64,000 nt of DNA from a virus (IMGVR_UViG_3300042523_000478:27987-91986), one strand, 5' to 3'; positions 1 to 64,000 are shown, counted from the first letter of the stretch. The notes: generated from the letters alone by a model not told the origin. Made by a program: numbers and translations.

Positions 1-469
1 TTGTTGTTAAATGAATTAAATCATTTGTTATTTTTTCATTTAAAAATTCTTTACTAATTACCATTACCCCAGTGTTATATTGGTCAATATAAAGTTCTCT
101 TACTGCACCAAAAGGTTTTTCATAATCAATCAAATAATCTATGTTACCTAATACAACAATGTCACAATCTAAAAATATAATCTTATCAAATTCCGTTAAT
201 GAAAAAATTTCATATTTTGTATAATCACCAAACATTCTTTGTTGGTCTTTTAATTTTTCTATCTCAAAATATTTTTCAGTATCAAACTTTTTTATATGAA
301 TATTGTTGTATATTTTTCTTGAGGTAATTAAATCTTCAGGGTTTAAATCGTTACTAATTATAACAAATGGAATATTTTCATTTACAACTCTTGGGTTGTT
401 ATCAATTAATGATTTTAACATTACTTCAAACCCGATTAGATAATCTTTATTACAAACACTTACAAACAT
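1..469 (-). CDS. Glycosyltransferase family 8 (glycogenin-like), 3' end runs off the window
   Basis: Not in ORF track. Manual translation from ATG at 469 gives MFVSVCNKDYLIGFEVMLKSLIDNN...YTKYEIFSLTEFDKIIFLDCDIVVLGNIDYL...YNTGVMVI, with the GT8 DxD and N-x-G-V motifs. Confidence 0.8.
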   Translation of the reverse strand, partial: MFVSVCNKDYLIGFEVMLKSLIDNNPRVVNENIPFVIISNDLNPEDLITSRKIYNNIHIKKFDTEKYFEIEKLKDQQRMFGDYTKYEIFSLTEFDKIIFLDCDIVVLGNIDYLIDYEKPFGAVRELYIDQYNTGVMVISKEFLNEKITNDLIHLTT

Positions 470-509
470 ATCTTAAATATAAAAAATCAAATGTAAAAGT
501 GTATTAAAT

Positions 510-537
510 AAAAAAACCCCTCTTTGTGGGAGGGGCT
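510..537 (-). terminator. Rho-independent terminator after the 565..2217 gene
   Basis: Minus strand reads GCCCCTCCCACAAAGAGGGG followed by a T-run. Confidence 0.7.
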
Positions 538-564
538 AATAATATTTTTAATTATTATATTATC

Positions 565-2217
565 CTAAGATGACCACCTTGCACGACATCTCCAATTAAT
601 TATTGTGGATGTATCACCTTCATCGTTATTTTGAACACTAACAATTATAGTGTCGTCGGCATAAGTCAAAACACTTGTAACACTTGAAGGAAATGTTGAC
701 TGGTTTAGATTTATAGTAGGTCCGTCTGCTGACAATTCATACAATGAACCTGTATCTCCAGATAATAAATATCCAGATGTAAATTCTTGTGTTAATCCTG
801 ATAAATAATTGTTATCATAAGCATTACACCAAATTTTTACATTTGTTGTTCTAAATTCTTGTGGTGTGATAAGTATTTCTATAATGTTTGCACTAGTACC
901 TCCAGTTATTGTAACATCTGCAGTGTTATATCTAAAGTTGTTTAAATCTACGTAAGATCCAGAATCATTATTATTGGTATAAATATAAATCTGACCGTTA
1001 TCAACACTAATTTGGGACTCATTATTGTCGTCAGATGATGTGAGTGTAATTCCGCCTGATCTTAAATTAAACAATGAATTTGACGTAACTCCAGATTTTG
1101 TAACACCCATATTAATTTCTCCAGAAATAGATGTAAAATCATTTACCGATAATGAAGCAAACTCTAAATTAGATTTTATCAAGGTTCCGTTTGTCATAAC
1201 AATATCACTACCAGTTTCATTACCAATTGAAATTACTTCAGATAATGATGGTGTATTACCAGTAAAATCATTACCAACAATAACCAAACCATTTGAGTCA
1301 ATGCCTAAACTATTAACTGAAGTGCCTGTTGATATATTTCCAATATTTAAATAAGGAACATAAACTGTGTCATCTGTTGTTCCTGTAATACCAGAACCAC
1401 CAATAACCACAATTCTATCTCCCATAATAACCGAATTATTTGATATCGCAAAAGAACAATCCCCAATTACGGTATTTGTATATCCCCCAGATACGGTTGA
1501 CCCATATCCTGAAACGGTATTTCCATATCCCCCAGCAATAACTGAATTATATTTTATTGCGGTGTTAAATGAACCACCCCCGATTGTTACACCATCTAAA
1601 TAAGCTTTATTACAAATACCTCCAGATATTGTGGCGTAAGTCCCATAGTTTTGATTTCTTGTACCACCGGCAACCACAGAAAAGTTTGATACCGATGTGT
1701 TTGAGTTACCCCCACCAACAACAGAAGAACTTCCTAAGTTTGCATTATTACAACCACCACCAACAATTGAGAAGTCAGCAATAGATGTGTTGTTTAAACC
1801 ACCTCCGATTATCCCATAAAGGGAATTAACCGTATTATTTTCCCCACCACCAACTACGGTACATTCACAAGTGGAAACGTTAAATGTTCCACCAGCAACA
1901 ACCGATAAAGAATCAGATGCGGTATTATTTTTACCACCACCAATAAATGAAAACTCACCATTGGCAACGTTTAATGAACCACCAAGAATCCCAGAACAAA
2001 ATCCTGAAGATGTGTTTAAAAACCCTCCACCAACAACCGAGTTATAACAAGACGATGTGTTATTTTGTCCACCACCAACAAATGAATATTTTCCTGATGA
2101 GGTATTTTGATAACCACCTGTTACTGTCGCATATTGTCTAATTGCGGTGTTTTGATTATCACATCTTACTGTTGATGTTAGTCCACCAATAGGGTCGTTT
2201 ATAATAACATATGCCAT
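565..2217 (-). CDS. Tail fibre/adhesin-like protein with YadA/Hep-Hag-like GGxxN repeats
   Basis: About 18 tandem ~15-aa S(V/I)xGGxxNx repeats; N-terminus is paralogous to that of the neighbouring 1362-aa protein. Confidence 0.65.
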   Translation of the reverse strand: MAYVIINDPIGGLTSTVRCDNQNTAIRQYATVTGGYQNTSSGKYSFVGGGQNNTSSCYNSVVGGGFLNTSSGFCSGILGGSLNVANGEFSFIGGGKNNTASDSLSVVAGGTFNVSTCECTVVGGGENNTVNSLYGIIGGGLNNTSIADFSIVGGGCNNANLGSSSVVGGGNSNTSVSNFSVVAGGTRNQNYGTYATISGGICNKAYLDGVTIGGGSFNTAIKYNSVIAGGYGNTVSGYGSTVSGGYTNTVIGDCSFAISNNSVIMGDRIVVIGGSGITGTTDDTVYVPYLNIGNISTGTSVNSLGIDSNGLVIVGNDFTGNTPSLSEVISIGNETGSDIVMTNGTLIKSNLEFASLSVNDFTSISGEINMGVTKSGVTSNSLFNLRSGGITLTSSDDNNESQISVDNGQIYIYTNNNDSGSYVDLNNFRYNTADVTITGGTSANIIEILITPQEFRTTNVKIWCNAYDNNYLSGLTQEFTSGYLLSGDTGSLYELSADGPTINLNQSTFPSSVTSVLTYADDTIIVSVQNNDEGDTSTIINWRCRARWSS

Positions 2218-2248
2218 TTTTATTTTTTTTTATTAATTTTTTATTTTT

Positions 2249-2281
2249 AAAAACCCCCAAGTTTCCCTGGGGGTTATTTTG
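2249..2281 (-). terminator. Hairpin terminator between the two fibre genes
   Basis: AACCCCCA...TGGGGGTT inverted repeat with flanking T-runs. Confidence 0.65.
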
Positions 2282-5200
2282 TTAAAGAGATATTTTTAAT
2301 GTACCACTATCATTCCATACGTATCCGGTTATCCCAGGATCAGTAGTTGGTAAACCATCCATTCTTACTTCAGTAGTCGGTTGTCCACCTCCACTTACAG
2401 TAAAGTTATTAACATATGTGTGATATGGTCTATCAGAAGTTATATTACAACCAACAATATGTGAGTGAATACAAGTCGCTTTGTTTGAACACCCTCCGAT
2501 AATTGATGTGAAATCTCCTGCCGATGTGTTAAGAGTTCCTCCACCAACAGTTGCGTTTAAACCTACCGATGTGTTAGATAAACCTCCAGATACAGTACCG
2601 TTGGTTGACGATGATCTAACAACGTTAGATCTACCACCACCAATGTAACCATACTGACCACAAACTTTATTTCCACAACCACCAAATATACTACCAAAAG
2701 ATGATGGAGATAATACCATATTATTATAACCACCCCCAATTGACCCATAAAGACATGAGTTTGTGTTTAATCTACCTCCACTAATCACAGAACCACAAGC
2801 GGTTAATGTATTAATATTACAAGCACCACCCCCAATTGTTGAATTCCATATTAAAGATTGGTTACTAAATCCACCAGCAACTACGGTTGAAACCCCTGAT
2901 GAAATATTTAACATACCCCCACCAACTACGGTTTGATAACATGATGATGTATTACTACAACCACCACCAATAAATGAGTAATATCCAGAACTTGTATTAG
3001 ATCTACCTCCCGCAATTGTTGAATAAGGGGAAGCGGCATAGTTATTAAAACCACCTAAAATTGAAGATCCGTTAGAATATGAAGAGTTAGTACAACCTAA
3101 CGCAATTGACGAATTTGCTGAAGCTATGTTTGAGTTTCCAGCCCTTATTGAAGAACCTACTCCAGTACCCGCAACTATAACACCAGTTAATCCAGTAAAT
3201 GTAATTCCACCAATAGAAACTGTTCCGTTTTGTCTTTCTAAGTTTAAGATACCAGTACTATTATCAAATGTACCTCCAGTTACATAATAATCATTATTTA
3301 AGAAACCAGTTGCGGTAACAACGTTTCCATTATTTAATGATAAATCTAAAGTTCCGTTAGAGTATGTTGCTCCAGTTACAAAATTATTTAATGTTTGGAA
3401 TCCTAATACACTGATTGGGGCTTGTCCATTATTTTGGAGTAATGTTAATTCTCCAGTTGACGCACTATAAGTAGCTCCGGTTAAGAATGTATCCGTACCA
3501 CCTGTATAAAGTCCATTTATTGTAACAGAACCATTTTGTCTATCTAATGTTATTGAACCATTAGAATAAGTTCCACCAGTTACATAGTAATCTGTGAATC
3601 CTGTAATTGTTACTGTTGATCCGTCAGTATTTGTTAAAGTTAAATCTCCAGCAGCAAAAGTACCACCAGTTAAGAACACATCAGTGTATCCAGTTGTAAA
3701 CCCTGACACATCAACTGTTTGTCCAGATGTGTTTGTAAATGTTACAACACCTGTACTAGAATTATATGTACCTCCGGTTAAACCTAAGTCAGTTGCTAAA
3801 ATCCCTAAACTTACCGTATAATCGTTACCATCGTTAACGGATGCCGTTAATGTAAATCCACTAGTGTCAAATGTTAAACCAGTTAAGAAATAATCTGTTG
3901 TTGACGAACCAACAACAACATTACCTGAACCATCAACCGCTAAGTTTGAAACTGGAGTTGTTGCTCCTACTGTTTGAATATTTAAATATGGTACGTAAAC
4001 AGTGTCGTTATTAGTTGATATAATATTTTGACCACCAACAACTGCACTTCTAGTTCCAACTGCGGTATTATTACAACCACCAAGTATCATTGAATATAAA
4101 CCGGATGTTGTATTTAATCTACCCCCACTAATCACTGACCCACAAGCGGTTGGTAATGTTGTGTTACACGCACCACCACCAATTGTTGAATTCCATATTG
4201 ATGCTGCGTTACGGTAACCTCCACTTACTGTTGTTGATACTCCAGAAGATGTATTACTGTAACCACCACCAATTGATGCGCTTACGCAAGTTGATTTATT
4301 ATATCCACCACCACCAATTGATGAATAGCACCCTAGTGATATGTTATAAAGTCCACCACCAATTGATGACTGAGTCCCTAATGATGTATTATTCCATCCA
4401 CCTCCAATTGAAGATTGAACCCCTAATGATGTGTTAAAACACCCACCACCAACAGTAGCTTGATTATTACAAGTTTTATTACCCCAACCACCAACAATAC
4501 TTGACATATAACCTTGTGTTTGGTTTGAATAACCTCCACCAACAAATGAATACGCACCAGTCGCAGAGTTAAAATAACCACCCGCAACTGTATCGGTAAC
4601 GCTGTTTGCAAGGTTGGATACACCTCCACCAACAGTAGCACCATACTGTGTTGCTACGTTATTATAACCACCAATTACTGTTGAATATTGTCCCGAAGCA
4701 CTGTTATTATTATTTTTTCTAACTGTTGAGGATCCTCCTGTCCCCGCTATAATAACTGCGTCATCAATTCCAGAAATATTAACAGTACCGTTTTGTTGTT
4801 GTATTGTTATTGTTCCTGTTGATGGTGTGTAATATCCTCCAGTTACGTAAACATCTGTGTATCCAGTTAAGAAACCGGTAACATTAAATGTTCCTCCACT
4901 ACTATTTGTAAATGTTGCGGTACCACTGTTAAGGTCATAAGTACCTCCAGTAATTGTCATATCTGAAGAAAGTATACCTAAATTAACCGTATCGGTAAAT
5001 CCGTCATTTCTTTCTATTGTTAAATCATAATTAAGAGTATCAAAAGTCATTCCGGTAACATAAATGTCCGTAAACCCTGTTGTAAACCCGGTTATTAAAA
5101 CAGATTGTATTTGACTATCTAACGTTAAAGTTCCCGTATTGTTATCATATGTTCCTCCTGTAACATATGAATCTAATGCCGTAAATCCTGTGATTGTTAC

Positions 5201-6370
5201 TGTTGAACCATCAGTATTTATTAAAGTTAAATCTCCAGCGGCAAAAGTTCCACCAGTTAAAAAAACATCTGTATATCCGGTTGTAAAACCTGATACGTCA
5301 ACAGTTTGTCCAGAAGTATTAGTAAATGTAACAACACCAGTATTAGGGTTGTAAGTACCTCCGGTTAAACCTAAGTCGGTTGCTAAAATACCTAAACTTA
5401 CACTATAAGAATTACCATCGTTAACGGATGCCGTTAATGTGAATCCACTATTATCAAAAGTTAAACCAGTTAAGAAATAATCTTGTAGTCCATTAATAAT
5501 AACATTACTACCATCATTATTATCTAATGTTAATGTTTGTGTATTATAATCTAACGTACCTCCGGTAACAAAAATATCTTGTGTTAAAAATCCTCCAGTT
5601 GTTAAACTAACTCCATTGTTGTTATCTAAAGTTAATAAACCAGTGTTAGTGTCAAAAGTAAAACCTGTTGCAAATACATCTTGAGTAATAAATCCTCCAG
5701 TTGTTAGATTAACACCATTGTTATTATTCAAAGTTAATAAACCTGTGTTATTGTTAAAAGTAAGACCTGTTGCAAATACATCATTACCAACAACAACGTT
5801 TCCATTTAAATCTATTCCTAAATTATTTAGAGATGTTGTTGACCCGACAGTATCAACATTTAATTGTGGCACATATACTGTGTTTGATTGAGTACCAATA
5901 ATATTACTACCACCAAGTACAACACTTCTAGTTCCAACTGCGGTATTATAAGAACCACCAACAACTGATGAATAATTACCAAGAGTTGTATTAAATTCAC
6001 CATTACCTATAAATGAATCACACCCAAGACCGGTATTGTTATCTCCTCCTGTTACCGTAGAACCAGATCTAGAAACGTTATTATCACCACCAAGTACAAT
6101 TGATTTTGTATCATTTGCGGTATTACAATAACCACCAGCGATTACAGAATATCTACCTATTGCACTATTATAAGAACCACCACCAACGGTTGACCCATAT
6201 CCGGTTGATTTATTATAAGCTCCTCCGGCGATTATAGAGTAAGTATTATTGGAAGTATTTCCTCTACCTCCACTTACCGTTGAATACACCGCAGCAGCTG
6301 AATTTCCTTGTGAACATCTAACGGTAGATGTAGTTCCACCAGTTAAATCGTTAATTATTACAAAAGCCAT
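2282..6370 (-). CDS. Large tail fibre/adhesin: three GGxxN beta-roll blocks joined by TGGT(Y/F) shaft repeats
   Basis: Repeat architecture is visible in the translation; Gly/Thr/Ser/Asn-rich; late motif upstream. Confidence 0.7.
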   Translation of the reverse strand: MAFVIINDLTGGTTSTVRCSQGNSAAAVYSTVSGGRGNTSNNTYSIIAGGAYNKSTGYGSTVGGGSYNSAIGRYSVIAGGYCNTANDTKSIVLGGDNNVSRSGSTVTGGDNNTGLGCDSFIGNGEFNTTLGNYSSVVGGSYNTAVGTRSVVLGGSNIIGTQSNTVYVPQLNVDTVGSTTSLNNLGIDLNGNVVVGNDVFATGLTFNNNTGLLTLNNNNGVNLTTGGFITQDVFATGFTFDTNTGLLTLDNNNGVSLTTGGFLTQDIFVTGGTLDYNTQTLTLDNNDGSNVIINGLQDYFLTGLTFDNSGFTLTASVNDGNSYSVSLGILATDLGLTGGTYNPNTGVVTFTNTSGQTVDVSGFTTGYTDVFLTGGTFAAGDLTLINTDGSTVTITGFTALDSYVTGGTYDNNTGTLTLDSQIQSVLITGFTTGFTDIYVTGMTFDTLNYDLTIERNDGFTDTVNLGILSSDMTITGGTYDLNSGTATFTNSSGGTFNVTGFLTGYTDVYVTGGYYTPSTGTITIQQQNGTVNISGIDDAVIIAGTGGSSTVRKNNNNSASGQYSTVIGGYNNVATQYGATVGGGVSNLANSVTDTVAGGYFNSATGAYSFVGGGYSNQTQGYMSSIVGGWGNKTCNNQATVGGGCFNTSLGVQSSIGGGWNNTSLGTQSSIGGGLYNISLGCYSSIGGGGYNKSTCVSASIGGGYSNTSSGVSTTVSGGYRNAASIWNSTIGGGACNTTLPTACGSVISGGRLNTTSGLYSMILGGCNNTAVGTRSAVVGGQNIISTNNDTVYVPYLNIQTVGATTPVSNLAVDGSGNVVVGSSTTDYFLTGLTFDTSGFTLTASVNDGNDYTVSLGILATDLGLTGGTYNSSTGVVTFTNTSGQTVDVSGFTTGYTDVFLTGGTFAAGDLTLTNTDGSTVTITGFTDYYVTGGTYSNGSITLDRQNGSVTINGLYTGGTDTFLTGATYSASTGELTLLQNNGQAPISVLGFQTLNNFVTGATYSNGTLDLSLNNGNVVTATGFLNNDYYVTGGTFDNSTGILNLERQNGTVSIGGITFTGLTGVIVAGTGVGSSIRAGNSNIASANSSIALGCTNSSYSNGSSILGGFNNYAASPYSTIAGGRSNTSSGYYSFIGGGCSNTSSCYQTVVGGGMLNISSGVSTVVAGGFSNQSLIWNSTIGGGACNINTLTACGSVISGGRLNTNSCLYGSIGGGYNNMVLSPSSFGSIFGGCGNKVCGQYGYIGGGRSNVVRSSSTNGTVSGGLSNTSVGLNATVGGGTLNTSAGDFTSIIGGCSNKATCIHSHIVGCNITSDRPYHTYVNNFTVSGGGQPTTEVRMDGLPTTDPGITGYVWNDSGTLKISL
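3594..5482. repeat. ~300 bp intragenic duplication (3594-3895 vs 5180-5482)
   Basis: Both copies encode DYFLTGLTFD..SGFTLTASVNDG..Y.VSLGILATDLGLTGGTYN..TGVVTFTNTSGQTVDVSGFTTGYTDVFLTGGTFAAGDLTL.NTDGSTVTITGFT. Confidence 0.9.
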
Positions 6371-6478
6371 TTTGTTTGTTTGTTTTTAATGTTTATTTAA
6401 TTTCTTTTATTTGATAAATATCTCAATAAAAGATAAATAAAGAATTAATCTAAAAAAAAACGAAAATTTTATATGTAA

Positions 6479-8665
6479 CTAAATTAAAAAACTTGTTGTG
6501 GTGGTTGTGGTATGTCCCCCAATAGTGTAAGTAAAATCATTTGGTTCACAAACTACTATATCACAATCAGGACAAAATGGGTTAAACATCCTAAATTTTT
6601 CCTTTAATAAATTAAAGTTGTGTCTTATTTCTGAAGCATTTATTGGTTCAACATACATTCTAAATTGTGAAATACCACCTTCAAAAGTACCCCCAAATTC
6701 TTTTTCTAATAAAATATTTGTTGTTAATCCGGATAATGATGTTCCGGACAAAATTGATGTTGGAAAACACTCTGGGTCTTGAATATAATTACTATAAGGA
6801 AGGGTACAAGAAGAAAATGTTAAATTTTCGTGAAGACCCTGAGTTCCCCCTCCCCAAGATATATTAAAAGGAACCCCTAATTGTTTTTCTTTATCGGTAT
6901 TTAAAGCTCTTGGTATCACTTCCTCAAAGTCCTCAATTGTATAATGTAGTTTACCGTTAACATATATTTTTAATCTACCATCCCTAAATTTTTTATCTTC
7001 AATCCAACTATAATTAAGGTTAACAATATCAACACTTAATTCTATTTTTAACCCATTAGTATAAGGAGGTTTAATTAGTTCAACGGAATTGTTTGCCAAA
7101 CTTTCTAAAGGTTCTGTTTTTGTAATATTACCTAACCCACCTCTGTACCATAAGTCACAATTGTCCAAATATGAATATCTTTCCCATACAACATCAAGTA
7201 AAAACCAATGTTCTAAATTTAAAAATTCTGGATTAATATTTTCACAATAAGAGTATATTGGAGGAGTACACCATTCTTGTATTGTATAACCTGTAACAAA
7301 TGTTTGACCTGTTATTGTGGTTCCTGTTGTAATACAATCTCCGGTAAACTTAAGAACTTTAATTCCAATACCAGGATTTTTAGGGTCTCCACATAATTTA
7401 AATGAAATATTATTTGACATAGAATCATATAAAGGGTCTTTCTCACAAGTATCCTCAATTGAAGTGTAACCTGTTGGGGTGCAATCCAAACAATCCAAAC
7501 AAGTATCGCAAACAGCACAACTTGGAGTACAAACCGGAACAATGTGATCACAAGTTGGTATTGGACTTGGTGTAGGTGTTGGTGTAGGTGTTGGGGGTAT
7601 TATTGTTACACAAGGGTGATTAAAACATTCCCACCCACAAGTTAAACAAGCGGAGTCTCCACATCCACACCCACAAGTTAATTTTTTTTCAGTTAACCCA
7701 CCACATTTGTCACAACCATAATTTAAATGAGGGTCATATTGACCATTTATAGATCTTGGGGGATACACAAAAATACATCTACTATTTGTTATAGTTTCAT
7801 TACAACAAGCGCAAGTTTGTAAACAATTGGATAAAGGGGTGGTAACTCTAGTATAACCGGTAAAACAATTTGGTGTTCCATCGGCGTAATGATAAAACTT
7901 ATTTTCCGCCCTAGTCCCCAAATAAAAAAAAGTATTTTTGTTTTCAGGATAAATTAAATTTAAAGTTGTTTCTCCAGTTGAGGGACCAAACTCATCGCAG
8001 AATCTTGGTTTTAAAACCATTTCAACAGACCAACCTTTATTTATTCTTTCCGGTAAAATTTCATAATCATAACCAAAAAGTTTATAAAATCCCTGATAGA
8101 ACCCACCATACAATTCGTGGTATTTACCTGCGGTTGGGTCTATCTTACTAACAACCTCATATAAGGTATAATTAGATATACCAGAAAATTTATTATATTC
8201 ACCAGTATAACCAGTTACTTGTATTAACTTTAACCTTCTATCAACGTGTAACCTATCAAATTTAACGGTGTCGTCAAATAAACCATTTGTAAAAAATAAT
8301 TCTTCTCCAGACATTTTATTAACCAAACCATTATCAATACCTGTTAACCCAATATCACAAACGGTTGATGCCGAATAATTACAAAAATTTTCTTTTTTTG
8401 GGTTATAATAATTTTGGGAAACAAATATATTGTTTGGGTTAAAATTTTTATATGTTAATGTTAAATCCTGTGCGGTTAATGGGTTATCAATATCAAAGTA
8501 TACCGGTAACTTATTACCATATGTTTCTGCAATTAAATATGGTGAAAATATAACCTCCTCATAATAATCCCTTTCATCTGAAGTTAGGGACATGTCCATA
8601 CTATCAGAAATCATATTAAGATTATATTTTTTATAAACGTATTGGTTAATATTTTGTTGTGCCAT
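6479..8665 (-). CDS. Putative virion protein; LamG/concanavalin-like segments around a Cys-rich insert and PTPTP linker
   Basis: C-terminal GRLKIYVNG...FEGGISQFRMY resembles LamG; many CxxC motifs; late motif upstream. Confidence 0.5.
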   Translation of the reverse strand: MAQQNINQYVYKKYNLNMISDSMDMSLTSDERDYYEEVIFSPYLIAETYGNKLPVYFDIDNPLTAQDLTLTYKNFNPNNIFVSQNYYNPKKENFCNYSASTVCDIGLTGIDNGLVNKMSGEELFFTNGLFDDTVKFDRLHVDRRLKLIQVTGYTGEYNKFSGISNYTLYEVVSKIDPTAGKYHELYGGFYQGFYKLFGYDYEILPERINKGWSVEMVLKPRFCDEFGPSTGETTLNLIYPENKNTFFYLGTRAENKFYHYADGTPNCFTGYTRVTTPLSNCLQTCACCNETITNSRCIFVYPPRSINGQYDPHLNYGCDKCGGLTEKKLTCGCGCGDSACLTCGWECFNHPCVTIIPPTPTPTPTPSPIPTCDHIVPVCTPSCAVCDTCLDCLDCTPTGYTSIEDTCEKDPLYDSMSNNISFKLCGDPKNPGIGIKVLKFTGDCITTGTTITGQTFVTGYTIQEWCTPPIYSYCENINPEFLNLEHWFLLDVVWERYSYLDNCDLWYRGGLGNITKTEPLESLANNSVELIKPPYTNGLKIELSVDIVNLNYSWIEDKKFRDGRLKIYVNGKLHYTIEDFEEVIPRALNTDKEKQLGVPFNISWGGGTQGLHENLTFSSCTLPYSNYIQDPECFPTSILSGTSLSGLTTNILLEKEFGGTFEGGISQFRMYVEPINASEIRHNFNLLKEKFRMFNPFCPDCDIVVCEPNDFTYTIGGHTTTTTTSFLI

Positions 8666-8717
8666 ACTTTTTATTTATAAATACAACAAATCAAAGTATT
8701 TATATGAAAAACTGTTT

Positions 8718-9872
8718 ATGATTGAGTTTGAAAAAGAATATTTTAATAAACCATATTATTTCTTTTTAAAGGATAGGGGGAATAAAATATCTTTGCATTA
8801 TTCTGTATCTGAAAATTTAAATGAGGCAAAGAAAGAAGATAACAAAATGGACTTCCCTAAAAAAGAAGAAAAAAATGTTAAAAATTTTATTTCAAAAACC
8901 CTTAAAGATAGTAGAAAAATAAGTTTAGATTCTATAACTAAAAATTTAAAAAAATTAGTTTCCTCAACTAAAGATGAGGTGGTTGAAACAAAATTATTAG
9001 GGAAGATACTTTCAAAATCAATAACCTCATTTGTTAAAGGGGGTGATTTTAAATTAGATAAAGAGGACGTTGATTTTATTAAATCACAATCAAAAGATAT
9101 TTTAAAATTAATACCAATTATTGTTTTTCAATTGGTTCCAGGATCAACAATTGCAACTCCATTTATAATTTCATTAGCGGATAAAGCGGGTATTAGATTA
9201 AATAGTAAAATACCTGAAAAATATAAAAAGAAAGAAAAAGAAGGTGGTGAATTAGATGAATTTGTTGATGCGGATGGAAGTTTTTCTTCTTCAAACATAC
9301 CAATTTTAGATATGGGACAACACACTCAATGGACACAAGACCAGAGAGCCGCATTAATTAGAAACGCTACCGGTATGTTCCCTCAAAGAGCTAGAATATT
9401 TTATGGGGAATCAAAAGAAAATAAAACACCATTAGAGGAAGAAAATTACTCCGACACTTATGGGTATGCGGAAATGGAAAATGTAAACTCATTTAATGAA
9501 TGTTTAGAGGTTTTTGAAGAGTTGGGGGTAAAAGATCCGTTTGAAAGATATGAAAGATGTATGAGTTTTGGTTACGACCCTGAACTTGATGTAGAACTTA
9601 AACAAGAAAAAAAACATGGTGAGTGTGAGGATTGTGATGTTAAAATGAGAATCAACGAACTTAGAAAAGATAAGATGAAAAAAATGATTGATGAAATCTT
9701 ATTGGATAAAAAGAAAAAATCTGAGGATGTTGTAAAAAAAGATTCTGATGAAGACGATGAATCCCCAATAAGTAAAATACTTTTAAGAAATATAGAATCA
9801 ATTAAGAAAATTGCAGAAAAAGAAGGTATTGATTTAAATAAATTAATAAAACATTTAAAAGAAGGTGAATAA
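8718..9872 (+). CDS. Hypothetical protein, probably head-internal, with a LETM1-like segment
   Basis: ORF track; segment DILKLIPIIVFQLVPGSTIATPFII flanked by VVE/LDE motifs; late motif upstream. Confidence 0.5.
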   Translation: MIEFEKEYFNKPYYFFLKDRGNKISLHYSVSENLNEAKKEDNKMDFPKKEEKNVKNFISKTLKDSRKISLDSITKNLKKLVSSTKDEVVETKLLGKILSKSITSFVKGGDFKLDKEDVDFIKSQSKDILKLIPIIVFQLVPGSTIATPFIISLADKAGIRLNSKIPEKYKKKEKEGGELDEFVDADGSFSSSNIPILDMGQHTQWTQDQRAALIRNATGMFPQRARIFYGESKENKTPLEEENYSDTYGYAEMENVNSFNECLEVFEELGVKDPFERYERCMSFGYDPELDVELKQEKKHGECEDCDVKMRINELRKDKMKKMIDEILLDKKKKSEDVVKKDSDEDDESPISKILLRNIESIKKIAEKEGIDLNKLIKHLKEGE

Positions 9873-10335
9873 AGATTTATATGGACAAGTTATTTATCTA
9901 CCAAAGGAGATAGTTGAATACTTAGGGATTTGTTTTAACCACTTACCTAATTCTGACACCTCGATTGAAGGACATAAAAGAAACCAAGAATTAAGAGATA
10001 CTGGGTATGTTACTTACCAACAATTAGGGAGGATTAAAAATTGGTTTGATAATTATTCTGGGGACGGAAAAGACGCTCCATATATTTTAAATGGTGCGGA
10101 TTATATGAAAAGTTGGACCGATAGGACCTTAGAGAGTATGAGAAATGGGGATTCGTTCACAAAAAGGATTGAAACTGAACATATGCCAGAACCAATTGAT
10201 GGTAAAGTATATGACGATATGGGTTGGTTAGCAGATATGAATAGACCATCTAAAGAACATAGTAAGTTTACGGATGATATAAAAATCACTGAAAACCTTA
10301 AAAAAATAAACAAAATAATGCAAAAACTACTTTAA
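9865..10335 (+). CDS. Hypothetical protein with C-terminal ITENLKKINKIMQKLL motif
   Basis: ORF overlapping the upstream stop codon (translational coupling). Confidence 0.7.
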   Translation: MNKDLYGQVIYLPKEIVEYLGICFNHLPNSDTSIEGHKRNQELRDTGYVTYQQLGRIKNWFDNYSGDGKDAPYILNGADYMKSWTDRTLESMRNGDSFTKRIETEHMPEPIDGKVYDDMGWLADMNRPSKEHSKFTDDIKITENLKKINKIMQKLL

Positions 10336-10336
10336 A

Positions 10337-10624
10337 ATGGCAACTAGTGAAAGATTAGATTTTAGTCAACCAATGAATGATTTAGGTCAAATTGGTGAAG
10401 AGCAAAGAAAAAAATTATTTCCAAAGAATGATTATAAAGAACAAAATAAATATTCAGCAACAAATCCTGACGCTCTTGGTGATGGTGATGAGTTTGGTAA
10501 AGGTACCGGTATTTTCTTAGATACCGCGAATGGAGGTTCTTCTGTTGATACATTAGAAAGAATTAATGAAATTAAAATTAACGAATATCAAATAGACAAA
10601 CCTTATACCACTCCATCGGCATAA
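10337..10624 (+). CDS. Hypothetical protein
   Basis: ORF in a tightly packed operon. Confidence 0.7.
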   Translation: MATSERLDFSQPMNDLGQIGEEQRKKLFPKNDYKEQNKYSATNPDALGDGDEFGKGTGIFLDTANGGSSVDTLERINEIKINEYQIDKPYTTPSA

Positions 10625-11004
10625 TGAAACTTTACAATAACTATAATAAACTTATTCTTGAAATAGCTTCAATAAATAATATTGTAGACGCTATTAAGAA
10701 AAGGCAGCGTGTTATTGTTTATTATGAAGGAGATGAACCAGGGGGAAAAGGATTAAGAATTGTTGAGCCGGTTTGTTTTGGTTATAGTAAAGCAGGTAAT
10801 CCAGTTTTACGGGCGTGGGATTTAGAAGGGGCTTCTCACAGGGCTTATCTTGGTAAAAAACCTCTACCTAGTTGGAGATTATTTAGAGTAGACAAGGTAA
10901 TTACTTTTAAACCAACAACCGAGACATTTAATGAGGCAAGACCAAATTATAATCCGTCTGGTGATAAAAGTATGACTAAAGTCATTATAAACGCAGTATT
11001 TTAA
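10624..11004 (+). CDS. Stand-alone WYL-domain protein
   Basis: Pattern AI..RQRVIVYY...RIVEP......LRAWDL...WRLFRVDKV is typical of WYL domains. Confidence 0.75.
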   Translation: MKLYNNYNKLILEIASINNIVDAIKKRQRVIVYYEGDEPGGKGLRIVEPVCFGYSKAGNPVLRAWDLEGASHRAYLGKKPLPSWRLFRVDKVITFKPTTETFNEARPNYNPSGDKSMTKVIINAVF

Positions 11005-11008
11005 TTAT

Positions 11009-11644
11009 ATGAATAACGAAGACCAATTATTACAAAAATTAATGATATCCAAAAAAATTATGGAAAAACATAACGAAATGGGTAGAGGAAATGGAGGTTC
11101 TATGAATATGGACCGTCCTGTGGTTGAGGAGTATCGACCAGTTAACGCAAAATATAACGTTCCCCAAGAATATTTACAAGAATCGGAACAAACACAACAA
11201 CCTTATTTATCTGAATTACCAAGAGAAAATACTAAACCTGTTGGATCTCCTACTACGGACGCAATTAAAAACTCTAGATTGCCGGATGAAATAAAAAGAT
11301 TAATGATGGAACACCCAATACAACAACCAACTATGGGAGTTAATACAAGTGCAACATTGTCTAATGATTTGATAGAAAGAGCGTCTAGATTAATGAATAC
11401 AAAACCAAATGGTAGTTTAATAGAAAATACTACGGTTAAAAAACAACAACCACAAAATTTATCACTTAATTCTATTAATGCTGATGATATTAAAAGTATT
11501 GTAAGAGAAACTGTTCAGGATGTGTTAAGAGAGAATGGTCTTTTAATTGAGTCAACATCAAACAGTAACGAACTTTTTAAATTTAAAGTAGGGCAACATT
11601 TGTTTGAGGGTAAATTAACAAGTGTTAAGAAAGTTGCTAAATAA
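11009..11644 (+). CDS. Hypothetical protein
   Basis: ORF track; followed by a terminator. Confidence 0.7.
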   Translation: MNNEDQLLQKLMISKKIMEKHNEMGRGNGGSMNMDRPVVEEYRPVNAKYNVPQEYLQESEQTQQPYLSELPRENTKPVGSPTTDAIKNSRLPDEIKRLMMEHPIQQPTMGVNTSATLSNDLIERASRLMNTKPNGSLIENTTVKKQQPQNLSLNSINADDIKSIVRETVQDVLRENGLLIESTSNSNELFKFKVGQHLFEGKLTSVKKVAK

Positions 11645-11663
11645 ATTTACTTAAAATTAATTT

Positions 11664-11698
11664 ATCCCATTCTCTTTGAGTTTGGGATTTTTTTATTT
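11664..11698 (+). terminator. Rho-independent terminator
   Basis: ATCCCA-TTCTC..GAG-TTTGGGAT followed by a T-run. Confidence 0.55.
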
Positions 11699-11741
11699 TA
11701 TGGGTTGATATTTTTACAATATTTAAGTATCTTTTCCTTAT

Positions 11742-12956
11742 ATGGAAAAAATCAATGTACTAGTACTCCCTTCAGACCAATCAGGTGTTGGTAAATTTAG
11801 GTCAACTGACCCCCACATTAAATTACAGAATATGTATCCAGATGATTTCCATGTGGATATTGAGTATCAACCAAATGTAAACGACATTAATTTTTGGAAA
11901 AAATATCAAATTGTACATTTCCATAGAACAATTGGGTCTGATTACGATAACACACCTATACTTATTAAGCAATTACAAGCTATGGGAATTGTTGTTGTTG
12001 GTGATATAGATGATTATTGGTTACCAACAAAAGAACACCCGATTCACCAATTAATTATTCAAAATAAATTATACGAAAAAATTGTTGCAAATTTAAAAGT
12101 TGCCGATTATGTTATTACAACAACAGAAATTTTTGCCAATGAAATAAGAAAATTTAATAAAAATGTAATTGTTTTGCCAAATGCAATCGACCCGAATGAT
12201 CCACAGTTTAATGAACCAACATTACCTTCAGAAAAAATTAGAGTTGGTTGGTTAGGTGGTTCATCACATTTACACGATTTAAAATTACTTGATGGAACAG
12301 TTTCAAAACTATCACAACAACAAGATAAGTTACAATTTTATCTTTGTGGGTTTGATATAAGAGGTACCGTTACCGAAATAAATCAACAAACAGGAGAAAA
12401 AACTCAAAGACCTATTAAACCTGAAGAAACCGTTTGGGTTAAATATGAACAAATATTTACTAATGATTACAAAATAATAACACCAACATATAAAGATTAT
12501 CTTAATACTTTTGTTGAGAATGATTACTCTGGTGTTGAAAATGAAAATTATGTTCGTGTTTGGACTCGTCCTGTAAGCTCATACGCAAAAAACTATTCCA
12601 AGTTTGATATATCACTAGCTCCTATTAAAAATCACATCTTTAATAGAATGAAATCACAATTAAAAGTTATTGAGGCTGGGTTCTATAAAAAAGCATTAAT
12701 CGCTTCAAATGTTGGTCCATATACCATTGATTTAAAACACGCACTAGATAAAGGTCAATTTACCGACGGTAACGCTTTATTAGTTAATGAAAATAACAAC
12801 CATAGTGATTGGGCAAAAAATATTAAGAAATTGGTTGACAATCCAAATATGATTGTTGATCTTGGTGAGAGGTTGTATGAAACAGTAAGTGTTAAATATA
12901 ATCTTAATTTTGTGACGGCCGAACGTGCATCTTTTTACAAATCTTTAATAAAATAA
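11742..12956 (+). CDS. GT-B (GT4-like) glycosyltransferase
   Basis: DIDDYW, ADYVITTT, VLPNAID, GWLGGSSH, DISLAP..FNRMKSQLKVIE..IASNVGPY. Confidence 0.8.
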   Translation: MEKINVLVLPSDQSGVGKFRSTDPHIKLQNMYPDDFHVDIEYQPNVNDINFWKKYQIVHFHRTIGSDYDNTPILIKQLQAMGIVVVGDIDDYWLPTKEHPIHQLIIQNKLYEKIVANLKVADYVITTTEIFANEIRKFNKNVIVLPNAIDPNDPQFNEPTLPSEKIRVGWLGGSSHLHDLKLLDGTVSKLSQQQDKLQFYLCGFDIRGTVTEINQQTGEKTQRPIKPEETVWVKYEQIFTNDYKIITPTYKDYLNTFVENDYSGVENENYVRVWTRPVSSYAKNYSKFDISLAPIKNHIFNRMKSQLKVIEAGFYKKALIASNVGPYTIDLKHALDKGQFTDGNALLVNENNNHSDWAKNIKKLVDNPNMIVDLGERLYETVSVKYNLNFVTAERASFYKSLIK

Positions 12957-12959
12957 TTT

Positions 12960-13679
12960 ATGATTAATATACCTATAACAAAAATTTTGTTTCTTGATAT
13001 AGAAACAGTTGGTGGATGTAAGGACTGGGAAAATTGTCAAGAAAATAATCCAGGAGTTGCAAGTCAATTTGAAAAATATTTTGATTGGTTCCTAAAAAGA
13101 TTTCCTGAAGATAATTTAAACAACCAAGATGAAAATCAATTAAAAAATACGGTGTTTGTAAAAAGAGCCGCTTTAGTTCCAGAGTTTGCAAAAATTGTAT
13201 GTGTTTCTATGGCGTTTGTTATGGATAATGGTGACATTAAAAAACAAACTTTTTCTGGTGATGATGAAAAAAAACTTTTAAGTGATGTAAGAAATCTTTT
13301 AGATAGATGTCACAAGTTGGATTTTTATCTTTGTGGTCACAACCTTAAAAACTTTGACATACCTATGTTGGCAAAACGAATGATTATAAATGGAATTATG
13401 CCTTCAAAGATTCTACCTTCTTACGATACAAAACCTTGGGAAGTAAAGGCGATTGATACTAAAGAAATATGGCAATACGGATCATATACCTCAATTGGTT
13501 CTTTAGATCTTATGTGTACTTGTCTTGACATACCAACACCAAAAGACGGTGAAGTAACCGGAGATAAAGTACATCATGCATACTGGAATGAAAATAAATT
13601 AGAGGCAATCTCAGAATATTGTGAGAAAGATGTTAATGTTTTGATTGACACTATAAAAAAATTAAAAGAATTAAAATAA
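12960..13679 (+). CDS. 3'-5' exonuclease related to the PolB exonuclease domain
   Basis: DEDD motifs FLDIETV, GHNLKNFDIP and EYCEKDV. Confidence 0.85.
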   Translation: MINIPITKILFLDIETVGGCKDWENCQENNPGVASQFEKYFDWFLKRFPEDNLNNQDENQLKNTVFVKRAALVPEFAKIVCVSMAFVMDNGDIKKQTFSGDDEKKLLSDVRNLLDRCHKLDFYLCGHNLKNFDIPMLAKRMIINGIMPSKILPSYDTKPWEVKAIDTKEIWQYGSYTSIGSLDLMCTCLDIPTPKDGEVTGDKVHHAYWNENKLEAISEYCEKDVNVLIDTIKKLKELK

Positions 13680-14236
13680 TGGGAATAGAAGATTTGTTTG
13701 AAGATTCAATAGAGGACACTGACTACAATCAAATAATTGAGGAGTATGGTCTTGATGTTAAACAACTTGAGAAGGATATGGGAATTTATCAACCTACAAT
13801 GGATTTAAGGTTCTCCTTCTCAAATGAAGGATCAATTACACCTAAATACGCATACCCTACAGATTCAGGTATGGATTTATATTCAACTGAAGATATTGAT
13901 GTAGACCCTTTTGGTAGAGTTTTAGTTCCAACTGGAGTTCATTTTGATATTCCAGAAAATTACGAAATACAAGTAAGAACTAAAAGTGGTTTAGCTCTTA
14001 ACCAGGGATTAATGGTTTTAAATAGTCCTGGCACTGTAGATCAAGGTTATACGGGAGAAATTAAAGTTATTTTGATGAATATGAATAACGAAGTAATCAC
14101 CGTAAATAAAGGACAAAAAATTGCACAAGCGGTTCTATGTCCAGTGGTTTCAGGTAAATGGGTTAAATTAATTGAGGTTAAAAAATTAGAAAATAAAGAA
14201 AGAAGCGATAACGGCTTCGGATCAACAGGAATTTAA
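13679..14236 (+). CDS. dut: Trimeric dUTPase
   Basis: SGMDL, RTKSGLA, NSPGTVDQGYTGEI, KIAQAV, RSDNGFGSTG motifs. Confidence 0.95.
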   Translation: MGIEDLFEDSIEDTDYNQIIEEYGLDVKQLEKDMGIYQPTMDLRFSFSNEGSITPKYAYPTDSGMDLYSTEDIDVDPFGRVLVPTGVHFDIPENYEIQVRTKSGLALNQGLMVLNSPGTVDQGYTGEIKVILMNMNNEVITVNKGQKIAQAVLCPVVSGKWVKLIEVKKLENKERSDNGFGSTGI

Positions 14237-14239
14237 ATC

Positions 14240-14953
14240 ATGAGAGTTGCGTTAGTTTGCATTGCAAAAAATGAAGAATTATATATCCAAGAGTGGATTG
14301 ATTATAATAAAAAATTAGGGTTTGATGATATAATCATTTACCAAAATGACTGGAGATGGTCAGGTGAGAACGATAACGTTCATAAAATAGATTTTGATGG
14401 GTTAAATAAACAAAGAGACGCATATAATCACTTTATTAAACATAATGTTAATAATTTTGATTGGGTTGCATTTTTTGATGTTGATGAGTTTTTAGTTTTA
14501 AAAAAACATGATAATATCAAATCTTTTCTTTCCGACTATGAGGAATTTCCGGCCGTAGGAATAAATTGGGTGTTATTTGGTGATAATGGACATAAAACCG
14601 TTAACGGTGATTATAACGTAGTAAAAAGATTTACTAAAAGACAGAAAGATGTGAATTTACACGTTAAATGTATTGTAAAATTAACACCAACAACACATAT
14701 GAGTGTTCATAACCCGAGTTCTGTTTGGGTTGACACCCATAAACGACAAAATACAGGTCCATTTACTCAAATACACACTGACGATATTGCGCAGATAAAC
14801 CACTATTTTTGTAAAACACAAGAGGAATTCCAATTAAAATGTGACAGAGGTAGGGCAGATATGTTTAATACTAAACGAAACATAGGTGAGTTTGAACCTC
14901 ACAACACTAACGACACGGAAGACTTAACCGCATATAATTTCTTTTACAAATGA
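14240..14953 (+). CDS. Glycosyltransferase (GT2/GT92-like)
   Basis: IAKNEELYIQEWI, WVAFFDVDEFL, INHYF motifs. Confidence 0.8.
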   Translation: MRVALVCIAKNEELYIQEWIDYNKKLGFDDIIIYQNDWRWSGENDNVHKIDFDGLNKQRDAYNHFIKHNVNNFDWVAFFDVDEFLVLKKHDNIKSFLSDYEEFPAVGINWVLFGDNGHKTVNGDYNVVKRFTKRQKDVNLHVKCIVKLTPTTHMSVHNPSSVWVDTHKRQNTGPFTQIHTDDIAQINHYFCKTQEEFQLKCDRGRADMFNTKRNIGEFEPHNTNDTEDLTAYNFFYK

Positions 14954-16461
14954 TAACAATAGTTTACTCAACACATAAGGATTCAAACCACAATAGTAAA
15001 TTTCAAAAACATCTAAGGGATACTGTTGGGTTAAAGGACGTTCAAATTTTAGAATTTGAGAATCATAATCAATTCTCATTATCTCAAGTTTATAACAGTG
15101 GTATTACAGAATCAATATATGATATTGTAGTTTGTTGTCATAACGACATTAAACTTGAGAAAGGTTGGGGTAAAAAATTACTAAGGGATTTTGAAGATAA
15201 CTCCGACTACGGTATTATTGGTAAGGCCGGTTCTTGTTATTTTCCTGAGTCAGGAGTTTACTGGGAAAGATTAAAACAAACTATGGTTGGTCAAGTTTAT
15301 CATCACCCTAAAGGTCATAACAAATGGTTAAGTAAATATTCCTCTAAATTGCCATTTTTAATTCCAGTTGTAACAATTGATGGTCTTTTTATTTCGTTTA
15401 ATAAAACAAAAATAAAACACACCTTTGACGAGTCAATTGGTAAATTTCACTTTTATGACCATTTATTTTGTATTCCAAATTATATAGATGGAGTAAAAAT
15501 TGGAGTGACTTCGTCTTTTGAAATCACTCACGAATCTGTTGGCCAACCAAATCAAGAGTTCTGGGAAAGTAAGGAAAAATTTGTTGAGAAGTGGGGTAAT
15601 AATTTACCTTTAGATTTAAAACCTGAGATTCCATACGTACCAACAATTAAAATAAAACAATTAAAAAATGTTGGTAAGATTGCGATAATAATACCAACAA
15701 AAGGTAACACACAAATGTTATTTGATTGTGTTAATTCATTTTACCAACAATGTGATTCAAAATTATTTGATGTTTTTATTGCGGATACCGGGTCAACAAA
15801 CGAAGAAAAAGAATGGGTAAAAGAAAAAATACTCCCAATGGGGAATATAAAATTAATTGAATATGATTATTATAATTTTGCAAAAATAAATAATGATGTT
15901 GTTAAAAACCATATTGGTAAAGAATATGAATTTTTACTTTTTTGTAATAATGATATTAAAATATTAAATAATGTTATTTATGGAATGTTAAAGGTTTTTA
16001 AAACATACCCTAAAACTGGAACTGTGGGGGCTAGGCTTCATTTTGAGGATGGCACAATCCAACATAATGGAATAATAGCCTTTTTTGACTCAAACAAAAT
16101 TGTACAATTATCTCACATTGGCCTAAGAAATTATTACAATTATTCCACAGGAGTTAATCCGGTTATTGGTAATACTGCGGCATTAATGATGATAAGAAAA
16201 AGTTTATTTGAATCTTGTGGATTTTTTAATGAGGGTTACCAAACGTGTTTTGAAGACGTGGAATTAAATGCAAAATGTATCATAAAGGGTTATATTAATT
16301 ATTGTGATAGTTCTTCAGTTTCTTATCATTTAGAAAGTGAAACAAGAAAAAAAGATACAGAAAAAAACGAAAAAGAAAGAAATGATTATGCGGAATTACT
16401 TTATCCATTTATGCTTAATCACGTTAAAGAATTAAAAAATTTCTTTTATCAAAATAAATAA
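14950..16461 (+). CDS. Two-domain GT-A (GT2-like) glycosyltransferase
   Basis: N-domain CCHND...IDG...FHFYD; C-domain IIIPT..DTGS..NFAKINN..FCNND..FEDVEL. Confidence 0.85.
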   Translation: MITIVYSTHKDSNHNSKFQKHLRDTVGLKDVQILEFENHNQFSLSQVYNSGITESIYDIVVCCHNDIKLEKGWGKKLLRDFEDNSDYGIIGKAGSCYFPESGVYWERLKQTMVGQVYHHPKGHNKWLSKYSSKLPFLIPVVTIDGLFISFNKTKIKHTFDESIGKFHFYDHLFCIPNYIDGVKIGVTSSFEITHESVGQPNQEFWESKEKFVEKWGNNLPLDLKPEIPYVPTIKIKQLKNVGKIAIIIPTKGNTQMLFDCVNSFYQQCDSKLFDVFIADTGSTNEEKEWVKEKILPMGNIKLIEYDYYNFAKINNDVVKNHIGKEYEFLLFCNNDIKILNNVIYGMLKVFKTYPKTGTVGARLHFEDGTIQHNGIIAFFDSNKIVQLSHIGLRNYYNYSTGVNPVIGNTAALMMIRKSLFESCGFFNEGYQTCFEDVELNAKCIIKGYINYCDSSSVSYHLESETRKKDTEKNEKERNDYAELLYPFMLNHVKELKNFFYQNK

Positions 16462-16480
16462 ATAATATAAAAATAAAAGT

Positions 16481-17248
16481 ATGAAGTTAGGAATTAGTTA
16501 TAATGTTTTTGATGGAGAAGAACTATTAGAAGATTCAATAAAACAAATAAGAAGTGAGGTTGATTACATAAGTGTGGTATATCAAACAACCTCAAATTTG
16601 GGTAATGGATGTGATGAAAATTTAGAACCTCTTTTAAATAGATTAGTTTCAGAAAAACTTATAGACCATTTAGATAAATATTCACCTTTTGGTATGAACC
16701 CTCACCATTGTGAAATAACAAAAAGAAATATAGGACTTGAGTTGTCAAAAAAGAATGGATGCACACATCATATGTCAATGGACACTGACGAATATTACGA
16801 TATAAATGAATTTATAAAAATTAAAAACATAATACAAAAGAATGATTACGATTCTTCGTATTGTCAAATGAAGACTTATTATAAAACTTGGGAATACCAA
16901 TTAGATCCACCTGAAGAATATTATGTATCTTTAATTTTTAAGATAAAAGAAAAATCTAATTACGTTTTTGGATATAGCTCACCTGTGTTAGTAGATCCTA
17001 CAAGGAGAATGTCTGATATTACCAACCCAGTTGTTTTTAGTAGGGACCAAATTGAAATGCATCACGGATCCTACATTAGGAACGACATAAAAAGAAAATT
17101 ATTAAACAGTTCCGCTTTCGTTAATTTCAAAGACGAGGTAAGTAAAATTGTTAATCATTATAACATTTGGAAGTTCCCAAATAAAGTTTTGTGGGGAGGT
17201 AAACCAAGTAAGTTATTAAATGTCATAAAAGTAAAAAATAAATTTTAG
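16481..17248 (+). CDS. GT-A-like glycosyltransferase
   Basis: FDGEELL...KRNIGLE...MDTDEYY DxD motif. Confidence 0.6.
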   Translation: MKLGISYNVFDGEELLEDSIKQIRSEVDYISVVYQTTSNLGNGCDENLEPLLNRLVSEKLIDHLDKYSPFGMNPHHCEITKRNIGLELSKKNGCTHHMSMDTDEYYDINEFIKIKNIIQKNDYDSSYCQMKTYYKTWEYQLDPPEEYYVSLIFKIKEKSNYVFGYSSPVLVDPTRRMSDITNPVVFSRDQIEMHHGSYIRNDIKRKLLNSSAFVNFKDEVSKIVNHYNIWKFPNKVLWGGKPSKLLNVIKVKNKF

Positions 17249-17249
17249 T

Positions 17250-17864
17250 ATGGAAAATTATTGGGAAGAAAGTTTAAGTTTTAAAATACAACAAAAAAAG
17301 AATGAATGGATTTCTTTTATTAAAGAAATATCCAAAAATGGTAAACTAAAAAATTGTTTAGAGATAGGTTGTTATGATGGGGGTACAACTGTATTTTTAT
17401 CTAATTTTTTTGAAAACCTTATAACCATAGATCAACAAATACAACCTAGATTTGATGAATTTAAATACACACATAATAACTCTAATTTATTTGGTTCCGA
17501 ATATATAAAAACAAAATGCAATTTTAACTATATTTCAGGAAGTAGTCACGATAAAAATACCTATGATAAAGTAAAAAACACACTTAATGGTAATAAATTA
17601 GATTTACTTTTTATTGATGGAGACCATTCATATAACGGAGTTAAGTTAGACTTCAATATGTATTATGATTTTGTCAAAGATGGTGGTATAATTGCTTTTC
17701 ACGATATTCATAGGAGTAATTTTCACGAAAATCACGGATGTTACGTTCACGATTTTTGGGATGAATTGATTGAAGATGGTAAAAATAACATTGTTTTCTT
17801 TGACTCGGATGCAAGTGATTTGTGGGGTGGTATTGGTTTAATTTACAAAACAAAAAATATTTAA
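17250..17864 (+). CDS. Class I SAM-dependent methyltransferase (Methyltransf_24-like)
   Basis: LEIGCYDGGT, LLFIDGDHSY, GGIIAFHD. Confidence 0.85.
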   Translation: MENYWEESLSFKIQQKKNEWISFIKEISKNGKLKNCLEIGCYDGGTTVFLSNFFENLITIDQQIQPRFDEFKYTHNNSNLFGSEYIKTKCNFNYISGSSHDKNTYDKVKNTLNGNKLDLLFIDGDHSYNGVKLDFNMYYDFVKDGGIIAFHDIHRSNFHENHGCYVHDFWDELIEDGKNNIVFFDSDASDLWGGIGLIYKTKNI

Positions 17865-17866
17865 AT

Positions 17867-18661
17867 ATGATTTACGATGGTTTAGTTTTTTATTCTTCCT
17901 TTTTTCCTGATGAAAAAAATATTTTCAGAGGTGAAAAATTTTTAACCACTATGGTAGAAAAATTTAAAAACCATTTAATATTTGTTGGTATTCAAACCGA
18001 TACGATAAATACTTGGTTAGAAATATTAGAAAAATATAAAAATAGTGGTTTGAATATTATATACGAAAGGTGTAATCCTGAACTATACGTAAATTCAGAT
18101 GTTGCGGGATATCAAAAGGCGTTAGAATTATTTTACTTAAATAAAGAAAATATAAAAGTAAAAGACAATAGTCTTGCGTGGTTTGGACACAGTAAAGGTG
18201 TTACAACTAATGAAATGTCTTGTCATAACTGGATGTTTGAGAATTTTTGGGGTAAACCAGAATTAATTATGGAAAAACTTTTTAGTAATAATTCTTATGG
18301 TTGTTATGGAACACATTTAAGTTTTTTACCAATATACGACACTAAAAAAATAAAAGACATTTGGACATCTTATTGTGATTTTACTTTTATAAAAAAACCT
18401 ATAAAATTTATGTATGTTAATACATTTTTTGTTATTAAAAGTGAAATTTTTTTAAAAATGATTAATAATTTAAGTAAAAAATTTTTATACAAAAAAATTA
18501 ATGGTGTTCACGGTGGTGAGGGTGATAGATATTTTTTTGAAAGAGATTTTATACATTTTGTTGATATGATGGGTTATGAACCAATATTTGAGACTTACGG
18601 ACCAAATGTTACTTGGGGGGAAGTTAATCCAGATGAATACTATAAACATTTAAATGAATGA
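17867..18661 (+). CDS. Hypothetical glycan-related protein
   Basis: Probable start is the ATG just after the upstream stop (MIYDG); HSKG and RYFFER motifs; lies in the glycosylation operon. Confidence 0.5.
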   Translation: MIYDGLVFYSSFFPDEKNIFRGEKFLTTMVEKFKNHLIFVGIQTDTINTWLEILEKYKNSGLNIIYERCNPELYVNSDVAGYQKALELFYLNKENIKVKDNSLAWFGHSKGVTTNEMSCHNWMFENFWGKPELIMEKLFSNNSYGCYGTHLSFLPIYDTKKIKDIWTSYCDFTFIKKPIKFMYVNTFFVIKSEIFLKMINNLSKKFLYKKINGVHGGEGDRYFFERDFIHFVDMMGYEPIFETYGPNVTWGEVNPDEYYKHLNE

Positions 18662-19340
18662 AAAAAAAATGAAATTACTAATTAAATTCCCAACAAGGGG
18701 TAGAAAAGAACTTTTTTTTAAAGTACTTGATAAATATTACGAATTATTAGACGATATTGATAATACAATATTTGTAATTACTTGTGATTTAGACGATAAA
18801 GAAATGAATGATGAATCTGTGATAAAAAAATTAGAAACTTATAAAAATTTATTTTTTTATTTTGGTAATTCTAAAACAAAAATAGAGGCGGTAAATTCAG
18901 ATTTAGATAAACATAATGATTATGATATTATTTTATTAGCTTCGGATGATATGATACCACAAGTTAAAGGTTACGATAGTATCATTAGAAATAATATGAA
19001 TGAATTTTACCCGGATACTGATGGTGTTTTATGGTATTATGATGGATACAGAAGTGATTTAAATACTCTTAGTATTTTAGGTAAAACATATTATAAACGT
19101 TTTAATTATATTTACCATCCTAGTTATGTTTCTTTTTATGCCGACAACGAATTTATGTTAGTCGCTAAAAGTTTAAACAAACAAACATATTTTAATAATT
19201 GTATAATTAAACATTTTCATCCAGATATTACAAAAGATGTTCACAATGAATATGATGAAACTTACATAAAAAACAATGTAAGTGGTGATGAAAAAATTTA
19301 CCAAAAAAGATTAATAAACAATTTTAATAAACAATTTTAA
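18654..19340 (+). CDS. GT-A (GT2-like) glycosyltransferase
   Basis: FPTRGR, LASDDMIP, FYADNE, IIKHFHP. Confidence 0.7.
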   Translation: MNEKKMKLLIKFPTRGRKELFFKVLDKYYELLDDIDNTIFVITCDLDDKEMNDESVIKKLETYKNLFFYFGNSKTKIEAVNSDLDKHNDYDIILLASDDMIPQVKGYDSIIRNNMNEFYPDTDGVLWYYDGYRSDLNTLSILGKTYYKRFNYIYHPSYVSFYADNEFMLVAKSLNKQTYFNNCIIKHFHPDITKDVHNEYDETYIKNNVSGDEKIYQKRLINNFNKQF

Positions 19341-19352
19341 TATTAAATAAAG

Positions 19353-19982
19353 ATGTATTACGGACAAAATAATGAAGACAAAATAATTAATGATTATATT
19401 TTGGAAAAACACGGACCAGATTATATTGGTACTGTTTTAGAAATTGGGGCAAATGATGGCATAACCCTTAGTAACTCAAAATTTTTTAGGGATCTTGGTT
19501 GGCAAGGTTTTTTAGTTGAGGCAGGGAAAAAACCTTTTGATAAATTAGTTGAAAACGTTTTAGGAAATAGTAAATGTTATAATGTTGCATTAGGTTCTGA
19601 AAATTGTAAATTAAAATTTTATGAAAGTGGTAAACAACTTGGGGAAAAGGACACGGGGTTAGTATCGTCTCTTATTATGGATGAAACTTTTAGGTGGAGA
19701 CGTAGTGGTGTAACCTATGAAGAAAACGAAGTAGAATGTTTAACCTGGAATTCTTTTTTAGAAAAATACAATCTTACAGAACAAAGTTTTAACATAATTA
19801 GTATTGATATTGAAGGAATGGATTATATAGTTCTTAATCAAATTGATTTAAACAAAGTAAATTGTGAGGTTGTTTGTGTTGAGTTTAATGGTAAACAAAA
19901 AGACCTTTTTGTTAATTATTGTCAAAAATTCAATATGAATTTAATACACCAAAACGGTGAAAACTTAATTTTTGTAAAATAA
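19353..19982 (+). CDS. FkbM-family methyltransferase
   Basis: YGQNNED, LEIGANDGITLSNS, SIDIEGMD. Confidence 0.85.
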   Translation: MYYGQNNEDKIINDYILEKHGPDYIGTVLEIGANDGITLSNSKFFRDLGWQGFLVEAGKKPFDKLVENVLGNSKCYNVALGSENCKLKFYESGKQLGEKDTGLVSSLIMDETFRWRRSGVTYEENEVECLTWNSFLEKYNLTEQSFNIISIDIEGMDYIVLNQIDLNKVNCEVVCVEFNGKQKDLFVNYCQKFNMNLIHQNGENLIFVK

Positions 19983-20002
19983 TAATAAAACCATATAAAC
20001 AT

Positions 20003-20959
20003 TTGAATAATAATAAAATGAATCCACACAAATCTTTAATAGAAAAACTAAATTCTAAAAACTATAACACATCTGAAAAAACGTATGACGAGGACTTCTA
20101 TACGGACAATATTTTTGACTTATTAGAAGATGAATCAATAAATAACTTAAAAGGGGGATTTAATAGTCCATCAGATAATTTTAATAGATTTAAAGATATT
20201 ATATCTGACCCAAACAATTTGTATATTAATAGAGTAGAAAATGCAGGTACTGTTGAAAACGGAATTATTACTTTACATAATGGTATAAAACTTAGTACTG
20301 AATATTACGGTAACTTTATTGAGATATTAAAATATAATTTAGGTGTTCACGAACCATCCGAAGAAAGAGCGTTTCAAAAAGTTTTAACTAAACTAGACAA
20401 AGGTTCTATTATGATTGAATTAGGTAGTTACTGGTCAATGTACTCAATATGGTTTATGAAAGCAATTGAAGATTCAATCTCTTACTGTATTGAACCTGAC
20501 GCTAATAATATGAGGGTTGGAATTAAAAATTTTGAAATTAACGAATTAAAACCAAATTTTATACAAGGCAAAATTTCTAAATCCGATTTTAACCCACTAA
20601 CGTTCTTTTTAAAAAATAATTTAGAAAAAATAGATATATTACATAGTGACATTCAAGGATATGAGGTAGAGATGTTGGATATGATACAACCTTATCTTTC
20701 TGAAAAAAAAATAAAATATTTATTTATTAGTACACACAGTAATCCACTTCATTATGAGTGTATTTCTTTTTTAAAAAAAAATGGGTATAAAATTTTATCT
20801 TCGTGTGATTTTGATAACGAATCTTTTCAATATGATGGTTTTATACTATCTTGTCCAGATAACTTATATGAGATTGATGAATTTAAAATCGGTAACAGAA
20901 GTAAAACTGAGTTAATTAGTGATCAAGAATTAAATAAAATTATTAATAATAAATTATGA
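20003..20959 (+). CDS. FkbM-like methyltransferase
   Basis: MIELGSYW, ILHSDIQGYE, FISTHS. Confidence 0.75.
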   Translation: MNNNKMNPHKSLIEKLNSKNYNTSEKTYDEDFYTDNIFDLLEDESINNLKGGFNSPSDNFNRFKDIISDPNNLYINRVENAGTVENGIITLHNGIKLSTEYYGNFIEILKYNLGVHEPSEERAFQKVLTKLDKGSIMIELGSYWSMYSIWFMKAIEDSISYCIEPDANNMRVGIKNFEINELKPNFIQGKISKSDFNPLTFFLKNNLEKIDILHSDIQGYEVEMLDMIQPYLSEKKIKYLFISTHSNPLHYECISFLKKNGYKILSSCDFDNESFQYDGFILSCPDNLYEIDEFKIGNRSKTELISDQELNKIINNKL

Positions 20960-21993
20960 AAAAAATTTTAATACTAGGTGGTGGTGGTTTTATAGGTGGC
21001 CATTTATCAAAAAAATTATATGAACAAGGAAATTTTGTAAGGGTTGTTGATATAAAAAACCACGAATATTTTAAAAGTTCAGATTTTTGTTCTGAATTTA
21101 TTTTAGGTGATTTGAGAGACCCAAATTTTGTTTCCACAATAATGTTCTCACCAAAACAAATTTCTATTGAGGATGGTATTAATTCTTTTGATGAGGTATA
21201 CCAACTAGCCGCAGATATGGGTGGAGCTGGTTATATTTTTACGGGAGAAAATGATGCAAACGTTATGCATAATTCGGCACTAATTAACTTAAATGTTAGT
21301 TATTATGCATCAAAGTTTGGTGTTAAAAAATTATTCTATTCGTCATCGGCTTGTATGTACCCAGAACATAATCAACTAGACCCTGAAAATCCAAACTGTG
21401 AAGAATCTTCCGCATATCCAGCAAATCCCGATTCTGAATATGGTTGGGAAAAATTATTTAGTGAAAGGTTGTATTTTGCGTTTATGAGGAATTATAAACT
21501 AGATATTAGAGTTGGGAGATTCCATAATATATTTGGTCCGTATGGGACTTGGGATGGTGGTAAAGAAAAGGCACCTGCGGCTATGTGTCGAAAAGTATGT
21601 GAAACAAATAATGGTAAATCTATTGAAGTATGGGGAGATGGTCAACAAACCAGATCATTTCTATATATTGATGAGTGTGTTGAGGCGGTTTTAAAATTAA
21701 TGGAAAGTGAATTTATTGGGCCTGTTAATATAGGATCTGAAGAAATGGTAACCATTAATGAGTTAGCTCAAATGGCTATTGATATTTCTAATAAAGAAAT
21801 TACAATTAATAATATAAATGGTGAAGAATTCCAAAAAAAATATGGATTTAAATGTCCGGTTGGTGTAAGAGGAAGAAATTCCGACAACACACTCTTCAAA
21901 GAAAAAATTGGGTGGTCAGTGTCCCAACCTCTATTTGAAGGGATGAAAAAAACATATGAATGGATAAATAAACAAGTAGTTTTAAATAAATGA
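20956..21993 (+). CDS. GDP-mannose 3',5'-epimerase-like extended SDR
   Basis: GGGGFIG, QLAADMGGAGYI, YSSSACMYP, YGWEK, EKAPAAMCRK, GVRGRNSDN are characteristic GME motifs. Confidence 0.85.
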   Translation: MKKILILGGGGFIGGHLSKKLYEQGNFVRVVDIKNHEYFKSSDFCSEFILGDLRDPNFVSTIMFSPKQISIEDGINSFDEVYQLAADMGGAGYIFTGENDANVMHNSALINLNVSYYASKFGVKKLFYSSSACMYPEHNQLDPENPNCEESSAYPANPDSEYGWEKLFSERLYFAFMRNYKLDIRVGRFHNIFGPYGTWDGGKEKAPAAMCRKVCETNNGKSIEVWGDGQQTRSFLYIDECVEAVLKLMESEFIGPVNIGSEEMVTINELAQMAIDISNKEITINNINGEEFQKKYGFKCPVGVRGRNSDNTLFKEKIGWSVSQPLFEGMKKTYEWINKQVVLNK

Positions 21994-22730
21994 CGGCTAG
22001 AAAAAAACCAATACAAAAAGACGATGAAACGTCTCCACAACCACAATTTTCAAAAAAAGATTTGATAAATTCAGTTATAAAGAAAAAACAAAAAAATAAA
22101 TTTTTATCCGAACACCAAGAAGAGTATTATAATATTCTTAGAAACAATCAAATTACGGTTGCGTCAGGACCAGCAGGTGTTGGTAAATCATATATCGCAA
22201 TGAAAGCGGCGGTTGATTTATTAATTGACTCAAACAATTCTTACGAAAAAATTATTATTGTAAGACCGGCAGTTGAGGCAGAGGAAAAATTAGGTTCTTT
22301 ACCTGGTAACCTTGAGGAAAAATTAGATCCTTATATTTTTCCATCTTATTATCTATTAAATAAAATTATTGGTAAAGAGGCTAGAGAAAAATTAAAGGAC
22401 TTAGAGGTTATTGAGGTTTTTGCTTTGGCTTTTATGAGAGGTATGAATATTGACAATTCAATATTAGTTTTTGAGGAAGCTCAAAACTCCACTCCAAATC
22501 AAATGAAATTATTATTAACAAGAATTGGTTATAATAGTAAGTTCTTTATTTCTGGAGATTTAGAACAAACCGATAGATATAAAGATAAAAAACAATCGGG
22601 ACTATATGATGCAATCCAAAGATTTAAAGATGTTCCAGATATTGGTGTTTATGATTTTAGGGACGCTAAGAATGTTAGAAATCCATTAATAAGTAAAATA
22701 CTAAGTAAATATGATGAAAATAGGGATTGA
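21990..22730 (+). CDS. phoH: PhoH-family ATPase
   Basis: GPAGVGKS, RPAVE, LGSLPG, FMRG, EAQN, GDLEQTD, RNPLI. Confidence 0.95.
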   Translation: MTARKKPIQKDDETSPQPQFSKKDLINSVIKKKQKNKFLSEHQEEYYNILRNNQITVASGPAGVGKSYIAMKAAVDLLIDSNNSYEKIIIVRPAVEAEEKLGSLPGNLEEKLDPYIFPSYYLLNKIIGKEAREKLKDLEVIEVFALAFMRGMNIDNSILVFEEAQNSTPNQMKLLLTRIGYNSKFFISGDLEQTDRYKDKKQSGLYDAIQRFKDVPDIGVYDFRDAKNVRNPLISKILSKYDENRD

Positions 22731-23397
22731 GATTAATGGAGTTCTTAGGGATACTATTGGTAAATTCATAGAAATATATGAAAAACATTTACTTGATAGT
22801 CATGAATGTAAATCAACGGATAAAACATATGAGTTAGAATTTTCTGGAGATACTGATGAAGTGGTTTCCATTAATGAGAATGTTAATTCTAATTTGTTTG
22901 AATATAAAATTTTAAGTGATGTTACGTCTTTGGATTTATTAAATCATTTTTCTTTTCCATCAAAAGAGGATCTATATTCTTTTATGTATGAAGAATACAC
23001 AATGGAACTATTTGGTCACGCTCCATCAACAGAAATGTCAACATTTAATATATTAAATGATTTGTATTATGAATTAAGAGATGAATATGATTTATTAATT
23101 GTGTCAGATGAGATTGGTAAATCAAAACCATCTTCATTATTTTTCTTATCAAAGTTTGGATGTTTGATTGAAAAAGTACTTTTTTATAGTGAAATAACTA
23201 AAAATAATATGTGGAATGACGTTGACGTTTTACTTACGGCTAATCCTACCTTATTATTAGAAAAACCAAAGGATAAAATTGTTGTAAAATTTACAACAAA
23301 TTATAATAAACACATTGAATCAGAATATGAGGTATCGTCCCTTTCTGAATTCAAAGAAACTTTAGAAAAAATTAAAAAGTATGTTTCAAGTATTTAA
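22711..23397 (+). CDS. HAD/5'(3')-deoxyribonucleotidase-like fold with degenerate catalytic motif
   Basis: N-terminal KIGIEINGVLRD (cf. IxxDxDGVL) and C-terminal TNYNKH. Confidence 0.5.
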   Translation: MMKIGIEINGVLRDTIGKFIEIYEKHLLDSHECKSTDKTYELEFSGDTDEVVSINENVNSNLFEYKILSDVTSLDLLNHFSFPSKEDLYSFMYEEYTMELFGHAPSTEMSTFNILNDLYYELRDEYDLLIVSDEIGKSKPSSLFFLSKFGCLIEKVLFYSEITKNNMWNDVDVLLTANPTLLLEKPKDKIVVKFTTNYNKHIESEYEVSSLSEFKETLEKIKKYVSSI

Positions 23398-23635
23398 CGA
23401 AAATTACTATGTGGACTTAGAAGTTATTGACCAATATGTCCAATTTGACGGGGAGTCCGGAGAAACCCAAATACATTTAGTAAAATATGAGATTGTAAAA
23501 TCGATGTTGGAAACTGTATTAACCGAAAGTAATGAAGTGGATGAAAATTTAGGGATGAAAAGTAATGAACTATCTATCCCTTTTAAAATTGCATTCAACA
23601 CATTATTGATGAATAAAATAATAAACAAAATATAA
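23381..23635 (+). CDS. Hypothetical protein
   Basis: Overlapping ORF in the operon. Confidence 0.7.
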   Translation: MFQVFNENYYVDLEVIDQYVQFDGESGETQIHLVKYEIVKSMLETVLTESNEVDENLGMKSNELSIPFKIAFNTLLMNKIINKI

Positions 23636-23639
23636 AATT

Positions 23640-24701
23640 ATGAACTCAGAACAAGTAAAAAAACTAGAGAAATCAATCCAAAGTATGAAGGATAAAAAAT
23701 CTCGTTTGTATTTTATAGTACAAGATACTAAAGGAAATGCTAGGGCTTCTGTTAGATATACTTATCAGATGGCAATGACACTTAAAAAAAACGGTTATAA
23801 CCCAATTATATTACACGAAAATAAAGAATATTTTGGTGTTGGTAGTTGGTTAGGTGAAGAATATATGTCCGAACTCCCACATAAATCAATTGATGATGGA
23901 AACTTAGAAATTTCTCCGGATGACCTTTTAATTATTCCAGAAATATTTGGTTACATTATGGAACAAGTTAAAAATTTACCTTGTGGTAAAGTTGTTTTAA
24001 CTCAAGCATATGACCATATTTTTGAAACTTTACAACCTGGTCAAAGTTGGACTCAGATGAGTTTTTATAAATGTATTACTACATCAGAAAAACAAAAAGA
24101 ACGTATTGACACTCTAATGAGAAAAATTTCATTTGACATTATTGAACCGGTTATTTCTGAAGTTTTTGAAAAATCAGAGTTTCCACCTAAAACAATTATC
24201 TCAATTCACACTAGAGACCAAAGAGATACTGCCAACATTATAAAACAATTCTACGTTAGATTCCCACAATATAGATGGATAACATTTAGAGATTTAAGAG
24301 GTCTAACTGAAACTGAATTTGCAAATGCACTTAAAGATAGTTTCTTATCTGTCTGGGTAGATGAAACTAGTGGGTTTGGTACCTTTCCTCTTGAATCAAT
24401 GAAGATGGGAGTTCCGGTAATTGGTCTAGTACCTAATTTGCAACCGGAATGGTTAAATGAAGATAACGGACTATGGTTAGTTAATAAAAACTCAATGGTG
24501 GATGTTATTTCAGATTTTGTCCAAAATTGGTTAGAGGATAATGTTAACCCTGAATTATATACTTTTATGAAAAAAACCTCGTCTGAATATTCAGATATGT
24601 CAAAGTTTGAATCTCGCGTTTTGGAAGTGTTCTCAAACATGATAGAAACAAGAATGAAAACATTTGAAGAACAATTAACTAAATTTGAAACAATAGAATA
24701 A
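23640..24701 (+). CDS. GT-B-like glycosyltransferase
   Basis: LLIIPE and SGFGTFPLESMKMGVPVIG (E-x7-E-like GT4 motif). Confidence 0.7.
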   Translation: MNSEQVKKLEKSIQSMKDKKSRLYFIVQDTKGNARASVRYTYQMAMTLKKNGYNPIILHENKEYFGVGSWLGEEYMSELPHKSIDDGNLEISPDDLLIIPEIFGYIMEQVKNLPCGKVVLTQAYDHIFETLQPGQSWTQMSFYKCITTSEKQKERIDTLMRKISFDIIEPVISEVFEKSEFPPKTIISIHTRDQRDTANIIKQFYVRFPQYRWITFRDLRGLTETEFANALKDSFLSVWVDETSGFGTFPLESMKMGVPVIGLVPNLQPEWLNEDNGLWLVNKNSMVDVISDFVQNWLEDNVNPELYTFMKKTSSEYSDMSKFESRVLEVFSNMIETRMKTFEEQLTKFETIE

Positions 24702-24702
24702 T

Positions 24703-25509
24703 ATGGAAACAAAAAACACTATTTCGGTTATCTTACCAATTAAAACAGGTAATGTATTTGGCTTTGATGATTATTTCACTAAAGCAATCACCTCACTTAA
24801 AAACCAAACTGGATTGGTTGACGAACTAATCATTGTCCATACTGGAGAATCTACATTCTTAAATTTTGTAAAGGATTTTGATTTTGAAGGTCTAAACGTT
24901 ATTATTGAACAATACGATGAAGACCCTAATTTTGCGTCTCAAGTTAATTACGGTATTGAGAAAGCAACTTCTGAATGGGTATCTATTTTAGAATTTGATG
25001 ATGAGTACTCCAACATTTGGTTTAAAAATGCAAAAAACTATATGGGAATTTATGGAGATGTGGACGCATTTTTACCAATAGTTGTTGACGTTAACGATAA
25101 AGGGGTGTTTGTAGGATTTACAAACGAAGCCACATTTGCGGCAAACTTCACATCGGAAATGGGAATTTTAACTAATGAAACATTACTTACATATCAAAAC
25201 TTCCAAATCTCAGGAATGTTAATTAAAAAAGAAAAATATGTTAAATTTGGTATGATTAAACCATCTTTTAGATTAACCTTTGGTTATGAGTTCTTATTAA
25301 GAATGACACATAATTCACTTAAATTTATGGCAATCCCTAAAATTGGTTATAAACATATGAATTTAAGAGAGGGGTCAATTTTTTGGAACTATAAAAATGG
25401 TGATGATAGACTTTCTGAAGATGAGGTTAAGTTCTGGGTTGAGTCGGCAAAAAAAGAATATCTATATATTAAAGATAGAGACATAAAATATGAACCACAA
25501 GAAGTTTAA
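24703..25509 (+). CDS. GT2-like glycosyltransferase
   Basis: ISVILPI, NYGIEKATSEWVSILEFDD. Confidence 0.75.
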   Translation: METKNTISVILPIKTGNVFGFDDYFTKAITSLKNQTGLVDELIIVHTGESTFLNFVKDFDFEGLNVIIEQYDEDPNFASQVNYGIEKATSEWVSILEFDDEYSNIWFKNAKNYMGIYGDVDAFLPIVVDVNDKGVFVGFTNEATFAANFTSEMGILTNETLLTYQNFQISGMLIKKEKYVKFGMIKPSFRLTFGYEFLLRMTHNSLKFMAIPKIGYKHMNLREGSIFWNYKNGDDRLSEDEVKFWVESAKKEYLYIKDRDIKYEPQEV

Positions 25510-26258
25510 TGTTAGAAAATGAACAAATTTGTGAAAATTGTGATGAAAAGAAAAAGAAAGGAAGAAAACCAAAAACAACAAATTATTTTGCAGAACGAGA
25601 AGAAAATGCGGTTAGAGAATATCTAACCGCAACTACTTTTGAAGAGAAGAATAAAATATATAATGAGTTTTTAAAGTTTCCTTTGGATAAGATGATATCG
25701 TCAATAATAAGACGATATAAATTATATAGAAAAGATATGAGTTACGATGAAATTCATGTTGATACACATTCATTTTTGATGACAAAAATTGATAAATTTA
25801 AACCGTCAAAAGAAAAAAAAGCGTATTCATATTTTGGTACTATCTGTAAGAATTATCTTATGGGTCAAATTATGAAAGACCAGAAGGAAACTAATCGTAA
25901 AATTTCATACGAGGACATTTCATCTGATTTACAACATAGTCCTGATATGATTTATTACATTGATAATGAAGAGTTAACTACAGAAGAAATTATTAAAAAA
26001 TTTTTAAATAAGTTAAAAGATAGTATGGATGATAATAAAATAACCGAACAAGAGGTAAAATTAGGCCAAGCAATCTCTGACCTTTTTGAAAATTATGGAT
26101 CAATATTTCCTGACACAAATAATAATAAGTTTAATAAAAATGTAATTTTATTTGAGTTAAGGGAAATGACCAACCTATCAACAAAAGAAATTAGAAGTTC
26201 TATGAAAAGATATAAAAAATTATATTTAGAACTTATCCAAGAGATTTTAAAAAATTGA
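25509..26258 (+). CDS. T4 gp55-like late transcription sigma factor
   Basis: NYF...KIDKFKPSKEKKAYSYFGTICKNYL resembles sigma region 2 of gp55-type factors (F.P.K....F.YF..I). Confidence 0.65.
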   Translation: MLENEQICENCDEKKKKGRKPKTTNYFAEREENAVREYLTATTFEEKNKIYNEFLKFPLDKMISSIIRRYKLYRKDMSYDEIHVDTHSFLMTKIDKFKPSKEKKAYSYFGTICKNYLMGQIMKDQKETNRKISYEDISSDLQHSPDMIYYIDNEELTTEEIIKKFLNKLKDSMDDNKITEQEVKLGQAISDLFENYGSIFPDTNNNKFNKNVILFELREMTNLSTKEIRSSMKRYKKLYLELIQEILKN

Positions 26259-26269
26259 TATTTATAAAT

Positions 26270-26641
26270 ATGGGAAGACCACCAAAAAAAGAAATTAATT
26301 TAACCAAAGATTCTATGTTATCTTTGATGCAAGAAATCTACAACGAATTAGTGGAACAAAGAAATACCGCAATTAGAATCCAAAATAAAATGTTAACAAT
26401 GATGAAGGAACCAGAAGATATGACTCTTATTGGTCCTGTTATTGAAAAACAACAAAAAATAATTAATGATTGTGTGGAGAAAAAATTATCCCTCTCAAAG
26501 TTACAAGCACAAATTTGGCAAAAATCTCAAGAAAGACAAGATGATAATTTTACACTTTCTGATTTGGATTTAGATGATGATGTGATGAAAAACTTAATTG
26601 ACAAAGATACGTCAGATAAAAATTACAAATTAAATAAGTGA
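26270..26641 (+). CDS. Hypothetical coiled-coil protein
   Basis: ATG at 26270 (MGRPPKK) lies 4 nt after TATTTAT. Confidence 0.7.
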   Translation: MGRPPKKEINLTKDSMLSLMQEIYNELVEQRNTAIRIQNKMLTMMKEPEDMTLIGPVIEKQQKIINDCVEKKLSLSKLQAQIWQKSQERQDDNFTLSDLDLDDDVMKNLIDKDTSDKNYKLNK

Positions 26642-26642
26642 T

Positions 26643-28643
26643 ATGGCTATTGATATTGAGGAAGGTTATGAATCTATTGGTAGTTCTATAACCAAGAATA
26701 AAACGTATAAACAAATATCTTTAGATTATAAAAAACTAAAAAAGAAAGCGGGTAGTTCTTATGAAAAAAATAAGAAGAAGATAACCCAAACTCTTGATAG
26801 TGCAAAAAAGAAAAAACAAAAATATCAAAAAAGCGCAAACAGTCAGATAGATAATTTAATGAAACTTAAATTAGATTCTGGAGATAATTTACCATCAAAA
26901 GATGATTTAATGGGGGGTAGCTTTAAAAAGTTAAAAGATTCAAAATATAATAAAATACCCGGACTTAAAATAAAAGGTAAAAATAGCACACAAAAATATA
27001 TAATTAATAAATTTGTAACTGCGCTTAATGAGTTAAAACCTAAAATTCTTGAGTTAATAGAACAAGAAATTTTAAATGCTGCGGGTTGTTCCCAAGACCA
27101 AACATACACACCAAACCAAGATTTATATTTAAAAGTTAAATCTATTGATTTATTAGGTCAGTTAATGGTTGACCCTAATAATAATGTTGGTCAAATAATT
27201 TATGAAGATAAAACTCTTTCTTATCCTGGAAGTCCGTTTGCAATGAATAAAGAATTGTATAATAGGATTCAAAATATTAACCAACCATTTTCCGTTCAAT
27301 ATTCTTCAAACTACCAAGGAAAATCAGGACAAAATTTATTTGATATAACTTATGTTGAGAATTACATTGACCCATTTGGTAATAACGTTACTGGTAACTT
27401 TTATAAAGTTAATTTATCTAACAGATTAACAGGAAACAAAATAAAAGAATTTTTAAAAGATTATTACTCAACGATTGAGGTTATTGATTTTAAAAATATT
27501 TTTGCTAATTTAATGAATCAACTAACTGGAGCCGTATCCATTGAAAAAGGTGATGGTAAGTCCGATCTTGAGTCACTACAAAAAGTGTTTATACTCCTAC
27601 AAAGAATAATGGGGTTATGTTATGATAACACTAAAGAGATTGATGTTTCTGGTACCGCAAAAGTTTCTGAAAACGATAATATTGACGATTCTTTTTTTGA
27701 ATTTACCGAAATTGATTTAAATTTTATTGACCAAAATGTTTCGGATATTATTAATGGTGTTGCAACGTTTGAAGAATGTGATAATGTACAATTACCAATT
27801 AATAGTACCGCAATTGTAAACTCAATTAATAATTTGGTTTTTGTTCCTGGAACAAATAATAATAACACCCTTGAGGATGCAACAAATATAACTGACACAA
27901 TAACTAAAAATCCAGATTGGGTACCATTACAAATAAATTTAGATGCATCTTTTATTAAAGAATTTCCCAAATCAGTCGTTTTGTCTTTATTATCACCAAA
28001 AACATTATTACCTCTTGGTATTGTATTAAAGGCGTTAAATCAAAATGTAATGGATGAAGTATTTTCATACGTTGATTTTATAAAAAAATTAAAAACATTT
28101 TTCACTAGTGTTGTTTCTAAAATAGGTGCAATTTTTATTAAAATTATTTTTGATTCTATTAAAGAAGACATAAAAGAATTATTACAAACAATCACTACCG
28201 ATATTGGAAATGAAAAAGTTAATAAAAAATTATCAATAATATTGGCATTAACTCAAATAATATTGGCAATTGCTAAATTGGTTAAAGATTTTAGAGAATG
28301 TAAAAGTGTAATAGATGATTTACAAAATTTATTAAAATTAGCATCTAAAGGTTTTGGGAATCAAGTTCCTCTACCTTTGTTATTAGCATCAAGATTTTTA
28401 AGTGGATTTTCATCAACCAGAGCATTTTTAAATGTTATTGAGGAATTTGAAAAGTTAGGTATTCCTACAGGACCTATGTCGGATGGGTCACCAAATAAAT
28501 TTATGGCATCAATTAAGGCGGTTATTGATGGGATTGATAAAGAAGAATCACAAAATGGTCAAGTACAGGTGGCGGTTGATTTATTGTCAATCACACCTAT
28601 TGGTCAAACAATCCCTAAAGTAGTGTTCGGTAAAAAATTATAA
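26643..28643 (+). CDS. Hypothetical protein, probably tail/baseplate associated
   Basis: 666-aa ORF upstream of the gp5-like gene. Confidence 0.55.
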   Translation: MAIDIEEGYESIGSSITKNKTYKQISLDYKKLKKKAGSSYEKNKKKITQTLDSAKKKKQKYQKSANSQIDNLMKLKLDSGDNLPSKDDLMGGSFKKLKDSKYNKIPGLKIKGKNSTQKYIINKFVTALNELKPKILELIEQEILNAAGCSQDQTYTPNQDLYLKVKSIDLLGQLMVDPNNNVGQIIYEDKTLSYPGSPFAMNKELYNRIQNINQPFSVQYSSNYQGKSGQNLFDITYVENYIDPFGNNVTGNFYKVNLSNRLTGNKIKEFLKDYYSTIEVIDFKNIFANLMNQLTGAVSIEKGDGKSDLESLQKVFILLQRIMGLCYDNTKEIDVSGTAKVSENDNIDDSFFEFTEIDLNFIDQNVSDIINGVATFEECDNVQLPINSTAIVNSINNLVFVPGTNNNNTLEDATNITDTITKNPDWVPLQINLDASFIKEFPKSVVLSLLSPKTLLPLGIVLKALNQNVMDEVFSYVDFIKKLKTFFTSVVSKIGAIFIKIIFDSIKEDIKELLQTITTDIGNEKVNKKLSIILALTQIILAIAKLVKDFRECKSVIDDLQNLLKLASKGFGNQVPLPLLLASRFLSGFSSTRAFLNVIEEFEKLGIPTGPMSDGSPNKFMASIKAVIDGIDKEESQNGQVQVAVDLLSITPIGQTIPKVVFGKKL

Positions 28644-28644
28644 C

Positions 28645-28857
28645 ATGGAAAATAATATAGAAACAAATAAAATAGTAGAAATCATAACTGAATATAAAGT
28701 AAGACCAAAAAAAGATCTTGAATTTGCTATGGATTTTATTAATGAAGATTTTGAAAAAACAAAAAATGTTGTTTTAAAAATGACAAAACATTTAGATAAG
28801 TTAGAGACAACTTATAATAGTTTATTAAAGGAGTACAACTCAAGAAATGGAAGATAA
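28645..28857 (+). CDS. Hypothetical protein
   Basis: ORF in the operon. Confidence 0.65.
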   Translation: MENNIETNKIVEIITEYKVRPKKDLEFAMDFINEDFEKTKNVVLKMTKHLDKLETTYNSLLKEYNSRNGR

Positions 28858-30349
28858 AAGAATTATAATATCCGGTAAAGTTTTAGATAATGTCGACCCA
28901 CTAATGTTGGGTAGACTTAGGGTATTACCAAAAATTGATAATCAATTACAAGCACTCCCAGTAGATTGGAATGCATCTAAAGATATATGGACTTATAAAG
29001 ACCCTTTTGTTTTTTTACCATTAATACCATACTACATTAGTCAGGTTCCAAGAGTGGGTGAATATGTTCACGTTATGTATGCAACTCGTGATGAAATAAG
29101 GGGGGCAAACAAATTCTACATACAAGGTCCTGTAAGTCGTCCTTGGAACAATTATTTTGAATCTTATGATAACTCCCAATCTATGTTAGACAATGGAGTT
29201 TACATAAAACAAGCAAAGGACGTTAGAAACAAACTTACCGGAGAAATTGATGTGGACATACGTGGGGTATATCCGGAACCTGGAGATAACGCAATTTTAG
29301 GTAGAGGAACATCGGACCTATTAATTAAACAAGAAGATATTATTTTAAGGTCTGGAAAATATATTAAATCACCAAATAAAGAAATACCAACATCAAACGA
29401 TCTTAGGTCATTTGTTCAATTATCAAATTATACTTTAGAAAGGGTTGATGATGGAGCAATGAGTTTAAATGTTGATTTTTATGTTGACCAAGAAGTTAAA
29501 AACTTTGTTGAGTGGTCAATAACCGGAGTAGATACCACTTTAAATATTATGAGTGGGTATGTTCAAACTAATAGTGTTAAACCAACGGATTCAACAAAAG
29601 TTTTAAATTTTGCAATTAATACCGGAACAACATCTAATTGTATTCCTGTTCCAGGTTCAAAAATGGAGTTTACCGGTTTTACCGCATTACAAGTAAGTTC
29701 TTTAGTTAATCAATATATTAGAGGATTCAATAGAGGTAAAGTTACAATACCTGGATATAAAGATTATCCAAATAATGGAATATTGAATCAACAATTCCCA
29801 TTTGTTTTTGGTCCAAACGTAAGTACAAATGAAAAATTATTAAGTAATGATGTAATAGTATCTAATTTAATAACAACAGTTTTTAATGAAATAAAATTAA
29901 ATGAAGTTAATAGTGAGTCAGGGTTTGCAGTTGTTTGGGATAAAGATACCGTAGGACCTCAAAAAGTTTCTAAGGAAACTATTGTAGAAAAAATAAAGTA
30001 TCTTGAGAGACCTGTAACATATGGATTAATGGGTGGTGATTATCTTTATTTATTGTCTCACAGAGCAGAAAATCCAAATAGAAATATTTTTAATTTAAAA
30101 GATACCTTATATGGAATATCTCAGGAAAAAATCCTTGACGATATAAAACCAAACACAAGTTCTATGGTTAGAGGTGAGGAACTTATAGATTTTCTAAAAC
30201 TAATTGTTGACTTTATTCAGGCTCATACTCACAACATTAATGAGGCTCCAATACAAGAACCATTACAAGGAGTTAAAATTTCAGACATAACAACCGCATT
30301 AGCAAATGCAGAAAAAACAATTTTAAATCAAAATATTCGAATTAATTGA
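28847..30349 (+). CDS. Baseplate central spike (gp5/VgrG-like OB-fold)
   Basis: N-terminal GKVLDNVDPLMLGRLRV and P..GEYV; C-terminal HTH (HxH) spike-tip motif. Confidence 0.7.
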   Translation: MEDKRIIISGKVLDNVDPLMLGRLRVLPKIDNQLQALPVDWNASKDIWTYKDPFVFLPLIPYYISQVPRVGEYVHVMYATRDEIRGANKFYIQGPVSRPWNNYFESYDNSQSMLDNGVYIKQAKDVRNKLTGEIDVDIRGVYPEPGDNAILGRGTSDLLIKQEDIILRSGKYIKSPNKEIPTSNDLRSFVQLSNYTLERVDDGAMSLNVDFYVDQEVKNFVEWSITGVDTTLNIMSGYVQTNSVKPTDSTKVLNFAINTGTTSNCIPVPGSKMEFTGFTALQVSSLVNQYIRGFNRGKVTIPGYKDYPNNGILNQQFPFVFGPNVSTNEKLLSNDVIVSNLITTVFNEIKLNEVNSESGFAVVWDKDTVGPQKVSKETIVEKIKYLERPVTYGLMGGDYLYLLSHRAENPNRNIFNLKDTLYGISQEKILDDIKPNTSSMVRGEELIDFLKLIVDFIQAHTHNINEAPIQEPLQGVKISDITTALANAEKTILNQNIRIN

Positions 30350-30369
30350 TATTTATATTAAAAAAGTAA

Positions 30370-31833
30370 ATGTCAATTCACAACTCTTATTTTAGTAGGA
30401 ATAACACTATCGTCTACAGTGGTTTAACAAATACGGGAAGAAATCCTATTGTTGAGTTGTACTATGGTGACGGTGATGTTAAAATCCCAATTGGATTCTC
30501 AAGATTTATATTTAATATAGACCTTACAGAATTACAGGAAAAGTATCAACAAGGAATTATTACAACAGGCGTAACCTGTTTTGATAATGTTAAACACACT
30601 TTAAGGATGGTTAATACCTCTTTTTTTGATAGGGATTTTTTAAATACAAAGACCGCATCAGAAATGGAAAGAGCAACTTCATTTGATTTAATTTTGTGGA
30701 GAATACCTTATGAGGATTTTAACGAAACAAAACCACAAACTTGGGATGAAGGTGTTGGTTATGATTTCACAGATGTACAGTCATTACCTGGAGATAGAAA
30801 TTATTCTGTAAGACCATCTAACTGGGTTCAAAGAGAAACTTTATATGATTGGGAACAACAAGGAATTTATGATAATACAAATTCTGGTGTTTTTAATTTT
30901 TCGGCATTAACCATTGTTGATATACAACATTTTGAATTTGGGGATGAGAACATTGAGTTTGATATGACAAATGATATAAATTCAATTATACAAGGTAATT
31001 TTGTTAACCCTGTTGGTTGGGGAATTTCATATTTACCCCAATTAGAAAATTTAACTGGGACAACCGCACCTTATTATGTTGGGTTCTTTTCAAGACATAC
31101 TCAGACATTTTATGAACCAAGATTAGAAACTGTATATGACGATTTAATTGAGGATGATAGGAATACTTTTTCTTTAGGTAAAACAAACAAACTTTACCTT
31201 TACTCTTTTGAAGATGGTAGTTTTCAAAATCTTGATGAAAATCCTTTTGTCACTATTAAGGATCAAACTGGGACTGCAATTCCAGGATTAATTAATCTAC
31301 CCACATGTCAAAGAACACAAGGGGTTTATGAGGTTACAATACCTCCACTTATTGGATACCACACACCTTGTATATTCACAGATACTTGGTCTAATATAAA
31401 GTTAAATGGATTTTCATTACCTAATGTGGTTAATGAGTTTGTAATTTACCCAATTAAAAAATCCATACAACTTACAACAACAACTAATGAACCAGCAACA
31501 TATGGTTTTGATTTTTATGGTGTTAAACAAGATGAAAAAATATTAAACACCGATATTAGAAAAGTTAGCGTAATTATTAAACAAGCTTTTACAACTAATA
31601 AACAACTACCAAAAGTAGAAGGTTTTTATCGTGTTTATGTTAGAGAAGGTCAAACAGAAGTTCAAGTTCAAGATTGGACAAAATTAAATAGAACATCAAA
31701 TGAATATTATTTTATTTTTGATATGAGAGATAAAATACCAAATGAGTATTATGTTGATTTAAAAGTTATTTCAAGTGGTGAGATAAATACATTTAAAAGA
31801 ACAATAAAATTCCAGATTGTGAATAAAAAATAA
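30370..31833 (+). CDS. Putative virion structural protein
   Basis: beta-rich 487-aa ORF with WDEGVGYD motif; late motif upstream. Confidence 0.5.
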   Translation: MSIHNSYFSRNNTIVYSGLTNTGRNPIVELYYGDGDVKIPIGFSRFIFNIDLTELQEKYQQGIITTGVTCFDNVKHTLRMVNTSFFDRDFLNTKTASEMERATSFDLILWRIPYEDFNETKPQTWDEGVGYDFTDVQSLPGDRNYSVRPSNWVQRETLYDWEQQGIYDNTNSGVFNFSALTIVDIQHFEFGDENIEFDMTNDINSIIQGNFVNPVGWGISYLPQLENLTGTTAPYYVGFFSRHTQTFYEPRLETVYDDLIEDDRNTFSLGKTNKLYLYSFEDGSFQNLDENPFVTIKDQTGTAIPGLINLPTCQRTQGVYEVTIPPLIGYHTPCIFTDTWSNIKLNGFSLPNVVNEFVIYPIKKSIQLTTTTNEPATYGFDFYGVKQDEKILNTDIRKVSVIIKQAFTTNKQLPKVEGFYRVYVREGQTEVQVQDWTKLNRTSNEYYFIFDMRDKIPNEYYVDLKVISSGEINTFKRTIKFQIVNKK

Positions 31834-31893
31834 TGTCAAGTAACACAATTAAATATGGTAACATTAGGTGGTTCTGATGGATTAAACAATTAA
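31833..31893 (+). pseudogene. Remnant of a paralogue of the downstream 55-aa gene
   Basis: 31837-31893 reads QVTQLNMVTLGGSDGLNN*, versus TVTQLNMVVLGGPDGLNS* at the end of 31923-32090. Confidence 0.6.
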
Positions 31894-31922
31894 ACAATAT
31901 ATTTATATAAAAACAAATAAAA

Positions 31923-32090
31923 ATGGGAGAATCAAGCGCAAATACTGAAGTTACAATATGTATTGAATTATGTGACCAATCTGTGGTGTCAGTAACACCA
32001 CCTCACCCCGTATGGTCCGATTTAACGGGTGGTACGGTAACTCAATTGAATATGGTAGTTCTTGGAGGTCCGGATGGATTAAATTCGTAA
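31923..32090 (+). CDS. 55-aa late protein (not in ORF track)
   Basis: MGESSANTEVTICIELCDQSVVSVTPPHPVWSDLTGGTVTQLNMVVLGGPDGLNS; TATTTAT at 31900 and an A-rich leader. Confidence 0.75.
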   Translation: MGESSANTEVTICIELCDQSVVSVTPPHPVWSDLTGGTVTQLNMVVLGGPDGLNS

Positions 32091-32100
32091 TATTTTAAAA

Positions 32101-32565
32101 ATGAGAAATTTAGATAGATTAATTAAAAAAGTTATTAGAGAAACACACGAAGAAAAATCTCAAAGATATATGTTCTTTTCAAATTTAGAACAAATGAGAA
32201 GACAATGTGATATGTTATTAGATTTAGACCAAGACATGATTGAATCTATTTTAGATAATGGTCATGATTGGGCTCAAGACCATATTTCAGAAGCAAAAAA
32301 TAACATGGACCAAGTATTTGATTTTTTAATGAATGAATCTAAAAAAGACGGTATGGAAATGTCTATGAATATGGATGATGATACGGTTATGATGGAAGGT
32401 AGAAAAAAAACTGGCACACCTCTTTGTGCAAGGGGTAAGGCATCAGCAAAGGCAAAATATGACGTGTACCCCTCCGCATATTCAAATGGCCATGCCGTAC
32501 AAGTATGTAAAGGAAAAATTAAAGGTTTAGATGGTAAAAGACATTGTTCTGGAGCTTATTGTTAA
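32101..32565 (+). CDS. Hypothetical protein with basic C-terminal AKAKYDVYPSAY domain
   Basis: N-terminal LDRLIKKVIRE motif; Cys/Lys-rich C-terminal domain. Confidence 0.7.
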   Translation: MRNLDRLIKKVIRETHEEKSQRYMFFSNLEQMRRQCDMLLDLDQDMIESILDNGHDWAQDHISEAKNNMDQVFDFLMNESKKDGMEMSMNMDDDTVMMEGRKKTGTPLCARGKASAKAKYDVYPSAYSNGHAVQVCKGKIKGLDGKRHCSGAYC

Positions 32566-32582
32566 ATTATTTAAAGATTTTA

Positions 32583-32613
32583 TTTGTGGATTAAATTAAT
32601 TTGATTATATTTG
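32583..32613 (+). promoter_or_regulatory. Bacteroidota sigma-70-type promoter
   Basis: TTTG (32583) - 19 nt - TATATTTG (32606). Confidence 0.75.
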
Positions 32614-32638
32614 TTTATACTAAAAATAACACACATAT

Positions 32639-33070
32639 ATGAAAAAAAAAATAATCAGATTTTTTAAAAGATTTAAGATGAGATTTTATCTTTGGTCAAA
32701 ACGTTCGTCATTGATGAAAACTTACCAAGAGGAAGTTACGTCATACGAAAAAACTTGTTTTAAGATATGTCTTAAATTAATCTCAAACCCTCATTCCGAT
32801 TTTATGATAGCCCCAATGTCTAATAAACGATATATTAGAAATACTGCGTTTGATATGTTTGTTACTATGGATCATGGTAGAATTGAGATCACAAATCACG
32901 TTTTTAATTATAACGTTAAATTATCAGATAGAGATTGGGAAAGAATAACATTTATCTTTGATACTGAAACAGAAAAAAGACGTTCAGAGACAGAACAAGA
33001 TGTTAGTTCCCAAATTAAAAATTCTCTACAACACGTATTAGAAAAATTAGAGAATCACGTTGTTAAATAA
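32639..33070 (+). CDS. Hypothetical protein
   Basis: ORF downstream of a host-type promoter. Confidence 0.7.
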   Translation: MKKKIIRFFKRFKMRFYLWSKRSSLMKTYQEEVTSYEKTCFKICLKLISNPHSDFMIAPMSNKRYIRNTAFDMFVTMDHGRIEITNHVFNYNVKLSDRDWERITFIFDTETEKRRSETEQDVSSQIKNSLQHVLEKLENHVVK

Positions 33071-33085
33071 AAAACCACAAAAAAT

Positions 33086-33116
33086 TTTGGTGGTTAGAAT
33101 AGAATACTTATATTTG
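33086..33116 (+). promoter_or_regulatory. Bacteroidota sigma-70-type promoter
   Basis: TTTG (33086) - 19 nt - TATATTTG (33109). Confidence 0.75.
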
Positions 33117-33142
33117 TATAAATAATTAAAAAAATAAACCTT

Positions 33143-33406
33143 ATGAAAACATCCTTATTAACCCTGTCTTTTTTTATTAGTTTTAACTTGTTTTCCCAAA
33201 CAGTTATTACTAACACGCAAACATCAAATGCCATTGTTTATTCTGACACCACAGAATATGATTTAAATAAATTCACTTCAGAGTATGCGACTGAGATGTC
33301 AACTTGGTCTAAAGAAAAAAAAGAATGGTTTAAAACTTTCGCTTACACTAGAGGTAATATTACAATCCCTAACGAACCGATTGTTGTTCCTAAGTTTAAC
33401 GATTAA
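33143..33406 (+). CDS. Small secreted protein (signal peptide)
   Basis: MKTSLLTLSFFISFNLFS-Q, a typical Bacteroidota SPI signal with Gln at +1. Confidence 0.7.
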   Translation: MKTSLLTLSFFISFNLFSQTVITNTQTSNAIVYSDTTEYDLNKFTSEYATEMSTWSKEKKEWFKTFAYTRGNITIPNEPIVVPKFND

Positions 33407-34707
33407 AGACTATTCAGATAAGTTTTCCATTCCGGATCAGTACCGGAATCTATACGACAAAAGTATGTTAAGTCATTTTTAATACCAAGAAAATAAACTT
33501 TGGCGTTAGGATCATCAAATTCGGTTTGGTCTAAAAAATCTTGACTTAGAATGTCGGCTGGCACTATATCCAACGTAAACATATCAGTATCATATGTTTC
33601 TCTAGGAATTGTTGATGATGGTGACGGGGATAAGTATAATCTTTTATATCCACCACCATTTATTCCTCCATTCTTATCTTCTTCACTATTGAAGATTAAG
33701 TTATTTTCTCTAAATGAATCATCTTTTATATCATTTTGACAAAAGAGATTAATTACTCCAGTAGGTGTTTTTTGTTCTGTTATAACTCGTTTAACAATTC
33801 TCATTAAATCGTTTTCGGTTAATGTAATAATTTTTCTTTTCATATTTTCATTTGTTCTTGGTTTATATTTTGTCATAATTGGTTTTTGACCTTTACCAAT
33901 TTGGGTGTCTTTTTTCTCAGCACTTCTTTTTTGTTGACACGCTGATTTTTTTTGTTCATCTGTCATTTTTGCAGCAACCCCAGCGGCTCTACATTTTGGG
34001 TAACCTTTTGAATCCGCATCTGGTCTACCGCAAGGTGGATGACCTCCACCCTTTTTATTACTACATATATTTACCCACGGACCTTGTGGTTCTGATGAAC
34101 CCTTTGATTTTTTTTTATTACCAAACCAAACACTAAGGTCTTCTTTAATTGTATCTACCGGATATGTATCAACCTCATATGAATCAGTATGTGGGTCCTT
34201 TTCCCAAACACCAACAATTCTTTTAACATTACCTTTTAATGTTTTTTCCTTGTATTTCTTAGTTATGTAATGGTCAACCTCATCGGTGTACGGTCCTAAT
34301 ATATGTTTTTTCCATTTACGTAAACCAAGTTCTTGTGGTCCATTATATGCTCCCGCTGAAATAGATGTACTGGATTCAGTTATTTTTCCTGGGTATTGAT
34401 TAATTACATTACCATCTTCATCACTAGATGTTGAATTTGGGTGATTCTTTATATAATTAGAAATTTTTTTGGATTTATTTTCTAATTTATTAATTTGTTT
34501 TTTTGGTAAACTCATTGACCCATCATAACTATCATACTGTAACATTGCGTTATTGTATTTTGAAACGGGCATTGTGAACGGTTGTAAATCAATTTTTTTA
34601 AATTCTCTAACCCCAGGTTGTAGTGGACCGATATACGATCCTCTACTTCCGGAACTATCAGAAGTAGCCTCATTTAAAATTTTTCTTAATATTTGATTTA
34701 TGTTCAT
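33403..34707 (-). CDS. Multi-module hypothetical protein, probably head-internal
   Basis: Internal repeat, a Cys/Lys-rich PPCGR...YPKC domain and two I/L-x-E propeptide-like motifs; late motif upstream. Confidence 0.65.
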   Translation of the reverse strand: MNINQILRKILNEATSDSSGSRGSYIGPLQPGVREFKKIDLQPFTMPVSKYNNAMLQYDSYDGSMSLPKKQINKLENKSKKISNYIKNHPNSTSSDEDGNVINQYPGKITESSTSISAGAYNGPQELGLRKWKKHILGPYTDEVDHYITKKYKEKTLKGNVKRIVGVWEKDPHTDSYEVDTYPVDTIKEDLSVWFGNKKKSKGSSEPQGPWVNICSNKKGGGHPPCGRPDADSKGYPKCRAAGVAAKMTDEQKKSACQQKRSAEKKDTQIGKGQKPIMTKYKPRTNENMKRKIITLTENDLMRIVKRVITEQKTPTGVINLFCQNDIKDDSFRENNLIFNSEEDKNGGINGGGYKRLYLSPSPSSTIPRETYDTDMFTLDIVPADILSQDFLDQTEFDDPNAKVYFLGIKNDLTYFCRIDSGTDPEWKTYLNSL

Positions 34708-34745
34708 TATTTAATTATAATTATAAATATCTTATATTAAATAAA

Positions 34746-34985
34746 ATGAAAAATAAAGAAGAGTTATTTGGTAATTTATTCGGAACAATTGATTTGTTTA
34801 ACGAAGAACACCTGGAAGTTATACTATCCACTATGGATAAAGAACACGCAATATACTATTTAGTGGAGGCGGTTAAGTGTGCATATAATAGAGGAATCTA
34901 TACAATAGGCGAATCTGAAGTTATTTCTAAATCTATTAGAGTGTTTTCAAAATTGGGGGATTCTACCCAAACTAATGAGAAATAA
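34746..34985 (+). CDS. Hypothetical protein
   Basis: 79-aa ORF converging on the capsid gene terminator. Confidence 0.65.
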   Translation: MKNKEELFGNLFGTIDLFNEEHLEVILSTMDKEHAIYYLVEAVKCAYNRGIYTIGESEVISKSIRVFSKLGDSTQTNEK

Positions 34986-35012
34986 AAAAAGGGACAATAA
35001 ATTGTCCCTTTT
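34984..35012. terminator. Bidirectional terminator after the major capsid gene
   Basis: AAAAAAAGGGACAAT-AA-ATTGTCCCTTTT inverted repeat. Confidence 0.8.
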
Positions 35013-35036
35013 GAGTGTAATACTTTAAGATTTTGA

Positions 35037-36881
35037 TTATCTCAATTCTCTTAAATCAAATGTACGAACACCATCTACGGTAATTCTTCCGTAAAATCTG
35101 TTGTTTACCATTTTTTTCGCGTATCTCGTCATTATTCCTTTAATCGGAGTAAAGTTGAACGGATTGTACATTGTAGGTGTTAATTGTAGAGGTACGTACG
35201 GTGCGTAGATGTAACCTGTGTCTAACAATGATGTTCCTTTATGTCCTAACAAAACTGTGTTTGGTGGGAAGTAAGGGTCACGGTAAACTTGGTAACGTCC
35301 TGCAAGAGTACCAACTCTTTCAATACCCATATTGTATTGGTCTTGTTCAGGAGATGCGTTAGATACGTGGAAGTATTCTAAATCATCAAAGATTGCAGAA
35401 ACCTCAGAAGAAACAACGATCCAGTTAGCTCCACCTCTTAAAGTAGATTTGTGGATTTGTGCTGACAACTGATTGATTGCCGTAATCAAAGTTTGATTCC
35501 AATCTTTTTGAGTATAAGATGTAGTTTGAGCAATTCTTCTCCATCCGTTGTAATCCCAACGTAGGTTCCAAGCCGCTCCTTTTCTCAAGTCACGTAAAAT
35601 TTCACGGTCAATTTCAGCGGCCACTTGTTCTGACAATAAAGCCGTCAATTCAGCTTCAGCGTCAATGTTGTGGAATGCCGCAACGTCTTGTGCCATTTCT
35701 GGAGACCATTGTGCTCTTAATTTTCTTTCAGATACAGAAACAGTTACTGATTCTAAATCAAAAGAAACCTCACCAATTTGGTCTTCAAACTCCATATTTT
35801 TGTAAGTTCTATAGATAGAAGTAAATGAATTACCTGAATGTCCTGAATAAATTGTAGTACCTGTGTAACCATCTAAAGATGTTGAGTCACAGTCAGCACA
35901 TACAGGACAAGAAAGGTCAACTTCAACGTAGATGTAACCATTAGCGTCACAAATATCGTAGTAAGAACCACCATTACCTGTTGTTGGCCAAGTTGTTGAC
36001 GCTTGATTACCGTATTGAACGATTCCTTTACCGTATTGTTGAGTAACAACTCTAAATAACAATGGAAGTGGGGTACCGTTTGCGTCTGCAAGTACATTAC
36101 AAGGTGTTGTAGATGCGGATAAAGTTGGTTGATTTGCAATAATCTTAAGGTCAGATAAGAATGTTTCTGAATCCATTTCATTACCATCAGGACCTACTAA
36201 TTTACCAGCTCCTGAACTTCTGAATCCTGAAATTTTCAAAATCATTTTTCTGATGTTACCTGTCGGTGCGTTTGAAAGAACTAGATTACCACTAGACCAT
36301 ACTTGGATTTGTGTTGTAGCAGTAACTGCAGTCCACGCTCCTTTAGAGTAATCAAACAATCCTGGAGGATCCAAACCTGCTTCACCACCTTCGTAGAACA
36401 AATCATAAAGATTTTTTGCGTAAGGGAAGTTTGTTGCCGATGCCGTACCATAACCTTGGTTAGGATCGTTATCACCACTGTCAACTGCGTTTGGAGAACC
36501 GATTGGTGCGTAATGCTCACCACCATCAACGGCTGCCGATTTGTAACCTTGGATTTTAGGTACAAAGAAGAACAATTTACCGATAGGTAAGTTCATTGCT
36601 TGTACAGAAACGATGTCGTTAGCTAACAATTTAGAGAAAACTCTTCTTACGATAGGGAAAACAACTGTTTCAAATGCTCCGTTAGAACCTTCTGAAGTTG
36701 CTTCGTTAATCAAGAAAGAAGCTTGGTTTTCATATAACTGTGCTACGTTTTCTTTTAGGTGGCCTCTAAGACCTTCAAGGAACCCTAATCTGTCCCATTT
36801 GTTTATAGTGTCTTCTTTGATAACTTTAAGGTGTTTTAACCCGATGTTACCTACAAGACCTGATTCTAATAATGCTCCCAT
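35037..36881 (-). CDS. Major capsid protein, T4 gp23 family
   Basis: PIVRRVF..LAND..SVQAM..P.G, RKLRAQWSPEMAQD..AFH.IDAEAELTALLSEQV..EIDREI, YAPYVPL, P..GIMTRY. Confidence 0.95.
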   Translation of the reverse strand: MGALLESGLVGNIGLKHLKVIKEDTINKWDRLGFLEGLRGHLKENVAQLYENQASFLINEATSEGSNGAFETVVFPIVRRVFSKLLANDIVSVQAMNLPIGKLFFFVPKIQGYKSAAVDGGEHYAPIGSPNAVDSGDNDPNQGYGTASATNFPYAKNLYDLFYEGGEAGLDPPGLFDYSKGAWTAVTATTQIQVWSSGNLVLSNAPTGNIRKMILKISGFRSSGAGKLVGPDGNEMDSETFLSDLKIIANQPTLSASTTPCNVLADANGTPLPLLFRVVTQQYGKGIVQYGNQASTTWPTTGNGGSYYDICDANGYIYVEVDLSCPVCADCDSTSLDGYTGTTIYSGHSGNSFTSIYRTYKNMEFEDQIGEVSFDLESVTVSVSERKLRAQWSPEMAQDVAAFHNIDAEAELTALLSEQVAAEIDREILRDLRKGAAWNLRWDYNGWRRIAQTTSYTQKDWNQTLITAINQLSAQIHKSTLRGGANWIVVSSEVSAIFDDLEYFHVSNASPEQDQYNMGIERVGTLAGRYQVYRDPYFPPNTVLLGHKGTSLLDTGYIYAPYVPLQLTPTMYNPFNFTPIKGIMTRYAKKMVNNRFYGRITVDGVRTFDLRELR

Positions 36882-36918
36882 TTTTTTTGGTTTTTTATTT
36901 TTTAGTTTATTTATTTAT

Positions 36919-38697
36919 TTATTTTAATTTTCCCATTAAATCTTTCATTCTTAAGAACTGAGGATTTTCATACGTTTTAGATTCAATTAAATTTACTGCC
37001 GATCCTGTTGTAGGAACTTTAGAAATTGTTCTTTGTACTGATTCTGTGATTGTACCATCTCCTTTTGAAGTTACTTCAGAAAGTTCTCCTTTAATGTATT
37101 TGTAAAGATTTTTAGATTCTTTTAAAGTTTCGGCGTTGTCAAATCTTCTTAGAATATTAATCTTTTCTTGTTTAGTTGTTGAGTGTTCAGTAAATAAACG
37201 AGTTGCGTAAGCCAAGTTTGAATTGAAAACTGCAACCTCATTTAATTTAGTTCTGAAAAGGTCAAGAGCCTTTCTGTATTCTCCGTTTTTCGCTCTTAAT
37301 AAATCTAATTCTTCAGTACTTTCTTTTCTTAAATGTCTAGGTGCTGCTTTTGGTTTATCCAAACCTTCTCTACCCCATCTTTTACCGTTACCCAAAGTTC
37401 TAGAAGCCTCTTTAAATTCTCCTCTAGCTTTTGGTTTCATTCCAAAACCTTCGTAGTTAACTTCTTCTTTATATTCAAATTTCGCTTTACCCATTCCAAC
37501 ACCTCTGGTTCCTTGTTTCATAGTTGTTTTGAAACCACCAGATTGGTTTGGTTTTTTATCGTATCTGAATTTAGATGCGTTACCCATACCCATTCCTTTG
37601 GCTTTTGCTTTCATTTTGGCTTCATTCATCCATCCTTCTTCTAATTCATCAGTGATGGACCTACCAACTGGCATCTCATTAGAGTATAGTTCATCTTCCA
37701 TATATGGGTCTTCTTCCGCATATGGGTCTTCTTCAAAATATCTATCTACATTATCTGACGTATCATAATCATCCATTTCCATAAATTCGATTGGGTGTCT
37801 GTCACCTGAAAGTCCTTCATCATCTAATTCTAACTCATAGATTGTTTCTTCACCCATCTCTTTTTTATCGTTTTCAAGAGATTGTTGAGTTAAGTCCTCA
37901 ATTTCTTTAAATTCTCCAAATGAAAAATCATCATCGTTTTCTTCACCAAATTCATCAAATGAAAATTTATTTGACGAATAATCGTCTTCATCACCAAATT
38001 CATCAAATGAAAATTTATTTGACGAATAATCGTCTTCATCACCAAATTCATCGTAATCACCAAATTTATCGTAATCACCAAATTCATCACCCATCATAGA
38101 ACCTTTCATAGAACCTTTCATAGAACCTCTCATAGGTATATCGTCCATCCTAGAACCTCTCATAGAACCTCTCATAGGCATATCGTCCATCATAGAATCT
38201 CTCATAGGCATATCAGATTCTCCAAGTTGGATTAGGTATTCTGTATCATTTTCGTTGTCTGATAAATGTAACATATTGTTTTCTTTTTTTACGATTACAC
38301 CATCTTCATCTCCCATTGCTTTAAATACTCTTAAAACTTCAGCATCTGATGCTTTGGTTAAATCAATTGTGTCCTCATCTGAATCCATAGTTGGTAGGTC
38401 CATCATATCATCTTCCGTGTCATCCACGTCTAATGAAAAATCATCCTCATCATCTACATCATCTAAATTATCAGTATCGGCATCAATATCTTCCAAATCA
38501 TCCATGGTAGATACATCAACGTCAACATCGTCCTCATCTTCAACCTCATCTTGTTCTAAGAGAGATTCTTTTACTAATGAACCAATTTCTCTCCTCATAG
38601 TTGAAGAAAGTATTCCTTGTGCATTTTTGTTAAGGGATTCCTCCAAATTTTGTATTTGGAAAAGTGCGTCCTCAATAACTGAATTGTTTTTTATCAT
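36919..38697 (-). CDS. Prohead core/scaffold protein with long acidic repeat region
   Basis: Immediately upstream of the capsid gene; C-terminal LNEVAVFNSNLAY..RLF...KINILRRFD coiled coil; very Asp/Glu-rich. Confidence 0.75.
   Translation of the reverse strand: MIKNNSVIEDALFQIQNLEESLNKNAQGILSSTMRREIGSLVKESLLEQDEVEDEDDVDVDVSTMDDLEDIDADTDNLDDVDDEDDFSLDVDDTEDDMMDLPTMDSDEDTIDLTKASDAEVLRVFKAMGDEDGVIVKKENNMLHLSDNENDTEYLIQLGESDMPMRDSMMDDMPMRGSMRGSRMDDIPMRGSMKGSMKGSMMGDEFGDYDKFGDYDEFGDEDDYSSNKFSFDEFGDEDDYSSNKFSFDEFGEENDDDFSFGEFKEIEDLTQQSLENDKKEMGEETIYELELDDEGLSGDRHPIEFMEMDDYDTSDNVDRYFEEDPYAEEDPYMEDELYSNEMPVGRSITDELEEGWMNEAKMKAKAKGMGMGNASKFRYDKKPNQSGGFKTTMKQGTRGVGMGKAKFEYKEEVNYEGFGMKPKARGEFKEASRTLGNGKRWGREGLDKPKAAPRHLRKESTEELDLLRAKNGEYRKALDLFRTKLNEVAVFNSNLAYATRLFTEHSTTKQEKINILRRFDNAETLKESKNLYKYIKGELSEVTSKGDGTITESVQRTISKVPTTGSAVNLIESKTYENPQFLRMKDLMGKLK
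37943..38205. repeat. Tandem repeats in the scaffold gene
   Basis: Perfect 48-bp unit x2.3 (37943-38052) followed by 18-bp (GDYD.F) and 12-bp (M(R/K)GS) repeats. Confidence 0.9.
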
Positions 38698-38828
38698 CTT
38701 TTATTTTGTGATGTTTATTCAAATAAATACTTGATAAAATAAAAAAGTTCAGTTATTTTGATATAGATGCAAAAAAAAATGGAAATGAACCTAATCATCT
38801 CCATTTATTTTTTAAATAAAATTTGTTT

Positions 38829-39044
38829 TTATTCAATTACTTCGTCAATTTTACTTTCTGTAATTGAAGTTATTCTCCAATCCATTGTGTAATTTTCATA
38901 AACTTTAGTAACTTTGGCTTCAACATCTGTAGGTGAATACCCTTTAACTAATTTTTCTTCTCTTGTTTTTTTTACTTTACCTGATTCACTATCTAATAAA
39001 TCAGATGCGATTTTAGCCACAAAATACTTTTCTCCTTGTTCCAT
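38829..39044 (-). CDS. DUF4494-like protein
   Basis: YFVAKI......GKVKKTREEKLV...SPTDVEAKV resembles the Bacteroidota DUF4494 pattern. Confidence 0.55.
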   Translation of the reverse strand: MEQGEKYFVAKIASDLLDSESGKVKKTREEKLVKGYSPTDVEAKVTKVYENYTMDWRITSITESKIDEVIE

Positions 39045-39082
39045 AATTATAATTTTTTTTTATAAAAATAAGACTAATAATA

Positions 39083-39820
39083 TTATTTGTCAAGAAATGA
39101 AGATAACTTATCCATTAAACTTTTTGTTTTATCAATAGATGTGGATTCCATTCCAGTCGCTCTTTCTATATTCATTTTTGTCTCCTCCTCAAGATTCTCA
39201 TCATACTTACCTCTATCGTTCTTATCTAAGAATAAATAAGCTCCAGGAGTAGATGGTGATGATACCAAGTCAAAACAAATTAATTCAAAATCATCTTGTA
39301 CCTCATTTCTTTCCCCAACTTTTTTAAGTGATCCAACACCACGAGAAGAAATACCTAATGTAACCCCTTGACGTAAGTAGTTTGCCGCAATATCTCCCTT
39401 AGTTGAACATATCCCTCTTTCATGAAATCCAGGACTTGTAAGTAACCTTAATTTACCTAATAAAACAGGACCTTCCCACCAAACTTCAGTTATCATATGT
39501 GATACTCTATCTAAATCTATTAAAGAAGATTCCGGGTGATTTAATTCAGAAAGAGAAGTTCCCTTCTCAATCATTTTTTTATAATTCTCAGATTCTCTCT
39601 TTAATATTTTTTCTGGATAAACCCTACCATTTCTATTTGGCGTATCATATTTTTGTAGGACCGCATAGAATTCAAATGGTTTAGAATAATCCATAAAATT
39701 TTTGGACTCTTTTAATAAATCGTAATTTCTACCTTCTCTTGGATTAATGTATCCCGCATCATACTCAATAAGAATACCCTTACCCGTATCTCTAGGGCCT
39801 AAAATTTTATAACCGTTCAT
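39083..39820 (-). CDS. Prohead core protein protease, T4 gp21 family
   Basis: NRNGRVYP, ELNHP, VSH, LGISSRGVGSL, DFELICFDLVSSPSTPGA. Confidence 0.92.
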   Translation of the reverse strand: MNGYKILGPRDTGKGILIEYDAGYINPREGRNYDLLKESKNFMDYSKPFEFYAVLQKYDTPNRNGRVYPEKILKRESENYKKMIEKGTSLSELNHPESSLIDLDRVSHMITEVWWEGPVLLGKLRLLTSPGFHERGICSTKGDIAANYLRQGVTLGISSRGVGSLKKVGERNEVQDDFELICFDLVSSPSTPGAYLFLDKNDRGKYDENLEEETKMNIERATGMESTSIDKTKSLMDKLSSFLDK

Positions 39821-39841
39821 AATTAGTTTTAATAATAAATA

Positions 39842-40309
39842 TTAAACTTTTTCTAATATTACCTTTACAGGTTTATAATTTCCATTTTTTGTGAGAAAGA
39901 ACTTAAAATAGTCATTTCCGGTTAGGACATCGTTATAAATTTCTTTAGTTAAATTTTTTAAGGATTTTTTTAATTTTGGTGATTTAAAATCTATTTCTTG
40001 GTTTAAAAATAAATTTATTTCTAAATTCATAAATGATTTTTTCTTTAGTTGTAGTCCGCTGGTTCTTAAGTCCATATCTACAATAAATTTGTCGTCAAAT
40101 AATGTTTTGTCTATATTTTGATAAACCGAATGTTTTATTGCCCTGTTCATGTTTAATACCACACGGGTCCAATTTTCAGATTCAATTTTTGGTTCCGACC
40201 AAGTTTGAATATTTAAATAAAGTGATTTAAATTCTTTTGAGTCGACGGTCCCGTAATGTACTTTAGATGTTCTGAATCCATTTATTTTTGTGGTTTTTCC
40301 TTTTTTCAT
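39842..40309 (-). CDS. Hypothetical protein
   Basis: ORF track. Confidence 0.7.
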   Translation of the reverse strand: MKKGKTTKINGFRTSKVHYGTVDSKEFKSLYLNIQTWSEPKIESENWTRVVLNMNRAIKHSVYQNIDKTLFDDKFIVDMDLRTSGLQLKKKSFMNLEINLFLNQEIDFKSPKLKKSLKNLTKEIYNDVLTGNDYFKFFLTKNGNYKPVKVILEKV

Positions 40310-40398
40310 ATTTTTTTTTCATACCAATATCGTTTATTTTCAATAAGTTTACGTATTTTTACGATATATATCAATATACAAGAAAATAAAACAAAAAT

Positions 40399-40584
40399 AT
40401 GCTAATAGTAAAAGTTAAAAGAGGGGATATTGAAAAAGCCCTGAAAGAATTAAAAAGTAAGGTGATAAAAACAAGACAAAATAGTCACCTAAATTATAAA
40501 AAAGAATTTACTAAAAAGTCAGTTGAAAAAAGACAAGAGTTGCAAAAAGCAATTTACAAACAGAAAATCCAAATAAAAGATTAA
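40399..40584 (+). CDS. rpsU: Phage-encoded 30S ribosomal protein bS21
   Basis: MLIVKV..GDIEKALKELKSKV.KT......KEFTKKSVEKRQELQKAIYKQ matches the Bacteroidota S21 pattern; 61 aa, highly basic. Confidence 0.85.
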   Translation: MLIVKVKRGDIEKALKELKSKVIKTRQNSHLNYKKEFTKKSVEKRQELQKAIYKQKIQIKD

Positions 40585-41297
40585 AGATTCTTATTCAACT
40601 GCAATAGTTTGAAATAACTTAACTTATCAAAGGATTCTTTTTGAACTTTAACAATAGTTTCATTTATTCTTCCTAAAACTTCGTTGTTAGATTCCTCAGA
40701 TTTAAGATCTTCTAATTTTTCAATTACCGTTTCTTTTAAAACATCGTACTTAATAACTAACTTATCATTACTTTCATTTAAAATTGATGTTAATTTTTTC
40801 TTATCAGATTCCTCTAAGGTTGAGATATAATCATTAACTGTCTTATTAGCAACTTTTACCATTTTATCCATTGGGACCTTTGATGTTTCTTCTTCGGTTA
40901 CTGGTTGTTTTTTTAAGTTTTCTAATATAGTTTTTTTACTTTTAATTTTTTCCTCTAAATTTACAACACTTGAGGAGAATAAATTATCAATATCATTATA
41001 GTTATTACCTGATTTTACATGACCTAACCATAACGATAATTCTTTAAGATTTAACTTATCAATTTTATTAATAATGTTTTCATATATAATCGTACTTTGA
41101 TTAATATATTCAGAACCTAAAGATTCGTTTAGTCCTTTATTCTTTGATAATTCATCGTAAAGGTAATAAAGTTTGCTTACGTTTTTATTGTTTAGAACAA
41201 GTTCCTTAAAAAGAAACACATCTTTTTTAAATGTGCCGTTTTCATAAGATTCGGTAAGGCACTTTTCTATTTTTGTTTTTAATATTCCAAATTTCAT
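40581..41297 (-). CDS. Hypothetical head-module protein
   Basis: Lies between portal and S21; late motif upstream. Confidence 0.7.
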   Translation of the reverse strand: MKFGILKTKIEKCLTESYENGTFKKDVFLFKELVLNNKNVSKLYYLYDELSKNKGLNESLGSEYINQSTIIYENIINKIDKLNLKELSLWLGHVKSGNNYNDIDNLFSSSVVNLEEKIKSKKTILENLKKQPVTEEETSKVPMDKMVKVANKTVNDYISTLEESDKKKLTSILNESNDKLVIKYDVLKETVIEKLEDLKSEESNNEVLGRINETIVKVQKESFDKLSYFKLLQLNKNL

Positions 41298-41320
41298 AAT
41301 CAGTTTTTATTATAAATATA

Positions 41321-43120
41321 TCAATCCTTTAATATTTTAAGTAATTCTTTTTCCATATCACCTAACGATGAGTTTGTGATATACATATCGTTATCAGTTT
41401 CTAATAGTAAATTTTCTAACTTGTTTCTTGATTCTGGTAAACCTTCAGGTCCTCCTGGTGGTGGTCCTCCCATTTCTGGTGGTCCTCCTGCTGGTGGGGA
41501 TGGTGGTCCTCCCATTTCTGGACCTTCTCCTCCTTCTGGAGGCGCTCCCCCTGATTGGGTTGTTCCGGTAACGGTTTTATATAATCTATCAATCGTATCA
41601 AACATTCCTGTATGGGTTATGATTGTTGCGGTATTTGCAAGTTCAGCGGCAACCGCTCTTTCCATTCTTTGTCTCTGGGTATCCAACTTAATGTCTTCAT
41701 CTGAGAATCCAAATATATGTTTCTTAGCCCAAGTAGCTGAGGTCGGCGCCAATGAGTTTGGTATTTCACTTACCAAATCTTTATAAAGTAAAACTTTTTC
41801 TTTCCACACATCAACCATTAATAGGTCAGCTTGTTTAGATGGATTGTTTAACCCTAATGTAAAGTTTTGTAATTCATCCTCAAATCCTAATAAAAATAAA
41901 TGGACAATCGCAATCTTATTTAATTCGGATAAAATATTTTTTTGTATTCTATTAATTGTTCTAGCAAAACGTATATCAAGTAATGATAAATTTTTACCAT
42001 CACCAACCGGTTCTTCAAATCCAAGATATGCTTTTGGTATTCTTAATGCACAAACAAGTTTCTTTTGAATATACTCAATATCGGCAATCTCAGAAAGATT
42101 TGTACCACCTGGTAAAGTTTCAATTGGCATTGTTTGTGTTGCATCTCTAACTGGAATAAAGTAATCCTGGTCAACCGCCATTTGATTAAAACGTAAATCG
42201 ACGTTACCCGTTTTATTGTCAACAATTTGGTCACGTTTAAATTTGTTTGCAACACGTTGTACATATGCTTCAACATCTTTATCGTCCATATTACCAACGA
42301 ATACTTTAAAAACCCTTCTTTCGGGGGCTCTTGATGTACGATAAATTAACATAGCATCTTCAGACAAAACCAATTGTTTCCAGATACGACGAGCTTTTTC
42401 TAACATTGAGGTTCCGTAAGGTAACTTTCTATCATCTCCAAGTAATCTAAAGTGGGCAACTTCAAATGTATTGAATTCCATTTGTTTTTCTTTCCACTTA
42501 AATCTTAAACCTTTTTCGTCCGGTTTAACTTCTGAATTGGGAGTTCTAGGTGACATTCCCTTTTCAAGCCTTTCAACCTCAATATTTGGTAATTGAACAC
42601 AACCAATTATTCCTTTTTCGGAATCTAATTTAAGATAAACAAAATTATCACCATATTTACAAGTGTTTCTAATCCACATCTGTAGGTTAGTGTTAATATC
42701 TAAAGTGTTGTTAAATAAATCGGCTAATATTCCTTTTATTCTTTTTGATTCGGAGTAAATTTGTAAAATATGACCATCTTCATTTGGTGTTGTTGATTCT
42801 TCCGCATATATATCTAAAGCAGTAGAAATCTCTGGAGTAAATTCCATAGATTCATAATCATAAAATGCTGCAATTCTTGTTGGTTCATAATAAATGGCTT
42901 GTGTATAAAGATTACTCTCTATTTTAGTCCATTGATTGGCCATATATAATGACTGTTGAGCTTGTAATTTTTCTTTTTCAAACTCGTTTCTATCTCTAGT
43001 TTTTAATAGTTCTTTTTTGTCAAATTTGTACGTCGGAACATCTTGACCCAATAATGAATTTGGTCCGAATGCCTTTGATAATCTTTGCCAAACTGTTAGT
43101 TGATTAAAGTTTTGTTCCAT
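41321..43120 (-). CDS. Portal protein, T4 gp20 family
   Basis: PEISTALDIYAEE, EDAMLIYRTSRAPERRVF, DYFIPVR, IETLPGG, LRIPKAYL; Pro/Gly-rich tail. Confidence 0.93.
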   Translation of the reverse strand: MEQNFNQLTVWQRLSKAFGPNSLLGQDVPTYKFDKKELLKTRDRNEFEKEKLQAQQSLYMANQWTKIESNLYTQAIYYEPTRIAAFYDYESMEFTPEISTALDIYAEESTTPNEDGHILQIYSESKRIKGILADLFNNTLDINTNLQMWIRNTCKYGDNFVYLKLDSEKGIIGCVQLPNIEVERLEKGMSPRTPNSEVKPDEKGLRFKWKEKQMEFNTFEVAHFRLLGDDRKLPYGTSMLEKARRIWKQLVLSEDAMLIYRTSRAPERRVFKVFVGNMDDKDVEAYVQRVANKFKRDQIVDNKTGNVDLRFNQMAVDQDYFIPVRDATQTMPIETLPGGTNLSEIADIEYIQKKLVCALRIPKAYLGFEEPVGDGKNLSLLDIRFARTINRIQKNILSELNKIAIVHLFLLGFEDELQNFTLGLNNPSKQADLLMVDVWKEKVLLYKDLVSEIPNSLAPTSATWAKKHIFGFSDEDIKLDTQRQRMERAVAAELANTATIITHTGMFDTIDRLYKTVTGTTQSGGAPPEGGEGPEMGGPPSPPAGGPPEMGGPPPGGPEGLPESRNKLENLLLETDNDMYITNSSLGDMEKELLKILKD

Positions 43121-43217
43121 ATTGAAAATTTAGTTTATAATTCTTAAATATAAATATTTACTATTCTTACATTTTAAAGTTAATCAACAAACATTAAGTA
43201 AAAATTAGAATCTGCAC

Positions 43218-43415
43218 TCATATATTCGTATTTGTTGGTGTTGGTGTTGGGGGTATTTGTTTTAGGTCTACTGGATGCCCTTCATAAGTTTCCGGTTTTT
43301 TCTTATACCCAAAAGAGTTCTCAAATTTTTTATACCCTAAAATGGGTTGTCCGGGAACCACTAAAGTGGATCCATTAATTTGTTTTCCCGATGTTCTTCT
43401 AAGTTCTAACCCCAT
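43218..43415 (-). CDS. Small hypothetical late protein
   Basis: ORF with TATTTAT 4 nt before the ATG. Confidence 0.65.
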   Translation of the reverse strand: MGLELRRTSGKQINGSTLVVPGQPILGYKKFENSFGYKKKPETYEGHPVDLKQIPPTPTPTNTNI

Positions 43416-43426
43416 TTTTATAAATA

Positions 43427-45196
43427 TTATCTACCACCAAATAACCAACCATGTTTAATATAATCTTCTTTTGAGGGTCCTGAATTCATGTTGTATCTGT
43501 GTGAGGCCGCATTCAAATTTGGAAGTACCGGATTAAAGTAAATATCTTTACCCACACTATCGTTATTACTTATAGTCCACGATTCAAGCATAACCTTTGT
43601 TTGTTCCGTTACCTTTTCAAGTTTTGCGAAGGATGTTTCACCAACATATATTGCCATTGATATTCCCATTATAAGGTCGTCGTGTTGCCCCCTTTGGTGG
43701 TCTGGTCTACCATTAAGATATATAAAAGTATTCATTTCATTATATAAACGAATGCTTTTAATTTTAAATTTGTGTCTTACATATTCCTCAAAAGAGGCGA
43801 TAATTTGAACTCTTTTATTATTAAAACTTATACCAGGTATTTTTTCCTGCGCCTTTGCGTTATAACTCCATATATTTGTTGTGTCAAAACCATCAACATA
43901 TAAATTCTTATAACCAAGTTCTTGCATTTTTCTAATCGTAGTGACACCCATACCTCCAGTAATATCCACCACTACAAACGCACTATACATTAACCCCCAT
44001 TTATATGCAATTTCCGCCAAAGCGTCAGGTGGTATTTTACCCACATATTCTAGAACCTGTTCTCTAGTGTCAAAATCAATTATCTGTATTGATGAAAAAT
44101 CCTCACTATCCCCACGAGAAACGTCAACCCCCATTATATACTTATGACCCTCTTTAGGTTCTTCCCACATCCATAAAGAATTACCCATTAACTTTGTTTT
44201 AGGTTCTTCTATAGAATTATTTTTAATATATTCTAATTGTTTGTTGTCAAATACGTTATCTCCGGAACCTAAAAATTCACAATTTAACTCCTGATTAATT
44301 TTTCTTTTATCATATTTAAGTTTTTTAACCATTTTTTCATACCAAGAAGAACAGGGTTTATAACCCTTTTTAAAATATGATGTTAGTTCGTCATAATCTC
44401 TATGATACGGATCAATATGTTCAAACGATACGTGTTTTAACGGATCTTGTTCATCTTTATGTAGTAAATAATGAACTAAATCGTCTGTTGGGACTAAATA
44501 TAAATCTTTTGAGTATCTTGGGTCTCTGAACCAAAACATCTCAGAGATTTTAAAGTTATTCATTCCTTTTAAAGATTGGTCATAAATCTCGTAATAAATT
44601 GGGTCATACCCGTTAGGTGTGGAAACCACAATTACCTTACCCCCTGTTGATAGGGACGCCATACAAGCTGCCCAGAAATCGCTATCAGCCTCAATAAATG
44701 CCGCTTCATCAAATACAAGTATCGTAGGGGTAAATCCACGTAAGGCATCCTTTGATGTCGCAACGGCCTTAACTTCACTACCATTAGTTAGTTTATAATG
44801 TTTTTGTGAATTTTTGTCTACCGAAAACCCAGCACCAACCCAAGAAGGCCATTGGTCAACAAAGGCACGAATCTTATTAGCCATCTCCATTGAGGTGTCC
44901 AATTTATTTGCAATTATTAGTATTTTCTCAGGTTGTGTTTTTTTTGCAAAAACTAATCGTTTAGATATCCAAGCGGCGGTTACCGTAGTTACACCGGCTT
45001 GTCTATATTTTAATGCAATATTCTCCTCAAATTCCTCATAATCATTTAATAAGGAAATTTGGTCAGGAAATAATCCCAATGGAACGTACTTTGATACTGT
45101 GTTGTCGTATGTTTGTAAATAAGTTCTAAGAGCATATGGAGTGTCTTTCATACACTTAACATACTCTATCATTAACTGTTCTTTAGATAAACCCAT
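43427..45196 (-). CDS. Terminase large subunit, T4 gp17 family
   Basis: KYRQAGVTT (Walker A variant), LVFDEAAF, VSTPNG, QELNCEFLGS, GVDVSRG..DFS, HDDLIM. Confidence 0.95.
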   Translation of the reverse strand: MGLSKEQLMIEYVKCMKDTPYALRTYLQTYDNTVSKYVPLGLFPDQISLLNDYEEFEENIALKYRQAGVTTVTAAWISKRLVFAKKTQPEKILIIANKLDTSMEMANKIRAFVDQWPSWVGAGFSVDKNSQKHYKLTNGSEVKAVATSKDALRGFTPTILVFDEAAFIEADSDFWAACMASLSTGGKVIVVSTPNGYDPIYYEIYDQSLKGMNNFKISEMFWFRDPRYSKDLYLVPTDDLVHYLLHKDEQDPLKHVSFEHIDPYHRDYDELTSYFKKGYKPCSSWYEKMVKKLKYDKRKINQELNCEFLGSGDNVFDNKQLEYIKNNSIEEPKTKLMGNSLWMWEEPKEGHKYIMGVDVSRGDSEDFSSIQIIDFDTREQVLEYVGKIPPDALAEIAYKWGLMYSAFVVVDITGGMGVTTIRKMQELGYKNLYVDGFDTTNIWSYNAKAQEKIPGISFNNKRVQIIASFEEYVRHKFKIKSIRLYNEMNTFIYLNGRPDHQRGQHDDLIMGISMAIYVGETSFAKLEKVTEQTKVMLESWTISNNDSVGKDIYFNPVLPNLNAASHRYNMNSGPSKEDYIKHGWLFGGR

Positions 45197-45218
45197 AAAG
45201 ATATTTACATATAAATAT

Positions 45219-45253
45219 CAAAACCCCCAGTTATTTTTGTAAAAGGGGGTTTT
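45219..45253 (-). terminator. Hairpin terminator upstream of the terminase promoter
   Basis: AAAACCCCC...GGGGGTTTT inverted repeat. Confidence 0.6.
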
Positions 45254-45276
45254 AATAAATAATAATTGTTTTATTA

Positions 45277-46674
45277 TTAATCTAATTTACTTAGAATATC
45301 GCCACCATCATCATCGTAATCATCATCATCGTAATCATCATCGTCATCATCAGGAGCATCACCGTAAGTTTTTCTATACATTTCTTTTGCTTGTCCTAAA
45401 ATTTCAGTAAATTTTATTCTAGCTTTTTCATTGTCAGATGGGTTATCGGAAACAACATTGGCAATCACATCTTTTAAAAATTTTTCAGCTGGGATTCCAT
45501 AAAGTATTTTATAAAAGAAAGGTTTGTAAATTTTACCTTCATCATATAAAGTTAACTCATCTGGTAATAACGTCCTCATTTTTGTTAAAAGTGGGGTTCC
45601 AACACGAAAATTCATTGGTTCATTCTCCATTGTATCTGTTTGACCCATAACATCCATTGCCATTTCTGGGTCCATATCCCTCCATTGTTCTCTTGTTTGT
45701 ATCATTGGGAACACCTTAGATAGTTCGTGAAGTAGGATTGGGAATATTACTCCATTTGAATGGTACGTATCATTATCGTTACCCTCATTATTTTGTTCTC
45801 CCCCTTGTTCTTCATCATCGTCATCATCAGGAGCATCACCTCCCTTACCGGCAGAACCGGCAGCATTACCACCTAAAGATTCAATAAGGTCTTCATCCGT
45901 AAAATACATTAAATCATTTGCTCCCATTATTTTATTATATAAATCATATAATGATGGGTCTATTGCGTCTAATCTATCTTTATATAGTTGGTACAAAAAT
46001 TGACCTTTTTTACCCGCCCCTTGTGACAGTGCGTTAATAACATTTCTTTTTTCAATTTCTAACTCTCTTTGTTCTTCAGGGGTTAATTCATCAATATCAA
46101 AAGAAAAGTTTTTAGGTAATTCTAATTTCTTTTTTTTATCCGGTTTAATCTGAAACTCATTTGGATTAATTGGTTTTTCACCTAAAAATGTAACAATGTT
46201 AACAAAATTAAATTCATACACAATTCCACCACCATTCCGTCTTTTTTTAGCAATAATTCCTTGATTAACTGCATCTTCCATAGTTAAATCATAAGATAAC
46301 CACCCATCTTCTTTAGCTGCTATCTCAACCGCTAAATCTCTTAATTGTTCTCTATATCTAGGTTCGGTTCTCATGGCTTGTTGTACAGATCTCATCTGTT
46401 CCATTTGAATCGCCAACTTAACTTGTGGGTTTGTAATATTTTGTTGAGTACCAAAATATCTTTTAACGTAATCAACAATTTCTTTAAATCGTTTACTAGT
46501 CATTTTTTCTACGTCACTAACACCACCTCTAAACGCCCTATTTTTTGCATAAATTCCTTGAGGGTCCTCAATTTTTTGTTGGGTTCTTGGGTGAGGTCTT
46601 TCCTGGTAATCACCAAAATCCATAGGAGCTTCATTAACAATTTTTCTTATTAATCTTTCTAAATTATTTGACAT
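45277..46674 (-). CDS. Hypothetical protein, probably head-internal
   Basis: N-terminal LERLIRKIVNE motif; acidic GDAPDDDDD repeats; FPILLHELSK segment. Confidence 0.7.
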   Translation of the reverse strand: MSNNLERLIRKIVNEAPMDFGDYQERPHPRTQQKIEDPQGIYAKNRAFRGGVSDVEKMTSKRFKEIVDYVKRYFGTQQNITNPQVKLAIQMEQMRSVQQAMRTEPRYREQLRDLAVEIAAKEDGWLSYDLTMEDAVNQGIIAKKRRNGGGIVYEFNFVNIVTFLGEKPINPNEFQIKPDKKKKLELPKNFSFDIDELTPEEQRELEIEKRNVINALSQGAGKKGQFLYQLYKDRLDAIDPSLYDLYNKIMGANDLMYFTDEDLIESLGGNAAGSAGKGGDAPDDDDDEEQGGEQNNEGNDNDTYHSNGVIFPILLHELSKVFPMIQTREQWRDMDPEMAMDVMGQTDTMENEPMNFRVGTPLLTKMRTLLPDELTLYDEGKIYKPFFYKILYGIPAEKFLKDVIANVVSDNPSDNEKARIKFTEILGQAKEMYRKTYGDAPDDDDDDYDDDDYDDDGGDILSKLD

Positions 46675-46677
46675 TTT

Positions 46678-47640
46678 TTATACATTTAACGCTTGTTTTA
46701 TCGCTCCAATGAACTCATTTTTTTGACTTTCAATTTCCGCCTTTGGTTTTTCTTTTACTCCAGGGTTAGGATCTTTAAATGGATTATCTCCTTTTTTTGG
46801 TGGAGTTTTAACTCCAGGTTTTGCCGGAGCCTCTTTAGTTCTAGTATTTGCCTTTGGTTTTTCTTTTACTCCAGGGTTAGGGTCCTTAAATGGGTTATCT
46901 CTTTTTTTTGGTGGAGTTTTTGTTCCTGGAGTTTTTGTTCTTTCTTTTTCTTTAGTGTTTTCTCCCATTTCTCCACCCATAGACGACATTTTACCAATTG
47001 GTCTTTTCATTTCCATACCTTCATTTTCGGAAAACATAGTATTTCTTTTTGGTTTTGACAACATAAAAGATTCGCTCTTATTATTTCTTTCGGAAATTGT
47101 TCGTAAAATGTCTCCCTTAGTCATTTTAGGGTCAATATGTTTTTCAATCATTTCAACAATTCTATCTTCAAGATATCTTTCATATCCTTCTTTGGTTACT
47201 TTTTCTGGCATATTTTTTTGGTCTTTTTTAGTTGTACTACGTGAAAATTCATCTCTCATTTTACACCATTTTTTTTGTTCTTTTGTTTTACCATTACCAC
47301 ATTTTGTAAAGAATAATTTTTGTTGTGATCTTGATTCAAATTTTTCATCAAGTTCTTTTTCTTCAGACATAGGAGCATTAGAACCAGTAACAACTTGTAC
47401 TTTACCTCCAACTTTTTTAATCTGAACATCACCTGTTGCGTCATCGTTAGGTACTGCCATACCTTTACTTAAATCTGTATCATCTAATGTTGTTATGGTT
47501 TGAGCAACTTTTTGTGTTACTGCCTCTTTTGTTTCAAACTTTTCTGCAAGAATTCTAACTTGATTTCCAGTCATTTTTGAAATGGTGTTAAAATGAATAC
47601 CATTTTCTAGTAAAACTGTAACATATTTTTTAGTTTTCAT
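46678..47640 (-). CDS. Hypothetical basic protein with duplicated KTPPKK.DNPFKDPNPGVKEKPKA
   Basis: ORF track; internal repeat visible at DNA level. Confidence 0.7.
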   Translation of the reverse strand: MKTKKYVTVLLENGIHFNTISKMTGNQVRILAEKFETKEAVTQKVAQTITTLDDTDLSKGMAVPNDDATGDVQIKKVGGKVQVVTGSNAPMSEEKELDEKFESRSQQKLFFTKCGNGKTKEQKKWCKMRDEFSRSTTKKDQKNMPEKVTKEGYERYLEDRIVEMIEKHIDPKMTKGDILRTISERNNKSESFMLSKPKRNTMFSENEGMEMKRPIGKMSSMGGEMGENTKEKERTKTPGTKTPPKKRDNPFKDPNPGVKEKPKANTRTKEAPAKPGVKTPPKKGDNPFKDPNPGVKEKPKAEIESQKNEFIGAIKQALNV

Positions 47641-48037
47641 ATACTACTTTTTTTTCAAATTCTAATACAAGATCTCTCTCATACAGTTTATCTTTAACTA
47701 TCTGTTCCTCATCACCAAACTTGAAAACAAGTCGTTTGACTAATGAGAAATCAATGTCTTCTTCTTTTTCCCAACCCAAAGCCAATACACCGTCTATTGA
47801 ATCCTGAACAGAAAATACATCTGAGTTTTGCACCAACTCTAATGTTATTTCCCCGTTGGTTAAGGTACCAACCTTTTTCACGTGTTCAACATCTGGAGGA
47901 CTTGGGTATCCATTAGCTGGTTTTAATTCCCAACCTTCACCCCAAATCTCATCAATACTATCTGAAAATATAAATTCATAAATGTTTTCTCCCCTATAAT
48001 TTGGGCCTAATCCATTTATGTAAATTAAAAAACTCAT
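47630..48037 (-). CDS. Hypothetical protein
   Basis: Overlapping ORF in the operon. Confidence 0.7.
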   Translation of the reverse strand: MSFLIYINGLGPNYRGENIYEFIFSDSIDEIWGEGWELKPANGYPSPPDVEHVKKVGTLTNGEITLELVQNSDVFSVQDSIDGVLALGWEKEEDIDFSLVKRLVFKFGDEEQIVKDKLYERDLVLEFEKKVVYEN

Positions 48038-49500
48038 AGTACTTTACCGTTCGTTGTTATTTTTCTTTCTGTTAAACCATCAATAAAAACTAAATTACCT
48101 TTATTAGATAAACCGGCTAATTTTGATGTTGGGTTTATTTCAATAAATTTAAGAGACATTCTTTCTTGTTTAATATTTTCAGATAATCTTTTTATTCCTT
48201 TAATATTTTTTTCTCTTAATTTTTCCATTTCTTCTTTTCTTTTAATTCCCTTACTTTCGTTAATCATTACATCCTTGTTAGTAATATTAAAATATTTTGA
48301 AATAATTTTATCCACTTTTGACTCACCAAATGTTCCGTGTTCAAAATGGTTATAATTTCTTTGACTGGTTCTTGCCCCATGTTTAGGATATTCTTCACCC
48401 ATTTCACCACTCATTTTAGATAGACCATCAGCCATTGTTGTTGTTGCCAAACGATTAACCGCATCCCCAAGTGTAGGTGTGTCATATTCAGTCATTTCTC
48501 CTCCTTCTGGTGGTGGTGGAGGTAATTCATCATCTCCCATATCTGAAGGTTCTTCCATTGATAAATCTTCGTCTTCATTGTCATCATCCTCTTCGTCTTT
48601 ATCTTCATCATCATAATCACCCTCTAATCTTGATATAATTTCTTCAAGATCATCATCGTCTAATACATCAACATCAATAGCGGATAAAATAGAATTAATA
48701 ATGTATTTAACATCATTACCATCCATTTCATCTTTATCGTTAAATTTTCTGATTTTTTGTGCTAATTTACCTGTAAGTTTCTGGATAATTTTAAAAGAAG
48801 TTCCTTCTTCTTTTTTTGATTCGTCACCCATATCATCTCCCATATCATCAGGAAGTGGTGGCATTTCATCATCCATATCTCCCATATCATCACCCATTCC
48901 TTCCGGTGGTGGAGGCATATCACCTCCCATATCATCACCCATTCCTTCCGGTGGTGGAGGCATATCACCTCCCATATCAGATGGTGGTGGGGGCATATCA
49001 CCTCCCATATCATCAACAGGTACCGGTGGGGTAATAGGTGCCGGTGGGGTAATAGGTGCCGGTGCCGGAGCTAATTCTGGTGCCGGAGATGGTGTGGGAA
49101 TTTCTTCCGTATTTGTTTTAGGTAATCTTAGTTTAAACTTTTTTTTTTGCTCTGTAAAAAGAGAGATACCTTCATCGTTTCCGTACAAACCGTTGTATTC
49201 TTTGGCCATTAAATTTAATCTTTTTAAGGCTTGGGAATATGATGGGTAGTATTTCCTACTTTGCATAGGTTCAACATAATCTGTTATAGATTCGTTTAAA
49301 CTTAGTTTAATAATATAACCTTGTCTTTCTTTAACAATAGCATATGTGTTACCATCCGCCAAAGGTATAGTGTATTCAGTTGATTTGTTTTCATTTATGG
49401 ATTGTGGTAAAACTTCGTTAAATCTGGCAATTTCCATAATTCTACGAATCTTGTCCATACCTTGCAATTTTTCACTTCCAATAGGTCTTAATCCTCCCAT
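48034..49500 (-). CDS. Hypothetical acidic/Pro-rich prohead-core-like protein
   Basis: DMGGDMPPPP repeats; several I-x-E motifs; two late motifs upstream. Confidence 0.65.
   Translation of the reverse strand: MGGLRPIGSEKLQGMDKIRRIMEIARFNEVLPQSINENKSTEYTIPLADGNTYAIVKERQGYIIKLSLNESITDYVEPMQSRKYYPSYSQALKRLNLMAKEYNGLYGNDEGISLFTEQKKKFKLRLPKTNTEEIPTPSPAPELAPAPAPITPPAPITPPVPVDDMGGDMPPPPSDMGGDMPPPPEGMGDDMGGDMPPPPEGMGDDMGDMDDEMPPLPDDMGDDMGDESKKEEGTSFKIIQKLTGKLAQKIRKFNDKDEMDGNDVKYIINSILSAIDVDVLDDDDLEEIISRLEGDYDDEDKDEEDDDNEDEDLSMEEPSDMGDDELPPPPPEGGEMTEYDTPTLGDAVNRLATTTMADGLSKMSGEMGEEYPKHGARTSQRNYNHFEHGTFGESKVDKIISKYFNITNKDVMINESKGIKRKEEMEKLREKNIKGIKRLSENIKQERMSLKFIEINPTSKLAGLSNKGNLVFIDGLTERKITTNGKVL
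48879..49058. repeat. 45-bp and 18-bp tandem repeats
   Basis: CTCCCATATCATCACCCATTCCTTCCGGTGGTGGAGGCATATCAC x2.2; CCGGTGGGGTAATAGGTG x2. Confidence 0.9.
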
Positions 49501-49574
49501 AGTATATTTGTTTTTAAAATATTATTTTTTATATAAATATATCAATAAATATGTTTATTTGTTGATTTGTTAAA

Positions 49575-50312
49575 TTATTGTTTCATAGATAATTTTTTAT
49601 CTATAATTTCTGTCGGTATGTCATATAGTTTTTCAATATAACCATTTCTTCTAATTAATTTGAACGCTAGATTCTCAAGTGACATTTCTCCACCTTTTTC
49701 TAACCCACAATTTCTAAACTTTTTAAGCTTTTCTTTGTATTTCTTTACAATTGACTTTATTTCATCCGGACTTTCATCTTTGATGTTATCAACAACACCA
49801 TCAATAATTTTCATCCATTGTTTTGATTTTTCCTTTATTAATTCCACATCAATATCTTTCATATCACCTTTATTTGGTTCATTTACCCACATGTCGTAAA
49901 GGATTGAATAAACCCCAGAACTAAAGGTAACTCCAGTTTCGTCTTGGACAAAACACTCAACTTCGTACCCAAACAATTTTATATTATGTTTTTGATTAAA
50001 TACTATTTTTTTTAAATCAAAAAACTCCATATATAAATCTTTTGCATTTTCAGGAAACTGAGAATAATTTAATACGATGTGTAAATCAACATCAGAATAT
50101 TTTGACCAATTATAATTAGTTAAAGAACCTATCATTATTATGTCTGTTATTAGGATATCTATACCTAAAAAATCTATAAATAAATTTGAAACCTCTAATA
50201 ATTTTTTTCTAACTTCTGGGTTTATTTCGTATTTATTACCTTTTTTATTCCAGATTTTAGAATTAAGTTCATTTTGTGTTTCAAAACTTTTTAAAATTTC
50301 CGTATTATTCAT
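49575..50312 (-). CDS. Pol-beta-superfamily nucleotidyltransferase
   Basis: IIMIGSLTNYNWSKYSDVDLHI (GS..DxD) and a third acidic residue in YEVECFV. Confidence 0.75.
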   Translation of the reverse strand: MNNTEILKSFETQNELNSKIWNKKGNKYEINPEVRKKLLEVSNLFIDFLGIDILITDIIMIGSLTNYNWSKYSDVDLHIVLNYSQFPENAKDLYMEFFDLKKIVFNQKHNIKLFGYEVECFVQDETGVTFSSGVYSILYDMWVNEPNKGDMKDIDVELIKEKSKQWMKIIDGVVDNIKDESPDEIKSIVKKYKEKLKKFRNCGLEKGGEMSLENLAFKLIRRNGYIEKLYDIPTEIIDKKLSMKQ

Positions 50313-50336
50313 AATAATAAATACTTGAAATTTAAA

Positions 50337-50582
50337 TTAACTTAACTTTTTATATTTAAATACCTTTGAAATGTTTGTATTAAAAAACGACCCTTGTGAT
50401 TTAGCGGTTCTAAATTGGGTATATGTTTGGTGAGGAACTTCTTCATATTCGTATCTCATACCATTTTTAAATTCCGTAATCATTTTTTTAGTTTGAGTGT
50501 CGTATTCTGTCTTAATGATATTAGATGACTCAACCTCATTTAAAATTTTTGTTCCTTTTATTTCTTCTTTAGTAATTGCCAT
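50337..50582 (-). CDS. KTSC-domain protein
   Basis: VESSNI...YD...K...FKNG..YEY..VP...Y..F..A.SQGSFFN.NI. Confidence 0.85.
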   Translation of the reverse strand: MAITKEEIKGTKILNEVESSNIIKTEYDTQTKKMITEFKNGMRYEYEEVPHQTYTQFRTAKSQGSFFNTNISKVFKYKKLS

Positions 50583-50741
50583 AATGTTTTTTTATATAAA
50601 TATATTTTTAATAAAAAAAAAATACACCCTTTTGGGTAAAAACCTGACAAAATGTCAGTATTATAAAAAACAAACTAACAAGTTGTTAAAATTATTGACT
50701 ACATACGACCTTATAGTTACACTTATGTAAAACAAATTATT

Positions 50742-52796
50742 ATGATAGAATTTATTGATGAGGGAGATAAAAATAAAAAAAAACCTGAAGGGGGTGGAAC
50801 ACCAGTTTTAGATAATTTTAGTAAAGATTTAATTAAACTTGCAAGTCAAGGAAAATTAGACACAGTGATTGGTCGTGAAAAAGAGATTTTAAGAATTGCC
50901 CAAGTATTGTCAAGAAGGAAAAAAAATAACCCCATCATTATTGGAGAACCTGGAGCGGGTAAAACGGCAATAGTTGAGGGTCTTGCAATGATGATACATA
51001 ATGGGGATTGTCCTAAAAATTTATCCGAAAAAAGAATTGTTTCGTTAGACATTAATTCAGTTGTTGCTGGTACAAAATATAGAGGTCAATTTGAAGAGAG
51101 AATGAAGGTGATTATTGAAGAGATACAAAGTAACCCAGATATAATTATTTTTATAGATGAGGTACACACAATGGTTGGTGCGGGTAATAGTTCAGGGTCA
51201 TTAGATGCATCAAATATATTCAAACCAGCATTATCTCGTGGTGAAATACAATGTATTGGGGCCACAACATTAGACGAATACCGTAAACATTTTGAAAAGG
51301 ACGGAGCTCTTGAAAGAAGGTTTCAAAAAATAATTGTAGACCCTTCAACAAAAGAAGAAACATTAGAAATTTTAAAACAAAGTAAGGGTAAATACGAAGA
51401 ACACCATAATGTGAATTATAGTGATGAGTCATTACGTTTATGTGTAGAATTGGCAGATAGATATATAACAGACCGAGAATTTCCAGATAAGGCGTTTGAT
51501 ATCTTAGATGAGGTCGGTTCAAGAATGCAAATAGATATTAAACTCCCAGAACATATTGAAAAATTAAAACAGATATCTCAAGATATAAAAAGGGAAAAGG
51601 CTGAGGTTATTAAAAAACAAAACTATGAGTTAGCGGCAGAACTTAGAGATAGGGAAAAAAATATATTAACACAATTAGAGGCTGGAAAAAGAAAATTTGA
51701 GGAAGAACTTAAAAATAGTAAAAGACATATTCCAGAAGATTTAATTTATGAAGTTGTGTCTAATATGACTAAAATTCCTGTAAGTAAAATTAATATTGAT
51801 GAAAAAAATTCATTAGTTAGTCTTGAAAAGACTTTAAATTCTACGGTTATTGGTCAAGAGGATGCGGTTGGAAAAATATCAAAATCAATTAGAAGAAATA
51901 GAGTTGGTATTAAAGATCCTAATAGACCTATTGGGTCATTTATTTTCTTGGGGTCAACCGGTGTTGGTAAAACGTTTTTGGCTAAAAGATTGGCTAAAGA
52001 AATTTTTGGTAATGAAGATAGTTTAATTAGAGTTGATATGTCTGAATACCAAGAAAAACACACCATCTCTAGATTAATTGGGTCACCTCCAGGATACGTT
52101 GGTCACGAAGAAGGTGGACAACTTACAGAACAAGTTAAAAACAAACCATATTCGGTTATTTTATTTGATGAAATTGAAAAAGCAAATAAAGACATATTTT
52201 CAACATTACTCCAGATGTTAGATGATGGACATATGACTGATGGTCTTGGTAGAAAAATCAATTTTAAAAATTGTTTAATAATTATGACATCAAACATTGG
52301 GGTTAGAAAAGTTCAAGAGTTTGGTGGAGGAATGGGATTTAAAACAAACAATACAAGTGAGGAAGTTCTTGAGGAACATAAAAGAGACATTATTAAAAAG
52401 GAATTAAGTAAGTTTTTTGCTCCTGAATTTTTAAATAGAATTGATGATGTAATTATCTTTAATTCACTTAAAAAAGAACATGTGGATAAAATAGTTAAAC
52501 TTGAGATCGATATCCTTATTAAAAGATTAAAATCAATGAGATATAATTTTACATATGAAGAATCTGTTGTTACGATCATATCTAAGGTGGGGTTTGATGA
52601 AACATACGGAGCAAGACCAATTAAAAGGGCAATCCAAAATAAGATTGAAGATTTAATTTCAGAAAAAATACTTCTTAGTGAAGTTGTTGAGGGTACCGAA
52701 TATATGTTACTTGTAAAAGAGGGTGAGGAGATTGTAATTGAAGACCACACAATTCAGGAACCAAAGAAACGAGGTAGAAAGAAAAAGGAGGATTAA
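50742..52796 (+). CDS. clpC: ClpC-type AAA+ unfoldase lacking the N-terminal repeat domain
   Basis: Two AAA modules (GEPGAGKT, GSTGVGKT), UVR-like M domain NYELAAELRDRE and an MGF ClpP-docking-type loop. Confidence 0.85.
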   Translation: MIEFIDEGDKNKKKPEGGGTPVLDNFSKDLIKLASQGKLDTVIGREKEILRIAQVLSRRKKNNPIIIGEPGAGKTAIVEGLAMMIHNGDCPKNLSEKRIVSLDINSVVAGTKYRGQFEERMKVIIEEIQSNPDIIIFIDEVHTMVGAGNSSGSLDASNIFKPALSRGEIQCIGATTLDEYRKHFEKDGALERRFQKIIVDPSTKEETLEILKQSKGKYEEHHNVNYSDESLRLCVELADRYITDREFPDKAFDILDEVGSRMQIDIKLPEHIEKLKQISQDIKREKAEVIKKQNYELAAELRDREKNILTQLEAGKRKFEEELKNSKRHIPEDLIYEVVSNMTKIPVSKINIDEKNSLVSLEKTLNSTVIGQEDAVGKISKSIRRNRVGIKDPNRPIGSFIFLGSTGVGKTFLAKRLAKEIFGNEDSLIRVDMSEYQEKHTISRLIGSPPGYVGHEEGGQLTEQVKNKPYSVILFDEIEKANKDIFSTLLQMLDDGHMTDGLGRKINFKNCLIIMTSNIGVRKVQEFGGGMGFKTNNTSEEVLEEHKRDIIKKELSKFFAPEFLNRIDDVIIFNSLKKEHVDKIVKLEIDILIKRLKSMRYNFTYEESVVTIISKVGFDETYGARPIKRAIQNKIEDLISEKILLSEVVEGTEYMLLVKEGEEIVIEDHTIQEPKKRGRKKKED

Positions 52797-52812
52797 AAAC
52801 CCTCCATTTTTA

Positions 52813-53583
52813 TTATTTTACATCATAAACACCATAAGGAATATCCCCTAAAGAGTTTTCCCTTTTAAATTCCCTTACTTTTTGTTTAAATTTATCTAAA
52901 TATTGTTCAGGTATCTTAACACAAACTCTTTTAATTTTCCGTTTTGGGTTTGGTCCTGGTTTTGGTTTAATTACTTTTTTATTAACAATTTTTGGTCCTG
53001 GTTCTGGTATATATGTATTAGTATTGTCACCTTTTTCAGCTTTAATTGGTACGTTCATTGTTCCTACACCAGATATTGATGCGGAAACATATTGTTCTTT
53101 TGTTGAAGCCGCGCTATCTTTTACTGTTGATTTACCAATAACTGTTGCTCCTGGCGTTACATTCAATCTTAGTGATTGCGAATTATCTTTTATAAGTTTT
53201 ATTAAATTATCCCTTCTTCTTGTAGCCAAAGATTTATTATTATAACCAGAAGAACTATTAACGGCTGAAGCCCCACCATTCACAATAACATTAACACTAC
53301 CTTTTGTTACTTTTAATAAGTCAGATATTGTAAGTAATATTTCTTTAATTTTTGGGTCATTTTTATTAATTATATCAATACCGTTTGAAAATGTAGAACT
53401 ACCGTATGATGTTATAGTATATGGGATATTAAATCCATTTGGATATTTTTTTTTCTGTCTGTCTTCAGAACTTATATCCTGACCACCTAAAGCTTCAGAA
53501 ATTAAATAATGATTTTTTGTTGCGTCTTTATGTTGATTAAGTATGTTTTTCTTTTCTTCTTCTGTAATTATAAATTTTTTCAT
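52813..53583 (-). CDS. Hypothetical protein with OmpA-C-like domain and N-terminal propeptide motif
   Basis: F..G....VNGGASAV...NKSLATRRRDNL...EQYV; begins MKKFIITEEEKKNILNQH...LISE. Confidence 0.5.
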   Translation of the reverse strand: MKKFIITEEEKKNILNQHKDATKNHYLISEALGGQDISSEDRQKKKYPNGFNIPYTITSYGSSTFSNGIDIINKNDPKIKEILLTISDLLKVTKGSVNVIVNGGASAVNSSSGYNNKSLATRRRDNLIKLIKDNSQSLRLNVTPGATVIGKSTVKDSAASTKEQYVSASISGVGTMNVPIKAEKGDNTNTYIPEPGPKIVNKKVIKPKPGPNPKRKIKRVCVKIPEQYLDKFKQKVREFKRENSLGDIPYGVYDVK

Positions 53584-53622
53584 ATTTGATTTTTATTATA
53601 AATATAATAAACTATGAAAAAA

Positions 53623-54408
53623 TTAATGTTTGGTGTAACCTAAATTTTCAATCATTAACTTACCAACCTTAATTCCGTTATAGGTATCCTCAACAACAAC
53701 ATACTCATTTCTTGTATGATAGTTGTAATATCCAATGGAGATATTAAAACAAGACAGACCAAAGTTTTTATTTAGTGGGTATATGTCAGTATATGGGTGC
53801 CTATGATATTTTGTATCTCCAGGAAAATGTTCCGTTATCAAACTACCCCCAACGTTAAAGAATTCACTATCTCTATTAAACATTGGTCTGTTCATTAGAA
53901 ATTCTGAAATCATATTGTTTTCTGGAGCGTCGAATTGAATTACGTACCCGACATTAGTGAAGAATTCAGGATCCGCATTAAACGAACCTTTACATCCTGT
54001 TTCCTCAGCAACAAAAAATGCCGCTTTAAGGTTCGGTAATTCATTTAAAAGTTCCAAACAACCATACACACCACACTTATCATCACCGCCAATACCGGTT
54101 GGTTCGCCATCATTATTGTAAGCCTTTAAAGAAAGTTTAATTTCTTTCTGGGCATTAGGTAATTGTTCTTCAACAACATTGATTGAATCAATTGTATGTA
54201 CGGTATCCGTATGTGCAACCACACAAGGAAAATAATCAATATTCTCATCAGTTTGTTTTGTGGCGTAGATATTGTAAAATTGGTCAACGTAGAAGGGGAT
54301 TTTATTTTCCTCCAACCAAGTTGTTATAAAATCAATCATCAAATCTTCTTGATAAGTTTTTGTGGGAACAGATAAAACCTGTTTTAATAACTCAAAATTT
54401 CTTTCCAT
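53623..54408 (-). CDS. M20/M28-family zinc peptidase
   Basis: AHTDTVH, GGDDKCG, AEETG, QFD, YYNYHT. Confidence 0.8.
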   Translation of the reverse strand: MERNFELLKQVLSVPTKTYQEDLMIDFITTWLEENKIPFYVDQFYNIYATKQTDENIDYFPCVVAHTDTVHTIDSINVVEEQLPNAQKEIKLSLKAYNNDGEPTGIGGDDKCGVYGCLELLNELPNLKAAFFVAEETGCKGSFNADPEFFTNVGYVIQFDAPENNMISEFLMNRPMFNRDSEFFNVGGSLITEHFPGDTKYHRHPYTDIYPLNKNFGLSCFNISIGYYNYHTRNEYVVVEDTYNGIKVGKLMIENLGYTKH

Positions 54409-54412
54409 ACCA

Positions 54413-54420
54413 CAAATATA
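54413..54420 (-). promoter_or_regulatory. Host-type -7 element, probably giving a leaderless mRNA
   Basis: TATATTTG-TGGT-ATG. Confidence 0.55.
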
Positions 54421-54435
54421 TAAAACTTATTTGAA

Positions 54436-55524
54436 TTAAAAAAATCTTTCTATTATTATTCTACTTTCTTTAAACAATTCTGGATGGTAAAGGAATAAGT
54501 TTAACCCTTCAAAATCAACGGATCTGTCTTTTGTTATTGATCTAAGGGAACCATCATAATCCGGGTGACTAGTATCATATTGAACAACTAAACGAACTTT
54601 ATTTGTCATTGGATCAATACCTTTAATTACATATTTTATTGTTTTATCTTTTGGTAAAGTTAATACATTTTTAAATCCACCAAGTTCAATAATCTTATTT
54701 AATAAATTTTTATACTCTTCAATATCAACATACTTATCAGAATCTTCAATTTCATCACTTATTTTATCTAATATGTTAGACACATCCCTTTGAAATCCCT
54801 CACTATCAAAGTCGTTACAATACGTGTTATATTCCAACTCATACCAACCACCGATATTAGTTTTTGTGTATCTACTAATTAATAAGGTTAAAAGTTCCTT
54901 TAGGTCGTATGTGGGACACTTTAATTGTTTATACCAATGATATATAATCCCAACATTTGTTTCATATCTACGTCCATTATATATTTCTTTTATTCCAAAT
55001 CTAACATATGGATTTTTTGTTTCACTATTAATTTCTTCTTTTACTGCCCTTTCTATACAGTCACGATCTCTATAACCATATTCATAAATTATTTCATCAC
55101 TTTCACTTGGGAATGACTGAGTTAAAAATTGCGCTATTTTATCCTTATCTCCACCAATTAATGAAGGATTTAAAAACCTTAAAATATTATTAAGTTTTAG
55201 GGTGTTAGATTCATCAAAATTATCCAATAAATAACCTTCTCTAAAATCCTCTTCGTATCTATAATAATCTATGTCAGAACCATAACTATCATAATTAAAT
55301 CTTCTATATGTGTATATATCATCATCATCATCAACACCCAGAGTGTATAAAAAATCCTCCTCATCTGGAAATTCAATAATAATAGTACTTGCTTTTTTAT
55401 TATCCTTGTCTTGACTAATATAATCCACCAGTTTGTCATCAGTATATATGGTTCTATTCCAGGACACATCTTCTCCTTTAACTAATTCGTCTAGCAATTC
55501 ATATAACTCACTATTTTTCTCCAT
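54436..55524 (-). CDS. Hypothetical acidic protein
   Basis: ORF track; late motif upstream. Confidence 0.7.
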   Translation of the reverse strand: MEKNSELYELLDELVKGEDVSWNRTIYTDDKLVDYISQDKDNKKASTIIIEFPDEEDFLYTLGVDDDDDIYTYRRFNYDSYGSDIDYYRYEEDFREGYLLDNFDESNTLKLNNILRFLNPSLIGGDKDKIAQFLTQSFPSESDEIIYEYGYRDRDCIERAVKEEINSETKNPYVRFGIKEIYNGRRYETNVGIIYHWYKQLKCPTYDLKELLTLLISRYTKTNIGGWYELEYNTYCNDFDSEGFQRDVSNILDKISDEIEDSDKYVDIEEYKNLLNKIIELGGFKNVLTLPKDKTIKYVIKGIDPMTNKVRLVVQYDTSHPDYDGSLRSITKDRSVDFEGLNLFLYHPELFKESRIIIERFF

Positions 55525-55545
55525 ATAAAATAAATATCAAAAAAT

Positions 55546-55576
55546 TTTGATTATTGTAATTTTACATTTATATTTG
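55546..55576 (+). promoter_or_regulatory. Bacteroidota-type promoter of tmRNA
   Basis: TTTG - 19 nt - TATATTTG, followed by boxA-like AAGTTATTTGACAT. Confidence 0.75.
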
Positions 55577-55607
55577 TATTTATAATATAACAAGTTATTT
55601 GACATAT

Positions 55608-56007
55608 GGGGGTGTTTTTGGATTTGACAGGTATTGGCTGAAGACAAAGGGCACGTGGAGACTGAATTAATCTCCTTAAAAACTGATTCACAAAAACAAT
55701 CGGCGACGTTTTATCGAAAATGGAAACTCTTGGTTTACTAAGAGGTTCTGAAGTTACTGTAGCCTAATAGGTTTACGGAAACGGGGGGTCGGTCAGACAG
55801 ATAACCTAGCAACAGAAGTCGTTGATGAGTTTGTTTTCACTCTAAAAGAAGACAAAACGGGCGTGGTTCCCCGTAAGAACTACCACCGTCGCTGAGTGGT
55901 GTGAGAACTCAGATATTTCGGAAGGTATAACAAACCTTGACCTAAACGTGTAGTCCTTCTCTGACAGGATATTATGGACCGGAGTTCGAGCCTCCGCACC
56001 TCCACCA
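55608..56007 (+). ncRNA. ssrA: tmRNA
   Basis: 5' GGGGGTG pairs with 3' CACCTCC-A-CCA with G3.U70; GGATTTGAC D-like loop; T arm CGGAG-TTCGAGC-CTCCG; internal tag ORF 55702-55767. Confidence 0.92.
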
Positions 56008-56013
56008 AATGTA

Positions 56014-56041
56014 AACCTCATCTTCGGATGGGGTTTTTTTA
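56014..56041 (+). terminator. tmRNA terminator
   Basis: AAACCTCATC-TTCG-GATGGGGTTT followed by a T-run. Confidence 0.85.
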
Positions 56042-56137
56042 TGCGCCATAATTATATTTTAGTGTTGTGCGAATATTATATTTTAAAGCACAAAAAAACC
56101 CACCAAAAGGTAGGTTCCGTTTTAAAATAATATAAAA

Positions 56138-56311
56138 TTATTTTTTTGTTGTGTCAGAAACAACTTCACTTGTTGTTAAAGTAGAATCTGATACGTTTGT
56201 TACTTCCTCAGTCGAAACTTCAGTTGTTGCTCCATTTCCGTTTTCACCACAAGCCGTCATAAGAGTGATTGTCGTAAAAATAGCGATAGAAAAGAAAATT
56301 AATTTTTGCAT
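56138..56311 (-). CDS. 57-aa lipoprotein (not in ORF track)
   Basis: MQKLIFFSIAIFTTITLMTA-CGENG...; lipobox Cys21; Ser/Thr/Glu-rich tail; terminator at ~56092-56118. Confidence 0.75.
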   Translation of the reverse strand: MQKLIFFSIAIFTTITLMTACGENGNGATTEVSTEEVTNVSDSTLTTSEVVSDTTKK

Positions 56312-56349
56312 GCTTTCAATTTAATTTAAAGTTTATGTTAAAAATAAAA

Positions 56350-57215
56350 ACCTGAGATTACAGTTTTTTTTAAGTGTCTTTCGAGTCATTATTGGTTCTA
56401 CTCTTATCCACAGGATTTTGTCCCGTAACACTCATTACCGATTGGTTAGACCAATCACCCCTTGACGATACAACTACTCTCTTACTACTCCTGTCTCCCC
56501 AAGATTGCGTCCTGGTTCGGTCTTCGACGACCTAGAGATTTTTCATAAAAATACGGTCAAACTTGCGGTTATCACGTTCCACTGACAGCCAGTGAATAGG
56601 TGGGTAACTTCCGTTATATCGTAACGAACACTTTTGCTTTTTAGTTATAAGTTTTACCTTTTCTATAAAAGTTTTTGTGTTGTGGATTGATCAAAGTTGT
56701 GGTCCGTCTTAAGCTTCATTATCTTTTGAATAACAAAATACCAAACAACTCCGTGAAATGTCCCCATTTCAATATTTCAAGACTACTTCGAAACTAACCC
56801 CTTGGTAGAAGTTGGTTAAGGTCAATAACGGCACCACCCGTACATTAACATACCTTTCGGTTTTAAGTATCCTATGATACTGGAACCCGCAATAACAACA
56901 TTGGAAATATTGATTCATGCAACGTCCCTACGAGTTATTCCTATTAGAGTTCCCTCCTCAACAAGATGACCCACATCACCTCGTCATAAAATCACTTTCC
57001 CTACACCGTTGGCCTCGGTACTAAAGATTTTATGGTATCTCGCCTGTGTACTCGACCTCAATATTCCGAAGACTATTAAGACGCAAACCCGTTACACTTG
57101 GGGGTCACTTTATCCTACTTTCGTAGTTTATTTTATGGACTATACACGGCCCAATATCTTTATCAGTTTCACTCTTAAACCCGAAGGTTCTTAAGATAAT
57201 CCTGAACGGATAATA
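56350..57215 (-). ncRNA. Large ornate structured RNA (~860 nt), GOLLD-like
   Basis: No credible ORF, GC above flanks, many GNRA/UUCG-capped hairpins and AGUA/GAA E-loop-like motifs, 3' GCAAAAG...GUAAUCUCAGG; preceded by tandem promoters and boxA. Family name is from recall and needs a covariance-model check. Confidence 0.7.
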
Positions 57216-57223
57216 TCTAAAAT

Positions 57224-57377
57224 TTCAAAGAACTTTATCGGACGTTTCCGATTTGTTTTACAAAGATAAGAATACTTTTTGAATTTTCCAAATTTTTTCT
57301 AAACTTTTTTTTATTTCTTATTTGGACGTTTCCAAATTTGTTTTACAAAGTTACAACATTTATTTTCTTTTGTCAAG
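57224..57377 (-). promoter_or_regulatory. Tandem Bacteroidota-type promoters with duplicated hairpin and boxA-like element
   Basis: TTTG-N20-TATCTTTG (57261-57292) and CTTG-N20-TAACTTTG (57346-57377), each followed by TAAAACAAAT..GGAAACGTCC; AAGTTCTTTGAAAT follows the proximal copy. Confidence 0.75.
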
Positions 57378-57394
57378 TACTTTGTGAACTTTTT

Positions 57395-57541
57395 TTAGTA
57401 TTTTTCCATAAACACTTTTTTGGTTCCGTATTTACGAGCCTGAGCGTGAGCGAACTCCTCATTTGGTGTGTAATACGTTTTTCCGTCGGATCCTAAATAA
57501 TAGAATAATCTATTCTCCTCCATTTTTGTTTCTTCATTCAT
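57395..57541 (-). CDS. 48-aa hypothetical protein (not in ORF track)
   Basis: MNEETKMEENRLFYYLGSDGKTYYTPNEEFAHAQARKYGTKKVFMEKY; host-type promoter upstream (~57600). Confidence 0.6.
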   Translation of the reverse strand: MNEETKMEENRLFYYLGSDGKTYYTPNEEFAHAQARKYGTKKVFMEKY

Positions 57542-57635
57542 ACTTATGTATTTTTTAAAGGGTTAATATTAAAAGAACTTGTTTTTTGTAATTATGATTC
57601 AAATTTAATACAAATATTTTGATTTAACAATATTT

Positions 57636-59279
57636 TCAAAGAAGTTTTTTCATAATATTTTTCATTCGAATAATATCTTCATTAATATCTTCTTTTTTTT
57701 CTCCATAAATTTCGTCAAATTTTTTAAAAAATTGTTTTAATTTATCTAAATTAATTTCACTTTTTTTGTTGTTTTCATCGTTAACAGAAACAACAAATTT
57801 TTCAGCAATTTTTTTAACTTCCTCTTTATTAAAATCTTCGTTATTTAATTTTTTATCAAAATAATTTAAACATTCTTCTAAAGATTTAAAATCTTCGGTT
57901 TTAACAGAAGTCATCAAACCTTCAACATCAGAATCAATTTCAACAGATTCTTTTATTGATCCTCCAGTATAATATATGTGCCAAGGTTCTGATTCTCTTA
58001 AAACTCCTTTTGATGGGTACGACACTTTAAACCCATAATCTGGGGCGTTATCTTTTAACCAATTTTTAAGTTCTGGTCTTGAATTCCACCATCCAGGTTC
58101 AGTACTAAAAAGGTCAAAAGTTTTACCAGTACTATGTTGTGAAAACCCAGGTAAAGCACTCCATTTTTGTCTATCCGAAATTTTCTTTTCAGAATTAGGT
58201 TTTTTACAGAAAGTACGTATTTGTGTAGTGTAAGACCTCCAATCAGATACAACGGTATATTTTTTAACTTCCGGGTATTTTAATGCAAATGCCGATAATA
58301 ATTTTAGTAATGATTTTTTTGCGTTAGGATCAATACCTCCATTATCTGGATAATAATCAACCCCTTCTTGAGATTTTTCCAATTTAATGTGGTTACTTGT
58401 TATTTTTTCATTAAAACAATCCTCAACCCCTTTTAAAGCTATTTTTATTTCTGATGGTAAATCGTTAATAATGTCTTTATATTCATCAGAATCTTCAACA
58501 TCATCATCAGAATCTTCAACGTCACCTAATTTCCATAGAACAATAGATACAAATACTATTTGTGTGTAGATATTAGTAATACCATCTGCCTTTAACTTAG
58601 TTAATACGGACTCTATTGTTTTTTTCTCTTCTTTAGAAAAACTATCATATATTAATTTGTTAATGACCGTACCATCAACCTTTGTTGGTTCAGTTACTTC
58701 CTCTTTGGAGTTATTAGTTGGTGGTGCTGAGGATACTCCAGTTTTATTTGAAATGTGTAAATGGTTGTAATGATTCCCTCCAGTGTTTGTATGCCATAAA
58801 ACCGCCTTGTCATTACCCCTCTCGGTATTCCACGTATATCCCATTGACACTAAAGCGTTTTTTAATTTAAACCCCAAATTTCTAAATTTTTCCAACCCAT
58901 TTGTTGAGTTACTAGCACCTCCGGAACCAATACCGTCTAATATTGCAACATCAACACCGGTACCGTTCATATGTCTACTTATACTCTTAGACCCTTTTAC
59001 TGTTCTATTATGTCCTGTTTTAGCGGTAGTTATTGTTGCAACAACTCCTACAGATTTTGCCGCAGAATTTATATCATCTAATAACGGTTTATTTACAGAA
59101 TCGTTTTGAGTTCCATCCTTATCATATTTTAGGTTACTATAACCAGTACTACTAAGTTTAACTAAATTATAATCTTCATTAATAATATTTTTGTTATTCA
59201 ATATGTAATAATACTTTGAAACGATTTCTTTTATTATATCATTTTCTTTTATACCATTTTTATAAAAATTATTTCTCAT
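57636..59279 (-). CDS. Peptidoglycan hydrolase with two M15-like zinc peptidase domains
   Basis: Domain 1 SRHMNGTGVD...HYNHLH; domain 2 (VanY-like) SDWRSY..Q...PGFSQHSTGKTFD...EPWH. True start is probably the ATG at 59279, 4 nt after TATTTAT. Confidence 0.75.
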   Translation of the reverse strand: MRNNFYKNGIKENDIIKEIVSKYYYILNNKNIINEDYNLVKLSSTGYSNLKYDKDGTQNDSVNKPLLDDINSAAKSVGVVATITTAKTGHNRTVKGSKSISRHMNGTGVDVAILDGIGSGGASNSTNGLEKFRNLGFKLKNALVSMGYTWNTERGNDKAVLWHTNTGGNHYNHLHISNKTGVSSAPPTNNSKEEVTEPTKVDGTVINKLIYDSFSKEEKKTIESVLTKLKADGITNIYTQIVFVSIVLWKLGDVEDSDDDVEDSDEYKDIINDLPSEIKIALKGVEDCFNEKITSNHIKLEKSQEGVDYYPDNGGIDPNAKKSLLKLLSAFALKYPEVKKYTVVSDWRSYTTQIRTFCKKPNSEKKISDRQKWSALPGFSQHSTGKTFDLFSTEPGWWNSRPELKNWLKDNAPDYGFKVSYPSKGVLRESEPWHIYYTGGSIKESVEIDSDVEGLMTSVKTEDFKSLEECLNYFDKKLNNEDFNKEEVKKIAEKFVVSVNDENNKKSEINLDKLKQFFKKFDEIYGEKKEDINEDIIRMKNIMKKLL

Positions 59280-59292
59280 GTTAATAAATATA

Positions 59293-59763
59293 TCATACAA
59301 ATGAAAACCATTCAGGTTTCTCTCTATTCTTCCAAGAAACAATTTTTGACTTAGCTTCTTTATAATAATTTCGGTAAGATTCAATAACGTTATTACCAAT
59401 TTTAAACTCTTCTCCCATCGCCAATGGAGGTGAGGTAAAATCAACATCGTGGATATTTGGTTTGTTTATTAAACACCACTCTATTACGTCCTGAGACTTA
59501 TGTCTTCTACCATATCGGTATGTATATTCCTTACATAACTCTAATCCTAAATCACATAAATAAAGATAATTTGAAAGGGATTCTCTAACCCATATTGAAC
59601 ACGGGTGATTTTTGTGGGATAATTTATATGGAGCCTCATTTCCTATTACCCAGTGAGTCCCACATAATAATTGTGCGGTTTCCAATATCATTTTAACTAC
59701 GTGTTTATCACAATGATATTGAGCACATTTTTTTGTATCAAAATCTAAAAAGAAAATATTCAT
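59293..59763 (-). CDS. Pyrimidine-dimer DNA glycosylase / endonuclease V-like protein
   Basis: MNIFFLD....CAQYHCDKHVVKMILETAQLL, HKNHPC..W, EYTYRYG..HKS. Confidence 0.75.
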   Translation of the reverse strand: MNIFFLDFDTKKCAQYHCDKHVVKMILETAQLLCGTHWVIGNEAPYKLSHKNHPCSIWVRESLSNYLYLCDLGLELCKEYTYRYGRRHKSQDVIEWCLINKPNIHDVDFTSPPLAMGEEFKIGNNVIESYRNYYKEAKSKIVSWKNREKPEWFSFV

Positions 59764-59799
59764 ACCGTAAAGATATGAACTTTATTTGATTCTACAAAA

Positions 59800-60408
59800 T
59801 TATTGTTGTAAGTGTGTCATTAAAACCCCACCTAAAGAAGTTGCATGAACCAATAAATGATTTATTGATTCAATGTCAAGTTTTGTTTTTCTTTTTGTAT
59901 AATCAAGTCCTAATGTCCCGATAAACCTATCATCAATTGTTTTAATTGCAAATAAATAACTTGATTTACATCCCGTGTCTTCAGCAATGTATTTTAATCC
60001 GTATGTTGCTATCGTTTCGTCTTTGAAATCGGACACCTCAATTACATCGTTACTTAATAATTGATTTATTGATTTTGAAAATAAATTTACGGGAATATTA
60101 TGAAAATTAGTTTGTACTGAGGTTACTCCTGGATGTACCGTTTCATACATTATTGAGAATTTTGCCATTGATTTACCTGTTGGGTAGAAGTTACCTCCAT
60201 TATGGAATTGAGTTATCCAAACTCTATCGGCATTAAACTCATCTTTAATATGTTCTATTTTGTTTGTTACCAACTCTGCAACCCTCAAGGTATCTTTAAC
60301 CATATCCGGTTTTTCTTTCTTCTCTAATTTGCTTTTAATGTAAAGAAGTAATATAGGACCAACAACACCAGTTATAAAAGCCACCACAATACCTATGTAA
60401 TTTTCCAT
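59800..60408 (-). CDS. Single-TM + GAF-like domain protein, holin candidate (T4 gpT-like architecture)
   Basis: N-terminal hydrophobic helix, then ADRVWITQFHNGG...FIGTLGLDY GAF-like domain; start ATG at 60408 after TATTTAT. Confidence 0.55.
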   Translation of the reverse strand: MENYIGIVVAFITGVVGPILLLYIKSKLEKKEKPDMVKDTLRVAELVTNKIEHIKDEFNADRVWITQFHNGGNFYPTGKSMAKFSIMYETVHPGVTSVQTNFHNIPVNLFSKSINQLLSNDVIEVSDFKDETIATYGLKYIAEDTGCKSSYLFAIKTIDDRFIGTLGLDYTKRKTKLDIESINHLLVHATSLGGVLMTHLQQ

Positions 60409-60434
60409 ACTAATTAATAAATATATTGTTAATT

Positions 60435-60463
60435 TAAAAACCCCCACTTTTGATGGGGGTTAA
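60435..60463 (-). terminator. Rho-independent terminator
   Basis: AACCCCCA-CTTTTGA-TGGGGGTT with a T-run on the minus strand. Confidence 0.7.
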
Positions 60464-60483
60464 GTTTAATTTTTTCAAAAAAA

Positions 60484-60651
60484 TTATTTTTTGTTAACAA
60501 TTGACCAAATGGCACCAGTTAATGTCATTGCACCACCGATAATTTCCGTAACTGTTGACTCATCAACAAGTCCTTTCATTACGACAATACCACCCACGAA
60601 TGTTAATGCGTGTCTGATAATTCCCATAATTTGTTCTTTAGATAATTTCAT
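60484..60651 (-). CDS. 55-aa two-helix membrane protein, small holin-like (not in ORF track)
   Basis: MKLSKEQIMGIIRHALTFVGGIVVMKGLVDESTVTEIIGGAMTLTGAIWSIVNKK; own late motif and terminator. Confidence 0.7.
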   Translation of the reverse strand: MKLSKEQIMGIIRHALTFVGGIVVMKGLVDESTVTEIIGGAMTLTGAIWSIVNKK

Positions 60652-60713
60652 AAAATTTGTTTTTTTATGGTTTATTTTATACTATAAATATATTTATATT
60701 ATAAAATGTTCTT

Positions 60714-62018
60714 ATGGAGGAAAATATTAATGAAGAACTTAACTATATTAAGTATCTTTTGGGTTATAAAAAAGGGATTGTTTTATCTGAACAACAAACT
60801 CCTGTAACAACAAATACCACAACAGTAGTAAAAACTGGTGTTGATTTAAAAAAAACGGTTAAGATTGATTTTCCGGCGGGATATCACGGTACTGGAGGTA
60901 AAAATTTACAAATTACCGCAAAAGAAGGTAGTAATGCCGGTATGACAGTAGATGTTGGTTCACAATTAACAGAAGCAATTAAAAATTTTAAAACTTTAGA
61001 TCCCAACACAACAATATATGCGACCATTTCAGCTGGTGAATCACAAATACCTAACTCAGATTATGAAACCGGAAAAGATATGAAAACCGGAGGTCTATCT
61101 AAATTAAGAATGTTAACAATTAAAAATTATTTAACATCACAATTTCCAGAACAAATTAAATCAGGTAAATTAATTGTAGTTGAAAAGGAACCGTCTATTG
61201 GAAAAACGCCGTGGGTTAGTCAGGTTTTTAAACTTGGTGATTTAACAACCACAGAAGGTAAAAAGTTATATCAAGAATTAGCTTCAAATAAATCTTGGGT
61301 TAGTGGTTTGAAAAAAGGTGAAGATGGTACATATACATATACTTGTGGGAAAACTTCTTATTATGGTTGTAATATGTCATACACTTATTGTAAGGAATCT
61401 GATTGTAAAGACATGAAAGACAAATACACCGCAGAACAATTTATAAAATTAAAATTAAGTACCACACCAGCACAAACAATGGGAGGTGGGGGTAGTCCAG
61501 AACAAGAAGAGGATTTTGATTGTGCTGCTGGAGCAAAAATTGGTGTTCATTTCTATAGAGATGGGGAGCATCAGTGTAATTTTGCAACATATGAAGTTTA
61601 TGTTAACGGTAAAAGATTGACAAGAGATGATAAAACAGATAGATTTACCGGAAAATATGCATTATTAAATAACGGTGGTAATGGTCCTGATCCAAAATCC
61701 AATGATGTAGGTGGTACCAGAATGAATTATTTTACAGTTTCTCCAGAAATTGCGAAAGAAATAATTTTAGGTGGAGCTACAAATTTTAAATTTACAATTA
61801 AATGTGTTAGACCTGATATAGACAATTCAAACACGGCCGGTTATATATTAGGAACAGATAGTCAACACGGAACCGGATGTCATGCGGGTGTAGGAACTAT
61901 AGAAATTTTTAATTCTGACGGAGATAAAATTGAAAACATTCAAAGTTACACAACTCCAACCAATAAAGATACGTCAACTGAAGTACCTGAAGTTGCGTTC
62001 TGTAAAAGTTCAGTATAA
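60714..62018 (+). CDS. Hypothetical protein with propeptide motif and OmpA-C-like domain
   Basis: NINEELNYIKYLLGY...LSEQ; F.AG...ISAGESQIPN...LSKLRMLTIKNYL...EQFIKL. Confidence 0.55.
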   Translation: MEENINEELNYIKYLLGYKKGIVLSEQQTPVTTNTTTVVKTGVDLKKTVKIDFPAGYHGTGGKNLQITAKEGSNAGMTVDVGSQLTEAIKNFKTLDPNTTIYATISAGESQIPNSDYETGKDMKTGGLSKLRMLTIKNYLTSQFPEQIKSGKLIVVEKEPSIGKTPWVSQVFKLGDLTTTEGKKLYQELASNKSWVSGLKKGEDGTYTYTCGKTSYYGCNMSYTYCKESDCKDMKDKYTAEQFIKLKLSTTPAQTMGGGGSPEQEEDFDCAAGAKIGVHFYRDGEHQCNFATYEVYVNGKRLTRDDKTDRFTGKYALLNNGGNGPDPKSNDVGGTRMNYFTVSPEIAKEIILGGATNFKFTIKCVRPDIDNSNTAGYILGTDSQHGTGCHAGVGTIEIFNSDGDKIENIQSYTTPTNKDTSTEVPEVAFCKSSV

Positions 62019-62019
62019 T

Positions 62020-62112
62020 TTATTTTCTACTATTACTCAAATATAAGTACATAAAAACTCCAAATATAATGACTGGAGTTAATATTGCTGCGTAAATTTC
62101 TGAATTTCCCAT
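62020..62112 (-). CDS. 30-aa single-TM micropeptide (not in ORF track)
   Basis: MGNSEIYAAILTPVIIFGVFMYLYLSNSRK; TATTTAT at 62120-62126. Confidence 0.5.
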   Translation of the reverse strand: MGNSEIYAAILTPVIIFGVFMYLYLSNSRK

Positions 62113-62208
62113 TTTTATAATAAATACGTATTTTTTTATGTTAAAAAATAACAATATGTTTGTATAACACATATAAACTACTATATGTAGTTTTTAAATT
62201 AACATTTG

Positions 62209-62281
62209 CGGTCCCGACGGGATTCGAACCCGTATCTCGCACCGTGACAGGGTGGAATTGTAACCATTCAACCACGGGACC
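62209..62281 (-). tRNA. tRNA-Asp(GUC)
   Basis: Cloverleaf GGTCCCG...CT GTC AC...GGTTCGAATCC...GGGACC G; CCA not encoded. Confidence 0.9.
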
Positions 62282-62360
62282 AAGTTTATCAGTCTTTCCT
62301 GATCGTCACCCCTAACCCACAGGTATTACCCGTATTGTAGTAAAGCTTGGTTGGCTATAG

Positions 62361-62514
62361 TAGTCAGGACAGGATTCTAACCTGCATGAACACTTTGAAT
62401 TTTACCTACGCACAGTGAGGTAGTGTTCTTCATCATTCGCATTGCCTTTTCAAAATGCACTTATTCAAGGTTGCCGTGCGTGTCACTATGTGTCTATCAT
62501 TCCACCACCTGACT
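62361..62514 (-). ncRNA. tRNA-Leu-framed RNA with ~100-nt insert replacing the anticodon/variable arms
   Basis: Acceptor AGTCAGG/CCTGACT-A, D arm GTGGAATGATAGACAC, T arm GCAGG-TTAGAAT-CCTGT; no canonical anticodon arm. Confidence 0.6.
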
Positions 62515-62610
62515 ATTAACACACTCTTCGGCATTCTACTCCCCGCAACACGGAATTTGTATCTTAGTTAGCCCATCGTCAGCGGTATGGGTACCGAAGT
62601 TTATGTGTCG

Positions 62611-62682
62611 TAGTCCCACCGGGAATCGAACCCGACTTTCCAGGATGAAAACCTGACGACCTAACCGATAGTCGATGGGACC
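62611..62682 (-). tRNA. tRNA-Glu(UUC)
   Basis: GGTCCCA...TCAGG TT TTC AT CCTGG...GGTTCGATTCC...TGGGACT A. Confidence 0.9.
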
Positions 62683-62755
62683 AAAAATAAGGGTAGACAC
62701 GGGTCTAGCTAGCCATCTTTCAGGAAAGGCCCTTACTACTATTCTACCCTTTTAG

Positions 62756-62828
62756 TTGCGGGAGCAGGATTCGAACCTGCGATCTCGGCTTATGAGACCG
62801 AGCGGATAACCATCTTCCACATCCCGCG
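62756..62828 (-). tRNA. tRNA-Met(CAU), initiator-like
   Basis: C1:A72 mismatch (CGCGGGA/TCCCGCA); anticodon loop CT CAT AA. Confidence 0.88.
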
Positions 62829-62833
62829 ATATG

Positions 62834-62907
62834 TAGTTAATAGTGGATTCGAACCAATGACCTATTCCGTATCAGGGAATCGCTCTAACCAACTGAGCTA
62901 ATTAACT
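62834..62907 (-). tRNA. tRNA-Ile(GAU)
   Basis: AGTTAAT/ATTAACT acceptor; ATTCC CT GAT AC GGAAT anticodon arm. Confidence 0.85.
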
Positions 62908-62983
62908 ATATTCTCGTCTTTCCGAGGTGTCAATACGGATATTTTGTGTACAATTCAGGACTCTCGTATTGCTTCCTTAGTTG

Positions 62984-63090
62984 TAGTCAGGACAGGACTC
63001 GAACCTGTACGATAACTGTTGTTACCATCCCATGTTATTGGGACTCGTCTACCACGAGCGTGGACACCACACTCCTTCCGCCACCTGACT
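62984..63090 (-). ncRNA. tRNA-Leu-framed RNA with D-loop hairpin insert and non-canonical anticodon loop
   Basis: Same AGTCAGG/CCTGACT-A acceptor; GAGTGTGG-TGT-CCACGCTC inserted in the D loop; TCCCA-ATAACA-TGGGA 6-nt loop; long variable arm; ACAGG-TTCGAGT-CCTGT T arm. Confidence 0.65.
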
Positions 63091-63100
63091 ATTCTATTTG

Positions 63101-63174
63101 GGTGAATGGTGGGTTACGATCCCACTACCTTCGATACCACAAACCGACACTCTTACGATTGATCTACACACACC
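63101..63174 (-). tRNA. Atypical tRNA-His(GUG)
   Basis: G-1 and C73 present; TCGGT TT GTG GT ATCGA; but the D loop lacks GG, the T loop is ATCGTAA and the acceptor has a mismatch. Confidence 0.6.
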
Positions 63175-63280
63175 ATTTATTTGTAGTTAAGTAGCTGACA
63201 CACACTCTCGTTTCACCATCTTATGTCAACAGGTTAATGCACTTTACGAGTTTCCCGTTTCTTACCACCACAATATTTTA

Positions 63281-63390
63281 ATTTAAATGAACTTCTTTTT
63301 TCTTCACGGGAGTAGGACACCAACCTCTCACTTCCTACCCCCGTTGTTTCTTCTACAAATATATGGCGTTTGTTTTAAACTGCCAAACAA
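63281..63390 (-). promoter_or_regulatory. Host-type promoter, leader hairpin and boxA-like element for the tRNA array
   Basis: TTTG...TATATTTG (63356-63363), GTAGGA..TCCTAC hairpin, AAGTTCATTTAAAT. Confidence 0.6.
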
Positions 63391-63442
63391 TTTGTAAAAT
63401 ATTTTTTATTTTTTTTAAGGTTGTTTTTTTGCCCTTAAAGAG

Positions 63443-63516
63443 CACACAAGGTGGGACTCGAACTTACAAAATCGGGCATCTAAACCCTCCGTGACTACCA
63501 ATTCTACCACTCGTGT
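63443..63516 (-). pseudogene. Degenerate tRNA (UAG anticodon, Leu-like)
   Basis: ACACGAG/CTTGTGT acceptor, D arm with TGG, TTCGAGT loop, but T stem and anticodon stem are mispaired. Confidence 0.5.
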
Positions 63517-63596
63517 AGTTTACTAATAAATCAAAGACAACTTATCTCATCGAGGTCATCTTTGTATGGTTGTTGTGATATTCTTTACGATATTGG

Positions 63597-64000
63597 TTAA
63601 TTGGGGGTCCTAACTGTCTCATCAGCTAATGGTAATTCTTCTAAATATTCCCATCTTGCTCCGTCCCTTTCTTTAATTAGTGCAATTCTTTTACCATCTA
63701 TTCGTACCACCTGATAACCTAAAAACCATTCTTCATTTTTATTATACCTACCAAATTCCCAAGTTAATTTTAGTTTATCCAAAATTACATGTATATTTTC
63801 TTTTTCTAAAACTGGACTTTCAGAAAAAAAACTTTCATCACCAATTCTATTATAAACTAAAAACCTGTCTTTTTCCGGTGGCTTTACTTCTTCTTTAATA
63901 AGGTCAACCAAATTAACATTAGCAATTAAACCTAAATCAACACTAAACTTCCTTTTAATCTCAACTGATGGAATTGATTTGTTTTCTATAGTCAACATTA
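63597..64000 (-). CDS. Hypothetical protein, probably 5'-truncated by the window edge
   Basis: Open frame reaching the window end. Confidence 0.55.
   Translation of the reverse strand, partial: MLTIENKSIPSVEIKRKFSVDLGLIANVNLVDLIKEEVKPPEKDRFLVYNRIGDESFFSESPVLEKENIHVILDKLKLTWEFGRYNKNEEWFLGYQVVRIDGKRIALIKERDGARWEYLEELPLADETVRTPN

Follow-up and report, generated by a model that had tools for sequence, protein, structure and literature searches.

A lake-phage GOLLD RNA gene with a promoter-hairpin-boxA leader like that of Bacteroidota rRNA operons

The 64,000-nt stretch of viral DNA analysed here (the window) carries on its minus strand an authentic GOLLD RNA and no new RNA class; its gene opens with a promoter, a small hairpin and a boxA-like word. 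Because this is the promoter-hairpin-boxA signal with which Bacteroidota rRNA genes begin, the phage probably borrows the rRNA transcription machinery of its host, and we consider it reasonably likely that the leader recruits rrn-type Nus antitermination for GOLLD transcription. The type of promoter, on which the host assignment is based, points to Bacteroidota. The window is part of a 91,986-bp IMG/VR virus record estimated by CheckV to be 31% complete, so the phage would have a genome of roughly 300 kb.

The RNA body and its family

A preliminary description of this region had proposed a GOLLD-like giant RNA and suggested a search with the Rfam GOLLD model, a new RNA class being the alternative. 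The Rfam scan of the whole window returned a GOLLD (RF02032) match at 56349-56753 on the minus strand scoring 287.7 bits (gathering cut-off 150; E = 3.5e-81), and the contig-wide search returned the same match. It covers model positions 1-416 of 416, which makes the RNA GOLLD proper, and the new-class alternative is not upheld. The matched segment is the GOLLD 3′ domain, at the end of which a small hairpin is followed by a U-run.

The RF02032 model represents only the universally conserved 3′ half of GOLLD. In env-38 GOLLD, the 5′ region comprises residues 1-420 and the 3′ region residues 421-833 (PMC12286853). Given this layout and a model limited to the 3′ half, the ~420 nt upstream of the Rfam match should correspond to the 5′ domain, which together with an A-rich linker occupies 56754-57169 (minus strand). 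The preliminary description had expected covariation among homologues. When 31 distinct relatives were aligned (mean column identity 73%), RNAalifold predicted 108 pairs in the 5′ part, 57 of them with compensatory changes. The 5′ domain, of ~400 nt, is structured, separate and less conserved than the 3′ domain, and the total length of the RNA is ~835-905 nt. Folding energy of the whole 907-nt stretch shows a modest gain over shuffles (z = -2.1); the evidence for structure is the covariation, not the folding energy.

All of the hairpins originally picked out in the region were found in place on the minus strand, and the relatives inform on them to different degrees. CTAC-GAAA-GTAG (columns 230-241) and TGAAATG-GGGA-CATTTCA (columns 592-607), both in the 5′ domain, undergo compensatory changes in the 31 relatives. 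ACC-GAAA-GGT is invariant in the relatives and so uninformative on covariation, GATTGGT-CTA-ACCAATC corresponds to a helix in the Rfam GOLLD consensus, and ACC-TTCG-GGT lies inside a hypervariable spacer and is retained in the closest relatives only. A further RNAalifold pairing, of a promoter -7 box with columns 609-613, was rejected as spurious, as the -7 box lies outside the RNA. The region had also been called free of open reading frames; this holds for the minus strand, where 56350-57377 contains no ORF of at least 50 aa, while three short ORFs of 52-61 aa overlap it on the plus strand.

Leader anatomy, rRNA operons and conservation

Two matches to the pattern TTG-N20-TAnnTTTG lie 85 nt apart ahead of the RNA body. 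The distal promoter P1 (57346-57376, minus strand, as are all leader elements) has the form TTGACA...N...TAACTTTG and can alternatively be read as TTGACA-N17-TAACTT. The proximal promoter P2 (57261-57291), TTTG-N20-TATCTTTG, has a predicted start at ~57257-57255. Behind P1, hairpin 1 (ATTTGGA-AACG-TCCAAAT, 57320-57337), read from the sequence, begins ~9 nt past the -7 box. Behind P2 lies the boxB-like hairpin 2 (ATCGGA-AACG-TCCGAT, 57237-57252). Exactly two copies of GGAAACGTCC are present in the 64 kb, at 57333-57324 and 57249-57240, each preceded by a CTTTGTAAAACAAAT repeat and a promoter match. The tandem host-type promoters of the preliminary description, each followed by the same hairpin, are thus both present, as is the boxA-like word that it had placed after the second hairpin. 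This word, GTTCTTTGAAA, lies at 57233-57223, at about +23 to +33 of P2, and is separated from hairpin 2 by the spacer AAA (57236-57234). The window holds no other copy of it, and even its 9-mer core is found at just two places in the 92-kb contig. The hypervariable spacer follows (57170-57222, alignment columns 60-165), with the local hairpins AGATA..ATCC/GGAT..TATCT and AACC-TTCG-GGTT.

The Bacteroidota sigma-A pattern TTG-N18-21-TAnnTTTG, which both promoters fit, has 16 matches in the window compared with 7.1 ± 2.8 in shuffles. Promoter matches of this Bacteroidota type also stand ahead of a phage tmRNA (TTG-N-TATATTTG, 55547-55576, plus strand, by pattern match), ahead of a 48-aa ORF and within a tRNA array (63386-63356, minus strand), where they precede part of the array. 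Neither the tmRNA promoter nor that in the array has a boxA behind it. In the 92-kb contig, boxA is found only at GOLLD, the sole long untranslated RNA, whereas the tRNA array and the tmRNA are without it; this restriction to the long RNA fits the logic of protecting a long untranslated transcript.

Bacteroidota 16S loci and their flanks were fetched from a spread of genomes, and 24 of these loci had a complete leader. Of all 8-mers, GTTCTTTG is common to the largest number of these leaders, 21 of the 24, and lies 85-217 nt ahead of the 16S gene; eight leaders contain the 11-mer GTTCTTTGAAA without mismatch. Typically, a TAnnTTTG promoter is followed by a GC-rich hairpin and, 0-13 nt further on, by GTTCTTTGA.., behind which a GTGTG-like word often stands. 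The distance from -7 box to boxA is 23 nt in one Bacteroidota rrn leader, as against 26-28 nt in GOLLD leaders. A copy of the word also lies in the 16S-23S spacer of all 30 Bacteroidota loci (exact GTTCTTTGA in 27, one mismatch in three). Occurrence in both the leader and the 16S-23S spacer is the classic distribution of boxA. GTTCTTTGAAA differs at one position from the gamma-proteobacterial boxA consensus GYTCTTTAANA (PMC5725501).

Other rrn features were sought at the GOLLD locus. A GT-rich boxC is absent after the GOLLD boxA, where the sequence continues as TTTTAGATATTATCC and Bacteroidota rrn leaders show GTGTG-like words. The best duplex for a leader-trailer helix, at -16.8 kcal/mol, does not differ significantly from those with shuffled trailers (-15.8 ± 3.4 kcal/mol), and the GOLLD gene contains no second, internal boxA.

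Relatives of the locus were gathered in three independent ways, through the neighbouring 603-aa protein, the hairpin-boxA motif and the GOLLD 3′-domain motif. The 3′-domain set is blind to the leader and hence the most informative, and it provided 43 distinct loci with enough upstream sequence. Exact GTTCTTTGAAA is present in 36 of these, 720-800 nt upstream of the 3′-domain motif and at the 5′ start of GOLLD. Among the remaining seven, two carry the variants GTTCTTTGTTT or GTTCTTTTACA (variant cores GTTCTTTG or GTTCTTTT), three are GOLLDs of the Staphylococcus type, which lack boxA and have a sigma-70 promoter, and two are unrelated GC-rich loci. All five loci reached via the neighbouring protein carry GTTCTTTGAAA as well.

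Across the 31-sequence alignment GTTCTTT is invariant amid variable neighbouring bases. The stretch that separates the word from the conserved core (GATATTGGGCCGTGTATAGTCC...), the spacer, is swapped for unrelated hairpins, shortened or missing, so that its length ranges from 0 nt (contig L026) to ~100 nt of unrelated hairpins. With an invariant word amid varying flanks and spacer lengths, these data argue for a boxA-like word that is read as sequence and forms a module distinct from the folded core. We considered whether GTTCTT forms a GOLLD helix with AAGAAC 40 nt downstream and rejected this, as the partner is altered or deleted in relatives while GTTCTTT is invariant; that this pairing is not kept likewise argues for a word read as sequence, apart from the core.

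The hairpin ahead of boxA is present in 37 of 39 boxA-type loci and ends 3-6 nt before boxA in most relatives. Its stem variants preserve pairing (TCGGA/TCCGA, TCAGGA/TCCTGA, TTCGGA/TCCGAA and TTTGGA/TCCAAA), and two relatives (L010 and L015) have TTCGGA/TCCGAA at the hairpin 1 position, a compensatory T-A to C-G change. At the hairpin 2 position, the hairpins of two clades are longer and of a quite different kind. Under a strict pattern, 30 of the 39 loci have a promoter match whose end lies 26-28 nt ahead of boxA, and in five more the distance is 55-62 nt. A second, upstream promoter was found in 15 loci, a single promoter in 20 and none under the strict pattern in four; tandem promoters are a feature of a subclade, ~40% of relatives. 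Taken together, the promoter type, the compensatory hairpins, the rrn-identical word and the invariance of this word in relatives found blind to the leader bear out, at the level of sequence, the rRNA-operon analogy first drawn for this locus.

Two IMG/VR contigs (L014 and L016) retain the GGAAACGTCC hairpin and boxA behind a classical sigma-70 promoter (TTGACT-N17-TATACT), not TAnnTTTG. This arrangement is a hint that phages infecting bacteria other than Bacteroidota use such a leader too.

Lake RNA and genome neighbourhood

Twenty lake or freshwater RNA libraries cover approximately one-fifth to one-quarter of a 3-kb query, a share roughly equal to the length of GOLLD. Contigs were placed from four libraries of four studies; they are assembled, and were pooled over relatives at ≥90% identity. 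The summed contig depth over the GOLLD body (56308-57216) is ~1,000 to 49,000, of the order of 10^3-10^4, with one bin of 0 in run X3. Depth is 20-900 in most bins of the tmRNA, 0 just downstream of GOLLD (56106-56307) and 0-5 over the upstream genes (57419-58500). GOLLD RNA is thus present and abundant and its neighbours are not, although assembled contigs cannot fix starts, ends or levels. Transcription of the region, as presumed in the preliminary description, is evident from these deep lake RNA contigs, the depth of which is uncalibrated relative to rRNA.

Contig depth drops sharply at 57217. A single contig at 57105-57265, with a depth of 516, spans boxA and hairpin 2, as compared with depths of ~3,000-4,500 for the near-identical body contigs of the same run (X4). 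Adapter sequence marks contig ends at 57185 and at 56352, the latter three bases off the 3′ boundary of the Rfam match. The drop at 57217 and the adapter end at 57185 are a weak hint of 5′ trimming, and could equally reflect the variable spacer breaking the contigs of relatives.

Downstream of GOLLD, the tmRNA lies on the plus strand at 55608-56007 (Rfam RF00023, 100.9 bits) and has a terminator of its own at 56013-56036. The convergent arrangement reported earlier is therefore present, and the same synteny of GOLLD and then convergent tmRNA recurs in related contigs. In two of these, a group I intron match (RF00028, 90-98 bits) abuts or overlaps the tmRNA (L010, 7035-7258, minus strand, beside a tmRNA at 7231-7637, minus strand; L003, 4822-5045, minus strand), which suggests that the tmRNA gene of relatives is interrupted by an intron. 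The Rfam scan gave no group I intron match at the tmRNA of the window itself. Between GOLLD and a strong terminator at 56118-56095 lies a 57-aa ORF (56138-56311, minus strand) with a lipoprotein-like N-terminus, a hydrophobic stretch ending in Cys. It is missing in several relatives, in which GOLLD abuts the tmRNA terminator, and the RNA contig depth over it is 0. The tRNA array lies near GOLLD in the same record, at 62208-63516. At its upstream end (63442-63516, minus strand), ARAGORN reports a tRNA whose anticodon, TTA, would pair with the stop codon TAA.

Upstream, GOLLD is flanked by the gene of a 603-aa protein that has a VanY/peptidase M15 domain and by a conserved 48-aa ORF (MNEETK...VFMEKY; 57395-57541, minus strand), the latter immediately ahead of the GOLLD promoters. 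In 35 of 38 lake-type GOLLD loci such an ORF is intact, with a length of 44-58 aa, and ends 57-175 nt before boxA. Relatives of the 48-aa protein amount to 31 distinct sequences, with identities to the window protein of 32-88% in a 27-sequence alignment, and share the consensus MSE..[IF][FY]xY....GxK..TPNxEFA...A.KYGT..VYVEK. The protein has no match among Pfam and PHROG families. Its AlphaFold2 (AF2) model is a beta-beta-alpha-beta fold (pLDDT 71), for which Foldseek found nothing significant in the PDB (best E-value 2.5). Given its tight linkage to GOLLD, we regard the 48-aa protein as a candidate GOLLD-associated partner, a lead and not a finding.

A blastn search of the locus against GenBank phages gave no match. 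A scan of bacterial genomes with the GOLLD 3′-domain pattern gave 18 matches, one of which, in a Staphylococcus borealis prophage, is GOLLD by Rfam. The other 17 are not GOLLD by Rfam and were set aside as chance matches, and no lake-clade host emerged from the scan.

A possible mechanism, its alternatives and known systems

In the mechanism that we favour, host sigma-A RNA polymerase would start at P2, with the duplicated P1 as a further start in this subclade. The first 20-odd nt of the transcript would form the small hairpin, and 3-4 nt past it GUUCUUUGAAA, the word that serves as boxA in rRNA operons of the host phylum, would be exposed. NusB-S10 would bind GUUCUUUGAAA and, with NusA and NusG, turn the polymerase into an rrn-type, Rho-resistant and fast-elongating complex. 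This complex would carry the polymerase through ~850-900 nt of untranslated structured RNA and may aid co-transcriptional folding in the manner of a chaperone. Termination would occur at the 3′ hairpin and U-run near 56350, the short leader may be trimmed afterwards, and the RNA of this member may go on to form a cage. More tentatively, and at a level of confidence that we would call possible but doubtful, lake-phage GOLLDs may be miniature-rRNA-like as a whole, with the rrn complex both transcribing and folding the RNA, the leader trimmed and the 48-aa protein serving as a dedicated partner.

The same word could be read in other ways. GUUCUUUGAAA might be a GOLLD-specific recognition element unrelated to Nus, either bound by some phage protein, for which the 48-aa protein is one candidate, or engaged in tertiary or quaternary contacts within the mature particle; its identity to boxA would then be coincidental. 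Its strict conservation in an unpaired state, the adjoining conserved microprotein gene and the missing boxC are all in line with such an element. We nonetheless consider this unlikely, as 11-of-11 identity to the leader and spacer word of the host phylum's rrn operons, in the same promoter-hairpin-word geometry, is very improbable by chance, a word-to-core spacer of 0 to ~100 nt is unfit for a fixed structural contact, and the leader seems under-represented relative to the body in RNA contigs. This imbalance, with boxA leader seemingly much rarer than body (516 versus ~3,000-4,500 in run X4), also speaks against a decoy, in which the abundant RNA would titrate NusB-S10 from host rrn and halt ribosome synthesis. 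A negative boxA could alternatively act through Nus factors that promote termination, as at suhB. Nus factors can indeed repress, depending on context (PMC5725501), and the great abundance of GOLLD RNA would suit a decoy, but the leader geometry copies that of productive rrn leaders, not that of a 5′ UTR overlapping a ribosome-binding site, and we hold a negative or decoy role to be quite improbable.

Doubt could also fall on the hairpins, since inverted repeats after promoters may act in the DNA, as operators at which a dimeric repressor controls the timing of GOLLD expression, and not as RNA hairpins at all. The palindromes do lie at about +5 to +22 of both promoters, and the GGAAACGTCC core is well conserved. 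However, the stems vary through compensatory substitutions and a paired insertion (TCGGA/TCCGA, TCAGGA/TCCTGA, TTCGGA/TCCGAA), whole clades have unrelated, longer hairpins at the candidate operator position, and Bacteroidota rrn leaders have unrelated hairpins in the same place, so that operators are a very improbable explanation. The Staphylococcus-type loci, with their sigma-70 promoter and no boxA, indicate that GOLLD can be made without boxA.

Should Nus antitermination by the leader prove correct, it would explain how an untranslated RNA of ~900 nt escapes Rho and reaches very high levels, and it would tie GOLLD biogenesis to the Nus and ribosome-synthesis machinery. It would also offer experimental handles in the form of boxA mutants, NusB-S10 binding assays and Rho inhibition. 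For a protein that associates with GOLLD, the linked 48-aa gene offers a concrete candidate, and the miniature-rRNA reading, if true, would provide the GOLLD class with a first biogenesis pathway and a first candidate protein partner.

GOLLD RNA was reportedly described by Weinberg and colleagues in 2009. To our knowledge, it is among the largest non-coding RNAs of bacteria and phages, with a cage larger than the ribosome and a function that is not known. Self-assembly is known for env-38 GOLLD only, whose 833-nt RNA forms a D7 homo-14-mer nanocage by cryo-EM (Kretsch et al. 2025, PMC12286853). Like published GOLLDs, the RNA studied here has a full 3′ domain, a less conserved 5′ domain of ~400 nt, an A-rich linker and a phage context near tRNA genes; unlike them, it has no tRNA in or beside the linker. 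The promoter-hairpin-boxA leader is present here and is unmentioned in published descriptions of GOLLD (PMC12286853), and our literature search found no paper joining GOLLD with boxA or antitermination. ROOL, the other phage-borne cage-forming RNA, is similarly large, ornate and near tRNAs; the Rfam ROOL model has no match in the window, and in sequence and fold the RNA is GOLLD.

GOLLD itself, the use of boxA by phages (lambda, T7) and boxA outside rRNA (suhB and other genes) are already known. The closest parallel for the arrangement is the bacterial rrn leader (boxB-boxA-boxC; NusA/B/E/G, SuhB and S4), with which the GOLLD leader shares one or more host-type promoters, sometimes in tandem, a hairpin, a boxA a few nt on and a long untranslated structured RNA. 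It differs from the rrn leader in having no boxC, leader-trailer processing helix or second internal boxA, and in that its product is a phage RNA. BoxA is also found before CRISPR arrays, where a long untranslated transcript is shielded from Rho. Outside rRNA, boxA targets in Proteobacteria include suhB and others (Baniulyte et al. 2017, PMC5725501), a precedent for boxA in a non-rRNA setting; in contrast to GOLLD, that set consists of cellular genes, and the effect at suhB is repressive.

Among phages, lambda (nutL/nutR) and T7 (boxA downstream of the early promoters A0-A3; Savalia et al. 2010, as cited in PMC3709561) likewise set a host boxA just behind promoters for host polymerase, for termination-resistant transcription. 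In lambda, boxA precedes boxB and phage protein N is needed, whereas in GOLLD the hairpin precedes boxA, as in rrn. The lambda and T7 elements serve protein-coding early operons of coliphages, while the leader described here would serve a non-coding RNA of a Bacteroidota phage. If the antitermination model holds, this non-coding, Bacteroidota-phage case would join lambda and T7 on the short list of phage uses of boxA.
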